Source: Podarcis bocagei (taxonomy: Eukaryota). Taken from it: a stretch of DNA of 64,000 nt. The position numbers were made by a program, and so were the translations under genes. Below are positions 1 through 64,000 of the stretch, piece after piece. The notes under the pieces are model-generated. The model made no database searches, was not told the origin of the DNA, and saw only the letters and a program-made list of their open reading frames with translations. Every line of letters starts with the position of its first letter. The first letter of the stretch is position 1. Location of the stretch: the NCBI GenBank assembly GCA_964188305.1, contig OZ076887.1; one strand, 5' to 3'.

Positions 1-222
1 TAGGTTGGGTTAACAGTCCAGAATAGTATTTGATACAGTAATTGTGGGTGAAGACAAGATTTACTCATCTATGCTAAGCTGGATTTTTTATTTTTACCTT
101 GAAATAGTGTACCATGAACTCTGCTGCATTGCTTAGTACTAGTTAAGCAACCATAATTTCACTGAAAAGCATTCTCTTCCTTAGTTTTGTACTTAAAGCT
201 GTTGTGTGTTTTTTTTTTCTAG

Positions 223-288
223 GAGAACGACATGACTGTGATAAAGAACTTTAGTAGAATAGACAATTTGTATAAGATGGAAGCAGAG
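223..288 (+). CDS. IRAK1BP1: IRAK1BP1 (SIMPL) internal coding exon, 66 nt, ENDMTVIKNFSRIDNLYKMEAE
   Basis: Polypyrimidine tract + AG at 221-222; peptide resembles recalled human AENITVTKDFRRVENAYHMEAE; ends at non-canonical GAG|GCAAGT donor; in frame with next exon. Confidence 0.88.
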
Positions 289-1251
289 GCAAGTGTCTTA
301 AGTATGAGTATTGGTCATGTGTCTCAAATACCCATATAGATATATATCAAGGGTGAAAATGGTTCCAGACTCATACATTACAGTATTACTGCTTGTGGTT
401 ATTTATATATTATCTTTTTTGCCATCCCACTCCTGAAGTATTTTCCTGCAATACCATCTTAATAGCCTTACAAAACTATGTCAGCATCACAGCACGCTTG
501 ATAATGAGGTACTGGTGTAGTTATTTATGGAAGCAGAAATTGAAACATCTACCAAATTTACAATCCAATCCTCAAAACATTCATATGGAAACTAAGAAAA
601 GCTTTCTTTATGTGAATTGTGTATAGAATTGCAGCCTTGGATCTAGGCATCAATCCCATACATGCTTATCTGGAAGTCTTATTGAACACAGTGTAGGGTA
701 GTTGTTGAGCTTTTTTTTTTTTAGAAAGGCCCAAAAGTTTGCTTTTTTAAAGGAAGCCACTGAAATTGTTGAGCTTTTTACAAAAACGCCAAGATGTCAA
801 TTCCAGACGTTTGACATCCCTAACACAACGGGACTTCTCATGCAGGATTGAATTGTCTTAAAATATTAGGAGCATGTTGATGTGCGGTTATAAACTAGGG
901 GTTAATATTAATTTCCTGAATGTCTTTCCAATTCTGCAAATTCATTGCTTCTCCGTAGTTGGTTCTACAAAACGATTGTCATTCTAAAAACTTGAATATG
1001 ACAAAAATTGTCTGCTTTAATTCCATATAATAATAAGCATACAGATATGAGTATTTATTATATATTGCTGAAAGCTATGTAAGCCACATTGAGCAAAACT
1101 TCCTCTGTACAGAGGTAGCATATAAATGAAAGTATAATCTAATTTAGCTTTGTACAAAATGCATATTATAATTGATTTTGTATTATTCATCTTTACCCAA
1201 TTTTTAGCTAAGACACTAAAAAGGCTTGCAAATTTTTACATTCCCATATAG

Positions 1252-1382
1252 GTCTGCATTACATTCAGTGATTTCGGCAAAATGCAAGACGTCTGTAACT
1301 TCCTTGTTGAGAAGCTAGGTAGCTCTGTTATCATCAGCCCACCTCACTTTTACCATACAGTGGAGGCAGTAGATGCCCTTCG
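1252..1382 (+). CDS. IRAK1BP1: IRAK1BP1 coding exon, 131 nt, VCITFSDFGKMQDVCNFLVEKLGSSVIISPPHFYHTVEAVDALR
   Basis: AG at 1250-1251, GTAAGT at 1383; SIMPL-domain peptide. Confidence 0.92.
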
Positions 1383-1965
1383 GTAAGTTATGTCTTCCTC
1401 CTTTTACCAGAAAGTTATGTCTTGCTAGCTTGATTTACCATTGCCATGCCTCTGGAAATCTGTTCTCTAATAAGTAGCCAAAGCTTCTATTTTGTTGACC
1501 AGTCCAAGAAAACAGCTGGTGGAATACACATGTTCATATAGATATGGCTCGTGCATAATAGTAAACCATTTATAAAATAAATGATGGTTTAAATTGAATG
1601 TGCTAGTGCACACAGTTGGAAACTGCAGGTGTTTTACTTTTGTCCTGTTGCTGGAAAACAAGCTGCATTATGTAAGAATCCAAGCTCATCTTTTGTTTCC
1701 CCCAAATAAACCATGAACAGTAAACCAAGAACAAACCTTGATTGCTACTCGTGACTTGGAGAGAAGCAGACCAGAAGCACTAAGCCAAGCCATGGCAGGA
1801 GCAAATCCCCCATGGAAGAGGTTGATATAATATTAAAGTAGACAAAAAAACGAAACAAGGCTCCATATTCTTCTGAAGGTTCTAAATTGGAATGTATCAT
1901 TAAGATGACAAATCATTCAGTCAAGCACCCCAATGCTGGTACATGAATAACCGTGAAATCCTGTA

Positions 1966-2181
1966 CAGTCATACCTCGGGTTGCGAACACTGTGGGTTGC
2001 ATGTTTTCGAGTTACGGACCACGGCGAACCCGGAAGTACCGGAACGGGTTACTTCCGGGTTTCAGCGCATGCGCAGAAGCACTAAATCACGCTTTGCAGA
2101 AGCGCCAAATCACGTCATGCGCGACGCGGGTTGCGAACGTGCCTCCTGCACAGATCACGTTCGCAACCCAAGGTTCCACTA
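1966..2181. mobile_element. Non-autonomous Tc1/mariner (Tigger-like) MITE
   Basis: TA|CAGTCATACCTCGGGTTGCGAAC ... GTTCGCAACCCAAGGTTCCACTA imperfect TIRs; CpG-rich with an internal palindrome. Confidence 0.7.
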
Positions 2182-2349
2182 CTCTCAGTAAAGTGGGAAC
2201 AGGATTGCAGCCTATGAGGAGGAGAAAGCCAGCCTAAGAAGAGATGAATGAAAATAAATGCAATCACATATATTTTGGCTTAGTTTCAGAGTTTTGCCTG
2301 TCTGGTATGGAAAGGTTGAAATGACAGTGCATGTATATAATAGCCACTG

Positions 2350-2428
2350 GAAGACAGGAGTGCCTGGCGTGCTCTGGTCCATGGGGTCACGAAGAGTCGG
2401 ACACGACTGAATGACTAAACAACAACAA
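2350..2428 (+). mobile_element. Bov-B/RTE LINE 3' terminal fragment
   Basis: GCCTGGCGTGCTCTGGTCCATGGGGTCACGAAGAGTCGGACACGACTGAATGACTAAACAACAACAA tail; flanked by an imperfect direct repeat GTATATAATA..CCACTG. Confidence 0.8.
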
Positions 2429-3241
2429 GTATATAATAACACCACTGAAGTGTATAAAGGCCTTGATTCAGATCTGAAGCATAAAGAACTATTAAACTGT
2501 TGAACGGCAGCAGCACGGTCTGTGAAAGCATGCAGTTGGTAAAACTTTCAAAGAGTGAATATAGATCAATGGTATCAAAGGGTAGGGCAGCTAACACTTC
2601 ATGCAAAACGACACAAAAGTTAAACGTTGCCTGTGGGAGAAAATTAAATACTTTTCCATTAGTTTGTTACATGTTTATTAACTGTTAACATATCAGAGCA
2701 GGGGAGATTCCACCACCAGCATACACCTCACTCTGGGCACAATGAGCTGGTTTTTGCTTTTTGCTCTGGAAAGAAAAGACAAATTAACTCTGTTCTGTGT
2801 GAGATCGGAACTTTATTTGCCTTTCTCAGCCTTTGACAAACTTACATTGGATTTCCAATCTGACATGGAACATGTGTGTTGTTATTTTTCACAACAATGT
2901 AAACTGGTGGAGTGGGGGAAGGGGGTTAATTTAGTTGTTTAAGTTGCATAAATTTTAAATGTCGTAAAATGGGGGAGGGGATAACATCACTGAATATATA
3001 GAGGCTGAAATCCTACACTGATACCTGGAATTAATCTCAATGAACTCAGTGACATACTTTTGGGTAGATCTGTATAGGATTGTACTGTTAGTTGCTTTGT
3101 GAAGGTCTTTCTCATTGAAAAGCAGAGTATACAGTGCTCAAAAGTAGGTACTACATTGGTTAACGGTTTTAATTGACACACTCCCTTTTTGTTGCTTTAA
3201 TTAGCTAAATCTTCTCATTTGTCTTTGTTTTTTTTTTGCAG

Positions 3242-3524
3242 ACGTCAGGTTTGTCTTGCTGCTGTTGGGAGTGCCCGGCAAAAAGCTCAAGAAGTTTGCC
3301 AGTTGCTTGGCCAGCCCCTTGGGAAGCCTTTGCTAATAAGGGAAGAGGAAGTGAAAGAGTGGGAGGGCCACCTCGAAAATCACTTGGCCAATGCCCCAGA
3401 CTCACTGGGTTTGCAGCAGAGACTCCAGAGTGCCACCATCTATGTTTCCTCAAGGGTATATGCTGTTTTTGAAATAAAGGGGGAAAGGAAGAGAAAACAA
3501 GCAGCTCACATAAATGTAAACTGA
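3242..3524 (+). CDS. IRAK1BP1: IRAK1BP1 last coding exon (RRQVCLAAVGSARQKAQEVC...FEIKGERKRKQAAHINVN*)
   Basis: T-rich acceptor CAG at 3239-3241; ORF 3219-3524; matches recalled IRAK1BP1 C-terminus; known tail-to-tail synteny with PHIP. Confidence 0.93.
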
Positions 3525-3810
3525 TTCAATACTGAAGTCCGGAATCATTGTGTTTTCCTTTGGGAAGAACATTATTCTTAGGAAGCTTAACTAGCTTTTC
3601 CTTAATCAAAATGTTAAAGTGACTCTGACGTTTGTTCACTTTTTAAACGATTCCATGAAATTGTAGCACAGGTTGTAATTCTCTGGACTTGGACGCAAGC
3701 TGTGGCTTGGATCCCAATTTACGTTTCATTTCTTGGAAGAAAACTTCTTGCCATGAAGAAGCCCTCGTGTTCATAGAAGACACTTTCCATTATCAGCAGC
3801 TCCTTCCATG

Positions 3811-3816
3811 AATAAA
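3811..3816 (+). promoter_or_regulatory. Candidate IRAK1BP1 polyadenylation signal AATAAA
   Basis: First AATAAA downstream of the stop codon; usage unverified. Confidence 0.3.
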
Positions 3817-6800
3817 ACAAACTTTGGAATCAACCTAGTGAATGCTTGTGATAGCCAGAGATACAAGTACATTTTTAATATACTGTTTAGAATAATTCTT
3901 AATGGCTGATGACAGAAACCAGTTTTTTTTCCAGTGTTTTACACTGGACAAATTGCATTTGGTGAAATGCCACATTGTCAGTGTAGTTCAAGAAATCTCC
4001 GTTGAGAGTAGTTTTATCAGGGGAGAAATTCCTTGGATGCCAGAAGCTCCTGGCCTTCAAATATAAGGATGTGCATTTACTGTCTGACATGAGAAATTTC
4101 TCAAATATAACCAGTCTGAGTTAAGAAATTATGAATAAGAGACGGAAATACTGTAAAACTGCATTGTTGCTGAAAAACTTGCTAATTTTTGGGTGTTGGT
4201 GGTGAGACTAAGCAAGGTGTTGAGTGATTTCTGCTTGAATAGTTTCACAGATTAAGGAATGCAGTTTAAACAAAAAGGATAGAACTTACAACTCTGCCTA
4301 TAGTTTCTTAATCTCCAATTTAATAAAATTCTAACTTTCCAACCTGCATGAACTATTCACTCTTTGTATTTCATCTGCAGTTTGCTATTTTTGTGGAATT
4401 TATTCTGGCTTTGCTAATGTAAGGAAGCAAGGTTATGGGGGCGGGGCAGCTTTTCCTAACAAGGAAATAATGCAGATGTTTTTCATTCTCCTAGCCCAAC
4501 ACAATGTCCATTTTATATTATAGTATATTATCATACCTGCCTATGCACCTGTTAAGAATAAGTGCCTTCAGAAAGAAAGTTGATCACACATCTCTGGATA
4601 ATAGAATTTGTAAGGCTGTCTCACACATGTAGTGATGGTAGTAAAATTTACCAGTTCCATTGGAGCATTTGTATTAAGAAACTAAGTTACTCTTGTTGCC
4701 AATCAATATCCTTTATATTTAAGTCATTAAGGTTGCAGTCCTGTAGAAACTTACCTGGGACTAAGACTCGTTGAAGTTGATGGGGCTTATTTTTGGGTCA
4801 ACATAGGATTGCAGTATGGTGAAAGTTTTTAGACACAACTTGTGTACTTCACACATTTATATTAGTTTAATAACAAAAGCAAAGCAGCTTAGAAAAACGA
4901 GTTTTCTATTTATTTAAAAATAGGTTTGTAGTTACTACATTGCAGTGACAGTAATTCATACACATACATTCTAGTTTGTATAAAAGGATTCCAAGTATTA
5001 TTCATCAAAACCAACGTAAGTGTTTCACATAACAATAAAAGTTTCGATCAATATGTACAAAAAGAAAGGGCACTGTTCATCCAGGTGTGAGACTGCACTT
5101 TATAACTTGATAAAGCAGAAGAGAAAGAAAATAACCTTGATAAAACCTAAACTTGTAAAACTGTATGTTGGTTACATGAACATTTTTGGGATTTACACCA
5201 TACTGTACAAAGTAAGCAAAGCTTTAAAATGTGTCAGTTTCAAAATTAGATGTTCCAGACAATTTCCTTAAGTCACACTACATTATATGTTTCAACATTA
5301 AGTGGCAAGATTTAAGGTATTCACTCAATAACTTTCTTTTCAATTTTTGCAGTGTAATGGTCCAAAAATGTAACTTCAAAATGTGTGTCAATAGCCTATC
5401 CTTTTTAAAACATGCATCTGAGATAAATATACCATGTTAAATGTCTTATGTGAAAGTGTAGAAATTTGGTGCTGTATCTTTAAAGGTGTAGTCATTTCCA
5501 GCACTAATTATATCATGAACAAAAATTTATACCATATCATGAAGCAATTATCTGCATTTATTTAAAATTCAAATATTCAGCATTTGGCTCCCTTTTTGGT
5601 ATCAAAAGAAAAATGTTTTTTTCATATAAATAGCTCCTTAAATTATTTACCCTTTAAAAAAGGCAAATTTGGGGTTTGGTCTTTAACAGCAAATATTATG
5701 CTATTTCCATCTTCAAAATGCCATCTCACATCTACGGTACTTTAACAAAAAATATCCTGAAATAAATGTAACCTTCCTGAAACAGAGGGTACCTTTTATT
5801 CCAAAATGTTGTGAACTAAATGGGAAAATGAGAGCAACAAAATAATTTTCTGCTTCACCATTATTCCAAGAGTAATTATGTAAAGTTAGCACATTTTAAA
5901 AAAAACACAATACCAGATTTTGTTATATTAGAAATAATTTTCAGACTTGGCCACTATATATGAAATGTACACCTTTTTTGAATTATAAACATATGTACAT
6001 TATTTACAGCAGAAACTGGACAGCCCTTTTATTAGATGAATGCTTAGGTCCAAGAAAGAACATGAAATGCAAGATTGATACATCAAAATTTACAACAAGG
6101 CTCAATCCAGTCGGTCCCTTACACACACTAGGACACAGCTGTCCCACAAGTGCACCTCTCCAGTTGTGGGAAGTCTGATGGCCGGTGTGGGTGAGATGGA
6201 TGGCAGGAAACTCCTGCATGCCCTGAGGATGCAAGGTACGACTGGATTGTGGCCTTAAGCTTTCATTAAATAGACCACCAGGAGCTCTTGCTTCAAAGCA
6301 AAGGATCCACATTCTTCAGCACAGTAGGATCAACTCTTTGCAGAAATCAACACACTTAAGAGCTGTGTGTATGGAGTTCTAGTTGGGGTCTTAGTATCAC
6401 TTTAGATGTACTAAAGCTCATGAAACTGAAAGCTCAAATTGGTATTTCACAAAGAGTCGTAACACAGCACATGACTTATGTACTGAAACTATGTCCCCAT
6501 TCATTTTTAAACGTTGAGAAGTACTACATGCTTTTGAATCGGTATTTTACAAAGATCAATCCAAACTAAGATAAAGTATTAAAGAACTGAATTAACCACA
6601 AATGGAAAAAATTGACAGTATGGTACGAATAATTTTGTGCAAGTTTACATCACAGCAGTACTATAGGAAGACAGGTTTTGTAAAGCTGCATCGCTACTCA
6701 TACCACAATGATAAAGATCATTTCTTCAGTACCCAGTATTATACCAATGTAATTCAAGCTTAATCCCTGGGAAACAATTAAATTTCAAACCCGCTTAGCC

Positions 6801-8890
6801 AAACAAGGGATTGATTACTGGAGTGAAAATGAACTTATTTCCCAATCAAAGAAAATGGAATGTGCTGCTATCAGACATCGTTGTATAGTAACCACTGGTT
6901 AATATTGAAGTAATTTAATGTTCAGCATTATGGAACTAATGGACCGCTCTGTATCAGAAGCTGTATTCAGTAGACTGCATTTTACATTTGTTTTCATTAC
7001 TGCCAAGTTTGTAAGATAATTGCTTGTGTGAATATCTGTAATTACCAACAGAAAGAGTGTCTACATAGTATTTTCCATGTAAATGTGCCATAAAATAAAT
7101 ATTACTTTGCTCTCAATAGTTTTATCCATAACACATTTCATTATGGTTTCTCCCTCCAAAAGTTAGTGAACCAGTATTTATTGCTTATATTAAAATGTGC
7201 TAAATCAAAAGCTCTTCTGTGTTGGTACAATAAATTTTTTGCAAATCGGTCAAATCTAACCAATGACAGTAATTTAAGTCAAACCAATGCAATTTACAGC
7301 ACTTATATAGTATATTTAGCACAATTACAGTTTTAAGTGTTTCTACACAAATGTATTACCAAAATAATGTTAGGAAAAAATAAGCTTGTGAATTCTTAGT
7401 ACAAAATTATTCATGAATGGGGAACAATACATTTGTGTACTGCAAATAAGACTTCGATTCTTTTGTTCTGAAATGTGTAATTTTCAGACACTATGATGGT
7501 GATGTGTACTATTCCATTCTCCAACGTTACATAGACATACTTGATGTATACAAGTATATACATAAATATATGCCAAGTGGGACATAGTTATAAATGGAGT
7601 AACTTACAGCAATGGGGTTTCATGTTTGCTTTGCCAAGTTCTTTTATATAACAATGCAGATAACAAAAGGAAATCACACATTTGAAATTGATTGCCTTCA
7701 TCAACAGTGAAATTCTTAAATGGACAAGATAAATCTACTGTAATGCTTCCATTGTGAAATGAACTATCACTGTACATAGGCTGCTGAAATATTTTCATGT
7801 TTAATGTCTGCAATATTAGTAAGAATGCATGTTTAAAAACATAAGTCAGTGTCCCAAATCCCATAATTATAATATGCTAATGAAAATAGGTATCCAAGGA
7901 GGACTAGTGCCAGTAGAATTTATTATTCTACTGTAAATCATGATTTGGCAAATACTCTTAGTTGAAGATATTTTCTTAAAAGCCAAACCAATATGGGTTA
8001 TTTAGAGGAGATGGTGATGGCAACTAACCAACCAAAACAGAATCTTCCCTGCCTCCAAACATTCTAAACTGGCCTGATCATAACGTCGATTAGTCTACTT
8101 CAGATAAAAGTGAATTATCTTGATGTTTATGAGTATTTGTGATAAAATCAGAAATGCATTTTAAGAACCAACTGCCATGGACACAAATGGATAAAAGATG
8201 CATATTAATCTTGAACCTCATACACCATCCACTGCGAGCAACATATGTGCACTAATTGAGTATCATGTTGCATACATAGCTGTGTTGCATACATAGTTCC
8301 TGAAGTTGCTTCCACCTGCAGTCCTCAAACCTGGACTGGAAACTACATATTAACACAGACTGTCAATGTTGCCAACATGGTAGACACACACAAAATGTAA
8401 GGTAATTGGTGCCGTCAACCTAGCTGTTTGGAGGGTAAGGATCTGGATATAACCTCCCATGCTTCCACTGGTGGTGGGGGGGAGGAGAATGTTAAAGGGG
8501 CTGCTTTTCCACCTCTCCAGATTATTGGCTCTACCATGTTGGCAAAACACAGCTAAACCTTCGGTTACGTGAATATAATACTGGTAACAACACACACAAA
8601 ACGTCAGGCTGTTTGTGACTATGCAACTTCTTTTTCAAAATCAATTCAACATGTAATATAAAATATCACAAGATGCAATTCCATAAATCAAGAGAACATA
8701 TTCTGATAAAGTCCAATGGATGGTCGGGAGAGACAGTCCATTCAGTTGTAAATTTGGCAAACAGGAAATAACCACGGCACGGTATGCTTAACCTGTGGCG
8801 TTCCACACCTCGCTGCTTTGAGGATTCTAGCGTTCTAGTGTTCCTTACATGTAGGTATCAGATGGAAAGCTTGAAAGTATGGAACGAAGG

Positions 8891-8941
8891 ATTCCGGGAC
8901 AATACCTTGTTTCGCCCCATCAAGCTTTGTCAGCCGTGAAT
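8891..8941 (-). ncRNA. Type I hammerhead ribozyme motif (G8A variant), sense to PHIP
   Basis: Minus strand: AUUCACGG CUGACAA A GC..GC GAAA CAA-GGUA-UUG UC CCGGAAU; helices I and III pair and the GUC site is present. Confidence 0.65.
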
Positions 8942-8994
8942 ACTCATAACTCTACCTATTATGTTCCATGTTTTTGGCACACAAGAATATGAAT

Positions 8995-9045
8995 ATGCAC
9001 GGCTGACGAAGCCAGATTGGGCGAAACAAGGTATTATCCCGGAAT
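8995..9045 (+). ncRNA. Type I hammerhead ribozyme motif, antisense to PHIP
   Basis: CGG CTGACGA A GCC-AGATTG-GGC GAAA CAA-GGTA-TTA TC CCG; core intact, C15.2-A16.2 mismatch in helix III. Confidence 0.7.
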
Positions 9046-11156
9046 CCTTATCGTGCCATACTTCCAAGCTTTCCATCTGATATCTACATGTAAGAAGCAC
9101 TAGAACGCTAGAATCCTCAAAGCAGCGAGATGTGGAACACCACAGGATAAGCATACCGTGCCGTGGTTATTGCCTGTTTGCCAAATTAATAACTGAATGG
9201 ACTGTCTCTCCTGACCATCCACTGGACTTTATCATAATATGTTCTGTTGATTTATGGAATTACACATTGTGATATTGTATATTACATGTTGAATTGTTTT
9301 TGAAAAAGAAGTTACATAGTCACAAACAGCCTGACGTTTTGTGTGTGTTGTTACCAGTATTATATTCACGTAACCGAAGGTTTAGCTGTGTTTTGTCAAC
9401 ATGGTAGAGCCAATAATCTGTTTGGAGAGGTGGAAAAGCAGCCCCTTTAACATTCCCCCCCCCCCACCAGTGGAAGCATGGGAGGTTATATTCAGATCCT
9501 TACCCTCCAAACAGCTAGGCTGCCGGCACCAGTTATCTTTTGAACAGGTATGTATACATCTGCATCTCTAGATTGAGGCTTACTTCTCCCAATGGGTGTT
9601 AAATGAAAAGTGTGGTTACATTTTTGTACCATGCAACTGTTTAAAGATGTATTTTGTCTTCTTTTAAACTGGACTATACTTTCAAACAATAGAAATTGTA
9701 TTAAAGTTTGTTTTAATACAAACTTTGTTTTAAAGGTATAAAATAAGTAAATGTACCATAAACAAATAAATAACTGTTTCTTTTTCCATAGCAGTACATA
9801 CAGCAATACATTCCCCTAAGTCATATAGTCATTTACAATAGACAACTTAAGTTTACTAAAGATGCACAAAATAATAGACTACAAGGCACAATCATTAAGT
9901 GGGATTTTCCTTTAGGGTGTATATATTGACTTATGTCAGCTTGATAAGTACACTGTAAAAAGTGCAGAAAAACAATGTGCAATGAGAACACTGTATAAAA
10001 CATGATTGCATAAAAAGTGATTTGGCCTTTTTATCTTTAATAATTGAAAATAACCAATCTTCCCCTTAAAATAAAAGTATGACATTTTAAATTTTTATCT
10101 AGTATTATCTAAAAAGTCCTGAAAAAAATTATTCCTGGGTAATATTGTATATATTTATGTGCTTGTGTACATAATATATACATACACAGACACTTTTTAA
10201 AATTTTAGTCAGTTTTAACACAATTTGTATAAACAATCAATCTGATCGCATCGTAAACATAAGAATCTCACACTTTTCCTGCAGTTTCCTTGAATCCTTT
10301 AACCCAATTATACATTTTGCCTAAGGATCCCACCAGTGCATTAATTGTTTTTACTACAAAGTACCAGTAGAGATAATTTTTCAGAACAGTGTATATTTAG
10401 AACATAGATTCATAAGCATAATTGAAAAATGTATGCTGCACTGACACTAAAAACTTTTCTACTGCACCGGTTTTCAGTCTTTGGCACAATAAACAGAGAT
10501 TTGATTGATACGAGAATGAAGGTCTGAAAAATTAGACATATTAGTCAAACTTTTTCCAATGTGGATATATATATCTACATAGTGTGATTTTTCTCTCTGG
10601 CTGAACCTAAATAAACCAACAAGCTGCACTAGGTTGGTTTGTACAAAGCTGTGTGCCCAATTACTACTGAAATTAAACATCTTATTAGCAATGTTTGGAA
10701 TTTTGCATTTGTTCTCAATGGCATTTACTGCCACACTCTGCTAATATCCTGCAAAACACAGATACTACACTCTATACAAATGTACTGTACCTTGCTCATT
10801 CAAAAATAGGAGTTCTGTTCTCAGTCTGTTACATTAAAAATTCTATCAATTTTAATCAAATAGAGGTTACTGACTGTCCAAAATTACAGTAACATTTCTG
10901 CAAATCAAGAATTTCCATTTATACAATCTTCAATACCAACTGAACAAAGTGAATTGAAATGTATAACCTACTTGGAGGGCAATAAATAGCAAAAGTTTAA
11001 AATACATACTTCTTTCAAAGAAATGTTCAGTTTGTTTTTGCTATACTTTTTCCAAATCAGAACGTATTCTCATTTGTAAATAGCAGCAGAAAGCGGATAT
11101 CCTTAGTTCTACCACTTCCTCAGCTGTACCTGTTTATTAGCATTTTTAAATGCTGG

Positions 11157-11833
11157 TTACCAACCAATGAGATTAGCCTTTGCTTTTTCAGTCAACTTGC
11201 GGACTCTGCCTCTGCTAGATGTCCCAAAAGTCAAAGAGGTGTCTTCAAACAATAGTTGTCTTTGCTCCTCCTCCGAGTCATCTTCATTGTAAAAAGCTGT
11301 CCTCCTACCCTGATTTCTAGTTCTCATGTGGGGTTCAGAATCTTTAAGTTCTTCATGCTCTTCTTCAATAGGTTCATCTGTCTTTTTTCTCTTGCTTCTC
11401 GTCTGAATCTTAGGATCTGCAGAAAACGTAAGTTCTAATCCTGGCTCTTGTGCCTCTGGCTTTCTTTTAGGCTTTCTGCCTCCACGCCCTTTTCTTTGCA
11501 ACAAGTCTTCCTTCACATTATTTTCAGAGAGAGAATTGCATGCAGTGGAAACAGATGCTTCCTCTGGTGGTGGTGGTGGTGGTGGTGGTGGTGATGTTAA
11601 GTCTTTAGTAGTCTGGATTGTGTTCTGCCCTAAATTCTTTTGCTGAGCAAGTAATAGTTTTTTTGGTTTCCTCCCTCTTTTCTTGTGCACCACTTCACAA
11701 CTATTGTTGTTTGTTTCAATCTTGGGTTTCCGTCCAGGACCCCTCTTAAACATAGGCTTTGAAGACTGTCCCCCATGTCCATTTACCTGGATGCTTCCTG
11801 ATGCCAAAGCCATGACATTATTCTTGCAATCTG
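11157..11833 (-). CDS. PHIP: PHIP last coding exon (exon 40)
   Basis: Ends ...[22 protein letters not shown], the recalled PHIP C-terminus; TAGCAG tandem acceptor (start 11833 or 11830). Confidence 0.96.
11565..11591 (-). repeat. (CCA)9 coding microsatellite encoding a poly-proline run in PHIP exon 40
   Basis: (TGG)9 on the + strand; translates to S-P9-EE. Confidence 0.9.
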
Positions 11834-12164
11834 CTATAAAGACAGAGTAACATGTCAGTGACTTGCATTACCCATCTCCTTTGCAAACAAATAAAAAATT
11901 AAGTGCAGCGCAATCCTAAGTATAGGACCAATCAGGCCTCAATTTAGTTGCATACAAATTAGACTCATCTGAATGATTAAACACACCAAAAACACCATAA
12001 AATTTTCTAGTATTAATCAGGGCTGTAAACTGATATACTAAAAACTTGCCTTATAAATTACTTAGTGGTTACTTGGTGGAAATTACTTTTAATCAATCTA
12101 AAACTGCAGCCCCAGTTATTATATATTCCATAATAACCAACATTTAAAAATACAAGAAGCTTAC

Positions 12165-12326
12165 CTTGTGGGCTGAGAGTGGAAGATTTTGGTTTACGTT
12201 TAATTTGTTTATCCTTCTCTACATTTTCTCTTGCAGTATTATTCCTAGTGTTATGAGTATAATTGGTTTGATTATGGACTGATAAAATATTCTGGTTCTT
12301 GGAATGTTTGGTGGAATCCTCTAGTA
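12165..12326 (-). CDS. PHIP: PHIP exon 39 (VLEDSTKHSK...LSPQ)
   Basis: AG/GT flanks, 162 nt, phase consistent. Confidence 0.85.
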
Positions 12327-13030
12327 CTGGGAGACAACATAGAGAGCAAAAGGTAAGTTTTAAACAAGATTTTCAATTACTATATATTTGTTGGTCAAAT
12401 AAATACATTTCTTATTTCTTCTGAAATATATTTTCAACAAAACATTGTTGAGGGGTTCTATTTAAGATTATTTCACTCATTTATCCTCACTCTATGGTTT
12501 TCTATACTTCCATGATTTACACAACCCCCAAATCTGCTGACTGTATGGGGTCTGGAAGGAGACGTGGCTCTCTGCTACTGAAGAACATTGGGACATGTCC
12601 GCAATGGTCCTTTGACCAGAAGTAGCTGGCATCAGGCCCCAAAATAGTGTATTTGGGGGGAAGGTAGTATCCAAAGCCCCTACATTCATTAGAGAAGTGC
12701 TGGAATCAGGCCCTCTCTCTACAACAAGCCTGCAGCTGACTTAACTAAATTTGCCTCCGTTGGAATGTGCAATGGGAAAGGGGACAGAAATGAAAATTTT
12801 ACATTGTGAAGGAAAAAAGGCAAGTCTGCCCACCCCCCACCCCCCGCTGGCAGGCCTTTGGAAGTGGCAGTAAAATTGCCCCTTTGCATCCCCAACCTCA
12901 CTCCATTTAGGATTGCGTTCCTAGTCTTCCTAATCTGAATATGAACATATAAATGTGATGTTGCATCTGCAGTGGAAGCCATTATATTTTAGGTTCCAGA
13001 TCTGTACCACTTATTAATAAGTTTACCCAC

Positions 13031-13290
13031 CTGATTTACCTGATGTAACAGTAGCACTGGGTTTCACAATTGTAGGCTTTCCTCCTGAAGAAGTAGATGG
13101 TTGTTCATTAACTGCCATTTCTGCTACTGCCCTTGTACTCCTTGTTCGGACCAAAGTCACATCTGCTTTTCCATTCATCTGAGCAGCAGTGTTTCTCAGG
13201 GATGTTGAACGTGATGGTGCAGAGGGCAAAGGTATAGCAGGGGGTTCAGCTTTCAGCTGTGGTTTTATTATTTTGCGTTTCCTGTCCGGA
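13031..13290 (-). CDS. PHIP: PHIP exon 38 (SPDRKRKIIKPQLK...SGKS)
   Basis: Within ORF 13023-13373; AG acceptor; donor at 13030 (in-frame alternative donor at 13039). Confidence 0.88.
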
Positions 13291-13444
13291 CTACAAACAG
13301 ATGAGAAGTCTGACAACTCATATTTTATAGCGTAAAGCAATAGCAATAGGCCCTGGTTATCAACTAATTTCATCCATGAGCCATTTTGTCTTTATGTGGT
13401 CCAATTCACCCACACACATCTCTCTCAATGCCTCTTCAGCAATT

Positions 13445-13700
13445 CAAATGCTGATTGTAACCTTTAAAGGCCTAAATGGCTAGGGCCACAGGTATCCAAG
13501 GAACTGCCTAATCCCACATGAACCTGCCCAGGTCTTAGAATATTCAGTAGAAATTGATTGCTTCTGCTGCTGAATATTAGGTGGGTGACAAACTGGGAAA
13601 AGGCGTTGTATGTTGTGGTTCTATGACTCTAGAATGTTCTCCATTAGCAAATGAGTCTGATGTCTAAAGCTTATCAAGCTAAGACCTTTTTAATGTCTAG
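13445..13700 (+). mobile_element. Degraded L2-like LINE 3' fragment
   Basis: TTCAAATGCTG..ACCTTTAAAGGCCTAAATGGC resembles the 32.2-kb copy. Confidence 0.5.
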
Positions 13701-13719
13701 GTTTTTAAGTATCTTTTTA

Positions 13720-14016
13720 CAGTGGTGCCTCGCAAGACGAAATTAATCCGTTCCGCGAGTCTCTTTGTCTTGCGGTTTTTTCGTCTTGCGAAGCACGGCT
13801 ATTAGCGGCTTAGCGGCTATTAACGGCTTAGCGGCTATTAATGGCTTAGCGGCTTTAAGAAAAAAGAAACAAACTCGCAAGAACTCGCAAGACGTTTCGT
13901 CTTGCGAAGCAAGCCCATAGGGAAATTTGTCTTGCGGAAAGACTCAAAAAACGGAAAACTCTTTCGTCTTGCGCATTTTTCGTCTTGCGAGGCATTCGTC
14001 TTGCGAGGTAACACTG
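13720..14016. mobile_element. Tc1/mariner (Tigger-like) MITE
   Basis: TA|CAGTGGTGCCTCGCAAGACG ... CGTCTTGCGAGGTAACACTG|TA; internal GGCTTAGCGGCTATTA repeats. Confidence 0.88.
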
Positions 14017-14101
14017 TAGTTAGCTTTAAGTTTTAACCACAGCTTAAGTACTGGTCTGCAAGTATCCCCTTATGGTTAGTAAGTTTACTGAATTAACTGT
14101 A

Positions 14102-14310
14102 CAGTGGTACCTCGGGTTACATACGCTTCAGGTTACAGACTCCGCTAACCCAGAAATAGTACCTCGGGTTAAGAACTTTGCTTCAGGATGAGAACAGAAA
14201 TCGTGCTCCGGCAGCATGGCAGCAGCAGGAGGCCCCATTAGCTAAAGTGGTGCTTCAGGTTAAGAACGGACCTCCGGAACGAATTAAGTACGTAACTAGA
14301 GGTACCACTG
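14102..14310. mobile_element. Tc1/mariner (Tigger-like) MITE, second family
   Basis: TA|CAGTGGTACCTCGGGTTAC ... GTAACTAGAGGTACCACTG|TA. Confidence 0.88.
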
Positions 14311-14577
14311 TATTCTCTCAGATGCTGGGGTGTGGGTGGGGCGCAGGGAGAAAACAACTCCTACACCAAGGGGTCAGGTGGCCTCATGTATGATAGTGGC
14401 AGCTTGGACAACTGGACTGGAAGAATCAAAGCTAGCCCTGGGCCTGTGCATGGGAGTAAGCTAGGAAATATCTTTTTATGCAGTGTAAAATATTAACAAA
14501 AGGAAGCCACAAGTGCTGCCACACCAATGTAAAACATTCAAATATTGCACTTGGAAGAACGAAGAACTCTATCATAC

Positions 14578-14741
14578 CTTGATGCAACGCTACTAGAAAG
14601 AGAACTGCTTCTGCTTCTTTTCTTCCTTATCTTTTTAATTGTGCTTCTTTTATGAAAACGCAAGGCTGCTTTGTAATCTGATAAGATGGAACTAATGTGT
14701 TCTTCAAAGAAGGCAGACAGGCGCAGGCTCATGCTGTAAAT
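14578..14741 (-). CDS. PHIP: PHIP exon 37 ([16 protein letters not shown]..., end of bromodomain 2)
   Basis: AG/GT, 164 nt, bromodomain C-helix. Confidence 0.95.
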
Positions 14742-14819
14742 CTATTAAAAATATTAAAGTGTATTAATATGACAAAAAATTGAACAGTTTGTCTCACATT
14801 TAAATTTATGCCCATAGTA

Positions 14820-15171
14820 AAGGTAAAGGAACCCCTGACCATTAGGTCCGGTCGTGACCGACTCTGGAGTTGCGGCACTCATCTCGCTTTATTGGCCGAG
14901 GGAGCCGGCATACAGCTTCCAGGTCATGTGGCCAGCATGACTAAGCCGCTTCTGGCGAACCAGAGCAGCGCACGGAAACACCGTTTACCTTCCCGCCGGA
15001 GCGGTACCTATTTATCTACTTGCACTTTGCCTGCTTTCGAACTGCTAGGTGGGCAAGAGCAGGGACCGAACAATGGGAGCTCACCCCGTCGTGGGGATTT
15101 GAACCGCCAACCTTCTGACCGGCAAGTCCTAGGCTCTGTGGTTTAACACACAGTGCCACCCGTGTCCCACG
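14820..15171 (-). mobile_element. Sauria SINE (Squam1-type), full length
   Basis: Diagnostic body and (ACCTTT)n tail on the minus strand; 12-bp TSD ATGCCCATAGTA at 14808-14819 and 15172-15183. Confidence 0.92.
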
Positions 15172-15693
15172 ATGCCCATAGTAGTTTACACAAATCAGCA
15201 GACACATGAAGCAAGATCAACTGCACAGAAGATCCCCATAAGGCTCCACAGCATCACATTCTCTGTTTCCCATGCACCGCAATGGGAACATTAGAAGGAA
15301 TGTTCACAGTTCTTTACCCAGCCTTGTACTCTCCATAGGTGCTTTTGGTCAGAATGTAAGCAGCCAACACAGATAGAGGGAACACTGGATGAGGACAGGA
15401 GAGGGGCCACAGACTTCACATCTACTCTGTTGTTCCTTCCTGTCACGTTGCTAGTCTGCATGCCCAAGTGCAGGAAAAATAGGTAGATGCAGGGAATAAG
15501 GATCCGTTGAATTGTATCAGGATTCTCCATGAACAGGCACAAGACCCAAAATAAGGTATTATTTCAGGTTAACACCAACTATATCTTTAAATATGCTTTA
15601 AATTTAACGTCTGAGACGTGTTTTGTTGTCCATATTCAAATCAATTACACATTCCGCTTCTCGAGCAACAAGCACAACATTTAAAGAACATCA

Positions 15694-15891
<198 letters not shown>

Positions 15892-16248
15892 TTAGAAACA
15901 TTAATGAACTGATTTCAACAATCTAATGTTATATTACTAAATACTGAAAAAGCAGAAAATAACTGCACAAGCCAGTATGAAAAACCATAAATCTTATACT
16001 GTGTTTTAAGCAAAATCCCCCAATGGAAAAAGGCCTAAAATTTCTGAATGTGCTACAAATCAGATGTATGGCAGATGAACAGCCTCAACAAACAGAATGC
16101 ATGAAATACCAAATACAACCACACCTGTAAGAGAGATAGATAATAATATTTTGCTGAAAACTCAACATCATTGTCTTTTACTTAATAAAATGTTTATCAT
16201 TATTCTTCCACTTCAGTTTTCTAAGGTAAATGTTTCAGAAGAACATCA

Positions 16249-16416
<168 letters not shown>

Positions 16417-16795
16417 CTAGAACAGCAATATTGAATACGGCTTATCAAATAAGTAGCTGTTCTTGCAAATTAAACAGAAAACTGATTATCCCCTTGTGGG
16501 AAAATGCTGAAGGAAAAAATATTCTGTGACCTCTCTCAAATTTTGAAGCCTTGCACTGTTACTTGAATTGAACCCAGTCAATTTTTAATATCTATCTGGA
16601 AAAAATCAGGAGAAGGAAGCCATGGGCTGCTGGTGGTACCCACCATTTGGAAAATCAATAGTTTTAACATTTATTGAAATAATCAATAATATTAAACATG
16701 AAGATACACATAATCAAAGAGGCCTTATTTAAATTTGTTTGTTCCCACTTCACACATAACCAAAGCAGAAATCACTGATGTAAAACAAATATTAC

Positions 16796-16846
16796 CTTCC
16801 TCTTTCTAGTAGAAGTGCCTGGCATGTTAATGTCTTTCTCTTCTTC
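16796..16846 (-). CDS. PHIP: PHIP exon 34 (EEEKDINMPGTSTRKRK)
   Basis: AG/GT, 51 nt. Confidence 0.88.
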
Positions 16847-17910
16847 CTTTGGGCAATAAAATATTCATCACATGATGCAGAAATACTAAGCATTTGAAAT
16901 ATACTTAACTTTGGGTACTACTTCATATTTATTTATTTACTTCTACTTCCTTTCTATTATGAACTTGTAAGTCTGAAAATATTTTTACACTTTAAGAAGC
17001 CAGCATTTGTAAACAGCAGCCACAGGCACTGCCTACGCTTGTTACTGCTGCTACTAGTTCCAGTCATTTCCTTGCCTGCATGAAGTTTAGTGTGTGATAC
17101 AAGGCCCACAAATACCTGTAAAGTTATTACTAGCTTGTATTGAGATAGGGATGCATTTTCCAGAATCTCAAATTTTAAAACAGTGACTGTTTAAAACACA
17201 AGCACACAAACACACGTATAGGGACAGTTATAAATTACATTATATCAGAATTTATGGATCTGATTAATGTTTTCTTATACTAACATAAAGAACATTAACC
17301 AGGCAATAATTTATCTTCCTAGCTTAATTTGAGCTACTCAGGTATTCTTTGTAAACTAGAATCCAAATTCTGCACTTTTATCCAAAAATAAAAGTCGACT
17401 GGGTTTTATGTTGCACACTATGCTCTGGATGTGAGAGAGCTGGCAAAGGTATATAGCTTTGTACCAGCATAACATCAAAACAACAGCAGTGGCTCTAAGG
17501 ACAGGGATTCTGAGGAAGGCACACACCTGCAATGAAATTCTCTGCATACAGAATGCTTAAGGATTAAATACTTGATTTTACTAGAATTGCATTATATTTG
17601 GGGACAGAGGTGTGTACATCTGTGTGATGCATATACATTCATGGAGCTTGTATGTAGAAATAATGTTCACTCATAATTCACATAACAAGTAAATTGTTGT
17701 TGCAATGAATAAAGCACACAAATATTACTTCAAATAAATTAGGGACTAAAAACCATCCTTCCTGTAAAGAACCCAAGGAGCTTGAACTAGAAGGAATTTG
17801 ATTATCATTGCAGAACCCCTCTCTGAAAGCTAAATTTGGGCAGAAAAATACTTTAAATAATATATATAACTACTTTCTAAAGAAATGCATGACATATTGA
17901 GTTAGCTTAC

Positions 17911-17983
17911 CTCCTCCGAATCAGACAGGATTTTTTTCTTCATGGCATTATACAGTGGGATTATGTCATAGCAAGTCTGATCT
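17911..17983 (-). CDS. PHIP: PHIP exon 33 ([24 protein letters not shown])
   Basis: AG/GT, 73 nt. Confidence 0.93.
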
Positions 17984-19132
17984 CTGTTCGATAAAACACT
18001 TTGCATTAATGAGCTTATTTGCAGCCACAGATGCACAGAGTAACTTGGATCCTGAGCAGAAATCCAGTTACAGGATACTCCCTGGTGGGAGGAAGCAATT
18101 TTGGCTGGTTCTTTTTTCCACTGCAGCTCCTTGCTCACTGGGTGACCCACTAGAGTAGCCTGGGAGACAGCACTGGAGGCTGGAGGTGGAACTGAAGATA
18201 GTCTTCCCTCTCCCTTCCACCAGTGGGAGCCTCCATTCGATTAGAGTCCCTTCTATTAATGGAAGGAACCCTTAGCGCTCATGGAAAACCAAATCAGGAT
18301 CTAAATGTCTATACTATACAGAATTTTATTGCTTCATGTTATTGGATTATAGTCAAAGTAATGCCAGCGGAGTTCCCTGGTGCAATGCTTCCATTCCCTC
18401 TCCTCTCCCCAATCTTCTGAAGTTTCCTCAACTTTCCAGAGCTGATTTTGAGGGTGCGCATGGAGCTGCAGGGGAGAGGAGAGAAAGTTCCATTCTGCTA
18501 TCACAAGGCTTTTGCACTAGCAGAATGGGAGCATGGAATACTGCCCAACATTAGGAAGATTTTAAATATCAACCTTCCTACTGTTTAAATGGTAATGTTA
18601 ACCATGTTCTCTCCTCTAAACATGTAAAAGAATATGCCGAGTATAAAACATTGTCTTTCTTTGTATCTTTCTCAGATTATATTTTTCCTGCCTCTCTATC
18701 CAAAGCCACTTCTACTCAAAAACAAAACAAAACAGGAAAACCCCAGGCACAAGCAGCTTCTAAGCTTTCAGCAATTAATTTACAGGATTTCAACTACCCG
18801 GCTTTCAACCACACAAAGTTGATATCACACAAATTAATCACAAATAAGATGCGATCGTACTGTATTCCCAATTCCTTGCCTTCCAGTAATGAGAACAAGA
18901 TTAAATGAGCCCACAATGGAATTTACAACACACTATTTCCATGGATAAAGTTGTTTCTGGAAGAGTGGTAATTGCTGAAAAAATGAATTCTCTTATTCAC
19001 AATAGCAATTAATAGTTCACTCTTACCCATTGTAAACATAAATAACATTCACTATAGATTAAAAGCATGTAAAGAATTTCTCTGGTTTATGCTATTTCCA
19101 CAATATGCACTGTGGGTCTGTTCATTAGCTTA

Positions 19133-19351
<219 letters not shown>

Positions 19352-19549
19352 TCAGTGTTGTACAAGCAAACTTCTGATAACCCTTCCTCTCTGTCCCTCC
19401 CACATCCCCAAAATCTCCTAAAGACAGTCGCTTCTGGAACAATTATCGGGATACACATTTCTCAAAGTAGGGCTAAATTAATAATATGGACAAATTGTCA
19501 GAAATATAAAACCATCCTGACAAGAAGAAAAAAATGAGAGCTTAATACA

Positions 19550-19900
19550 TGACTGCTTCAGTCAAGGCAGGCGCAAACTGAATTATAGTACCTACTTACT
19601 TCCTGCTTTTGACCACTAGGTGGAGTCATTACATATTTAGATTTTAATGGATCAGATTGGGGACAGGTCTTCCATAACTGGGGCACCACCACGGAGGGAG
19701 CCTTCGCTCTGGTAGCTGCCCACCTTATCTCAGATGGCAGCAGCACTCACAGCAGGCCCTCCACTGCAAATGTATAGGTACATATATCTGCATACGGCAG
19801 CCCTACAATTATCCTGGGTCCAAGCCATAAAGAGTTTTAAAGATCAATGCCCACATACTGAATTAGTCCCAGAAAAGGACCAGAAAACAGTGCAGCTGGC
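19550..19900 (-). mobile_element. Old L2-like LINE fragment
   Basis: Reverse complement resembles the L2 ORF2 3' region (AGGGCCTTCTCGGTAGTGGCACCC-like motif) of the 32.2-kb copy. Confidence 0.45.
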
Positions 19901-20251
19901 CTAGAGAAAAGAGATCACAGAATACTGTGTTGGTTGGTTCTGGTTCCTTGGGTTATGACAGGAGGCTCAAAGAGATAAAATTATGAGCTTATAATCAAAA
20001 ATACCTCCTGTAGGCTTCCTTTTAAGCAGTTCCAAGAGGAACAGCAGCTTTAACGTAAGTACTTGTTCAGTTAGAAAAACAGTTAAGAAAAGAAGGGACC
20101 CATAAGCCATTTAGGCTGGAGCATTGCAAGATTTAACCATAGGACAAGAAAGCCTTATACAACAGTTTGACATTTCATTGTACATTACAGTAATTGATCT
20201 GTGCTGTACACAGCTCAGCTAGAAGCAAAAGCTGCCCAGGAAATTACCCTA

Positions 20252-20464
<213 letters not shown>

Positions 20465-20843
20465 TTAGTGATAGGGAAGCAATTTTCTTAATGTGCAGCA
20501 GTAATTTGAGTGAGAGAGTGCCTAGCTAAAGAGGGAATTCTACAAGTCTTTCAATAAGAATGTGAAGTAGAAGTGACTTTTTTTTTACTTGTAAGGTACT
20601 GAATATTTGTATTCTATGACCAACACACACAAAAATATTTTCTCCAAAGTCCATCTCATGCATGCCATTTTCTGGCATAGAAATGATTGCCACAGATGAA
20701 GTGGACTGAAAAACTTGAATTTCAGTATGTGTTTTGAGAATAATTTTAATACAGAAGGCCAAATTAAAAATATGCAGGAATGTGAGACTATCTTAATGGA
20801 TAGAAATGATAAAAAACACTTTTCCCCCCTTCTTTCACATTAC

Positions 20844-20999
20844 CTAAAGTCATCAGCTGGTTTATCCCTGAAATTATTCTTTCACATTCATCATCACGAG
20901 TCCTGGAACCCCACTCTCCTTCCAAAGGCTTGTAGATTAATGATCTGCTTTCAATATTAGTTAAAGGAACACTAGTTCCAAGCTCCTCTGGAAACACAG
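20844..20999 (-). CDS. PHIP: PHIP exon 30 ([13 protein letters not shown]...INQLMTL)
   Basis: AG/GT, 156 nt. Confidence 0.95.
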
Positions 21000-23052
21000 C
21001 TGAAAGAGACACAAAATGAACATAATAGCTGATATAATTATCCTTGCAACTTAAGAAATTGCATATCTATTTTTTTAATAAAAAAAAACAACACAATGGT
21101 ATAAACAATTCACAGCCCACTATTGTTTTTAAGAGCAACTAACTGATTGTGGAATATTATAAATGCATTTGGAAGAAAAACAAATACTTATTTCTGCATT
21201 ACAGAGCATCTTCCATTATTAACATACTTACACAGAGTCATAGCTAGCTAGGATTGTTTTTTTTTTTTTTTTTTTTGGTTTAAATAATGAAATGAAATAA
21301 TCTATCCTTAAGGGATTGGACTGAGTTAGATGGATGAAAGGCTATATACATTTGAGCTACACACCTACATTTTTAATATATCTAATTACTTTTACAGTAT
21401 TGAAAATCTTCTTGATTTAGGTCAGCATGTAAATGAATTCATCTCCACGTCACACAAATATAATGATAAACATTCTTGTTAACCAGTCTGGAGTCTGGCA
21501 ATAAGAATTTAGGATTTCTAAGGAAGAGCTAAAATGAGATCCAACTCTCAAGTAGCTAAGTTTGAAGAATAATGTTAGAAGGCGCAAAAGAAACTTATGG
21601 TTAGGGGAAATTATGTCTCTCCTAGCACTAGGGTACACTAAAGCATTTTGTAAACCACTAAACCACTTTGTAACCTTGACAATTCCAACATTTAACAGTC
21701 AAAGCTTTTCTTTATAAAAGTAGAGGCTGTTCCATATAGCAAGCGGTTTATGAAGTTTCTACTTTTCTTCTCACTGCAGTCAACATGGCAAGTGATCAGC
21801 ATTCCTTCCACCTTTGGAGCTATGGAGATGGGTAGCGTACATTCTTGAGGTTGCATAGTGATTCCTGCCCCTTTTCCAAGCTCCAAGGTTGGAAGCAAGG
21901 CAGAAAGTTATTTAGTTGCTCTGTTGATGAGGTGACTAGCACTTCTTGCCTCTTGCCTTTTCTCTCTTCCTGTTCGTAATGAATTGTGAATTGTTTACAT
22001 TGATGGAGATTCTTTAAATTAAGTATTTATTTGTATTATGTTATTTGTATTTTATAGGAAATGACATGTATAGCAATGTATTGCTGGTGTTTATTTAGAA
22101 TAGAATAGAATTTTATTATTACGGTCACAGACCAGTTCCGGGTCACTTACAATATCAGTTCCAGGTCACTTACAATTTCCCTTTGTTTTTCCTACTTTTC
22201 TGTGAATTGCTTTTGGGTGTACTTATATAGAAGAACAGAATACAAATATAGTGACTGACTGAAAGTTGTATCCAAAAGCATTGCTGAGCAGACAGATTTC
22301 CATCAGTGGAACAGGAAGGAATCCCCATCTCCCTTGCAGCTCTTATCCAATCAGCTCTGGAGGGTTGGGGACCCAAATAGCTTGCCAAGTGCCGCTGTCT
22401 CCATACAGATATTTCAAGTGATCACCAACACCAAAGTGGGAGATTTTTGGCCCTCCAAGCATTTAACTACAGCTCACATCAGCCAAAGCAACCATGGCCA
22501 ATGGCTAACGTTAATGTGAGTTGTAGTTCAGCAACATTTGAAGGGCCAGAGGTTCCCACACCTGACCTACATAAACAAATTAACTGGGACAGAGTCTTCA
22601 TTCTTCCACTTTACCACTCATGAGTAGAAGCAATCATCATAATACTTCTAAAGTGTTAAATTTAATCAATTTATATATCAATATCTGAACTTAACAGAGT
22701 AAGTTTTTATTACAGTGAATCCAGCAGTGTTATGAACTCTGACTTGGGAATTCACCCCAGCAATGCAATGGAAGGACAAGTTTTGGAGTCTTTGCAAAAT
22801 GTTTGCTTCCAAGTAGTTTAACAACAAAATTTTGTAGCAATTTCTGAAAACCAGGCAACCAAAATGCAATGTTCAATTTTCTTAAAACAGGTAACGAGTT
22901 AGTTCACAGACATTTTATTAATGTAATAAAGAAATTGATTTGTTTTCCCTTCTTTTATAGCATAATCAGCTTAACTTCTTTATAGTTCATCACATACGTA
23001 CATAGTAAGTTCTGTCTCCTTTCTGTACATCTAGGGGAAAGTAGACACATAC

Positions 23053-23114
23053 CATTGTTTGGTATAGGCTCCATATCCCAAGGACTCATTTTCTCAGCAT
23101 CTCCATTGTCCCAA
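23053..23114 (-). CDS. PHIP: PHIP exon 29 ([20 protein letters not shown])
   Basis: AG/GT, 62 nt. Confidence 0.93.
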
Positions 23115-23247
23115 CTTCAAGAGAGAGAGAGAAAATTACAATCAAGTTAAAGTTACTATTACTTATCTGAATATGTAGATGATCAACGCTTTACCCCAAA
23201 AATATTTTCAACAAAATGCAGGTAGAAAACGTACCAGCTAATGATTA

Positions 23248-23490
<243 letters not shown>

Positions 23491-24746
23491 TTATAATCAT
23501 GACCAATATTATTAGAGGTAGCTTTTGCCAACTATTGAACAAACAAGAAGATGCAACACCCTGACAACTTTCCATTAGTAGGACTGCATAAAGCTTCAGC
23601 ACTCTAATGACACCATTACAACCAGATAAGCTTGACAAAAGAAGATTCATTTCAGCGGGCTGCAAAATACTCCCAAAGGTAAGATGCCACAGAGGCTCTT
23701 TGTTATTAAAGAGGTCTGTGTCACATCCTCTAATCTCATGTTGAGACTGTATGACAGAGGCAGTCAGTTTCCAGTTATAAAGAAGGCAGCCATAAATTTG
23801 GCCCATATTCCTTCCTCCTACTACAGCATTGCTTTTCTCAACATCTAAGACATGAACAGCTCAAAAACAGATCTGAATCCTGCATGTGGGCTTTAGCCAG
23901 CTCTGTTCACCTGGCTTAGAGGGCGAGGGCTGATTCCTCTCCATTCAGTCCTCTCTCCCCTCCCCTCTATGTGATCAGTACTGACAGCACTAACTATCTG
24001 TTCAGCAGACACTGTTGGTCCAGGGATAAAAGATGGGCCCTGAAATCCCGTTTTTTGACTTACAATTACAGGAGAAGACAAGGCAGACAATAGTTTATTC
24101 ATTCAGAACATACGCCTAAAAATATACTAAAACAAAAATGTTTAAATTCTCTTCAGGGTTTTTGTTTGTTTGTTTGTTTTTTAGTTTTTCATACCCAACT
24201 GTATTGCAAAAATAATATTGATTTCGAATGTTATCTATGTTAGTATTACTAATCAATACTAATATTGATTAGTATTGTCAAGAAATAAAAGATTTATCAT
24301 AATCCTATACTCAATTGTATAGTATAGAAACAAATTTTAAAAATTTTCTGCTTTAATAATTGCTTTCAATTATTGTTGCTTCTAAAATTCAGGTGAGGCA
24401 ACTTGTTTTAACGTGAATCTATATGGCTTCCTGTTTCACTCATCCACCCAAAAATCTGAGATCTTGGTTCAAAGGACTTCTGTTCTTAATCAAGGAGCTC
24501 AGGCTTTGCAGGCCTTTAATTAGCTGGATAAAAGCCATGTTGCCACAGTTTTCTGCCTTGACCTAGTCAGCTCAGCTTTTACCTTCCTTAAAAAAGTAAA
24601 CGCAAAATTGGGAAAATACATTAAGTCTGGCATCTCTAGTTCAAAGCAGAAAACTTAGCAGGTTTGAGTAAATAATCCGTATTTATATTTAATGCTCAGA
24701 ATTATAATTAACACCTCCCAAAATTACTGATACAGTGATTGTATTA

Positions 24747-24869
<123 letters not shown>

Positions 24870-25313
24870 TTAAGAAAGGTGTTTGCTATTTCATAGCCAA
24901 AAATATTTGAGAACATATCAATGCCAAGTAAAGATTTAGTAGACATTGTAGAAGAACTTCAGTGCCCCACCCCACAAAAACACTAAGGGATAAAGTAGAA
25001 GTCTGGTAGGAGACCAAATTAACACTGAATTGCTGGGAAGTTGGGGGGGGATGATTAAAATGAAGCACGCACACAGAAGTATAGCCCATTACTGCTCTCT
25101 TATCTTCTCTTGACTTCTATTTTCAACAGGTAAAAGAAAGGGAAGAAGGAATTTCTTAAAAAGCTCAAGGCGATGAATATTTGAAAGTTACTTAGGAAGC
25201 CCTTTTAAGCTTCATTTTATAAGGACCTTTTAATTTAGATCCACTGCAAGCATATTACAAACACTTATTTAGCAACAAATATTACAACAGCCGTATGTGA
25301 ACAGTGGCCCTTA

Positions 25314-25469
<156 letters not shown>

Positions 25470-26030
25470 TCAATATACTAAGAAAACACAACAGAAAGAG
25501 TTAACATATGACAGCAAATGTAGTCTGGGAGTTCTAAGCTTTATAATATATTTCCTTGTATTTTGAAGTAAAATGGAGTCTACCTTTTAGTAATTTTTTA
25601 ATGTATTTAATGCTGTACATTACTTCAGTCTTAAGGCGGTAGAGAATGTGATTCAAATACTACAGTACATGAGAGGGGGCTGAGGAGAAGGCAATGTGGT
25701 CTATAAATTATACAGAAACTTAATATGCAACCATTATACAAAAACATAAGAAAGAGGATTATGCTAACAACCACTCTTCATTTGGCAATATATTTATCCT
25801 TTGCTGTCATGACCACAAAACATTGAAATTGCACTCAACTTACAAGAAGTTAGGAACAGTCAATGGCAGCAAGGGATGGAGGGAAATGCACACAAGATAG
25901 GAGAGGGTCAAGGATAAAGAATGCCACCTTGCCATGGTTTGTTTTAGAGGACAACCTACGTATGCCTACAAAGTAATAAATCCTTCTGAGTTTAGGGGAG
26001 TTACTCCAAGATAAACACATACAGAACTTA

Positions 26031-26186
<156 letters not shown>

Positions 26187-27319
26187 TTATTTAAAAAAAA
26201 ATGCCACCTTACTTGATGTGTGAAAAAGTTGGCGATTCAAAAACATTAAATGTCTAGAGATATTTTTCTTGAAATTCTCTTCTTTTTAAAACTTGGAAGT
26301 CCATTTACCCAGCCGCATAACATATACTTAAATATCAGAGGACATGCAATTTGTCATTTCTACTTCCTGACCAGTGGCCACCTCTTCCCTTACCTCATTT
26401 TCACTGTTCCAGTCATGTCCTCTGCTACAATTACGTTTCTACTCCCGCTAGCCTTTTCCTTTTTAAACACAACAGCCAGACAGCATTCCATGGCTACTGA
26501 GCATGCTCCTCTATCGCTGGGGGTTTTGATGGTGAGGGTCCTTTAAAATTCTCCCCCCTATATGATTCTTTGCACTTCTGCAGACGTAGGAATTCCTCCA
26601 AGCCTGTTGCTACTTCTGCAGGAATGGTGCTGTTTTAACTATCTAAGCCACTGTACTCACACCAGAATATAAGACACAGAGAACAAGCATGGCTCTGCAA
26701 CAAAGTGTTATAGCATGGCAAATTCTGTTAAGGGTTCCAGCTACTGCATTCTACTCTCTCCCCTCTCCTCATTTTTATTCCACAACATTCACACAGAATT
26801 CCATGGGCACTAAATATACTGCTCTTATTGTGCTGCTTTTGTTTTTACCATCCATGGGGTGTGTGGGGTAGACAACTGGCGCCCAATCCTGGCAACAATA
26901 AAAGCTCAAAGTTTTTCATAAATGTCCAGAGGCAGCCCTCTTCCATCCCTGAGGACATTTAAAATAAGCTTTTCAGTGTGAACCATAAATAGCCTGTGTA
27001 AACAATGGGACAGTGAAATGATTCTCTCTACCTTTTTCATATATGTGTTTTTTCCTTCTATCCTCACCTGCTCTCAGCAAGCACCTGTAAGGTTTTTATA
27101 CATTTATGAAATGTGTACATTTTGGGTTCTACTTAGCTTACAATAGCAAAATAGTCATGCTATGCGTTTCTCATTATTGTGCATAATATGAAACCAGTGA
27201 AGTGGCTAATAAGGCTCGCAGCTATATTTAAAAGCAAAATTCAACACTAATAATCAGTTTAAACATTTTGAAGCTTTTTAATACACCACAGTGCAAGTTT
27301 ATAACATTCAGTTAAAAAA

Positions 27320-27673
27320 AAAAAGGTAAGAACCCCAGGACAGTTAAAGGCGACTATGGGGTGCAGCGCTCATCTCACTTCAGGCCAAGGAGCCGGCGTT
27401 TGTCCAGACAGCTTTCCAGGTCATGTAGCCAGCATGACTACACCACTTCTGGCACAACAGGACACCGTGACGTGCCAGAGCACACAGAAACACCATTTCC
27501 CTTCCTGCCACAGCAGTACCTATTTATCTACTCGCACTGGTATGTTTTCAATCTGCTAGGTTGGCAGAAGCTGGGACAGAGCAACAATCTCCATCATGTG
27601 AATTCAAACCGCTAACCTTCGGACAGGCAAGCCCAAGAGGCTTAGTGGCTTAGACCATAGCATTACCCGCTCC
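27320..27673 (-). mobile_element. Sauria SINE, older copy
   Basis: Co-linear with 14820-15171 (CAGCTTTCCAGGTCATGTAGCCAGCATGACTA, GTACCTATTTATCTACT). Confidence 0.85.
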
Positions 27674-27708
27674 TATTTTTTAACATTAGAATAAGATAAC
27701 ACCTGGAA

Positions 27709-27915
27709 TTTTATTTATTACATCCATTTTTCATCTAAGGAACTCAAGGTGGCATACAGGGCTCTTTGTCTCCCCATCTTATCCCAACAACCACCTGATG
27801 GGGAAGTATGCAGCAGGCCTAAGGTCACCCAGCAAACTTCACAGCTGAGTGGAAATTTTGAACCTTTCTCTCCCAAATCCTACTCTGACACTCTAACCAT
27901 TGTAGCACTTGAGCT
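27709..27915 (-). mobile_element. Degraded Squam3/MIR-like tRNA SINE
   Basis: CTCAAGGTGGC..CAACAACCACC..AAGGTCACCCAGC..GAACC..CTCTAACCA; similar to the 62.4-kb copy. Confidence 0.65.
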
Positions 27916-28702
27916 CTCCTAAACAAAACAGTTTTCCAGTTTCAGAGCAAAAGGGCTGATTCAGTTTATGGTGTGATGCTGAAACACCATGCCCTCTTGC
28001 CATGGCTACAGGCCCACTGGAATCCACACACCAGCAAAACTTTGGGGGGAAACCTAAGCTCAGATATGCCTGCCAGAATTACGATCTTCCATAAATATGG
28101 TCCCTACAATCAACAAGCACACCACACCTATATTTTCTTCTGGCTGACCCAGTTTTTTAGGCTGAAAATTGTTGGAGAATCAAGGACTAGACAATCCTGT
28201 AAGGTAGAATGTTTTCTCCCACACCATGTTTTCCCTTCTCTGCCAAGAATCTATTGTACACAGTAACAAGTCTTACTAACTTTATAGAGAGCAGATCAGT
28301 CTAATTTCTTATCCTGAAGACCCTATTATACTGGGTGTAAATCTAAGGGTTGTTGGATGCCCCTCCCTTACGCCACCAGAGAAAAATGTTTCTGTAATAG
28401 AAGCAATAATGAACTGAGTAAATTTGCTTTAGGTATCTGACATTTGGCACTATATATAGATGGTGTGAGCTAGTTGAATTTATCAATAACTCTACCCAAC
28501 CAAAATTTATGCACTATAACAAAAGAGGGGTTATTGGCAACTCTAATGATGGCTCCCATAAAAGCAGCTCTCAAAAAGCTCTGCCCCAGCAGCCTGCCAA
28601 GGGAGAAGAAATAAGGGAGGGGGGAAATGTTCTCTTAACTCTGCACACCTCACCACTGCAATGATTTGCAAGGTTCACACATTTTGTGGACTGAAGAGTA
28701 TA

Positions 28703-28897
28703 CAGTGGTGCCTCGCAAGACGAAATTAATCCGTTCCGCGAGTCTCTTCGTCTTGCGGTTTTTTCGTCTTGCGAAGCACAGCTATTAGCAGCTTAGCGGC
28801 TTTAAGAAAAAGGAAACAAACTCGCAAGAACTCGCAAAACTCTTTCGTCTTGCGCGTTTTTCGTCTTGCGAGGCATTCGTCTTGCGAGGTACCACTG
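28703..28897. mobile_element. MITE, internally deleted sibling of 13720-14016
   Basis: Same TIRs and TA TSD; near-identical sequence. Confidence 0.9.
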
Positions 28898-29173
28898 TAC
28901 AGGCCTAAGAGACAAGCATCTCATATATAGTTTTTCCTTCTCTATGAATTGCAATGCATTCCTCTTATACTGTTTGCACCCCGGTGTCTGAATCACTCAA
29001 CAGTGACAAGTAGAGATAACTGGTATTTTTAAAACAAGCACCACTGTTCTGGGTTATTCCAGTGTTCTGCTTTGTTTTTGTTTTAATTACTCTGAAAATA
29101 GACTAATACAATAAAACAAGAATACATAGACAGAGCACAGAATAAAGGGAGAAAAAGAATTTTTTAAACGTAC

Positions 29174-29293
29174 CTCATCTCCCATTTGTGGTACAAATGG
29201 GCATCGGCGAGGAACAAGGTCTGTGATCCACACAGAAGGCAGCCATTCTTCCAATGTCAAGCCATTTTCTGCCAACACTCCCACAGCCAACCT
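29174..29293 (-). CDS. PHIP: PHIP exon 24 ([20 protein letters not shown]...PQMGDE)
   Basis: AG/GT, 120 nt. Confidence 0.95.
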
Positions 29294-30812
29294 CTAAAAG
29301 AACCCCCCCCCCAATAAATCTGAATTAATTTTTAATTAATTTTTATTTAAAAAACAACAACTGTATTTGAGGCAACATTAGAAGTCTAAAGAATTACTGA
29401 AAAATATATTTAATTTGAAATATTTTGGTTAGCCATCCTGGGGGGAAAAACGAAATAGGAGAATGTTTGTAACAGGAGCAAACCTGACACACCCCTTGTC
29501 TACATAGGACTCCCACCACGGGCCCTGCTTCTTATGCTAGACTGTGATAGAACTCTGAAAATGAAAGAGTGTGTATTTACTAGCACATCCGTTCCTGTGT
29601 GTGCATGGAGGGTATATATTGCCTGGACCATGGGAAGGCACAAGTGGGTGGGTGCTTTGTGGGAAGCCTACTGTAAGGCAACTCAACCACTTCCGCTATA
29701 CCTCAATTTGCAGTTCATTTGCTTCATCCCATTGATCCACTGGTTGCCACTAAGAATCGACCCAGACACTATCTGCATAATTTAGCTCTGTTGCAAGATT
29801 CAGTTCTCATTATGATTCTAAGCATAGTGGAACCCTGGGAGCTAACTTTTTTCGATGAGTGGATATATAGAAAGGTGCAGAGATGAAGAAACAGCTCTCT
29901 GTAATGCAGAGAGAATCTTCTTATTGCATACAAAATTGTTATTTACAGAATCTGTATTTTCTAACTATCCGGTTTGAAATAAATTCAATTGTGTGGTTTG
30001 GGAAACCACCCAAAATGTTTTTCATTAATTTAAAAAATGTCCAAATGCAATGCTGCTCTAACTACACTGTTCTCTCTCACGCTATGCAGCCATTAACAGC
30101 AACTACGGTCTGGAAAGGATTCCAGGAGGGAGAGGGAGAGGGGGAAAGGGAAAGCTTATGTTAAGTGGCTGATCCTTTTCCAGCTCAGCTGCTTGTTTAT
30201 TTGTTTTAAGTACATGGTTTTCAATGTGTCCATTCTTTTTCCTTAATGTTTGGAGTTGCTTTGAGGAATACAGTTGGGAAGTAGAAAGCAAGTCTATTAG
30301 AATATAAACACACAGTATCAAAATCGTCTATAAGCTTGAATTTACCTTGGTTGTGCTCATATCCACATTATTAAAATAAAGCCTAATTGAGGTCTTCAAA
30401 GTAAATTTTCAAAAGATAGTCACCATCTTCACATCCTTACTGCAGAGTATGATTTTTACCAACTGCTATTTTTTAATGGTGGGTCCCCACAATTTTAATG
30501 AAAAGAATTAGTGAAGCCATGAAGATTGAAGCAGTGGGACCAGTAAATGGAGATTAGATACATTGCAAGTTGTCTCCTATCTGATATATAGACCAACCCT
30601 GCAATTCAGTCTCTTGTTTGGAAATCGGAAGCTTCTGCTTTAAATTAAGCACAATTTAGCCTTCATCCAAACTCAGTTGTGGTTAATCTTAACTATACTG
30701 TAGTTAGTGAAAACAAGCCAGCTTTATAAATCAATTTGGTTCATTTCCACTAATCATACCTAAGACTAACTGCCATTTGTCCTGGTTTGGATGTCATGAG
30801 AAGCTACAGTTA

Positions 30813-30920
30813 GCCTGGATAGCTCAGTTGGTTAGAGCATGGTGCTGATAATGTCAAGGTTGCAAGTCTGATTCCCATATGGGAGAGCTACATATTCCTG
30901 CATTGCAGGGGGTTGGACTG
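30813..30920 (+). mobile_element. tRNA-derived SINE head (Squam2-like), truncated
   Basis: GATAGCTCAGTTGGTTAGAGC A-box, degenerate B-box, then CCTGCATTGCAGGGGGTTGGACT body; acceptor stem does not close as in a tRNA. Confidence 0.7.
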
Positions 30921-31876
30921 AGGCTTGGGCAAATAACATTAAATCATATGAGTAATTTTCGGTTAGAAAATAGATATAAATATTCTACACACAAACACAC
31001 CATAGTTTAGCATTATATGTGAAACAGGTTAGGATTTTGCCATTCAAGGGATGGCAGTCCCCCCCCCCCACAGGTACTCAGGATCCTGTACAATCAACCA
31101 ACAAGTAGGCAACTGCTGCAGAAAAACATTGGCTCGGATCCAAACATACATCTATGAACAGAACAGAATTTACTTTCACAGAACAGAGCTTTCCTGCCTC
31201 CCCATTCCCTTTATGCATTCTGCTACTTCAGAAATCTGCTCTGGGATTGGGAGGCCCTAATGAACAGTGTGGGATATGGTACAGAGGGCTACAAATAGAG
31301 AAGGGCTTTTACAGAAATGTCCTTCTTTCTTACAGGAACAGAGGAGCAACTTGAGATCCAAAACAATATCTGGAAAAGCCCTACAAAGTAGTAGAAAACA
31401 CAGAAGAAATACAGGAATACAACCAGGGTTGTTGTTCCAAGTCCCCAAACAGCTTTTATGTGGCTGTCCTCTATGACAATGGATTAACATAAAAGCATTC
31501 CACAGGTGAATGATATTTTTTTTAAAAAAAGGTGCATTCAAAATGCACAAGGAGGACAGGTACCATCACTACATTTAATCTGAATGAAAGTCACACTGCA
31601 TGAGAACAAAACCACTCTACTAATGGGTTGGATCAAAGAGATTCTCTTCTGTTGATTCCTTTCCTGTGTATTTAACACATGCAAGACTTCAAAACTCTTG
31701 CAAAGTAAAAAAAGAAAGTAGCACTTTCAAGTTCAGAAACATGTAAGTACATTAATGTAGTGTGGTGGGTGCCTTAAAATTATAACTGCCATTCATAGGG
31801 ATCGATATTGACAACAATTAAAGAAACATTACTGCTAATCAGAATAATGTTTATATTAGCTAATATTCTACTACTA

Positions 31877-32146
<270 letters not shown>

Positions 32147-32194
32147 TTACACAAGTTTAACACACACAAAAATAACTTTCCAGCCAGGACTTAA

Positions 32195-32628
32195 AATCTA
32201 GAGAGCTACACTGGCTCCCAGTATGTTTCTGAGCACAATTCAAAGTGTTGGTGCTGACCTTTAAAGCCCTAAATGGCTTCAGCCCAGTATACCTGAAGGA
32301 GCATCTCCACCCCATTGTTCTGCCCGGACACTGAGGTCCAGCGCCGAGGGCCTTCTGGTGGTTGCCTTGCTGCGAGAAGCCAAGTTACAGGGAACCAGGC
32401 AGAGGGCCTTCTCGGTAGTGGCACCCACCCTGTGGAACGCCCTTCCACCAAATGTCAAAGAGAACAACACCAACCAGACTTTTAGAAGACATCTGAAGGC
32501 AGCCCTGTTTAGGGAAGCTTTTAATGTTTAACAGACCACTGTATTTTAATATTTTGTCGGAAGCCGCTCAGAGTGGCTGGGGAAACCCTGCCAGATGGGC
32601 GGGGTATAAATAATGATGATGATGATGC
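32195..32628 (+). mobile_element. L2-clade LINE 3' end
   Basis: Encodes LHWLPVCF*AQFKVLVLTFKALNG (L2 ORF2 C-terminus); (GAT)n tail. Confidence 0.85.
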
Positions 32629-33827
32629 TAAGAAGATTTAAGTGTTTCCTACCCCACCTTTACTAGAACTAGAATTGATTGACTCTACATGCGTTTCCTG
32701 AATGGATCGCTAAAGGATGAACATAATCCTAAGCATAAAAACAGGTATACAAGAGTAGAATGTATTTTTAAAATAAAAACTACCAAATTATGAAACTTTC
32801 CTTAAATATTCCAATTAACATATATTTAATCTTATTTCCAATATAGCGGTTATCTTTGGTTCCCAAATACAACTATAAGCTTGAAAAAATAGATTATTGC
32901 TACTTATAGTTAACATTTACTGTACTTAAAGTAACATTTCTAATGTTTTAAAATTTCCTGTTTTCTAGTTTATACTAGCCAGGTTCAGGTTACCATTCTG
33001 TGTAATACATGAAATCAGTCACTTGCAAAACTGCAGAACTACTTTTCCAATCTCCTTAAATATACTTCTGCTATTAAACATTTAAGAATAATTGTCCTAC
33101 TGAATGCCTCAAAAAATAGGCCCATGAAGTACTGTTTTTAATCACTGTTACACTTCCTCTTCTGTTATTTAAATGATTTCTTACATTTTGTGCATTAGCT
33201 CAACAATGCTTTGCCTTTATCTAGCGACCCAAGTATACAGACTTTGCAAAAATATCAGTACAGAATACTTTTTTGACAAATTTCCAGTTCCTTCATTTAC
33301 TTAAACTAAAGTTATCCTCTAGACCAAAATATATTTATGCATGTTTCTTCAATGTCTATCTTAAACTATTCAAGCTACAGGAAACCCATTCTCAGTGTTC
33401 AAGTTTTGCTTTAGCTTAGACAGGAAAATCTTATAGACTATAGCTGGGACCTACAAATACATGAACTATATATGCAAGGGATATAGGACTGCTACCCTAG
33501 AGCATCTTACTACCTTGAGAGTGGGTTTCAAAGTATGGAAGAGACTGGTGCTTAAAAGGGGATGATGAAAATCCCCTGTGCATGTACAGCAGCTTGGATC
33601 CCAGCCTAAGTATTTTATTTTCTTCTTTGTCTCTTTCTTTTCTTTTCTCTTTCTTTCTTTCTTTTGCATTCCATAACTGTTTGTTAATCCATCTTTTCTT
33701 AATCTCATTGTTTTTATTTTTTTCCCTTTTTAAATTTCTTTCTTTCCTTATGCTATATATATATAGAGAGAGAGAGTGTACACGTGCATTTAACAACCTT
33801 TATGGACCTTTATATTCAGTCTCTTAC

Positions 33828-33904
33828 CTAGAACTGCCATCACTGTGCCATGCTTTCCTCTCGTCTTCAGATGTTCCTCCACTTGCAACAACTACTTCTC
33901 CCTC
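33828..33904 (-). CDS. PHIP: PHIP exon 22 (EGEVVVASGGTSEDERKAWHSDGSS)
   Basis: AG/GT, 77 nt. Confidence 0.92.
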
Positions 33905-33988
33905 CTAAAAGCAAGGGAATATAATGTTTGTTTATAACTAGTAATACATACTAGAATATAATATCTATCCACATAATACAAACATCAT

Positions 33989-33990
33989 AT

Positions 33991-34025
<35 letters not shown>
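33989..34025. repeat. (TA)n(TG)n compound microsatellite
   Basis: Seen directly. Confidence 0.9.
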
Positions 34026-34398
34026 CCCCAATAATATTTCTTCTAAGAACTATTAGTTGGGTTTGGTCTAGACTTGTCCCCTGTGAGCAAAGGGCTCCTT
34101 CTGTTCACAAAGGCAGAATCAGCTTCCAGCAGAGGTCCCTTTCTTGTAGATCCCTCTCCAATTTTCATCTACTGCTCCCTGCACTCCCCCACCCACATGC
34201 TGTTTCCTGGAAGAGGGGCCTGGCTGCCGGGCATGATGAACAGGAGCCCTCTACACTGCAGCACTGCCTTGCTAAAGCAAGTATGTCAGTTTTGATGCAT
34301 GCAACTTAAATGTCACACAAAAATGTTGACCCACCACCAACCTAAACCTGAATGAATGCTACTGTCACTGTCCCATAAAATATAATTCAGTGTCTTAC

Positions 34399-34539
34399 TT
34401 CAGAGGAACTGCTTCCTTTTTCCGCATCTTCATTCGGCCTGGCAGTTTCTTCCAGTGCATATCTAGTACGGTAGTTATGTTGGTTGGCCTGTTGCTTTTT
34501 TGAATCACCAACATCTAACAGATGATCATGAGAAGGATT
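34399..34539 (-). CDS. PHIP: PHIP exon 21 ([10 protein letters not shown]...HNYRTR...SSSE)
   Basis: AG/GT, 141 nt. Confidence 0.92.
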
Positions 34540-35379
34540 CTAGGAAGACACAAAATGGCCATTACAAGAAGATACACAAGAAGTCACTGTTCCCAAATTC
34601 TTTTTGATGAACGATCTTAACATGTAGATTGAATTTTTGAACAGATTTAACTTTATATGGTTTTTATGATATAGAAGATCGGGATGAAGCAACTGCAACA
34701 TTTTATCCAAGTATACAAAAGTAGAGTTGTGCTTGGAGCAACTGATCCAGCTCACATACTGCTACAACATCCTAGGGTATGTTGAGTTTTTCAACTTTAA
34801 AATTAAAAAAAATGAGAGGTACTATAAAGTGGTAACAAGACTTGGGAATTCAAAAATATTTTTGTTAAATTAATATAATATAGTTTTGCTTGGTAAGTAA
34901 AATGTGTGTAGAATTGCACAGAAATCAGTAAAAATAATTTCCAAGTATTTGTAGTTATATTATATATTAATATTATTTAGCATTCACATTTAGTTTACAT
35001 TTTCAGAAAGTAAAATTAAAATTATTTGGTTTTCCAAAAGCAATTTATGTGCTTCTTCATAAAAAAAAACCCAGATTTGAATTGCTCACACCCAAAAGCA
35101 TATTTTAAAGACCCGCCCCCTCATAGAAGAAATTTGCAAAAAAAAATCACCCCTAAAAAGCCATGCCCTACTATCCCATATACCCTCAGCTTTCCCGAAG
35201 ATCTGCCTTGCTATGGTTGAAATCCTGTTCTACCTTATATCAGACTTCTATCCCAATTATATTTGAGTCTACCCAGCAATAATTCCTACTGATTGCAATA
35301 AGGCTTAGTTGCAAGTAATTCTGTTTAGGGCTGCACCTTTCATGAGGGACTGCATTAGAGACAATGGTTCACTGCTTAC

Positions 35380-35503
35380 CTTAGGTAAAGATGGTATTTT
35401 ATTCTCTCTAGGAACATGAGGGATAATGTGTTTTCTTTTCTCTTCTGACCTGTATAACTTGATTTCTTCTTCTCCCTTTGCTGTTCTCCATTCCTCCTGC
35501 CTA
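35380..35503 (-). CDS. PHIP: PHIP exon 20 ([15 protein letters not shown]...LPK)
   Basis: TAGTAG tandem acceptor, GT donor, 124 nt. Confidence 0.92.
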
Positions 35504-36320
35504 CTACAAAAGAGAAATTTAGATACTAATGTGCACGTATTTTACAGTATAATTCTACATGCAGTAGAATTACAAGGTCCATGCCAATTCCTGGAGAAGA
35601 GGCCATGTGCCCACACACTTCAATATGTTCCATGTTTGACAACGTAGGACTCCAAAGTATATATGCCAACATAAATCAACAACTCCTTCTGCAGTTTTAA
35701 AATAGCATACCAAAAATTTTAATCCCCTCAAAGGGTGAAAAAGATGATAGATCTGTACACACATTTATTCATATTCACAAAACTGAATAATTTTGTAATG
35801 AACATTTTAGAGTCCTAAAATGTTAAGTCCAAGGAATGCACACCCACTTCTGGCTCACAGAATTAACCCACATTTTAAATGTGGTGATTTTTTTCCTGTG
35901 TCATAAAGATGAACTTTTAACAGTACCATAGAATATCTCTTTCTGCAAATTGAATAGATACAGTAAAAGATAAAGAATGATTAATTCAAGGCTAGATGTT
36001 CAGGACCCTAATGGTGCAGATTCTCCCGAACCAACATGGGTGATAATTTTTTGTTTGTTTTAAAGGTGACCACTAAGGGCATAATAGATATACTCCAGGC
36101 ACAGCAAGTGAAAGAAGAGATTCTGTATCTGCAGCCATTCCTCCAATAATAAATTTGAGAACACTGCTTGTTATATGGACTTAAAGAAAAGCAAAAGCAT
36201 CCTGTGAAGACTGATACCAGTTTGGGGCTTTTAAATGAAATATGTACAAATAACTTCCAAGGTTAATTGCAAGCCTAGCTATTCAAACTTAGCAACTTGA
36301 TACCAAGATACTTGAATTTA

Positions 36321-36563
<243 letters not shown>

Positions 36564-37540
36564 TTAATGGCTTAGAACCTAATTCCTGTGAACAAACTCA
36601 CTCACAGCATGTTACTGCTGGCAGAAAGGGGGATTTTCACAATTTCCCCATCTCCCCACAGGCCAGCTCAAAAGTTGGCGACAGAGATTTGGGAACCCCC
36701 CCCCCCCCGGCAGAACAGTGTGAAAAGTGGCACTGAAAGCCATAGAGGGTATCAGGAAAAAACACCTTCCCAGCTCCAAGAGCCTTTGCTGAAACTGAAC
36801 CCCTTCCACAGAAAGAGTATTTGTTCTGTTCACAGAAATACAACTCAGGATTCCAGGCAAGACAATTACATGTAGATTAAAAATACAATTTCTAAATATA
36901 GTTAGGTAGCTTGGCAATATAAATTAACCACCCTTATAAAGCACTACTGTAAGTCCACTATATTCAACTATTTTAGGCTGTAAACTGTAAAATGGGTGCC
37001 ACTATTGCCTTCTTCAGGTGTTACAATGATTGAAGTGAACACATGGAGGGAGCCAGCAGAAATTAGCACCCTACTTCTACTGCCCCCTTTAGAGGGTGAA
37101 AATCTGAAGCAGGGAACCTCCTTGTACAAGGAGGCTCCCCACACAATGCAAATTCTTATTTTCCAGGGATCTAAAATGAATGGGGAACCTTCGTGAGCAG
37201 AAGGCTCCCTGCTTCAAACAGTCACCCTTTGCAAGGTGGAGTGTAACCGAAATGGCAACACGGCATGAGACTTGAGTGCTCATCCCTACTACCCTCCTCA
37301 TGAGTTCACTCCACTCCTTATTTTAATGTCTGAAGACAGCTTATGTAACTCCCTTAAGCTTTCCTGCTAGTTGCAATTTGATGAAGTTCCTTGGTTTAAA
37401 AACAAATACATTTTATTACTAGAAAATGATGAGAGACATTATTATTGTGCTCAAGTGCCCCCTTTCCATAAATGCGATATACTGAATGGAGGCAAGTCAG
37501 ATCCTGCTTATTTGGCTATTTAAATAAGGAGTTATTTTAC

Positions 37541-37666
37541 CCCGGCCAACTCTGTTAGTGTTGCTAGTTCCAGCCTCTCCTGATTGCCTTTGATCTTGCT
37601 CTTGTTGAAGTCTCTGTATCATGCTGTCCAAGGGGCTAACTTGCTGACTCAAAACCTGGTTCAGTC
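37541..37666 (-). CDS. PHIP: PHIP exon 18 ([24 protein letters not shown]...VGR)
   Basis: AG/GT, 126 nt. Confidence 0.93.
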
Positions 37667-37966
37667 CTATGAAAAGCAGAATTTGAATTTAGTTCTTCAG
37701 CTGATCCATAATTTCTCAATGTATTAGAAGTATTGGAATATTAGAAAGTGATTCCCCTTTGCATTAAAGGTAGTTGGAGGTTATGAACGTGACATTGCCC
37801 CTTTATTAGTGATCATTAAGAGAGCATAAATAATGCTGGAAAATAATTAACATTATCTCATTGTTTTTCCCATATGCACATCACTCTGTGAATTTAGTCT
37901 GGTAACAGTGCTAAGACATCTTCCTTGGAAATCCTGTTGAATACTGCATACCCAAATAAAACTTCA

Positions 37967-38239
<273 letters not shown>

Positions 38240-38356
38240 TTAATTTATAGACAAAACTAGTATTTCATTGTTATTTGCAGCTCTTTCCTATTATTATTTT
38301 AAGAGTCAACTTCAGAAGAGCCATAAAGCACTAGCAAGCTACAGAAACACTTGTGT

Positions 38357-38486
38357 TCCAGATACTCCTGCATTTATGTAGCTTTTCCGATTTCCTATTT
38401 AAATAGCTTTTCCTATTTGTACCTAAATAGGAAAAGCTATTTAAATAGGAAATAGGAAAAGCTACATAAATGCAGGAGTATCTGGA
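38357..38486. repeat. Near-perfect palindrome with 62-bp arms and a 6-nt loop
   Basis: TCCAGATACTCC...CCTATTT GTACCT AAATAGG...GGAGTATCTGGA; one mismatch. Confidence 0.95.
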
Positions 38487-38524
38487 TATAAACCAGAGTC
38501 AGTTTGGATGGCCATGGTAAATTA

Positions 38525-38710
<186 letters not shown>

Positions 38711-39493
38711 CTAAAATACAACAACACACAATATCAACAAACTTCTAACCAAAATTGTCATTTTATTTTCAAACACATGACAAACCTATTTTTAAAAGGA
38801 AATATGCTGTTAGATGAAAATTACATTCAGCGTGGTTTATTTTTTTATATCACTTGTAAGCAAAGTCCGATATACCATTCATTAAACAATACTACATTTC
38901 CTGCCTTCTGACATTTTAAGAAAAAATATAAGGTTACTCAATTAAGTTTACACTGTCTTTCATATAGTTATTCTTAAGGAGGATATACATTTTCCTCCAC
39001 TATATTTTCAATAAAGACAAAGCTGTAATCCTAATATTCTATTGCTAGGAAGCAAGTCTCATTTGAAGATACTTCTAAGTAAACATGTTTAGGATCAGGC
39101 TATTACTGTAACTATCATTAAAAGCTGCAATAAAAATTAGTTTACAACATGGGAACAAAAGTATGTGACAGGTGCCCTTTGGTCTCATTTCATGACTAAG
39201 TGCTAAATTAGTTCTTGGCCCTTCTTGCAAACCACAATGAATTCTGTTTATTTAAAGCACTTGCCCAATTGTTGCCACTGCAATAAGGATATTTGAACTA
39301 GTTGCTTTTTACTTTCAACCTGAACACTGTATTTGATTGATTGCAACTCATATAAAGAACTGCAAATATTTTTAAAAAGAATTTACCTGATACTCATTTT
39401 CAGGTTTTCCACTTCCATTAATCCAGAACAAATGGGTTTTTGTTTTTCCCTGAAACCTGTCAACCAAGCACAGGTGACCAATCACCACTCTGA

Positions 39494-40003
39494 ACTTTCA
39501 TGCCCTATGTTCTCTACCAATATTCCCAGTTGCAAAATACTTTCAGTGGCACTTAAGCACAAAACACTTTCACCTAACCATGGCAAGGCAAGTGAGGAAA
39601 TGGGGTTCCCTTCCACAAATAAGAGCTAGCTGAACCTTGCATTCTCTGAAGAAAGAGAATGATACTTTCATGCCCTATGTTCTCTACCAATATTCCCAGT
39701 TGCAAAATAATTTCAGTGGCACTTAAGCGCAAAACACTTTCACCTAACCATGGCAAGGCAAGCGAGGAAATGGGGTTCCCTTCCACAAATAAGAGCTAGC
39801 TGAACCTTGCATTCTCTGAAGAAAGAGAATGATATTTTCATGCCCTATGTTCTCTACCAATATTCCCAGTTGCAAAATAATTTCAGTGGCACTTAAGCGC
39901 AAAACACTTTCACCTAACCATGGCAAGGCAAGCGAGGAAATGGGGTTCCCTTCCACAAATAAGAGCTAGCTGAACCTTGCATTCTCTGAAGAAAGAGAAT
40001 GAT
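39494..40003. repeat. Three tandem copies of a 170-bp unit
   Basis: Units start at about 39494, 39664 and 39834 and differ at only a few positions. Confidence 0.95.
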
Positions 40004-41773
40004 TAATAGTCCTATTTCTCATCGAGAAAATAAGGTACAGAGGTTGTCTTGATTAGTGTATACAGCATAGCGGGCCCAGAGATTATGGTGTAACTCCATG
40101 CTCTTCAAAATTCTAGATGTGCTTCAGAATCAGTAAACAAGAAGTCATAGCAATAAACATATTACCTGGCAGTAAATTCCATTTAGTTCAAATAGAATTT
40201 ACTTCCAAACAACAGGACCAAAGAGATGGAGAAAAGCATTTACTATTCTATCCTAAAAAGAGTCAAAGAAGGGGTTGTTGAATAGGATAAGCAACCTTTA
40301 TTAAAGATAGCTACATAAATTTTGTATCAACTCAAGCTCTCTAATGGCACAATTTTTAGTCTTTGATATCAAAGGGAAAGGAGGTTGGACCCTTTGTATC
40401 ATGGGAAGAGAGGAAGTTCCACAGCACAAGCTCAAAAATGCATTTGTGCTAACAATGCCTGTGATGGATACAGCCTTGTCTCTCACGTCAGTTGCTATTC
40501 AAATGTTCAGTGCTATAAGACTTACAAGTTTGTCTACGAATCTGTTAAACAGAATTAGTTTACGTAGAAAAGTCATCTGACTACCAGTTTAGTAGTTTTT
40601 CTTAACACAACATTCAGAGCCTGATCCTATACATGTTTACTTGAAAGAAAGTCCTGATTTCAACAGGATCTAATCCTCAATAAGGGGAATCTAATTAATA
40701 GTGCAGGCTTAGGGTTGGAAAAGTGGCAGATGCTGAAAAGGTGTGCTGGAAGTACTGAACAGCAGTAGAGATGTGAAATACTTAATTTTAAAATTAAGAC
40801 TAGATTTTCAACAACCTGGATAGTCGTCTGCTACACTTAACAGCAAAATGGTGTGTGATAACCACCACTACTAAAAGAAGCACCCTAAAAGAGCACGAGG
40901 CAACTCATTGGTTTGCACTGGCTCAGTTTTATCTATTCTTTTATACAACACTATCTTCAGCAAGAGACAACAACTGAAAAATGCAAGGGATTTACTGAAT
41001 GAGCATGAGATGTGGAATAATCACGAGTATCACAAACCTTAATCTCTGCTTGATTTACAGTTTACAAGAACCCATTTGCTCTGAATTAGTAGATAGTATC
41101 ATACTATCCAAAGAGAGTCTAGGCAAAAAGAATTCAATTATAACATTTCAATAAATCTCAAGTGGTCTTTTAAAGTTGGATTTCACCATAGAGTTTAGAA
41201 ATGAGCAATATTAGTATGTGAAGGATTCCCCTTAATTGTCATGTTCAAAGCAGCAGCTGTATACAAATAATGTTCCTGTTACAAGGGATAAAGGAAGTGG
41301 TCCCAATTCCTTCATACAGCAATTTTATAAATAGCTATTGGCAAAGAATAACTGTTCCAGGCAACTGGACCACAGCCACATTCAGATGATCATACTTCTG
41401 TTAAATAAACGAAGATATCAACAACCCCTTTGTCAGTGTACACAGCCCCTTCATGCGAGCCATAATTAAACCAGGAAATACCAAAACAATAATTGCTTCT
41501 TGCTTTGTCTGAACTGGGAAACTATGACTACCAGTTTCAGAACAACCCAGGATCTTAAGCCATGTTCTGAATTAGATTTATGATCCTGGTTTGTTCCAAA
41601 GCTGGTAACCACCATTTCCCAGTTTGCACAGAATAGAAAACTATGTTTAGTGTCTGTTTTGCATTTAGGCACAGCAAGAAGGGAAGAGCACGTGAGCATG
41701 GCCAAAAGGCTCATTTGTATCTTGGTCCATTGAGCAGGTAAGCATCTTAGTGAGCTTCTTTGTTCATCTGGTA

Positions 41774-41995
41774 CAGTCGTACCTTGGTTTTCGAACAGCT
41801 TAGTTCTCAAACATTTTGGCTCCTGAACGCCGCAAACCTAGAAATGACTGTTCAGGTTTGCGAACTATTTTTGGAAGCCTAACGTCCGTGGCTTCCAATT
41901 GGCTGCAAGAGCTTCCTGCAGCCAATCAGAAGCCGTGCTTTAGAAGTCGAACCGACTTCCGGAACAGATTCCGTTCGACTTCCAAGGTACGACTG
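41774..41995. mobile_element. Tc1/mariner (Tigger-like) MITE
   Basis: TA|CAGTCGTACCTTGG ... CCAAGGTACGACTG|TA. Confidence 0.88.
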
Positions 41996-42753
41996 TATAT
42001 ACCTTCTTGGTATGACTGAATGCAATGAATGACATGAGACCAACTCATTTCAACATGCTATCTTGTACACTACATTTCCATTTGCAAGATTGGCCAGAGG
42101 CCCAGTTTACTTGATGATATCAGGAAAATAAGCTGTGGCTCCCTCCTCTTTGCACTCCTCACTTCCAATATCATAGCAAATGTTTCCTGTTACACCTCAA
42201 CTCAGAAACACTGGTTTAATTTCTGCTTAATGATCTAGTTATAGCACCATGTCACCCACATCAATCTGCACATTTGTGCTGTTACATGCGATCATCACCA
42301 GCCCCTAAACCTCTATGAACTCCACCAGGGGATACTGCTCTTCATTCTCTTTCTATAAAATAAATTTAATCTAATCTTTCAAGTCGTGTTCAAGGTGTTC
42401 CTAAATTACTTACGTTTGCCCAAACCTGATCCAACTATGGACCAGATTTGGACAGACTAGTGATGGGCTGACACAACATCATCAAACAATCCTGACTGAA
42501 AAAATTCCTCAAGTGATGAATAGGTGTTCCAGTTGAGATGTAACTGTGATAATGAATAAAATGGATCTACACCATATTCTTGGTTTCAGATTTAACTGAC
42601 TAAGCAGCAATTAGTTTTTAAATCACCTATCCAATGTACATGCATTAATAAGTCTAGAAAAATGTAAAGTATCAGCACACTAGTGTTTACATTACTAATC
42701 TGTCTGTATTATGTATGCATCTATAATAAGTATATACCACATACTTGATTTCA

Positions 42754-42984
<231 letters not shown>

Positions 42985-43516
42985 CTAAACTGAACATGTT
43001 AAATCCAATTATTTGGAGTAAGTAAGTTGGAGTGTAGTAAGTTCTAAGCATTCCCTTAGCCAAATCCCATACAATGACATTTTCACCATGGCCATGATGA
43101 GATTCCTTACCATTTCAAAGAATCCTGATTTAGCATTATGTAAAAACCAGGAATCCTGATATAAAGTTGGCTTATTTAGCAACTAATAATAGATTCTTAT
43201 ATATTATTATGAAATCCAATTTTTTTGAAACTGAGAATGATCTCAGAAGCAGTTTTCTTCCTGGCCATACAAAAAGTGGATGAAATAGAGAGGCACTCAC
43301 TGAATTTCAACTACATAACACTAAACCATAGTTTAGTATTACATGCAAACCAGCCCATTAGGATCTATAATATTTCCAACACTTCCACCCTCCAAAAATT
43401 TGTTCTCCTATCTTGCATGATCAATATTTTAAACTATCTGAAACAATTAAAAATATATATACAACAGAAGAATTTCAGTAGGAAGGCACAGCAATCCTAT
43501 AGAAAGCGGAATGTTA

Positions 43517-43723
<207 letters not shown>

Positions 43724-43759
43724 TCAGAAACTGTCAGAATTTCAGGAGTGCAAAGATTA

Positions 43760-45718
43760 CCGTATTTTTCGCCCTATAGGACGCACCGGCCCATAGGACG
43801 CACCTAGTTTTTTGGGGGGGAAATCAAGGGAAAAAAATTTATTCCCCCCCCCCCCCCAGGTTTGCGCAGCCATCCCCAAGCTAGAAGAGAGAGACAGAGC
43901 GCTCCATCTCCCTCTTCTGCCTTCAGGGACAGCATCTCTAGCCTCCGTGGGGCAGCGGCTTGCCCCGCTGTCCCCCGAGCTTATAGGGCTGGCGATGGGG
44001 AGAAGCAAGCTTGCTTCTCCCCCCGCCAGCCTCCAGATCAGGTCCGGGAATAGCGGGGTGGTGGCGCTCTGCCTCCCCGCTATCCCCCGAGCTTGTGGGG
44101 CTGGTGGGGGGGGGAAGCAAGCTTGCTCCCCCCCAAGCCTTCAGATCAGGTCAGGGAATAGCGGGGTGGCGGCGCTGCGCCTTCCTGCTATCCCCCAAGC
44201 TTATGGGCTGCAGGCTGCTGCCTGCAAGCCTTGCGACCCCGCAGGACCTCGCGCCGGGATCCGGGGGGTGGCACGGAGCTGCAGGAAGCCCTGGAGCGCA
44301 GGCAGCTCCGCGCCACCCTCCGAAGCCCCGCGCAGCTTCGCGCCGGGATCGGGAGGGTGGCGCGGAGGTGCCTGTGCTCCAGGGCTTCTTGCAGCTCCGC
44401 ACCACCCTCCGGAGCCCCGCGCAGCTTCGCGCCGGGATCCGGAGGGTGGCACGGAGCTACAAGAAGCCCTGGAGCGCAGGCAGCTCTGCGCCACCCTCCA
44501 GAGCCCCGCGCAGCTTCGCGCCGGGATCGGGAGGGTGGCGCGGAGCTGCAAGAAGCCCTGGAGCGCAGGCAGCTCTGCGCCACCCTCCGGAGCCCCGCGC
44601 AGCTTCGCGCCGGGATCGGGAGGGTGGCGCGGAGCTACAAGAAGCCCTGGAGCGCAGGCAGCTCTGCGCCACCCTCCAGAGCCCCGCGCAGCTTCGCGCC
44701 GGGATCGGGAGGGTGGCGCGGAGCTGCAAGAAGCCCTGGAGCGCAGGCAGCTCTGCGCCACCCTCCGGAGCCCCGCGCAGCTTCGCGCCGGGATCGGGAG
44801 GGTGGCGCGGAGGTGCCTGTGCTCCAGGGCTTCTTGCAGCTCCGCGCCACCCTCCAGAGCCCCGCGCAGCTTCGCGCCGGGATCGGGAGGGTGGCGCGGA
44901 GGTGCCTGTGCTCCAGGGCTTCTTGCAGCTCCGCGCCACCCTCCAGAGCCCCGCGCAGCTTCGCGCCGGGATCGGGAGGGTGGCGCGGAGGTGCCTGTGC
45001 TCCAGGGCTTCTTGCAGCTCCGCGCCACCCTCCAGAGCCCCGCGCAGCTTCGCGCCGGGATCGGGAGGGTGGCGCGGAGGTGCCTGTGCTCCAGGGCTTC
45101 TTGCAGCTCCGTGCCACCCTCCAGAGCCCCGCGCAGCTTCGCGCCGGGATCGGGAGGGTGGCGCGGAGCTGCAAGAAGCCCTGGAGCACAGGCAGCTCCG
45201 CACCACCCTCTGGAGCTCCGCGCAGCTTCGCGCCGGGATCGGGAGGGTGGCGCGGAGGTGCCTGTGCTCCAGGGCTTCTTGCAGCTCCGCGCCACCCTCC
45301 AGAGCCCCGCGCAGCTTCGCGCCGGGATCGGGAGGGTGGCGCGGAGGTGCCTGTGCTCCAGGGCTTCTTGCAGCTCCGCGCCACCCTCCAGAGCCCCACG
45401 CAGCTTCGCGCCGGGATCGGGAGGGTGGCGCGGAGGTGCCTGTGCTCCAGGGCTTCTTGCAGCTCCGTGCCACCCTCCAGAGCCCCGCGCAGCTTCGCGC
45501 CGGGATCGGGAGGGTGGCGCGGAGCTGCAAGAAGCCCTGGAGCACAGGCAGCTCCGCACCACCCTCTGGAGCTCCGCGCAGCTTCGCGCCGGGATCGGGA
45601 GGGTGGCGCGGAGCTGCAAGAAGCCCGGGAAAGCCTGCATTCGCCCCATAGGACGCACACACATTTCCCCTTCATTTTTGGAGGGGAAAAAGTGCATCCT
45701 ATAGGGCGAAAAATACGG
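43760..45718. mobile_element. Non-autonomous Tc2/pogo-like DNA transposon carrying GC-rich tandem arrays
   Basis: TIR CCGTATTTTTCGCCCTATAGGACGCAC / GTGCATCCTATAGGGCGAAAAATACGG; TA on both sides (43758-43759, 45719-45720). Confidence 0.9.
44241..45626. repeat. 89-bp quasi-palindromic minisatellite, ~15.5 units
   Basis: Unit starts at 44332, 44421, 44510 ... 45578 with an 89-bp period. Confidence 0.97.
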
Positions 45719-46189
45719 TATTTTTAGAGATTTGGTCAACTTGAAAGTTGTCATGATCCTTTCACACACTAGGTACTAGATGCAAAGAGACTGCACAATA
45801 AAGCTGAACATTAAAAAAACACAGGTGGCTGAAAATTATCCTGAGAACTAGGATTACAATGATCATATATGCATAAAATCCAAAATTCTACTAACTTATC
45901 CAACACTTCAATCTCCCAGGACATTCTATATAAGATCTTAAAGTAGCTGTCTTATTGCAAAAGAATTTTAGACATATACTTGAAAGAGAAGTTGCTGAGT
46001 TACAACTCATTACCAAACTAAAAACTATGGAGATACCTGGTCTGAATAGAGATATTGGATTCATGTCCTATTATACATTCTAAATCTAATTTTGGTCATC
46101 TATCCCTTTAAAAATCCCTTGCCCTTCCCTGTGGAACCAACTGCTATCAGTAACAGTCATCAACAGTTATAAGGTTGCAGCGACCTCTG

Positions 46190-46280
46190 CTTCAGAGTAT
46201 CTGAAGAAGTGTGTATACACACGAAAGCTCATACCTAGAAAGCTTATACTTAGTTGGTCTTTAAAGGGCTACTGGAATTA
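46190..46280 (+). mobile_element. Penelope-like pLTR remnant with a minimal hammerhead motif
   Basis: GTAT CTGAAGA A GTGTG-TATA-CACAC GAAA GC TC ATAC, followed by TTAGTTGGTCTTTAAAGGGCTACTGG, typical of reptile Penelope ends. Confidence 0.7.
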
Positions 46281-46645
46281 TTATTTTTTAAAAAAAAATA
46301 TGTAAAAATTCTTTGAAGGACGGCCTTAAGACAAAAAGACTTGATTCTCTTAAGGGAGTTCTTTTTGGATCATCTTTTAATAATTTTTTTTAAATCTTTC
46401 ATCTTGTTATTTATTATCCAACAATATTCATTCTTCATTCCTTTTACATTCTTAGCTGAATCAGAACATTTGTCCACAATCCCTACTATTGTGGTATGGA
46501 TGGAGCCCTCACTGATTTCTAAGTGGCACTTGTCCTGTCTCCCCTGCCCTTCCTTTCCTGTTTTGTTTCCAACAGACTCCTAAATATTTCATGCCTCAGC
46601 TACTCATAACCACATACTCAACATACTCAAGATCAAAATGGCTTA

Positions 46646-46777
<132 letters not shown>

Positions 46778-47623
46778 TCACAAGCAAAACGGTTTTTTGC
46801 AATGCTTTCTCTAGATTTCACAAAAGATCATATTGCAATCTAGTAATACTTTTAAGTGCACTAGTCTATTTAAGGTTTCTTGAATTCTTGACTAACAGCG
46901 TTAGATGGAATCTGCAGGGCATACACAAAGTGCTGTGTAACGAGAACAATACTGCAATCCTATACACGCCTACTCAGAAGTAGACCAATGCTCAGCAAAG
47001 TCCAATGGATTTACTGGGACTTACTCCCAGGGAAATGTGCTTAGGATTGCAGCCCAACTTTTATTACCCAACAACCTGAGCCTAATGCCAAAGCTTCCAC
47101 CCTATATAATCTGAAGCACGGGAACCCCTCTAGGTGCTGTTGGACTACAGCTGCCATTGGATTCAGGCAGCACAGGTAATGGTCAGGCACTAAGCAAAAA
47201 AGACACTAAGGAGAATTGTTGGATAACACAGCTGGAAGAGAGGAATCATGTAGAGGCAGAACAGAAGCCTGCAGAACACAAGGTCAGGATTATGCAAGAG
47301 AGCTTTTTTTTTAAAAAAAAAAAACACCTCACATGGGGATGGAGCAAATATTTTTAAAAGCATTTTTCCCTCCCTAGTATATATTTTATCTTCTAAGGGC
47401 AGCTCACTTTGTTTGCCAAACCCACCTATCCACCTCCGATCACCTTGCCAAAACCATCCCCTCCTGTTACTCCTTATCAAAACCCTTCTCCCCCTGCTCA
47501 CCAGCACACACACCCTTTCAGCTTGCCAAATCCTTAGGCCATGGGTGGGAAATGATTTTGGTTCCATAGGGGTCAAATTTGATAGGCATTCCTTATGATA
47601 TACACAAATGGTTAAGTTGCTTA

Positions 47624-47878
<255 letters not shown>

Positions 47879-48356
47879 TCATCATCATAATATTCTATTT
47901 CTCAATTTGACAATCTTCCATCTCACTTCCCAATGTCTGTTCCAGTGTACTGATCATTATGGACATGGACAAAAAAATCTGAACACCAAAACAATAATAC
48001 TTTTACTCAACCACTATCCAAATCTATATTGAGATTCAATGTTTCTAGACACAATTATTAGATACTTCACCTGAGCACATATTTTAGCAATTAAGCTTTC
48101 AAAGGCAGAAGAGGATAAAGGTACAGTATATCATTTATGTATCATTTAAGAACGTTGCGACTTAATGGAAAATCACAAGTCTTTCTCAGACACTGCTCTC
48201 CTTACAAGATGGCCTTCAACAAATCCTTTGCTTACTGTTTACAATTCAGACATCTAGAAATCAGCATCAGGATGCTACTTAGCAAATTCTACTGCTACAT
48301 TTTTAAAAGTTATGAATATGTCACTAATACGGGGTTTGAGAGGAGGAGCACTTTAC

Positions 48357-48427
48357 CAGCACTAAAAGATGAGCAGATCATTTGGACTCCAGGTCTTGGA
48401 CGCTCTGTAAACTTTGTTGGTCTTGGA
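48357..48427 (-). CDS. PHIP: PHIP exon 10 ([23 protein letters not shown])
   Basis: AG/GT, 71 nt. Confidence 0.95.
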
Positions 48428-48744
48428 CTGCAAGGTTAAAACACACAGTTAAAACCATGAACAGAACCTAAGACAGCAACTGAATTAGTCAGTAGCTCAT
48501 AAATAAAGGCATTAATCTAAATGAGAAGGAAGACTTAACTAAAATAGAGTTCATCCTACTCTCTTAGGCTAAGATATATTCTGTCACTGGAAGCTCAGGT
48601 TGCCTCAGTGGCTAGAACTACCTGCAATTGGTTCAACAGCTACAGCTATTCCTAGACAGGGAAAGTCGAGCCCCAAAAGTTAAAGGATTGGTAATTTCAA
48701 GACTCATTGTGGCGTTTCCCATGTTTTGATCCAGAAGCTGCAGA

Positions 48745-49110
48745 TAAAGCAGAACACTGCAGCAGGAATGAGACCTGTCAGCATATAGCACCTGTGTTCA
48801 GAGACCTGCACCAGTTGCCAATTTGCTACCAGGCCAAGTTCAAGGTGTTACTGCTAGTATATAAAGCCCTTAACAACTTGGGGCCAGTTTACCTGTGAGA
48901 CCTCCTTACCCCATATACACCTACTCAGCAGCTTCAATTTGCAGAACTGGCATATTTACAGGTATCACAAAGTACCCACTTTGGAACTCCTTGGCTATTG
49001 GTATCAGGCATGCACCTTCACTGTACTCTTTGTACAAAACATTTTTGTTTAGATAACTCTACCCAGATATTGAGAGTGCTGGTGCATATTTTAATCTGTT
49101 TTTAGTTTAT
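48745..49110 (+). mobile_element. Old L2-clade LINE fragment
   Basis: Encodes HIAPVFRDLHQLPICYQAKFKVLLLVYKALN. Confidence 0.75.
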
Positions 49111-50884
49111 TAGTGATCTCTGTGAAATAGGTTGCAATCAGCAACCAACTCCATGCAATGTTAATATGGGGGCAGGGGTAGGGGGGAAAATTTTAAAAAA
49201 TAAATGATGGCATGGTTTTTCTCTTGCAGTACTTCACCAACTGCTTGTTATAAATCAGAGTCTCATTCATTTCATAATTGCAAAAATCACCATGCTGTGC
49301 ATCAGAAGCCAAGATTTCATAAAATTATTATTATTATGCTTTATAATGATGGAAGTAGCTAGGGTTACTTCTGATACTAAATCTAGACACAAGCCCTAGG
49401 CCTGGACAACATGTAGGAAATCTTCTTTAATTATATTCCCTGGGCAATATTGTAGGATTCAAATTAGGATAATGAAGCAAACTCCATTGTAACAGAAAAG
49501 CAAAATACAACCTTACCAAAGACAGGTTTTTATAACAGTATACGTTTTAGTTCCTTTTACAGGGATCTGAACAGTACTTTGTAGTAATAAAATAAAGGCT
49601 GTGATGCATTAGAAACCACATCTGTGTGTTGGGTATTGTCAGTATTTTCCAGAGCCATGCCTTTTTATTTCTTTTTGAAAGGACTACAAAGTCATTTCAT
49701 AAACTGTCTACTCTTTGCCTAGAGCAACTTCAAACTTTCCCCTGCACTACAGGTACATTGGTGTTTGTTGCAATAAATATGAAAGATGTGACAGGGAGAC
49801 AAGTCTCCAAACACACAATGGGTACATGGCCTAGAGCTACAGCCACATTGTGAATCCCGGGTATATATCCCAGGTACATTTTCCGAGTTTCAATACACAA
49901 ATCAAGAATCCCATCCTTTCTTATGCTCTAATATAGGAGAAAGCCAATCAAGGGTTGCTAACATAAATCAGTGGCCTATTGAAGTCAGTTTCATTAAGAG
50001 TATTTCCTGTAAGAACACATACTATCTTGGTTAAAAAACGTATTGATTTGTAATTAAATAGATCTGGCATACAGCATAGAAGCACTATCTAAAACATATG
50101 CCCATGCTACCTACCTACATTTTGCTCTATGAAAATGTAGACACTTACAATGAGGGTGGAGAACTGAATATGGCCAAAGGGCTAGATTCTTATCTTCCTC
50201 CCTCATGGCCCAATTTGACAGGTGTCTAAGGCTGCCCATCTGTTAATCACCCAATGTCTCAAAGACGTCCAGTAGAGTCATTGATTTACCAAAGAGGTTA
50301 CATTAGTAGCCTTAACATGGATGTTTACATTCAGCTCAGACATTTTGAAACGTTTTTATAATAAAAAAAATGCTGTAACTGAAATTAGTAAAACAGTAAA
50401 CAGACTGTGTTTAAATGCTGCATCATCATTTCAAAAGTAGTAATGGGAGGAGACTTTTGAACCCTAACACTGAAGATTCGTGGCTTAGGCAGCAATCCTA
50501 CACATACTTAACTAGAAGTTTAATTAAACTCAATGGGACTTGAATAAGAATAAACTGTAAGTCTATAATCCTAAGAACATCAACCAAGAAGCAAGCCACA
50601 CTGAAGACAATGTAGCTTACTTATGAATGAACAGGCATAGGATTTTTCTGTTATGCTAGTATGAATCCCCTGCTACTTTTTCTGATATATAGAAAGCAAT
50701 ATAAATTATAATATTAGCACCGACACACACAGAAACAACCTAGGGCAGAATTCTATGGAGCTTCCTCTACTTCTGCTGTCCCCTCCAGACCCCAATGCAC
50801 ACATAAAACCACCTCTGGAGAGTTTGGGGGGAGGGGAGAGAATAAGAAATGCTCACCAGCGCAGGATAGTTTGAGGATATTGCA

Positions 50885-51568
<684 letters not shown>

Positions 51569-51918
51569 TTATAATTCTTGATTTTTAGCAAACAGTGAAA
51601 ACAAGTGATCCAAATGATTCAGTATAAAGTGAAATTTCTATCATAATTACCACTTCTATAAAAAGTTACTTAATCAGCCACATGCATAAGTCTGTCAGAA
51701 AGCTCTTCACTGCAGGCAGAAGAACGCACGTGCACGCACACACTCACAAACAAAATCACAAATAATATTCCTTCTCCCCTGCCATTGTCTTTGTTCAGAA
51801 CAGTTAAAACCTATACTGTTTCAAACATGAATGCAAAATAATCCACTTAACAATTCACACATAAGCATTTGTCTAAGCATTTGATATCTGACTGAGCAGC
51901 CCTGCCTTGTTTAAGTCA

Positions 51919-52269
<351 letters not shown>

Positions 52270-54324
52270 CTAGTTTATGAGCTTAGCTAGTTTATGAGAC
52301 TCCAATACAGATTTCATATGGATCCTAATACGGACCCTGATATACACTCATTTGGATCCAAGCAATCCCTTCTGCAAGGAAGTTTGCTTCTGATTCCTAT
52401 TCAGTCATTGTACGGAATGTGAATCTCTCCTCCCTGCCCTGCCCTGCCCAATAGCATCACACACCTTCCTTCTACAGCAGAAATAGACATATATATTTCA
52501 ACAACTGCAAAAGTTACACATGCTAAAAATTAAGAAAGAGCAAAACATTAATGATATGATGGCAAAGCTACAGAATTAACGCAATTAAATTGAATTCCAA
52601 ACACTGCATTAAATGCCAGCATTTCTGTTAAAATAAGCCTTTAGGGACTATTTACTGCATTGTGTTAAGAAAGACTTCTTATCCTTAGCATCATTTACAA
52701 GTTCTCAGTGTACGAGTGCTGGCATAGGTAATTCATGGAGAAGAAGAAAAACCAAAATCCTTTTAGTCTGATTGCCTACTTTTAATTATCACTTTCACTG
52801 AGATCTAAGCATTACAACATTAAGTCTGACAGCAAATTCTCTTAATAAGGGAATGTATGAAAGGAAGTTCAGTGAGACCTATACGGGCCTATCGAGAGGG
52901 GAGAGTAGACTACATCTTTCCCAGTGACCCCATACATAAGCAACTTCCAGCACTGCGCTCTGTTCACTAGAGCAGTATAAGCAACTGTAATTGCCACCAC
53001 AACCATCACCAATTATCATGATCACCAGAACAAAAGGGCTCAAGCCCATCTAAGCCTTTTCCCAAAACTCCAAACATTGGGGGGGGGGGACACAGAGAGA
53101 AATACAAAGCGCATATAGCCATGACTATGTCTGGGGGCAGGGGAAGTTGAACCCATAGTTTAAAGTTACTAATACAAATATTGCCACCACTACTTTTAAC
53201 CTTTTCCAGCAATCTTGCATTTTATGTTGCCATGCAGGTAGGAAATGCTGCAATCTTCCACTAGGATTGTTGCTATATTAGACCTAGAAGTGGTATCAAT
53301 GTTCCAGTGTTTTATCCAAACACTCTGCATGGCACCTACAACAAGAGCTGTATTAAGAGTAAGCCCCCCACCATCCAATTGTGTTTTTCAATCAAGTTGT
53401 TGGGATCCTGCACCCTCTGCTGGTTCATATAAGGCACTGCACAGTTACAAGCAATTCAGTTAAGGCCTGCGGGGCAAAGAGTGGAAGATAAAGGGGCAGG
53501 AGACAGTATTAGCTGCTTTTGTGGGGAGCAGGGAAGACACCAGAGTTGTCAATAGGGGAGTGAAAGGAGAAATGGCAGAAATCAATGCCAGGGGTCTGCA
53601 ACCTTTAAGACAAAAAGAGCCACTTGGACCCGTTTCCGAAGGAGAAAAAAAACCTGGGAGCCGCAAAACAAGCCAAATGTAAATAACCACACATTCTTCC
53701 CCTTCCCCCATTCTCTTTTCCCTGAGTCTATTCAGATAGCAAAGAGGGGTATGGTACCTCTCATATCCATTTTTTGCAAAGCACCATGTGCATAGAGGGC
53801 ATTATACAAATTAATACATAGAAAAGTGTCTGTCCCTCCCTGCAGTTCAACTCCCTCTCTTTTTACTAACAGCACATATCCATTCCTTCTGCTGGTGCAA
53901 CTTTCTCATCATTTCTACATAGCAGCATTTATAAACCAGTGCCAGAGAAACTGGGTGAAAGGAAGGTGAGAGGGAAGAGATATGAATATTTATGTGTGTA
54001 TATGTATACATACGTATACCTACACAATTACAGGTTTGAAGCCAACTTAAAATAAAAAGAGCTGGTAAGCAAAGGAATCTGTGGTGCTTTCCATGGGATC
54101 CAGGGACATGTCAGCTAATACTCTTCCCTTTCTTCTTCATTTGCTTGTCTCTGCAGCAAATCTCAAGGGGGAAGGGCAGGAATTGCATAGGCACGAGAGA
54201 AAGGGGGAAATCCCACATGCAGGATTTCGGTGCCTAACAGCCCCCCCTCCCTCTGCAATTGCTCTCATGCTCCCCCGCTTCTCTCTGAGGCCGAGATGCA
54301 AGGCACGGAAAGGGATCCCGAAGC

Positions 54325-54412
54325 ACCACACCACACACCCACACCCACACCCACACCCACACACACACAAATACCCCGCCCCGCCATTTCCCTCGAGCGC
54401 GCGCGCGCGCTC
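54325..54412. repeat. (CACACC)n tract followed by GC boxes and a (CG)n run
   Basis: CACACCCACACCC..., CCCCGCCCCGCC, GAGCGCGCGCGCGCGCTC. Confidence 0.85.
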
Positions 54413-55000
54413 TCCCCCTCACCTCAGGTGCCTCGCGCGGGGCTGAGGAGAGCGTGGCCTGGGTGGGCGGCTCTCAACGTCACGCGGCGCGCGGGGCCTG
54501 AGGGCGGGTGGGCTGCCGCGACGGCGAAAGGGAGCGCGCCCTGGCGCGCCTTCCTGTCACCGCCCTCCTCCTCTTCTTCTTCCTCGCTCCCTCCACCATG
54601 AGGGAAGAGGCACCGCCGGCGCCGCCGTGAGCTGCTCGGCCGCTTCCTCACCGTCCTCCAGACGAGGCGTCCCCCTCGCCGCCACCGCCGCCCGTCCTAC
54701 CCCGGGGGAAGCTATGAGCCATGAAGCCGCCTGGCAGAACTTCCCTCCAGAGGCATAAGCAGCAGCAGCAGCAGCAGCCCTTCTCCGGCCGCCGCCGCTT
54801 CCTCCTCCATCCCAGCAGCCGCCGCTTCTCGAGCTCCGCTGCCGCCGCCGCCTTGCTTTGCCCGGCTTGGCTGCCCAGCTCCATCCCCCTCCTCTTTCTG
54901 GCGCTTCTGCTTTCCTGCTCAGGGTCCCCGAGGATCTGCGGAGCCGCGGCAAATGTGTAAAAGAGCCGCATGCGGCTCCGGAGCCGCGGGTTGCCGACCT
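54375..55000. promoter_or_regulatory. Intragenic CpG island in PHIP intron 7
   Basis: Very high GC and CpG density against an AT-rich background; GC boxes; not a tandem repeat. Confidence 0.8.
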
Positions 55001-56220
55001 CTGCTCTAGTTGCATCTACAGCCAGGATGGCTGAAGCCCTTCCAGGAGACAATCTGACTGCTCCTGATGAACAAGTACAATGGGTGAGGAAGTCAGCGGA
55101 ACCTTCACTGCAGCCACTGCTCAGACAGCCCACTTGGTTTTGACCACTAAGATGTGCTTTACAGAAGAGGTGGCCTTAGGCGCTTCCCTTGCCAAGAGTT
55201 GAGCAGCAGGAAGGCAAGGGGCAAGTCTGAGAGGAGAGGCATAGGAATAGAATAATCTCTCGCTTCTTTTTTACATAAAAAATGATAGACAGCGGCAACA
55301 GCAGAGAAGAGGCAAAGACAAAAATGGCAGGAAAAACAGAATACAAGGAAAAAACACATTTCTCTGAGATTGAGAAATAAACACAATGGAGGAGAGGAAA
55401 CTGGATTGTTCTGAGTCAATAAATGAAATGAAGACTCATCTGATGGGGAATCAGCAAACCTATGTTATGTGGTTTCCTGCCTTCCAAGCAGCAGGAGGGT
55501 ACATAACTCACTTGGATACCTACTACATCCAAGTGAAATGGGAATTATTCCATGTTATCCTCCAGTCACTTCCAATCAACCTTTAATCTTTCCTATCCAG
55601 AACAACAGAAGGTACACAGGTGGAGAAAAACACAGAAAGTCCATCATTATCACCTTCACTAACCCCAGGTTGATCCTGGGTGATAAAGAGGAAAGTGAAA
55701 TAACAAAGCTACGATACTTTGGAGCGGCAAGATGACTCGCCAAATGTTCCTCTCCTAGAGTCAGAAGTCTGAACTGCAACTGCAGTGAGATCTTCCACAC
55801 AAACAGAAAAATGATACAATTTTTCACCTAAATTACCGGTAACTGCTAAAGCCAGACCTCAGCCATCCTGGGTAGCTTCCAAAAAAAGATTAAAAATACA
55901 TTAAAACGCCAGACATTAAAAACTTCCCTAAACAAGGCTGCCTTCAGATGTCTTCTAAATGTCAGATAGTTGCTTATTTCTTTGACATCTGATGAGACGG
56001 CGTTCCACAGGGTAGGCGCCACTACCGAGAAGGCCCTCTGCCTGGTTCCCTGTAGCTTTGCTTCTCGCAGTGAGGGAACCGCCAGAAGGCCCTCTGTGCC
56101 CTACCTTTCATCCACTCGGAAAAGGAAGAGGAATAAAACGCAACCAAGGGCACATGTGACAGAAGAAATAAACACCATAGCAAAACAAGCAGAAACAGAC
56201 CATGGAGTCCCTTCTCTCAG
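54714..56220 (+). pseudogene. Decayed retrocopy-like segment resembling the N-terminal region of SUCO, interrupted by an L2 fragment
   Basis: Ordered patches across frames: signal-peptide-like AWLPS..LLFLALLL, CIYSQDG, DEQVQ, NTESPSLSP, LPVTAK, SST/GKGR, compared with recalled SUCO VWLPS, YYSQDD, EDVQ, NTESKKLSP, IPIAK, SSSHGKGK; many stops and frameshifts. Confidence 0.4.
55858..56105 (-). mobile_element. L2-clade LINE 3' fragment
   Basis: Reverse complement of 32340-32580 (FHRVGATTEKALCLVPC appears in both ORF-track entries). Confidence 0.85.
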
Positions 56221-56615
56221 TTAAGTTCATTATGAATTTCCTGCCTCCAGCGGGAAGTTCCTGCTTCCAAAATGTCCCTCTGTTTATATCCAGGTAAAAT
56301 ATTGCTCTTCGCAACTATTTCCAAAGAAAGCAGGTCTTCTTGTCAAAAGAAGACTATGAGGCTGGCCTGTACCACCACAGAAAGTATTACATTCGTCCTG
56401 AAATAGGACTGCTGAGACCAGCACCTCAGAAGAGGCTCCACAGAACCACACCCCCCCTTCAAGAGCACCATAAGAGAGAGAAATGTAGAAATTTTGTGCT
56501 TAACGAGATGAATTAACCTTTTGCCATAAGCTACCTGCTTTGCATCATACTAATGTGTACAGTACATCATCCTTAAAGATGTATTTAAACATTTTTATGA
56601 CTATGAACATTTTCA

Positions 56616-56879
<264 letters not shown>

Positions 56880-57500
56880 CTAAATAGTTCCTTTTGGATA
56901 GTAAAAAGTTGACCACCAGTGATCCCCCAATTCTTTCACTGTTACTATTCAATAGGAAGACAATAAATGTGGGAAGAAACAGATTATGACTTCCTCTTGG
57001 CCATTTTCTATACTAACTTGCAAACATGTCATCTTCTCCAAGCTCCCAAGTACCTTTTTGCACAGAAACTACTAACTACAAGAAAGGGAAGCAATTTGGA
57101 CTTGCTACCTAGACTGATGGGCAAAAAAAGAAGAGTGTAAAGAGAAAGCATGCATGCAGAAATAATCCTGTAGGCACAGGATTAGATGTTCATTAGATGT
57201 ACACTATAATCAAATGTCTGGCAGGTTTCAGTCAGTGCTGATGTCTCCCAGACACTGGGATGTGATGGTTACAAACACGTGCAAAGGCATCTAATCAGCT
57301 ATTTTGAATACGTAGATGCCTTCCTAAAGCCTGAAATCAGATGTCATACCAGGATTTATGAGCACCAGGACTAACATACAGAAAAATTCTAAGTGGTAGA
57401 AGTAACACACACCACAGCAACAAACAGCCACCAAACCTTACTGACATAAATCCAACTGCTGCACTAGCAATATTACACACTTATTTAGTAAGACTCTTAC

Positions 57501-57599
57501 CTATACTAGGTGGACTGCCATAGTTTACTGGAGACTCTGGAGGTCTTCCACAGTGCAATGCAGCAAGAGCAGATCCCTTCCACACCACATGCTTGCAGC
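57501..57599 (-). CDS. PHIP: PHIP exon 6 ([32 protein letters not shown])
   Basis: AG/GT, 99 nt. Confidence 0.96.
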
Positions 57600-57661
57600 C
57601 TATTTGATTATATAAAATAAAACATAAACATAGAAACATAACAAAATAAGTGTACAAATCA

Positions 57662-57838
<177 letters not shown>

Positions 57839-60800
57839 TTAAAAAGAAACCAGGAGTTAAATATCCAATATTCTTCTGTTAATTTAGAAAAGTATCGGGG
57901 GGTGATGCTTTGAAAAGGTGACAGTATTTGACACCTGAAATGCTTCTTTGATTTCTAGTATACACAACAATGAAAGCAGTATTTAAAGGAGGACTCACAT
58001 GAACACACAAATAAAATCTAGACTGATTTTTCCCTAACCTCATGTTTAAAATATTTATGAATTTGAAAACAAAATTATTTGAAGCACTACAGAAATAGTA
58101 TTGAATACGCAGTATCATAATGAGTCAATCTGAAAACAAGGTGACATATTTTAGAAATAGTATTTAGCATTAACATTAAAATGTTTTGATAGTTAAAACA
58201 CTGCACACACATAGGTCTGATTCATTTAATATGAATGAGTGTGCTAGTACACACTGAAGTTCCCTTGACCACCTCCCTTACTCTGGCTGCCTCACAGTCT
58301 GGTTTGTACTGCTGTCCGAACCCAGGCTTGTGGTCTGTTTCTCTACAAAGTAGGAGCAGTTACCAAAGTCAGTTCTACCAAACCAGGGATTGCGGTTTGT
58401 TTCTCGTCAAATCTTAAGCCATGGGTTTGTTGCTAACTTACAGATCATGACTTATTAGGGAGAAACAAACCAAGATCCTTGGGTTTGGACATAATGGAAA
58501 GCCAAGGCTTCCTGGATTGTTTACTGCACCAGAGGAGAAGCAAAGAAGGAGTGATCGCACAGTGTGAACTAGCACACTGTTTATTTATAGTATACCACAA
58601 TAAGCCAGAAACACTGGCTTACCATTACATGCAAATGCAGCCAAATTTGGATCTGCAAAGACAGAACTGTGTACTCTTTATATCTCAGCAGGAAAACTTT
58701 TCTGCACTGTATTTTCCCTCTCAGTATGAACCCCATCATGCAATTCATGCACTTCTTGTTCAAATACTCAAACAGTATCAATTGTGATGATACTCTTTTT
58801 AACAACGGGTTTTCCCAGATGACTAGTTTATTATATATTAAAAGAATATTTTTTCTAATTTGTGTGCACATCTGCATGTCTTTTCTCTCAATAGCACTTA
58901 AGTTACAAGGTTATTATATTCAGAATGCAGAAAAATGCAGTACTCCTCCCCAGATAAAAATGTTCATTATTATTTTAATTGCCACATGAAAATGTCATTA
59001 TCCAAGTTCATCAATCTACAGGAGACAATTTATGACGTAATCAGTGACAAGCAACCCAGCTTTCTCCCTTCTCACTGAAGTAGTTGCACAAAAGATAATC
59101 TTTTTTTAAAAAAAATTGTTTTTAAAGGGTCCTCCCGCCCCCTACTTTGCCTTTGTAGATGGGTGTTTTTCTCACTGCACTTTTGTCAATTGCTGCAGAA
59201 TGACACATCTAACAGACTATTTTTTAATAAAATAAAAATAAAAAGGTGGCACACCTCCCCCTTTCATACTTATATAGTGCACAGGAGAATATTTTGCTGT
59301 ACTCACCGAAGTGAATGGATAAAAACCAATTGGGGCATGATTTGAATTAACACAAACTGCTGGATTTAAAGGACATCACTAACTTTTAGTAAGAAATTAA
59401 ATTAAATTTACAACATGCTCTGGCCACACTTTGCGTAACAATCAATCAAAACCAAAGTTCTAGAAGTGAAAAATTACTTCTATTTGCTATTCTCACTACC
59501 AGTTATAGCTTCTAGAGAAAATTTAAAAGGTTTCTCCCTTTTCTTTTAATTCAATTTTTCTATCATATATATATAAATGCCTTTGTGATTGTGAATGAGG
59601 CTTGTCAGTCAACAGGCAAGCAAAATTTTAGAAGAAAGAAAGTAAGGCCCCGAATAAGGAGGAACAAAAATGTATTTTTAATGTATTCCTCTAGAGCCTT
59701 ACTTTAGTATTAACAAGCAAGAAAAAGGACACTAGTAACTAATATTATTATAATTATTATATTTATATTCCACTTTTCACCCAGAGACTTTAGCGACCCA
59801 CACAAATTAAAATACTGATAAAATATGAAACATTAAAAACATATTTAAGATAATCCTTAAAAAGTAAGTAAATGCAAATTGAACTAAAACAATACATAAA
59901 AAGTAGTAACTGTTCTTAAAATAGCATGTCAGATGTTAGATTTTTCCAGTACCATATCTTTTACAATGAAATGTGGAAAACAGTGACCAAAATAAGAGGT
60001 TAAAGCATCACCCCTGTAAGGAAGAGCTACAGTGTTTTAGTTTGGGAGGATTAAGAAGTGAGGTGTGACAGTTGAATAACCTTATGCAGTGTAGAAAAAG
60101 CTGATAGAGAAATGATTTTGTCCTCTCTCCTAATACTTGATCTCAGGGCCACCCAACAGAACATACTGGTAGTACATTCAGAACAGGCAAAAATAATAAA
60201 AAAACTTTTATATAAAACACATGATGGAACTATGAAATTCACCGCTTCAAGATAATTAGCATGGCTTCAAAAAGGTTTACTATCCCTCCAATAGGAAAAC
60301 CATACCTACAGCAATAGAGACAAATTGGAGACACTGAGGGGGGAAAAGGTGAAGATGTAGCACAATTGCAGAAGGTACAAGAGAGACCTCACAAGAACAG
60401 AATGAGGACTGAGCACACTCAGTATACACCAGAAACTATGGAAAGAGTGTCAAATGGGGGGAGGGGACGCAAAAAGTTGGGGTAACAAAATTGGCCTCTA
60501 TGAGCCCTTTACAGCTTAGCACTCTGGAGAAAGTCATAGAGAGTCATGGGGAACTCAACAGCAGCACTCTTGTTAGAGGTTGAGGAAACACCCAAACTCG
60601 TTTTGTTTTTTAAAAAACTTGGTCAAGGATCTGATGAACAAGAACTTGAGTAGCCTTTATTACAGTTCCTTGTGAATAGGTGATAGTTTGCTTCAGCTTT
60701 CAGAAATGCAATCTCTGAAACCGAGAAGGTGAAAGATGAGTGAAACATTAGGGTTAGGAGCAGCCTTCTCCTGCCTCCCCCCAACCCTGATACTGAGTGC

Positions 60801-62424
60801 TATAATGCTTCTGAATTTATAGGATCCACTGAGAAATCCTGGCTAAAAGCTGCTGACCTGCTCTGAAGACCCTCCAGCATATGCAGCAAATACACCAGGC
60901 CCAAAGAGGTCAAGTTAGAGACGTCAAGACCCATGTTGGGGGGGTGGGTGAGATACAGAGTAGGGAAGAATTATTTCCCCTCCAAAATAAATTTTAAATG
61001 TTTCCAGGGGAAATGTGGGGAGAACACTGTGGGTGAGTGTCCTATGAAATATGCTTTTCTTTTCAAAGATGATCCCTTCCACCTCTTCCCTCAAAATGAC
61101 TGTGACAGACACCTGGCTACAAACTGGGAAACAAGTAACTTACTGCCCTGGCCTGCTAGATGATTTTAAAAAAAGGTCAGGAAAAAGGTGGAACAGGAAC
61201 TATGCGTTCCAGAGCCTGAAAGGAAAAATCTGGAAGTTTGAGTAAGAACTGAGCACCAACCACAGAAGTAGACTAAAATTTGGGATATTTGCAGTTCACC
61301 ATTTTAAATTTCATTAAAAACATATTAAATGGTGCGATTTTATATTCTAAGTTATGATACATTTTATTTTGTTAAAGCAGGGAGGTTTTGTTTTATAAAA
61401 AAAAATACTGCATAAACTTCCACTTCTCCTAAGGTTTCCCCTGCCCCTTTGAAAAACTGCAAAAAACAAAATTCTGCTTAATCAGCAATGAAACAGAGTT
61501 CTTCCAGGTCCCAGCTGTGCAGGAGTTTTCTGTAGGGTTGTTGTTCTTCCAAAGCATACCCTGGGGTCCTTGTCAGGCGAGAACCTTAGAGAAGACCACA
61601 TGCCCCTCAGTCTCATCCGAAATACCTGACAGACTATCCTCTTGAGATCTGACATTGTTGGGAAGGAAAGTCTGCTCTTAATCTGAAGGAGAAAGGTCTG
61701 AAAAGTCCAGCAAACAGTAGTAACCATGGCAGTCTTGGAAAGAATGCAGTCTATCTTGTCCATCTTATCTTTGTGATGGTCCTTGTTATCAGCAAGATAG
61801 TATGAAAGGAAATAGTCATCCCACCTGAAAAGAAATGCATTCTCCAACAATCCATGGTTGCTCAGCAACAGATTTAGAGGTACTCATTGTTAGCAGAGGT
61901 AGAGATCCCCAGAAGTGGAACAAGTATTGGACCACAGTGCAATCAGCATCCCATCTGACCAAGAAGCCTGCGAGGTCATCATCCTCTCCCAGAGATCAAC
62001 TGCTGTAGGAATGATGCCACTGTGTACGCCCCACTGCTATGCTAAAGTTCAGAGGCAAGAGTACCTGATTCTATACTTCTCTAATTACTTATTCTGGGAA
62101 TGGTTACTATGCTATGAGGAAATATTTCCAAGGGGAATCTTGCAGGCCAAAATGTGTGGAAGAGTATGGACATTTCAAGGGCCTCATACCACAAAGAAGA
62201 AATGATGAGTTTCCCACAACCTACTCCCCAGCCTTGATGAGAATCATGTGATGATTGCTGCCACAGAAATCTGTGGAGTAAACAGGACTCGCAGAGTACC
62301 TTGCCAAGAGCACTCACCAGATAGAAAACTGAGCCCACAGTCAAACAGCTTTTTCAAAGACATAAAAGGAGCCTCATGATGGCCAAATCATGTCCAGAAA
62401 GAAGCACCACAACAGGTGAACAGA

Positions 62425-62672
62425 AAGAAGAGAAGAAGAAGAGTTTGGATTTGATATCCCGCCTTTCACTCCCCTTCAGGAGTCTCAAAGCGGCTAACAA
62501 TCTCCTTTCCCTTCCTCCCCCACAACAAACACTCTGTGAGGTGAGTGGGGCTGAGAGACTTCAAAGAAGTGTGACTGGCCCAAGGTCACCCAGCAGCTGC
62601 ATGTGGAGGAGCAGAGACGCGAACCCGGTTTCCCAGATTACGTGACTACCGCTCTTAACCACTACACACTGG
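62425..62672 (-). mobile_element. Squam3-type tRNA SINE
   Basis: Minus strand begins CCAGTGTGTAGTGGTTAAGAGCGG (A-box) and CGGGTTCG (B-box); (TTC)n tail. Confidence 0.85.
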
Positions 62673-63924
62673 AAGTCTTAGCTGTTGTGTCAGTTCACAA
62701 GCTATCAGCCTCTGGATCCAGTTAGTCAGCCAGCTGGATCCATCCTCCTCCTCCACAGATCCATAGACATGGGTGGTAATTTGAGCTGTGCAGAAGGACA
62801 ATGTGCATGACTGAGCATCATCTGATTAATCTATTCATCATGAATTCTGTCCATGCTTTCAGTCTGAAAGGGCAACAGAGGCAAAGCCTGTTGCTGTGAC
62901 TGAGGCCATTGCCATGAGAATCAGGCATGATCAATTACCTGATGGGAACCATGTTCCAAATAGTATGAGAGAAAGGCTGTATCCAATGACACCATCCTGA
63001 ACTTCTGAGGTTAGAAATCCCAAAATACTTCAAATAAAAACTGTAGAGTTAAAAAGTACTTGCTACCAATTCAACTGCTTCCTTGCAGGGAACAATTTTT
63101 ATCCTTTCTTTAGCTGTGAAGGTAATCCTGGGTGGAAAAAAATTCTTTGGGGCTGGAGGGAAGAACTCAGTCATGTGCCCCATGAAAATTATAATCAGTA
63201 CCCATTTGCCAGTGACCAGGGGAACTGAAGGAATCAGTGTAAAAATACTGGACCATTAGAGTGAACTAAATTACAGCAAGTCTGGAGCTGCAACATCAGA
63301 TGATTACTAATCAATCTGGTAGTAGCTGATCATGGGTTATAAGGTAGCATACTTTTTTGTGGAGAGGTGTTATTCACCCATAGTGTCAACATGGAACTTT
63401 TAAAAGCAGCAGTTGAAAGAATCACAGCATCAGTAGTAAAGCTCAGGGACAGGACATTTTCCATCACCGTCCCCCCAGAACCTTCATCAGGCCCCCGTCA
63501 TCAGAAAGCGCTAGGAGTTGCTGATTGTCCAGCTGCCCATGTGAGAAGATGCTCTATTCTCTTGGGAACTGAAACATCTGGTACTCCCTGGCCCTGATTT
63601 ACAGGTAACAAACAAGGGATGGGTCTACTATCCTCTATGGTTTCCATGGAACCTTCAGAGAACAGCAGTTGAAACAGACACAGAAGTGGCAACATCTAAG
63701 GCCCAGGAAGACAACATGTGCCATCACTGTTCCCCCTCTTCCTTTCTAAATAAAAGTCAGTCTTTCTTCTTTAAACAATCTTATTAATTTGTTAATATAT
63801 ATCAGTTTTCATCTACTTTCAGATACCTTAGAAGTCTATTGTCAGTCAGGAAGACAGGATACAAATATATAACACCGATCAGGTTCCCAAAGAGTGTGAC
63901 AATTCAAGCATCAAAACATCTAGA

Positions 63925-64000
63925 CCAGGCAAAGGCAACCTTTGGCTGTCCAGATGTTTTGACCTACAACTCCCATGATCCCTAGCTAACAGGACCAGTG
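63925..64000. mobile_element. Probable hAT-derived MITE, truncated by the window end
   Basis: CAGGCAAAGGCAACCTTTGG..CCAGATGTTTTGACCTACAACTCCCATGATCCC, a common reptile MITE arm. Confidence 0.5.

Follow-up and report, generated by a model that had tools for sequence, protein, structure and literature searches.

Inverted repeats within 3′ UTRs are a well-documented source of double-stranded RNA (dsRNA). Inverted Alu pairs (IRAlus) of human 3′ UTRs are reported to bind STAU1 and to activate PKR (PMC7566578, PMC11978871). A second group of systems with a bearing on the present locus are the Penelope-like elements (PLEs), whose insertions often have an inverted, 5′-truncated copy adjoining their 5′ end (Craig et al., PMC8557442). 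The minimal hammerheads of PLEs share an extra nucleotide between A9 and G10.1, a G10.1–C11.1 pair, a C15.2–G16.2 pair and a short helix I, hallmarks that are not imposed by the search descriptor of Cervera & de la Pena (PMC4209133). Helix II of these motifs typically measures 6–8 bp and helix I 4–5 bp, a helix I of ~2 bp being found only in the D. virilis variant (PMC4209133). Palindromic 15.2–16.2 positions together with loop 3 allow a dimeric helix III, and intact PLE hammerheads, too, cleave poorly in vitro (PMC4209133). In the anole, insertions of the PLE Poseidon_Ac end ~115–150 nt past the hammerhead, and reverse transcription starts ~115 nt past it (PMC8557442, PMC11167929). Non-autonomous hammerhead elements derived from PLEs have family consensus lengths of 51–972 bp, and the exonic ones tend to lie in 3′ UTRs (PMC7229834; bioRxiv 10.64898/2026.07.22.740005).

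Here, we describe a fold-back of ~1.1 kb that lies beyond the PHIP stop codon in a lizard. We consider it likely that this structure is the relic of an old, now dead insertion, either of a Penelope-like retroelement or of some non-autonomous element mobilised by one.

Genomic context of the fold-back

The window, by which we mean the whole 64-kb stretch of DNA analysed, carries PHIP on its minus strand. This gene assignment, already proposed in the initial annotation, was borne out by protein searches in which the exons were used singly and not as a joined spliced model. The exon encoding the bromodomain (15694–15891) scores best against the PDB entry 'PH-interacting protein'. The open reading frame (ORF) of the last coding exon (11157–11813, minus strand), with the C-terminus ...KANLIGW and a stop codon at 11157–11159, matches proteins named PH-interacting protein. 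Two proteins in the protein alignment proved to be mammal-like and were set aside.

Downstream of the stop codon, a proximal 3′ UTR block (9599–11156, minus strand) shows 82–88% identity among squamates and 73–79% with a more distant sauropsid. The distal 3′ UTR (4887–8179, minus strand) is collinear with the orthologous locus L005 in three blocks, located at 8179–8135 (89%), 7737–6660 (67%) and 6128–4887 (74.5%). The distal poly(A) signal, an AATAAA at 4909–4914 on the minus strand, is nearly invariant among orthologous squamate contigs. It is embedded in sequence near-identical to L005, over ~120 nt on its upstream and 22 nt on its downstream side, after which similarity collapses at ~4887. 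Positions 9972–10032 were excluded from these comparisons, with 1–9971 and 10033 onwards being compared separately. Because orthologues align on both sides of the fold-back and down to the conserved AATAAA, the alignments place it within a conserved PHIP 3′ UTR of ~6.3 kb, downstream of the stop codon and before the signal at 4914–4909, in agreement with its original annotation as a 3′ UTR feature. It lies 1.6 kb beyond the stop codon, in that gap of the UTR where conservation is lowest.

Structure of the inverted repeat

The fold-back is composed of two arms, 8399–8948 and 8988–9539, on either side of a 39-nt spacer (8949–8987) that would form the hairpin loop and may represent a further 5′ extension of one arm. 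An inverted repeat of about 90% complementarity with a spacer of ~40 nt had been proposed by eye, and its coordinates proved exact: blastn yields 91.9% complementarity over 556 columns. In a global alignment of arm against arm, 511 columns match, 35 are substitutions and 10 contain gaps; a repeat search recovers the inverted repeat as collinear pieces of 89–95% complementarity each. When folded as RNA, the region is predicted to form one long hairpin of –937 kcal/mol, in which the longest perfect run of the stem measures 81 bp and eight runs reach at least 20 bp. Matches to microRNA-precursor models of Rfam were caused by this hairpin and were rejected as spurious. Arm 1 has its element sense on the minus strand, which is the sense of the PHIP mRNA and the strand on which its hammerhead-like motif is read. 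The element sense of arm 2 lies on the plus strand, antisense to the PHIP mRNA.

The arms are devoid of coding capacity, with at least four stops in every frame of either arm, and thus do not represent the N-terminal coding portion of a PLE ORF. Inspection of the ORFs in the arms and nearby revealed no reverse transcriptase (RT) or GIY-YIG coding sequence. A short stub or a non-autonomous element would lack such sequence anyway, and the absence is therefore compatible with a PLE-mediated origin. A third copy of the arm was not found within the 64-kb window, and a protein search for further element copies, made with a 74-aa ORF that runs across the hairpin centre, gave nothing. As neither approach retrieved another arm copy, membership of a repeat family is unsupported. 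Neither the 74-aa ORF nor that of the last exon has an exact database record.

Among the 21 transitions that separate the arms, those leaving a possible G-U pair number 12 on the mRNA strand and 9 on the opposite strand (binomial p ~0.66). Since the G-U-compatible transitions lack a strand bias, the arms show no sign of selection for pairing.

Junctions and target site

To the left of arm 1, the junction contains a filler (8345–8398) that is unalignable to the orthologous UTR of other squamates. Within this filler, 8369–8384 is a 16-nt exact fragment of the element, which matches 8530–8545 in reverse complement and thus has the orientation of arm 2 (16/16, E 1e-4). Apart from this single match, no extended homology between flanks and arms was detected. 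Neither inspection by eye nor alignment to empty sites revealed a clear target-site duplication; such a duplication cannot be defined here because the surrounding ~470 nt are too diverged among squamates. A terminal motif of the DNA-transposon type was not found at the ends of the fold-back.

Distribution among relatives and transcript evidence

A match to 8399–9539 is absent from the orthologous loci L003, L005 and L006 as well as from the more distant L004, all of which align on both flanks of the fold-back. DNA from six organisms, represented by contigs from several independent studies, contains 0.57–0.86 of the words of 7900–10100, whereas the flanks alone could account for 0.48 at most. 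The divergence between these holder species, roughly estimated from word shares, is ~1–1.5%, compared with a JC divergence of 0.067 between the arms.

Six small contig sets that we guess to be RNA contain 0.43–0.46 of the words, against 0.57–0.60 in the DNA of the same organism. These probable RNA sets contain about three quarters of the stretch. Transcription through the fold-back is suggested by the conservation of the UTR together with these contig sets of guessed nature.

Hammerhead-like motifs at the inner arm ends

Both arms carry a hammerhead-like motif with the element order of type I next to the spacer. In arm 2 (9001–9057, plus strand) it reads GG/CUGACGA/A/GCCAGAUUGGGC/GAAAC/[AAGG..14 nt..CCUU AUC]/GU/G/CC. 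The counterpart in arm 1, given in mRNA sense (8881–8935, minus strand), is GG/CUGACAA/A/GCUUGAUGGGGC/GAAAC/[AAGG..CCUU C]/GU/U/CC, which lacks 2 nt of the helix III insert seen in arm 2. For the cleavage site, the register was taken from the GAAAC-GUC junction of Poseidon_Ac. The core of arm 2 is intact (CUGACGA ... GAAA, 9003–9026, plus strand) and its position 17 is G, not a cleavable H, so that the site GU-G is non-cleavable. In arm 1 (8933–8908, minus strand) the site GU-U is cleavable, and the core reads CUGACAA, the essential G8 having changed to A (8928) while C3 is unchanged. Each copy thus fails at one essential position, G8 in arm 1 and N17 in arm 2, and by this reading of the motifs both hammerheads are broken. 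The suggestion that the stem masks an embedded ribozyme in the PHIP mRNA had to be abandoned, as A replaces G8 in the copy read in mRNA sense, and the copy in arm 2 runs antisense to the transcript.

The motifs display several features of PLE hammerheads. An extra A lies between A9 and G10.1 in both arms, and a G10.1–C11.1 pair closes helix II (...A-G CC/CU ... GG C-GAAA). C15.2 and G16.2 are present, split by an insert of ~25 nt, the centre of which, AUCCCGGAAU, forms an 8/10 palindrome by eye. Helix III could be built from C-G and A-U pairs plus AAGG/CCUU. Helix II could reach 3–4 bp (GCC/GGC plus A-U or U-G) and helix I is limited to ~2 contiguous pairs, both falling short of the 6–8 bp and 4–5 bp of PLE hammerheads.

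Cores of the pattern CUGANGA...CGAAA occur twice in the window against an expectation of 0.19, a count that is reached in 3 of 100 shuffles. The hammerhead models of Rfam gave no match in the whole window at the gathering score, none over 8200–9800 at E ≤ 1 and none in either inner arm end alone (101-nt pieces) at E ≤ 10. The minimum-energy folds of 88-nt motif pieces are not hammerheads, and their stability is no better than that of shuffles (z +0.59 and –1.54). The initial annotation of a hammerhead at each inner arm end is therefore upheld in part, by the core of arm 2 and the PLE hallmarks; the loss of G8 in arm 1, the missing Rfam match and the missing hammerhead among the minimum-energy folds speak against it.

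Comparison with Penelope-like elements, retrozymes and inverted Alu pairs

The overall layout of the PHIP fold-back is that of the head-to-head insertions known for Poseidon_Ac and other PLEs. In both arms the hammerhead is read away from the centre, so that the 5′ ends are joined at the spacer and the 3′ ends face outwards. Like Penelope and Poseidon insertions, the locus holds a non-coding stub and lacks a clean target-site duplication. The likeness extends to the motif itself. The tandem junction of Poseidon_Ac in Anolis (CUGAGGA-U-GCCUGC..GUGGGC-GAAAC-GUC), which was compared with the arms by eye only, has in common with them the extra nucleotide after A9, the G10.1–C11.1 pair, a similar sequence in stem II and GAAAC, and the stretch (A/U)GAU(G)(U)GGGCGAAAC. 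The Penelope-like origin put forward in the initial annotation fits these motif hallmarks, the resemblance to the Poseidon_Ac hammerhead and the head-to-head layout.

On the other hand, the PHIP arms differ from Poseidon_Ac in several respects. They extend ~535 nt past the hammerhead, whereas the anole insertions extend ~115–150 nt, which implies a template that differs from that of this one characterised PLE. Helix II is shorter in the PHIP fold-back. Whereas Poseidon_Ac has the bare palindrome ACGU at C15.2/G16.2, the PHIP arms have a hairpin of ~25 nt between these positions and, unlike Poseidon_Ac, no ORF that starts in stem II.

When comparing the locus with non-LTR retrozymes, the common features are a non-coding unit of a few hundred nucleotides that begins at a type I hammerhead (PMC7229834; bioRxiv 10.64898/2026.07.22.740005). 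However, retrozymes by definition form tandem head-to-tail repeats and give circular RNAs, and the PHIP locus consists of two inverted monomers with no tandem copy.

With IRAlus the fold-back shares the presence of two inverted retroelement copies in one 3′ UTR, the predicted long imperfect intramolecular duplex and the expectation that this duplex arises only in the isoform with the distal poly(A) site. Element class and host are different, and each PHIP arm has about twice the length of an Alu. Moreover, the two PHIP copies would stem from one insertion event rather than two.

Discussion

The architecture of the fold-back suggests a route by which it may have formed. We infer that it consists of two non-coding copies, ~550 nt each, of one RNA, joined head to head such that their 5′ ends, each ~15 nt before the Poseidon-type hammerhead motif, meet at the 39-nt spacer. 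The enzyme of the element would have cut both strands of the target, with reverse transcription primed from both ends. Both cDNAs would have been extended up to, or close to, the 5′ terminus of a short RNA template before they were joined. One junction would have been left with the short scrambled filler, probably along with a deletion of ~270 nt of the target. The element would have landed in the least conserved gap of the ~6.3-kb PHIP 3′ UTR, and it would have become fixed before the split of the six lizard species, all close relatives, that carry it. A neutral decay of ~3.3% per arm since the insertion would account for the divergence of the arms. In PHIP mRNA of the long isoform, the arms should pair as an imperfect duplex of ~550 bp, on which dsRNA-binding proteins such as ADAR could act incidentally, as they do on inverted Alu pairs in human 3′ UTRs.

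Other origins have to be weighed against this Penelope-like insertion. Palindromes are known to trouble assemblies (Craig et al., PMC8557442), and the fold-back could in principle be an artefact, for instance of a chimeric or fold-back long read. Such an artefact is extremely unlikely here, given that the arms differ at 35 positions and by indels, which is not expected from one template folded back, and that contigs from six organisms and several independent studies exceed what the flanks alone could give. We also regard as improbable an origin unrelated to Penelope, either by local inverted duplication of host sequence or from an element bounded by long terminal inverted repeats, be it a DNA transposon or a fold-back element, in which case the hammerhead boxes would have arisen by chance. 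The missing Rfam match, the failure to retrieve another arm copy and the lack of RT or GIY-YIG coding sequence within the arms and their vicinity would all suit such an origin, and the core pattern is only modestly unexpected, with two matches in 3 of 100 window shuffles. However, the arm has no counterpart in the orthologous UTR of squamates and is therefore not duplicated host UTR, and the locus shows neither a target-site duplication nor a DNA-transposon terminal motif. Furthermore, the motifs carry PLE-specific features beyond the core, they resemble the anole Poseidon hammerhead and they are placed at the 5′ junction.

A separate question is whether the fold-back, once inserted, was co-opted as a dsRNA module of PHIP under selection, with binding or editing of the ADAR, Staufen, Dicer or PKR type tuning the localisation, stability or translation of the mRNA. 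The long 3′ UTR around it is conserved and strongly constrained at its distal end, the fold-back persisted through the divergence of six related species, and its stem is still perfectly paired over stretches of up to 81 bp, eight of them no shorter than 20 bp. The effects on STAU1 and PKR described for human inverted Alu pairs offer a precedent (PMC7566578, PMC11978871). Nonetheless, we find co-option unlikely. The fold-back occupies the sole UTR segment that is unconserved among squamates, and other squamates lack it. Its arms have come to differ by 35 substitutions and 10 gap columns, among which changes that allow G-U pairing favour neither strand, and a fixed neutral insertion is expected to persist anyway. 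On the same grounds, namely the least conserved gap, the absence from other squamates and the lack of a strand-biased preservation of pairing, the undescribed regulatory module envisaged in the initial annotation found no backing. A more specific version, in which the ~550-bp stem of the long isoform is retained in lacertids to modulate PHIP dosage through editing, nuclear retention, Staufen or small RNAs, is very improbable. If true, reptiles would have an equivalent of IRAlu regulation that a Penelope-like element built in one step.

The fold-back is neither a new kind of element nor a demonstrated regulatory device, but most likely an ordinary by-product of PLE insertion, and the importance of the locus is modest. 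In a recent in vitro study, a PLE enzyme reportedly extended both target strands. The near-equal arms of the PHIP fold-back, which end just upstream of the hammerhead, fit such an extension, and many loci of this kind taken together could map the 5′ ends of PLE template RNAs. The locus further suggests that, through one Penelope-type insertion, a ~550-bp duplex-forming structure can enter the long, conserved 3′ UTR of a chromatin gene, here a dosage-sensitive one, and can then last through a lizard radiation. It thereby offers a natural test of how reptiles handle long endogenous dsRNA, including ADAR editing and tolerance by PKR and MDA5.

Structure of the inverted repeat

The inverted repeat proposed in the initial annotation is genuine. 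A repeat search of the window returned collinear inverted pairs between arm 1 (8399–8948) and arm 2 (8988–9539) that are 89–95% complementary. Apart from itself, arm 1 run by blastn against the window matched arm 2 alone (91.9% over 556 columns); the 64 kb thus contain no third copy. Global alignment of the two arms, which are separated by a 39-nt spacer (8949–8987), yielded 511 matches, 35 substitutions (21 transitions and 14 transversions) and 10 gap columns, with a Jukes-Cantor distance of 0.067. As the arms differ by 8%, a simple fold-back artefact of the assembly is excluded. As RNA, 8380–9560 is predicted to fold into a single long hairpin of –937 kcal/mol, with eight runs of perfect complementarity of at least 20 bp in its stem, the longest spanning 81 bp.

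Position within the PHIP 3′ UTR

The minus strand contains a series of WD40 and bromodomain exons. The exon at 15694–15891 scores 106.8 bits against the PDB chains of PH-interacting protein versus 94.6 bits for BRWD1, and the database relatives of the last coding ORF (11157–11813, minus strand) are named PH-interacting protein. On these similarities the minus-strand gene is assigned to PHIP, and the position of the last ORF places the fold-back 1.6–2.8 kb past the stop codon on the mRNA.

Genomic Logan contigs with PHIP loci from other sauropsids (L001–L007) were reached by protein search with the last PHIP exon. Positions 9972–10032, part of the conserved proximal 3′ UTR, were omitted from all locus comparisons. 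From the exon to ~9599–9605, the minus strand of the window shares 82–88% identity with L003, L005 and L006, and 73–79% with L004, a more distant sauropsid. None of these four contigs has a match to 8399–9539. L005 extends 6.5 kb beyond its stop codon, and its collinear similarity returns at window 8179–8135 (89%), 7737–6660 (67%) and 6128–4887 (74.5%); similarity to L006 also returns at ~8174–8015. The distal PHIP poly(A) signal, AATAAA at 4914–4909 on the minus strand, lies in a segment (4887–4914) that corresponds to 7150–7185 of L005, a distant squamate. Around it, ~120 nt upstream and 22 nt downstream are near-identical between the lacertid window and L005, and similarity then collapses at ~4887. 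Such a pattern is characteristic of a conserved poly(A) site in a minus-strand transcript, so that, as judged from the alignment, squamate PHIP has a conserved 3′ UTR of ~6.27 kb with the fold-back inside it. The human PHIP 3′ UTR is of similar size. The exon identity, the last ORF and the conserved UTR on both sides thus bear out the location first proposed, and the fold-back is well placed within the PHIP 3′ UTR.

The conserved proximal UTR block also carries a lacertid 17-nt insertion (~9712–9730, minus strand) that is absent from four other sauropsid loci. It resembles a small duplication of AAAACAAACTTTAAT next to it. The ATTAAA hexamer that results, ~170 nt upstream of the fold-back, may be a proximal poly(A) signal specific to the lineage.

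Presence in other genomes and probable inclusion in transcripts

In six coded organisms, 0.57–0.86 of the sampled words of 7900–10100 occur in the DNA contig sets. Since the flanks make up only 48% of this stretch, all six must have at least some of the fold-back. For one of them, organism F, six small contig sets (77–162 million letters, from three studies) hold 0.43–0.46 of the words, compared with 0.57–0.60 in its DNA; that these small sets are RNA is a guess. If they are, about three quarters of 7900–10100 would occur in transcripts, including at least half of the fold-back words, and the PHIP locus would be expressed, because sets so small could hardly all cover one unexpressed locus. We consider it quite likely, chiefly because the distal UTR is conserved, that some PHIP transcripts include the fold-back.

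Hammerhead motifs in the arms

The hammerhead core pattern CTGANGA-N(8–22)-CGAAA occurs twice in the window, versus 0.19 expected; two occurrences were reached in 3 of 100 shuffles. One match lies in arm 2 (9003–9026, plus strand). No Rfam 15 hammerhead family was found at gathering thresholds in the whole window, at E≤1 over 8200–9800, or at E≤10 on 101-nt pieces each holding one arm end only; the Rfam matches obtained were microRNA-precursor models responding to the hairpin. The inner 88-nt arm ends gave no hammerhead fold, and their stability was not higher than that of shuffles (z of +0.59 and –1.54).

Read by hand, the motif is GG-CUGACGA-A-GCCAGAUUGGGC-GAAAC-(AAGG-14 nt-CCUU-AUC)-GU-G-CC in arm 2 and GG-CUGACAA-A-GCUUGAUGGGGC-GAAAC-(AAGG-14 nt-CCUU-C)-GU-U-CC on the minus strand of arm 1. 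Penelope-element hammerheads show features that were not imposed by the search descriptor of Cervera and de la Peña, namely an extra nucleotide between A9 and G10.1, a G10.1–C11.1 pair, a palindromic 15.2–16.2 and a short helix I, and their helix II measures 6–8 bp (PMC4209133). Both arms share the extra nucleotide after A9 and G10.1–C11.1. They also have C15.2 and G16.2, but with a ~25-nt hairpin insert between them, and their helix II is shorter, at 3–4 bp. The tandem junction of the anole Poseidon_Ac consensus reads CUGAGGA-U-GCCUGC-CAUAGAU-GUGGGC-GAAAC-GUC (PMC11167929 supplement); by eye, AGAUGUGGGCGAAAC, its 3′ half, differs little from AGAUUGGGCGAAAC in arm 2 and UGAUGGGGCGAAAC in arm 1, and the register of the cleavage triplet follows from this comparison. 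In that register, arm 1 has a GUU triplet and an unchanged C3, but an A replaces the essential G8, whereas arm 2 has an intact core but a G at position 17. One essential position has thus failed in each copy, and both arm ribozymes read as dead. The hammerhead claimed for each arm stands as a Poseidon-like motif in both, with a core match in arm 2, but is not recognised by the Rfam models; the motifs are likely relics of a Poseidon-type hammerhead variant, not working ribozymes. The idea of a ribozyme masked within the stem has to be dropped, as G8 is missing from the mRNA-sense copy, and of the other copy the mRNA contains just the complement.

A second hammerhead core lies in a PHIP intron (46190–46260, plus strand) and reads CUGAAGA-A-GUGUGU-AU-ACACAC-GAAAGCUC. 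Its 6-bp helix II is perfect, and with its extra A after A9 and AGCU palindrome it has the sequence of a textbook reptile minimal hammerhead. The core is followed by ...TTAGTTGGTCTTTAAAGGGCTACTGG, SINE-like in look; no inverted partner lies within 600 nt of it. PHIP intron sequence also contains a GC-rich minisatellite (43800–45770) with long spurious ORFs in all six frames.

Origin and insertion

The hammerhead sense points outward in both arms, so their 5′ ends meet at the centre; the arm ends lie within 0–39 nt of each other, ~15 nt upstream of the hammerhead. Insertions of Penelope-like elements are strongly 5′-truncated, and directly next to their 5′ end there is often an inverted, 5′-truncated copy (Craig et al., PMC8557442). 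With the anole Poseidon enzyme in purified form, both target strands are cut and extended and reverse transcription begins at an internal RNA site; the promoter of the element has been proposed to lie in the short pLTR, immediately upstream of the hammerhead (PMC11167929). In the simplest reading, one short RNA species would have served as template for two cDNAs, one primed from each target end; both would have reached the template's 5′ end or come close to it, and the two would have been joined afterwards. Every frame of the arms contains 4 or more stops, which leaves them without coding capacity; the template would therefore be a non-coding unit of ~550–590 nt starting at the hammerhead, perhaps a non-autonomous RNA of the pLTR type or one resembling a retrozyme. 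Vertebrate retrozyme families have consensus lengths of 51–972 bp and, when exonic, tend toward 3′ UTRs (bioRxiv 10.64898/2026.07.22.740005). A Penelope-type origin is probable given the Poseidon_Ac-like motif and the head-to-head layout, whereas the extent of the arms is unlike the anole element, whose insertions end ~115–150 nt past the hammerhead.

The recipient segment measures ~465–470 nt in L005 and L006 (L005:2727–3191; L006:5924–6396) and, alone in the UTR, aligns poorly even between other squamates. In a multiple alignment of this highly diverged segment, the lacertid (window 8180–9600) seems to lack ~270 nt present in L003, L005 and L006, and tentatively holds in their place the fold-back and ~55 nt of filler (8345–8398) that does not align to other squamates. 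This loss may be a target deletion that accompanied insertion. An exact 16-nt fragment of the element, TTGCCAACATGGTAGA, lies in the filler at 8369–8384, in arm-2 orientation and 15 nt beyond the outer end of arm 1; it may have arisen by template switching during insertion.

Age and significance

Assuming arms that were identical when inserted, the change per arm amounts to ~3.3%. The six species holding the fold-back differ by ~1–1.5%, as estimated from word shares, and the insertion thus predates their split; the fold-back is absent from the other squamates sampled. Squamate neutral rates are roughly 0.75–2.4 × 10⁻⁹ per site per year, and with these uncertain values the insertion age is of the order of 15–45 million years.

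The initial annotation suggested a regulatory module. A G-U pair remains on the mRNA strand at 12 of the 21 transitions between the arms, and on the opposite strand at 9 (binomial p ~0.66), so there is no sign of protected pairing in the mRNA. Divergence at the inner arm ends, where the hammerhead motifs lie, is if anything above the average of the arms. A co-opted regulatory role is therefore unsupported, with nothing pointing to co-option, and the fold-back is most likely a neutral relic. The model for such a duplex is the inverted Alu pairs of human 3′ UTRs, for which STAU1 binding and possible PKR activation are described (PMC7566578, PMC11978871 and PMC3956526). In the long PHIP isoform, the fold-back should form an imperfect duplex of ~550 bp that is handled like other endogenous dsRNA.

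What the first reader, a model, noticed from the sequence alone, without database searches (positions are those of the whole stretch)
44241..45626. Hairpin minisatellite whose 19-nt loop is present in both orientations, giving a binary pattern along the array
Seen: each 89-bp unit has 20-bp inner arms GGAGGGTGGCGCGGAG(C/G)TGC ... GCAGCTCCGCGCCACCCTCC. The loop is either AAGAAGCCCTGGAGC(G/A)CAG (state A) or its reverse complement CTGTGCTCCAGGGCTTCTT (state B). The order is A B A A A A B B B B A B B B A plus a partial A. The asymmetric outer arms (GCCGGGATC vs GAGCCCCGC) keep their orientation in every unit, so only the loop is inverted, not the whole unit. Inference: hairpin-mediated micro-inversion by template switching, then spread by unit duplication or conversion. 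One ancestral flip could explain it all, or flipping may be recurrent. No recombinase gene is evident.
Basis: seen in the sequence. Interest (0 to 1): 0.75.

Follow-up and report, generated by a model that had tools for sequence, protein, structure and literature searches.

The report
Flipped-loop hairpin repeats in lizard transposon
A short non-coding transposon in a lizard gene intron carries 15 tandem 89-base hairpin units whose 19-base loop points one way in some units and the other way in the rest. This is best read as one or two copying errors at a hairpin, later multiplied by block duplication, so it is a clean example of a known mutation process and not a switch.

Summary
At 44253-45626 there are 15 full units plus one partial unit, spaced exactly 89 bp apart, in the order A B A A A A B B B B A B B B A (+A). 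The loop of the B units is the exact reverse complement (19/19) of the loop of A units 11 and 15. The asymmetric outer stem keeps its orientation in all 15 units.

The array lies inside a 1.96-kb non-coding element with terminal inverted repeats (TIR) flanked by TA (43760-45718). That element sits in an intron of a WD40-repeat gene on the minus strand.

The "binary pattern" is mostly block duplication. The string compresses to A0 B* (A1a A1b)x2 B (B B B' A2)x2. All 8 B units share a private stem base, which is G at unit column 30. One flip is therefore enough.

A second flip, back from B to A2, is equally parsimonious. It would explain the loop inversion and the loss of that stem mismatch in one template switch. 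The data cannot decide between one and two flips.

Stem mismatches are never mirrored onto the other arm, which argues against frequent or programmed flipping.

I found no recombinase, no protein domain and no RNA family. Reads and other genomic copies could not be reached. Other first-reader notes of this scan report related hairpin arrays elsewhere in this genome, one with a loop flip.

Verdict: a new member of a known kind, of modest interest.

The parts
43758..43759 (.). TA next to the left end (candidate target-site duplication)
   Evidence: TA directly flanks both terminal inverted repeats. A 2-bp match is weak evidence on its own.
43760..43786 (+). Left terminal inverted repeat, CCGTATTTTTCGCCCTATAGGACGCAC
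   Evidence: The first 22 nt are exact at both ends with 0 expected by chance. Over 27 nt, 26 match, and the one mismatch is a CpG transition.
43760..45718 (.). Whole non-autonomous TIR element (MITE-like), 1,959 bp, 70% G+C
   Evidence: It is bounded by the TIR pair. G+C is 0.70 against 0.37 in the flanks. The long ORFs across it have no Pfam domain.
43963..44207 (.). Upstream 108-bp repeat, 2.2 copies, itself built of palindromes
   Evidence: Tandem Repeats Finder and the alignment of the copies.
44253..45626 (.). 89-bp hairpin minisatellite, 15 full units plus a partial 16th. Unit i starts at 44253+89(i-1).
44431..44786 (.). Units 3-6: a 178-bp higher-order repeat (A1a A1b) x2, all with loop orientation A
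   Evidence: Units 3-4 and 5-6 differ at 2 of 178 bases, and units 4 and 6 are identical.
44876..45231 (.). Units 8-11: first copy of the 356-bp higher-order repeat B B B' A2
   Evidence: It differs from units 12-15 at 1 of 356 bases. Units 10 and 14 are identical, and so are units 11 and 15.
45232..45587 (.). Units 12-15: second copy of the 356-bp higher-order repeat B B B' A2
45588..45626 (.). Partial unit 16: a left arm plus the first 9 to 11 loop bases in orientation A, running straight into unique element sequence
   Evidence: This shows that orientation A is continuous with the non-repeated interior, so A is probably ancestral.
45692..45718 (-). Right terminal inverted repeat
45719..45720 (.). 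TA next to the right end
43532..43672 (-). Neighbouring host exon (WD40-repeat gene, PHIP according to earlier notes). The element's left end lies about 88 nt upstream of its candidate acceptor site (about 74 nt if the alternative AG at about 43686 is used).
   Evidence: The minus-strand ORF has weak WD40-type Pfam hits, and other minus-strand ORFs in the window hit WD40 at 1e-13. An AG acceptor and a GTAAGG donor were read. The exon limits are inferred.

Best explanation
The array is junk DNA that keeps a record of a rare replication error. It is not a device.

A MITE-like element with TIRs flanked by TA carried a GC-rich hairpin sequence in orientation A. That sequence grew into an 89-bp minisatellite. 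In one unit, DNA synthesis switched template across the perfect 20-bp inner stem. The nascent strand copied the loop from the complementary strand, or from itself folded back, and then returned. This replaced the 19-nt loop with its reverse complement and changed nothing else, giving the B type.

The B lineage also carries a C-to-G change in the left arm, 4 nt from the loop. Unequal exchange or replication slippage then multiplied single units and blocks of 2 and 4 units. That produced the present string A0 B* (A1a A1b)x2 B (B B B' A2)x2 plus a partial A.

One flip is enough. A second template switch, turning a B-type unit back into A2, is possible.

Shown here: the exact inversion, the conserved outer stem orientation, the block duplications, and the full linkage of loop orientation with the stem base. 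Inferred: the template-switch mechanism, the A-to-B polarity, and the lack of function.
For: Evidence that the loop is inverted and only the loop:
- The reverse complement is exact at 19/19, against 6/19 direct identity.
- All units are exactly 89 bp.
- The outer stem asymmetry is kept in 15 of 15 units.
- The stems are strong hairpins as single-stranded DNA, at -31 to -39 kcal/mol with z-scores of -4 to -7.

Evidence for spread by duplication:
- Units 8-11 and 12-15 differ at 1 of 356 bases.
- Units 3-4 and 5-6 differ at 2 of 178 bases.
- Units 7, 8, 9 and 12 are identical.

Evidence for a single origin of B:
- All 8 B units have G at unit column 30 and all 7 A units have C.
- Exhaustive parsimony over 135,135 trees with all characters gives 3 best trees. 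Each has one orientation change and monophyletic B units.

Evidence on polarity and on flip frequency:
- The partial terminal unit and the first unit are both A. The partial unit runs into unique sequence.
- The B mismatch at column 30 and the A1 mismatch at column 60 are never found mirrored on the other arm in any unit. No flip whose endpoints lie outside those sites has happened since they arose.

Evidence against a functional reading:
- The two longest of the array's ORFs have no Pfam domain.
- No Rfam family reaches its gathering score.

Loop inversion by template switching at hairpins is a described mutation class (PMC8794818; PMC5453318, listed but not read).
Against: The mechanism is inferred from the end product. 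With perfect stems, a template switch and a reciprocal exchange between the arms leave the same product.

When orientation and column 30 are left out, flank sites group unit 2 (B*) with A2, which implies two orientation changes. That result rests on a single step at CpG sites, which mutate fast.

There are no reads, no other copies of the family and no orthologous loci. Polymorphism, somatic change and assembly accuracy are therefore untested.
Confidence: 0.78

Rival explanations
1. Flipping recurred within this array, with at least two events. A B-type unit was turned back to orientation A by a template switch that copied the reverse complement of loop plus right arm over left arm plus loop. 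This created A2 (units 11 and 15).
For: A2 columns 14-52 are the exact reverse complement of B columns 34-72. A single switch would therefore explain all 14 clustered differences in columns 30-52, including removal of the column-30 mismatch.

A2, B* and B share the loop variant CACAG/CTGTG. A2 and B* also share A at column 63 and G at column 73. Parsimony without orientation and column 30 gives an (A2, B*) clade and two orientation changes in all 3 best trees.

The pattern of a compensating stem change together with a loop inversion is the signature that PMC8794818 calls the strongest support for template switching.
Against: The support is one parsimony step, at CpG sites where parallel transitions are expected. 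At least 7 of the 13 variable non-loop sites are CpG transitions. With all characters, one flip is preferred.

Before the 356-bp duplication, A2 sat at the array edge next to the partial A unit, where old unflipped units are expected. A2 differs from the main B type at 4 non-loop sites besides column 30, so it is not a recent derivative of it.
Confidence: 0.35
2. The product is the same but the mechanism differs. Reciprocal intramolecular recombination, or cruciform cutting and rejoining between the two 20-bp arms, inverted the loop. This is the mechanism proposed for small inversions in plastid hairpins.
For: The perfect 20-bp inverted repeats flanking a 19-nt spacer are the substrate proposed for plastid microinversions (PMC3123225 background). 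The product cannot be told apart from that of a template switch.
Against: By general knowledge, not tested here, twenty base pairs is far below the usual minimum for homologous recombination in vertebrate nuclei. A reciprocal exchange would move stem mismatches to the other arm, and no mirrored mismatch is seen. If A2 does derive from B, the loss of the mismatch fits copying and not exchange.
Confidence: 0.12
3. The array is a programmed or somatic switch. The loop orientation is actively flipped, and the A/B string carries information or regulates the host gene.
For: I found no direct evidence. The array is CpG-rich (observed/expected 0.81) and lies inside an intron close to an exon.
Against: The element encodes no recombinase or any other domain. 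A 19-nt invertible segment with 20-bp arms fits no known site-specific system. Orientation is fully linked to a neighbouring base and to duplicated blocks, as expected for inheritance and not for switching. Stem mismatches are not homogenised.
Confidence: 0.03
4. The pattern is an assembly or sequencing artefact at strong hairpins.
For: Palindromic, GC-rich tandem arrays are hard to assemble. Copy number and block order could be wrong. I could not lay reads on the region.
Against: An artefact would not give exact 19-nt inversions linked to a private stem base in 8 units, exact 89-bp phasing, and clean 178-bp and 356-bp blocks.
Confidence: 0.04

Closest known systems
Template-switch mutations (TSM) that invert hairpin loops (Loytynoja and Goldman 2017, PMC5453318; Monttinen and Loytynoja 2022, PMC8794818)
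   Same: The loop is replaced by its exact reverse complement between perfectly pairing stem halves. Length is kept and there is no footprint in the stems. A compensating stem change may have occurred together with a loop inversion (A2 against B).
   Different: The described cases are single hairpins in rRNA, microRNA and unique primate sequence, and the loops are mostly 4-8 nt. Here the loop is 19 nt. The hairpin is also the unit of a minisatellite, so the flipped form was copied many times and lies beside the unflipped form in one array.
Hairpin-associated small inversions in plastid non-coding DNA (Kelchner and Wendel; Kim and Lee; Catalano et al., as summarised in PMC3123225)
   Same: A short spacer between inverted repeats is found in both orientations. 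More stable hairpins flip more often. Homoplasy is the main question.
   Different: Those cases are in organelle genomes and are compared between species. This case is nuclear, in a vertebrate, and the comparison is between paralogous units. The survey of bird introns in PMC3123225 found its inversion hotspots were not associated with stem-loops.
Tandem-repeat-containing MITEs and foldback elements (DTC84 of Donax trunculus, PMC3879986; Tetris of Drosophila virilis, PMC4079207)
   Same: Both are non-autonomous TIR elements whose interior is a short tandem array that can vary in copy number.
   Different: I read only the titles and abstracts of these papers. Neither abstract mentions hairpin units with loops in two orientations. 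The families share no sequence that I could test.
Flip/flop forms of parvovirus and poxvirus terminal hairpins (from my own knowledge, not tested here)
   Same: The unpaired part of a hairpin exists in two orientations that are reverse complements of each other.
   Different: Those forms arise at molecule ends by hairpin transfer during replication and stay at about 1:1. This case involves internal chromosomal units with fixed, inherited states.
Higher-order repeat structure of satellites and minisatellites
   Same: Blocks of 2 and 4 units were duplicated as a whole, with 1-2 differences between the copies.
   Different: Nothing differs in kind. This ordinary process explains most of the "binary pattern".

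Membership tests
Template-switch loop inversion (TSM) | The derived segment is the exact reverse complement of the ancestral segment at the same position | tested here: met
   The B loop equals the reverse complement of the A2 loop at 19/19, and direct identity is 6/19. Against the A1 loop it is 18/19, and the one difference is a CpG transition.
Template-switch loop inversion (TSM) | The source and target overlap both halves of a pairing stem, and loop length is maintained (criteria in PMC8794818) | tested here: met
   There is a perfect 20-bp inner stem on both sides. All units are 89 bp and all loops are 19 nt.
Template-switch loop inversion (TSM) | A linked change in the stem is explained by the same copying event (a compensating mutation plus loop inversion) | tested here: inconclusive
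   A2 columns 14-52 equal the reverse complement of B columns 34-72, which would remove the column-30 mismatch. The direction of change is not settled, because one and two flips are equally parsimonious.
Template-switch loop inversion (TSM) | The event arose during DNA replication by a polymerase switching template | not testable with these tools
   Only the end product is visible.
Tc1/mariner-type MITE with internal tandem repeats | Terminal inverted repeats | tested here: met
   22 of 22 bases are exact and 26 of 27 match overall, at 43760-43786 and 45692-45718.
Tc1/mariner-type MITE with internal tandem repeats | TA target-site duplication | tested here: inconclusive
   TA is present on both sides. 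However, a 2-bp match has a 1 in 16 chance, and no empty site was available.
Tc1/mariner-type MITE with internal tandem repeats | No transposase coding capacity | tested here: met
   The interior consists only of repeats. The 630-aa and 522-aa ORFs have no Pfam hit.
Tc1/mariner-type MITE with internal tandem repeats | Many dispersed copies with the same ends, and similarity of the TIRs to an autonomous Tc1/mariner element | not testable with these tools
   There is only one copy in the window. Earlier first-reader notes of this scan report similar MITE families elsewhere in the genome, but I could not see those sequences. The public collections I could scan are not eukaryotic.
Site-specific invertible DNA switch | A recombinase encoded nearby, and recombination sites as inverted repeats around a functional segment | tested here: not met
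   The two longest of the element's ORFs have no protein domain. ORFs listed across 36-54 kb show only host WD40 exon fragments and repeat ORFs; only four minus-strand ORFs were scanned against Pfam.
microRNA or other structured RNA family | A match to a curated covariance model at its gathering score | tested here: not met
   The best match is mir-3180 at 50 bits against a gathering score of 99. All 60 matches are below threshold, occur on both strands and are generic GC-hairpin matches.

The most novel reading that the evidence does not exclude
Loop flipping recurs in these MITE-borne hairpin minisatellites. Under this reading the array holds both a forward flip and a flip-back (B to A2) that also repaired a stem mismatch. 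That is the rare signature of a compensating change together with a loop inversion. If the family has many hairpin units genome-wide, as earlier first-reader notes suggest (one reports another array whose loop flips midway), it would offer a natural multi-copy system. It could then be used to measure the rate, tract length and direction of short template switches in a vertebrate germ line.
Probability: 0.3. Interest if true: 0.5.

Novelty: new member of a known kind. Interest (0 to 1): 0.3.

Why it matters
Short template switches are thought to create clustered mutations, perfect hairpins and even new microRNA genes. Clear single-event examples with long loops are scarce, and their rate is hard to measure.

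A minisatellite whose unit is itself a strong hairpin shows the flipped and unflipped forms side by side, each with internal markers. The same element family is said to be spread through this genome. That makes it a convenient place to count such events and to ask whether they copy one arm onto the other.

The finding says nothing new about gene regulation or about any molecular machine.

There is also a practical point. The array is open in all six reading frames, is CpG-rich and gives sub-threshold microRNA-like matches. It could therefore mislead gene, CpG-island and microRNA predictors.

Tried and rejected
**Reads and runs.** Afterwards, I sent the 22-nt TIR and a 20-nt stem pattern from inside that stretch to the DNA search.

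**Other copies of the family.**
- An exact TIR scan of metagenome, genome (bacterial and archaeal) and viral collections found nothing.
- A 20-nt stem scan of metagenomes gave 37 single hits in GC-rich contigs. None carried the loop, linker or TIR motifs, so they are chance matches.
- These collections are not expected to hold lizard DNA, so the blanks mean nothing.

**RNA families.** An Rfam scan with permissive filters gave only sub-threshold, both-strand microRNA-like matches. I rejected these as generic hairpin matches.

**Protein domains.** A Pfam scan of the two longest array ORFs found nothing. The open frames are a by-product of GC-rich repeats.

**Whole-unit inversion.** I rejected this idea because the outer stem asymmetry is constant in all units.

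**Arms changing together.** I looked for units in which both arms changed in step within this array and found none. The column-30 and column-60 mismatches persist unmirrored.

**Literature.** A search for lizard or Podarcis MITE minisatellites found nothing specific.

**Earlier findings.** A look-up by sequence was blank.

Full report
**What is there**

Tandem Repeats Finder reports an 89-bp array at 44302-45617 with 14.8 copies and 92% matches. It also reports a 108-bp repeat just upstream, at 43963-44207. Anchoring on GCCGGGATC gives 16 occurrences at exactly 89-bp spacing from 44253 to 45588.

I re-phased the unit to start 4 nt before the GCCGGGATC anchor (unit 1 at 44249), so that each unit opens with TCGC at the foot of the left arm. 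In that phase each unit has these parts:
- a 34-nt left arm
- a 19-nt loop
- a 34-nt right arm
- a 2-nt linker

The inner 20 bp of the stem pair perfectly in the consensus. The outer part carries three fixed asymmetries. These asymmetries point the same way in all 15 units. The inverted segment is therefore the loop plus at most part of the perfect inner stem, and never the whole unit.

The B loop is the exact reverse complement of the loop of units 11 and 15, at 19/19, while the direct identity is 6/19. As single-stranded DNA the units fold at -31 to -39 kcal/mol, with z-scores of -4 to -7 against shuffles. The stem 16-mer occurs 31 times in the window against 0.01 expected.

**Where it sits**

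The array is the interior of an element bounded by CCGTATTTTTCGCCCTATAGGA. This sequence is exact at 43760-43781 and, inverted, at 45697-45718, with none expected by chance. The inverted repeat extends to 27 nt with one CpG mismatch, and TA flanks both ends.

The element is 1,959 bp long and 70% G+C, in a 37% G+C neighbourhood. Its CpG observed/expected ratio is 0.76, and 0.81 in the array, against 0.17-0.27 in the flanks. The long ORFs across it are a by-product of GC-rich repeats: the two longest have no Pfam match. It therefore looks like a young, non-autonomous, TA-flanked TIR element (MITE-like) with tandem-repeat cargo.

Earlier notes of this scan call the genome a lizard (one says wall lizard) and the gene PHIP, and they report MITEs with hairpin-minisatellite interiors elsewhere in the genome. 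I could confirm only two of these points. Minus-strand ORFs in the window carry WD40 repeats at E = 1e-13. A minus-strand exon at about 43532-43672 lies just beside the element.

**The "binary pattern" is mostly copied blocks**

The pairwise differences between units show the following:
- Units 7, 8, 9 and 12 are identical.
- Units 10 and 14 are identical.
- Units 11 and 15 are identical.
- Units 4 and 6 are identical.
- Units 8-11 differ from units 12-15 at 1 of 356 bases.
- Units 3-4 differ from units 5-6 at 2 of 178 bases.

The string therefore compresses to A0 B* (A1a A1b)x2 B (B B B' A2)x2 plus a partial A. Before the two block duplications it read roughly A0 B* A1a A1b B B B B' A2. That leaves little independent information in the pattern.

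**How many flips**

All 8 B units carry G at unit column 30, in the left arm 4 nt from the loop. All 7 A units carry C there. All B units also share the loop variant CTGTG. A2 has the mirror form CACAG, whereas A0 and A1 have CGCAG.

I ran exhaustive parsimony over all 135,135 unrooted trees of the nine unit haplotypes. The results were:

| Characters used | Best trees | Orientation changes | Grouping |
|---|---|---|---|
| All | 3 | 1 | B units monophyletic |
| Without orientation | 6 | 1 in half, 2 in half | split |
| Without orientation and column 30 | 3 | 2 | unit 2 (B*) with A2 |

The last result wins by a single step, and that step rests on CpG sites. At least 7 of the 13 variable non-loop sites are CpG transitions, so parallel change is expected.

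The two-flip history has one attraction. A2 columns 14-52 are the exact reverse complement of B columns 34-72. One template switch from a B-type unit would therefore both flip the loop and remove the column-30 mismatch.

Counted that way, the one-flip and two-flip histories need the same number of events. My conclusion is that one flip suffices, two are not excluded, and this array alone cannot decide.

**Polarity and frequency**

The first unit and the terminal partial unit are both A, and the partial unit runs straight into unique element sequence. Orientation A is therefore probably ancestral.

Two stem mismatches have been inherited through many copies: column 30 in the 8 B units and column 60 in the 4 A1 units. 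Neither has been repaired or moved to the opposite arm. Since these markers arose, no flip with endpoints outside them has occurred. This argues against frequent or programmed flipping.

**Mechanism**

The product is an exact inversion of a spacer between perfect inverted repeats, with length preserved. That is what a short template switch during DNA synthesis produces. Monttinen and Loytynoja list "loop inversion only" and "compensating mutation plus loop inversion" among the patterns explained by one such event. They note that the latter is extremely rare and that most inverted loops they found were 4 nt long, with some of 7-8 nt (PMC8794818).

Plastid hairpin inversions are the classical parallel. 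In bird nuclear introns, by contrast, the inversion hotspots were not associated with stem-loops (PMC3123225).

A reciprocal exchange between the arms would give the same product and cannot be excluded. However, 20 bp is short for recombination, which is general knowledge and was not tested here. The unmirrored mismatches also favour copying, or no event at all.

Nothing points to a recombinase or to a known RNA family. The best Rfam match scores 50 bits against a gathering score of 99, and the matches fall on both strands.

**What could not be done**

I therefore have no reads, no polymorphism data and no independent check of the assembly. The collections open to pattern scans are microbial or viral and gave blanks or chance hits. 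As a result I could not examine other copies of the family.

**Verdict**

The structure is real and neatly readable. It is a new example of a known mutation class, inside a known type of element (a MITE with tandem-repeat cargo), and most of its apparent pattern comes from ordinary block duplication.

Interest is modest. Its value would rise if a genome-wide census showed recurrent flips that could be used to measure template switching. The scan has noted related hairpin arrays on other DNA of this genome, including one first-reader note of a loop that flips midway through another array. I could not check any of these.

Noticed in passing
window 43532-43672 (- strand) and 43760: A host exon (WD40-repeat gene, PHIP according to earlier notes) has a GTAAGG donor at about 43531 and a candidate AG acceptor at about 43672 or 43686. 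The transposon's left end lies only about 75-88 nt upstream of that acceptor. The pre-mRNA would therefore carry 15 strong hairpins in the intron upstream of the acceptor; the nearest one starts about 580 nt from it.
   Followed up: partly
window 44253-45626: The array is CpG-island-like: 74% G+C and CpG observed/expected 0.81, against 0.17-0.27 in the flanks. Either the insertion is young or the array escapes germ-line methylation. Most variable sites are nevertheless CpG transitions.
   Followed up: partly
window 43812-45769, both strands: All six reading frames are open across the array, with ORFs of 346-630 aa, and the two longest have no Pfam domain. This is a trap for gene predictors.
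   Followed up: yes
window 43963-44207: The upstream 108-bp repeat (2.2 copies) is also made of palindromes, for example an arm pair centred on AAGCTT. Between copies a and b, an A-to-G change in one arm is matched by a T-to-C change in the other arm, plus a 1-nt indel. This hints at arm-to-arm copying in the same element.
   Followed up: partly
window 39494-40003: There is a 170-bp tandem repeat of 3.0 copies at 98% identity, about 4 kb from the element. I did not examine it further.
   Followed up: no
window 45084-45191 and 45440-45547: Sub-threshold Rfam matches to mir-3180 (50 bits against a gathering score of 99, E = 9e-07) fall on the inter-unit hairpins. Similar matches occur on the opposite strand, so they are generic GC-hairpin resemblance and no evidence of a microRNA.
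   Followed up: yes
window 43771-43804 and 45640-45660: The subterminal motif GCCC(T/C)ATAGGACGCAC is repeated twice inside the left end and once, in the same orientation, near the right end. These may be subterminal transposase-binding repeats.
   Followed up: no
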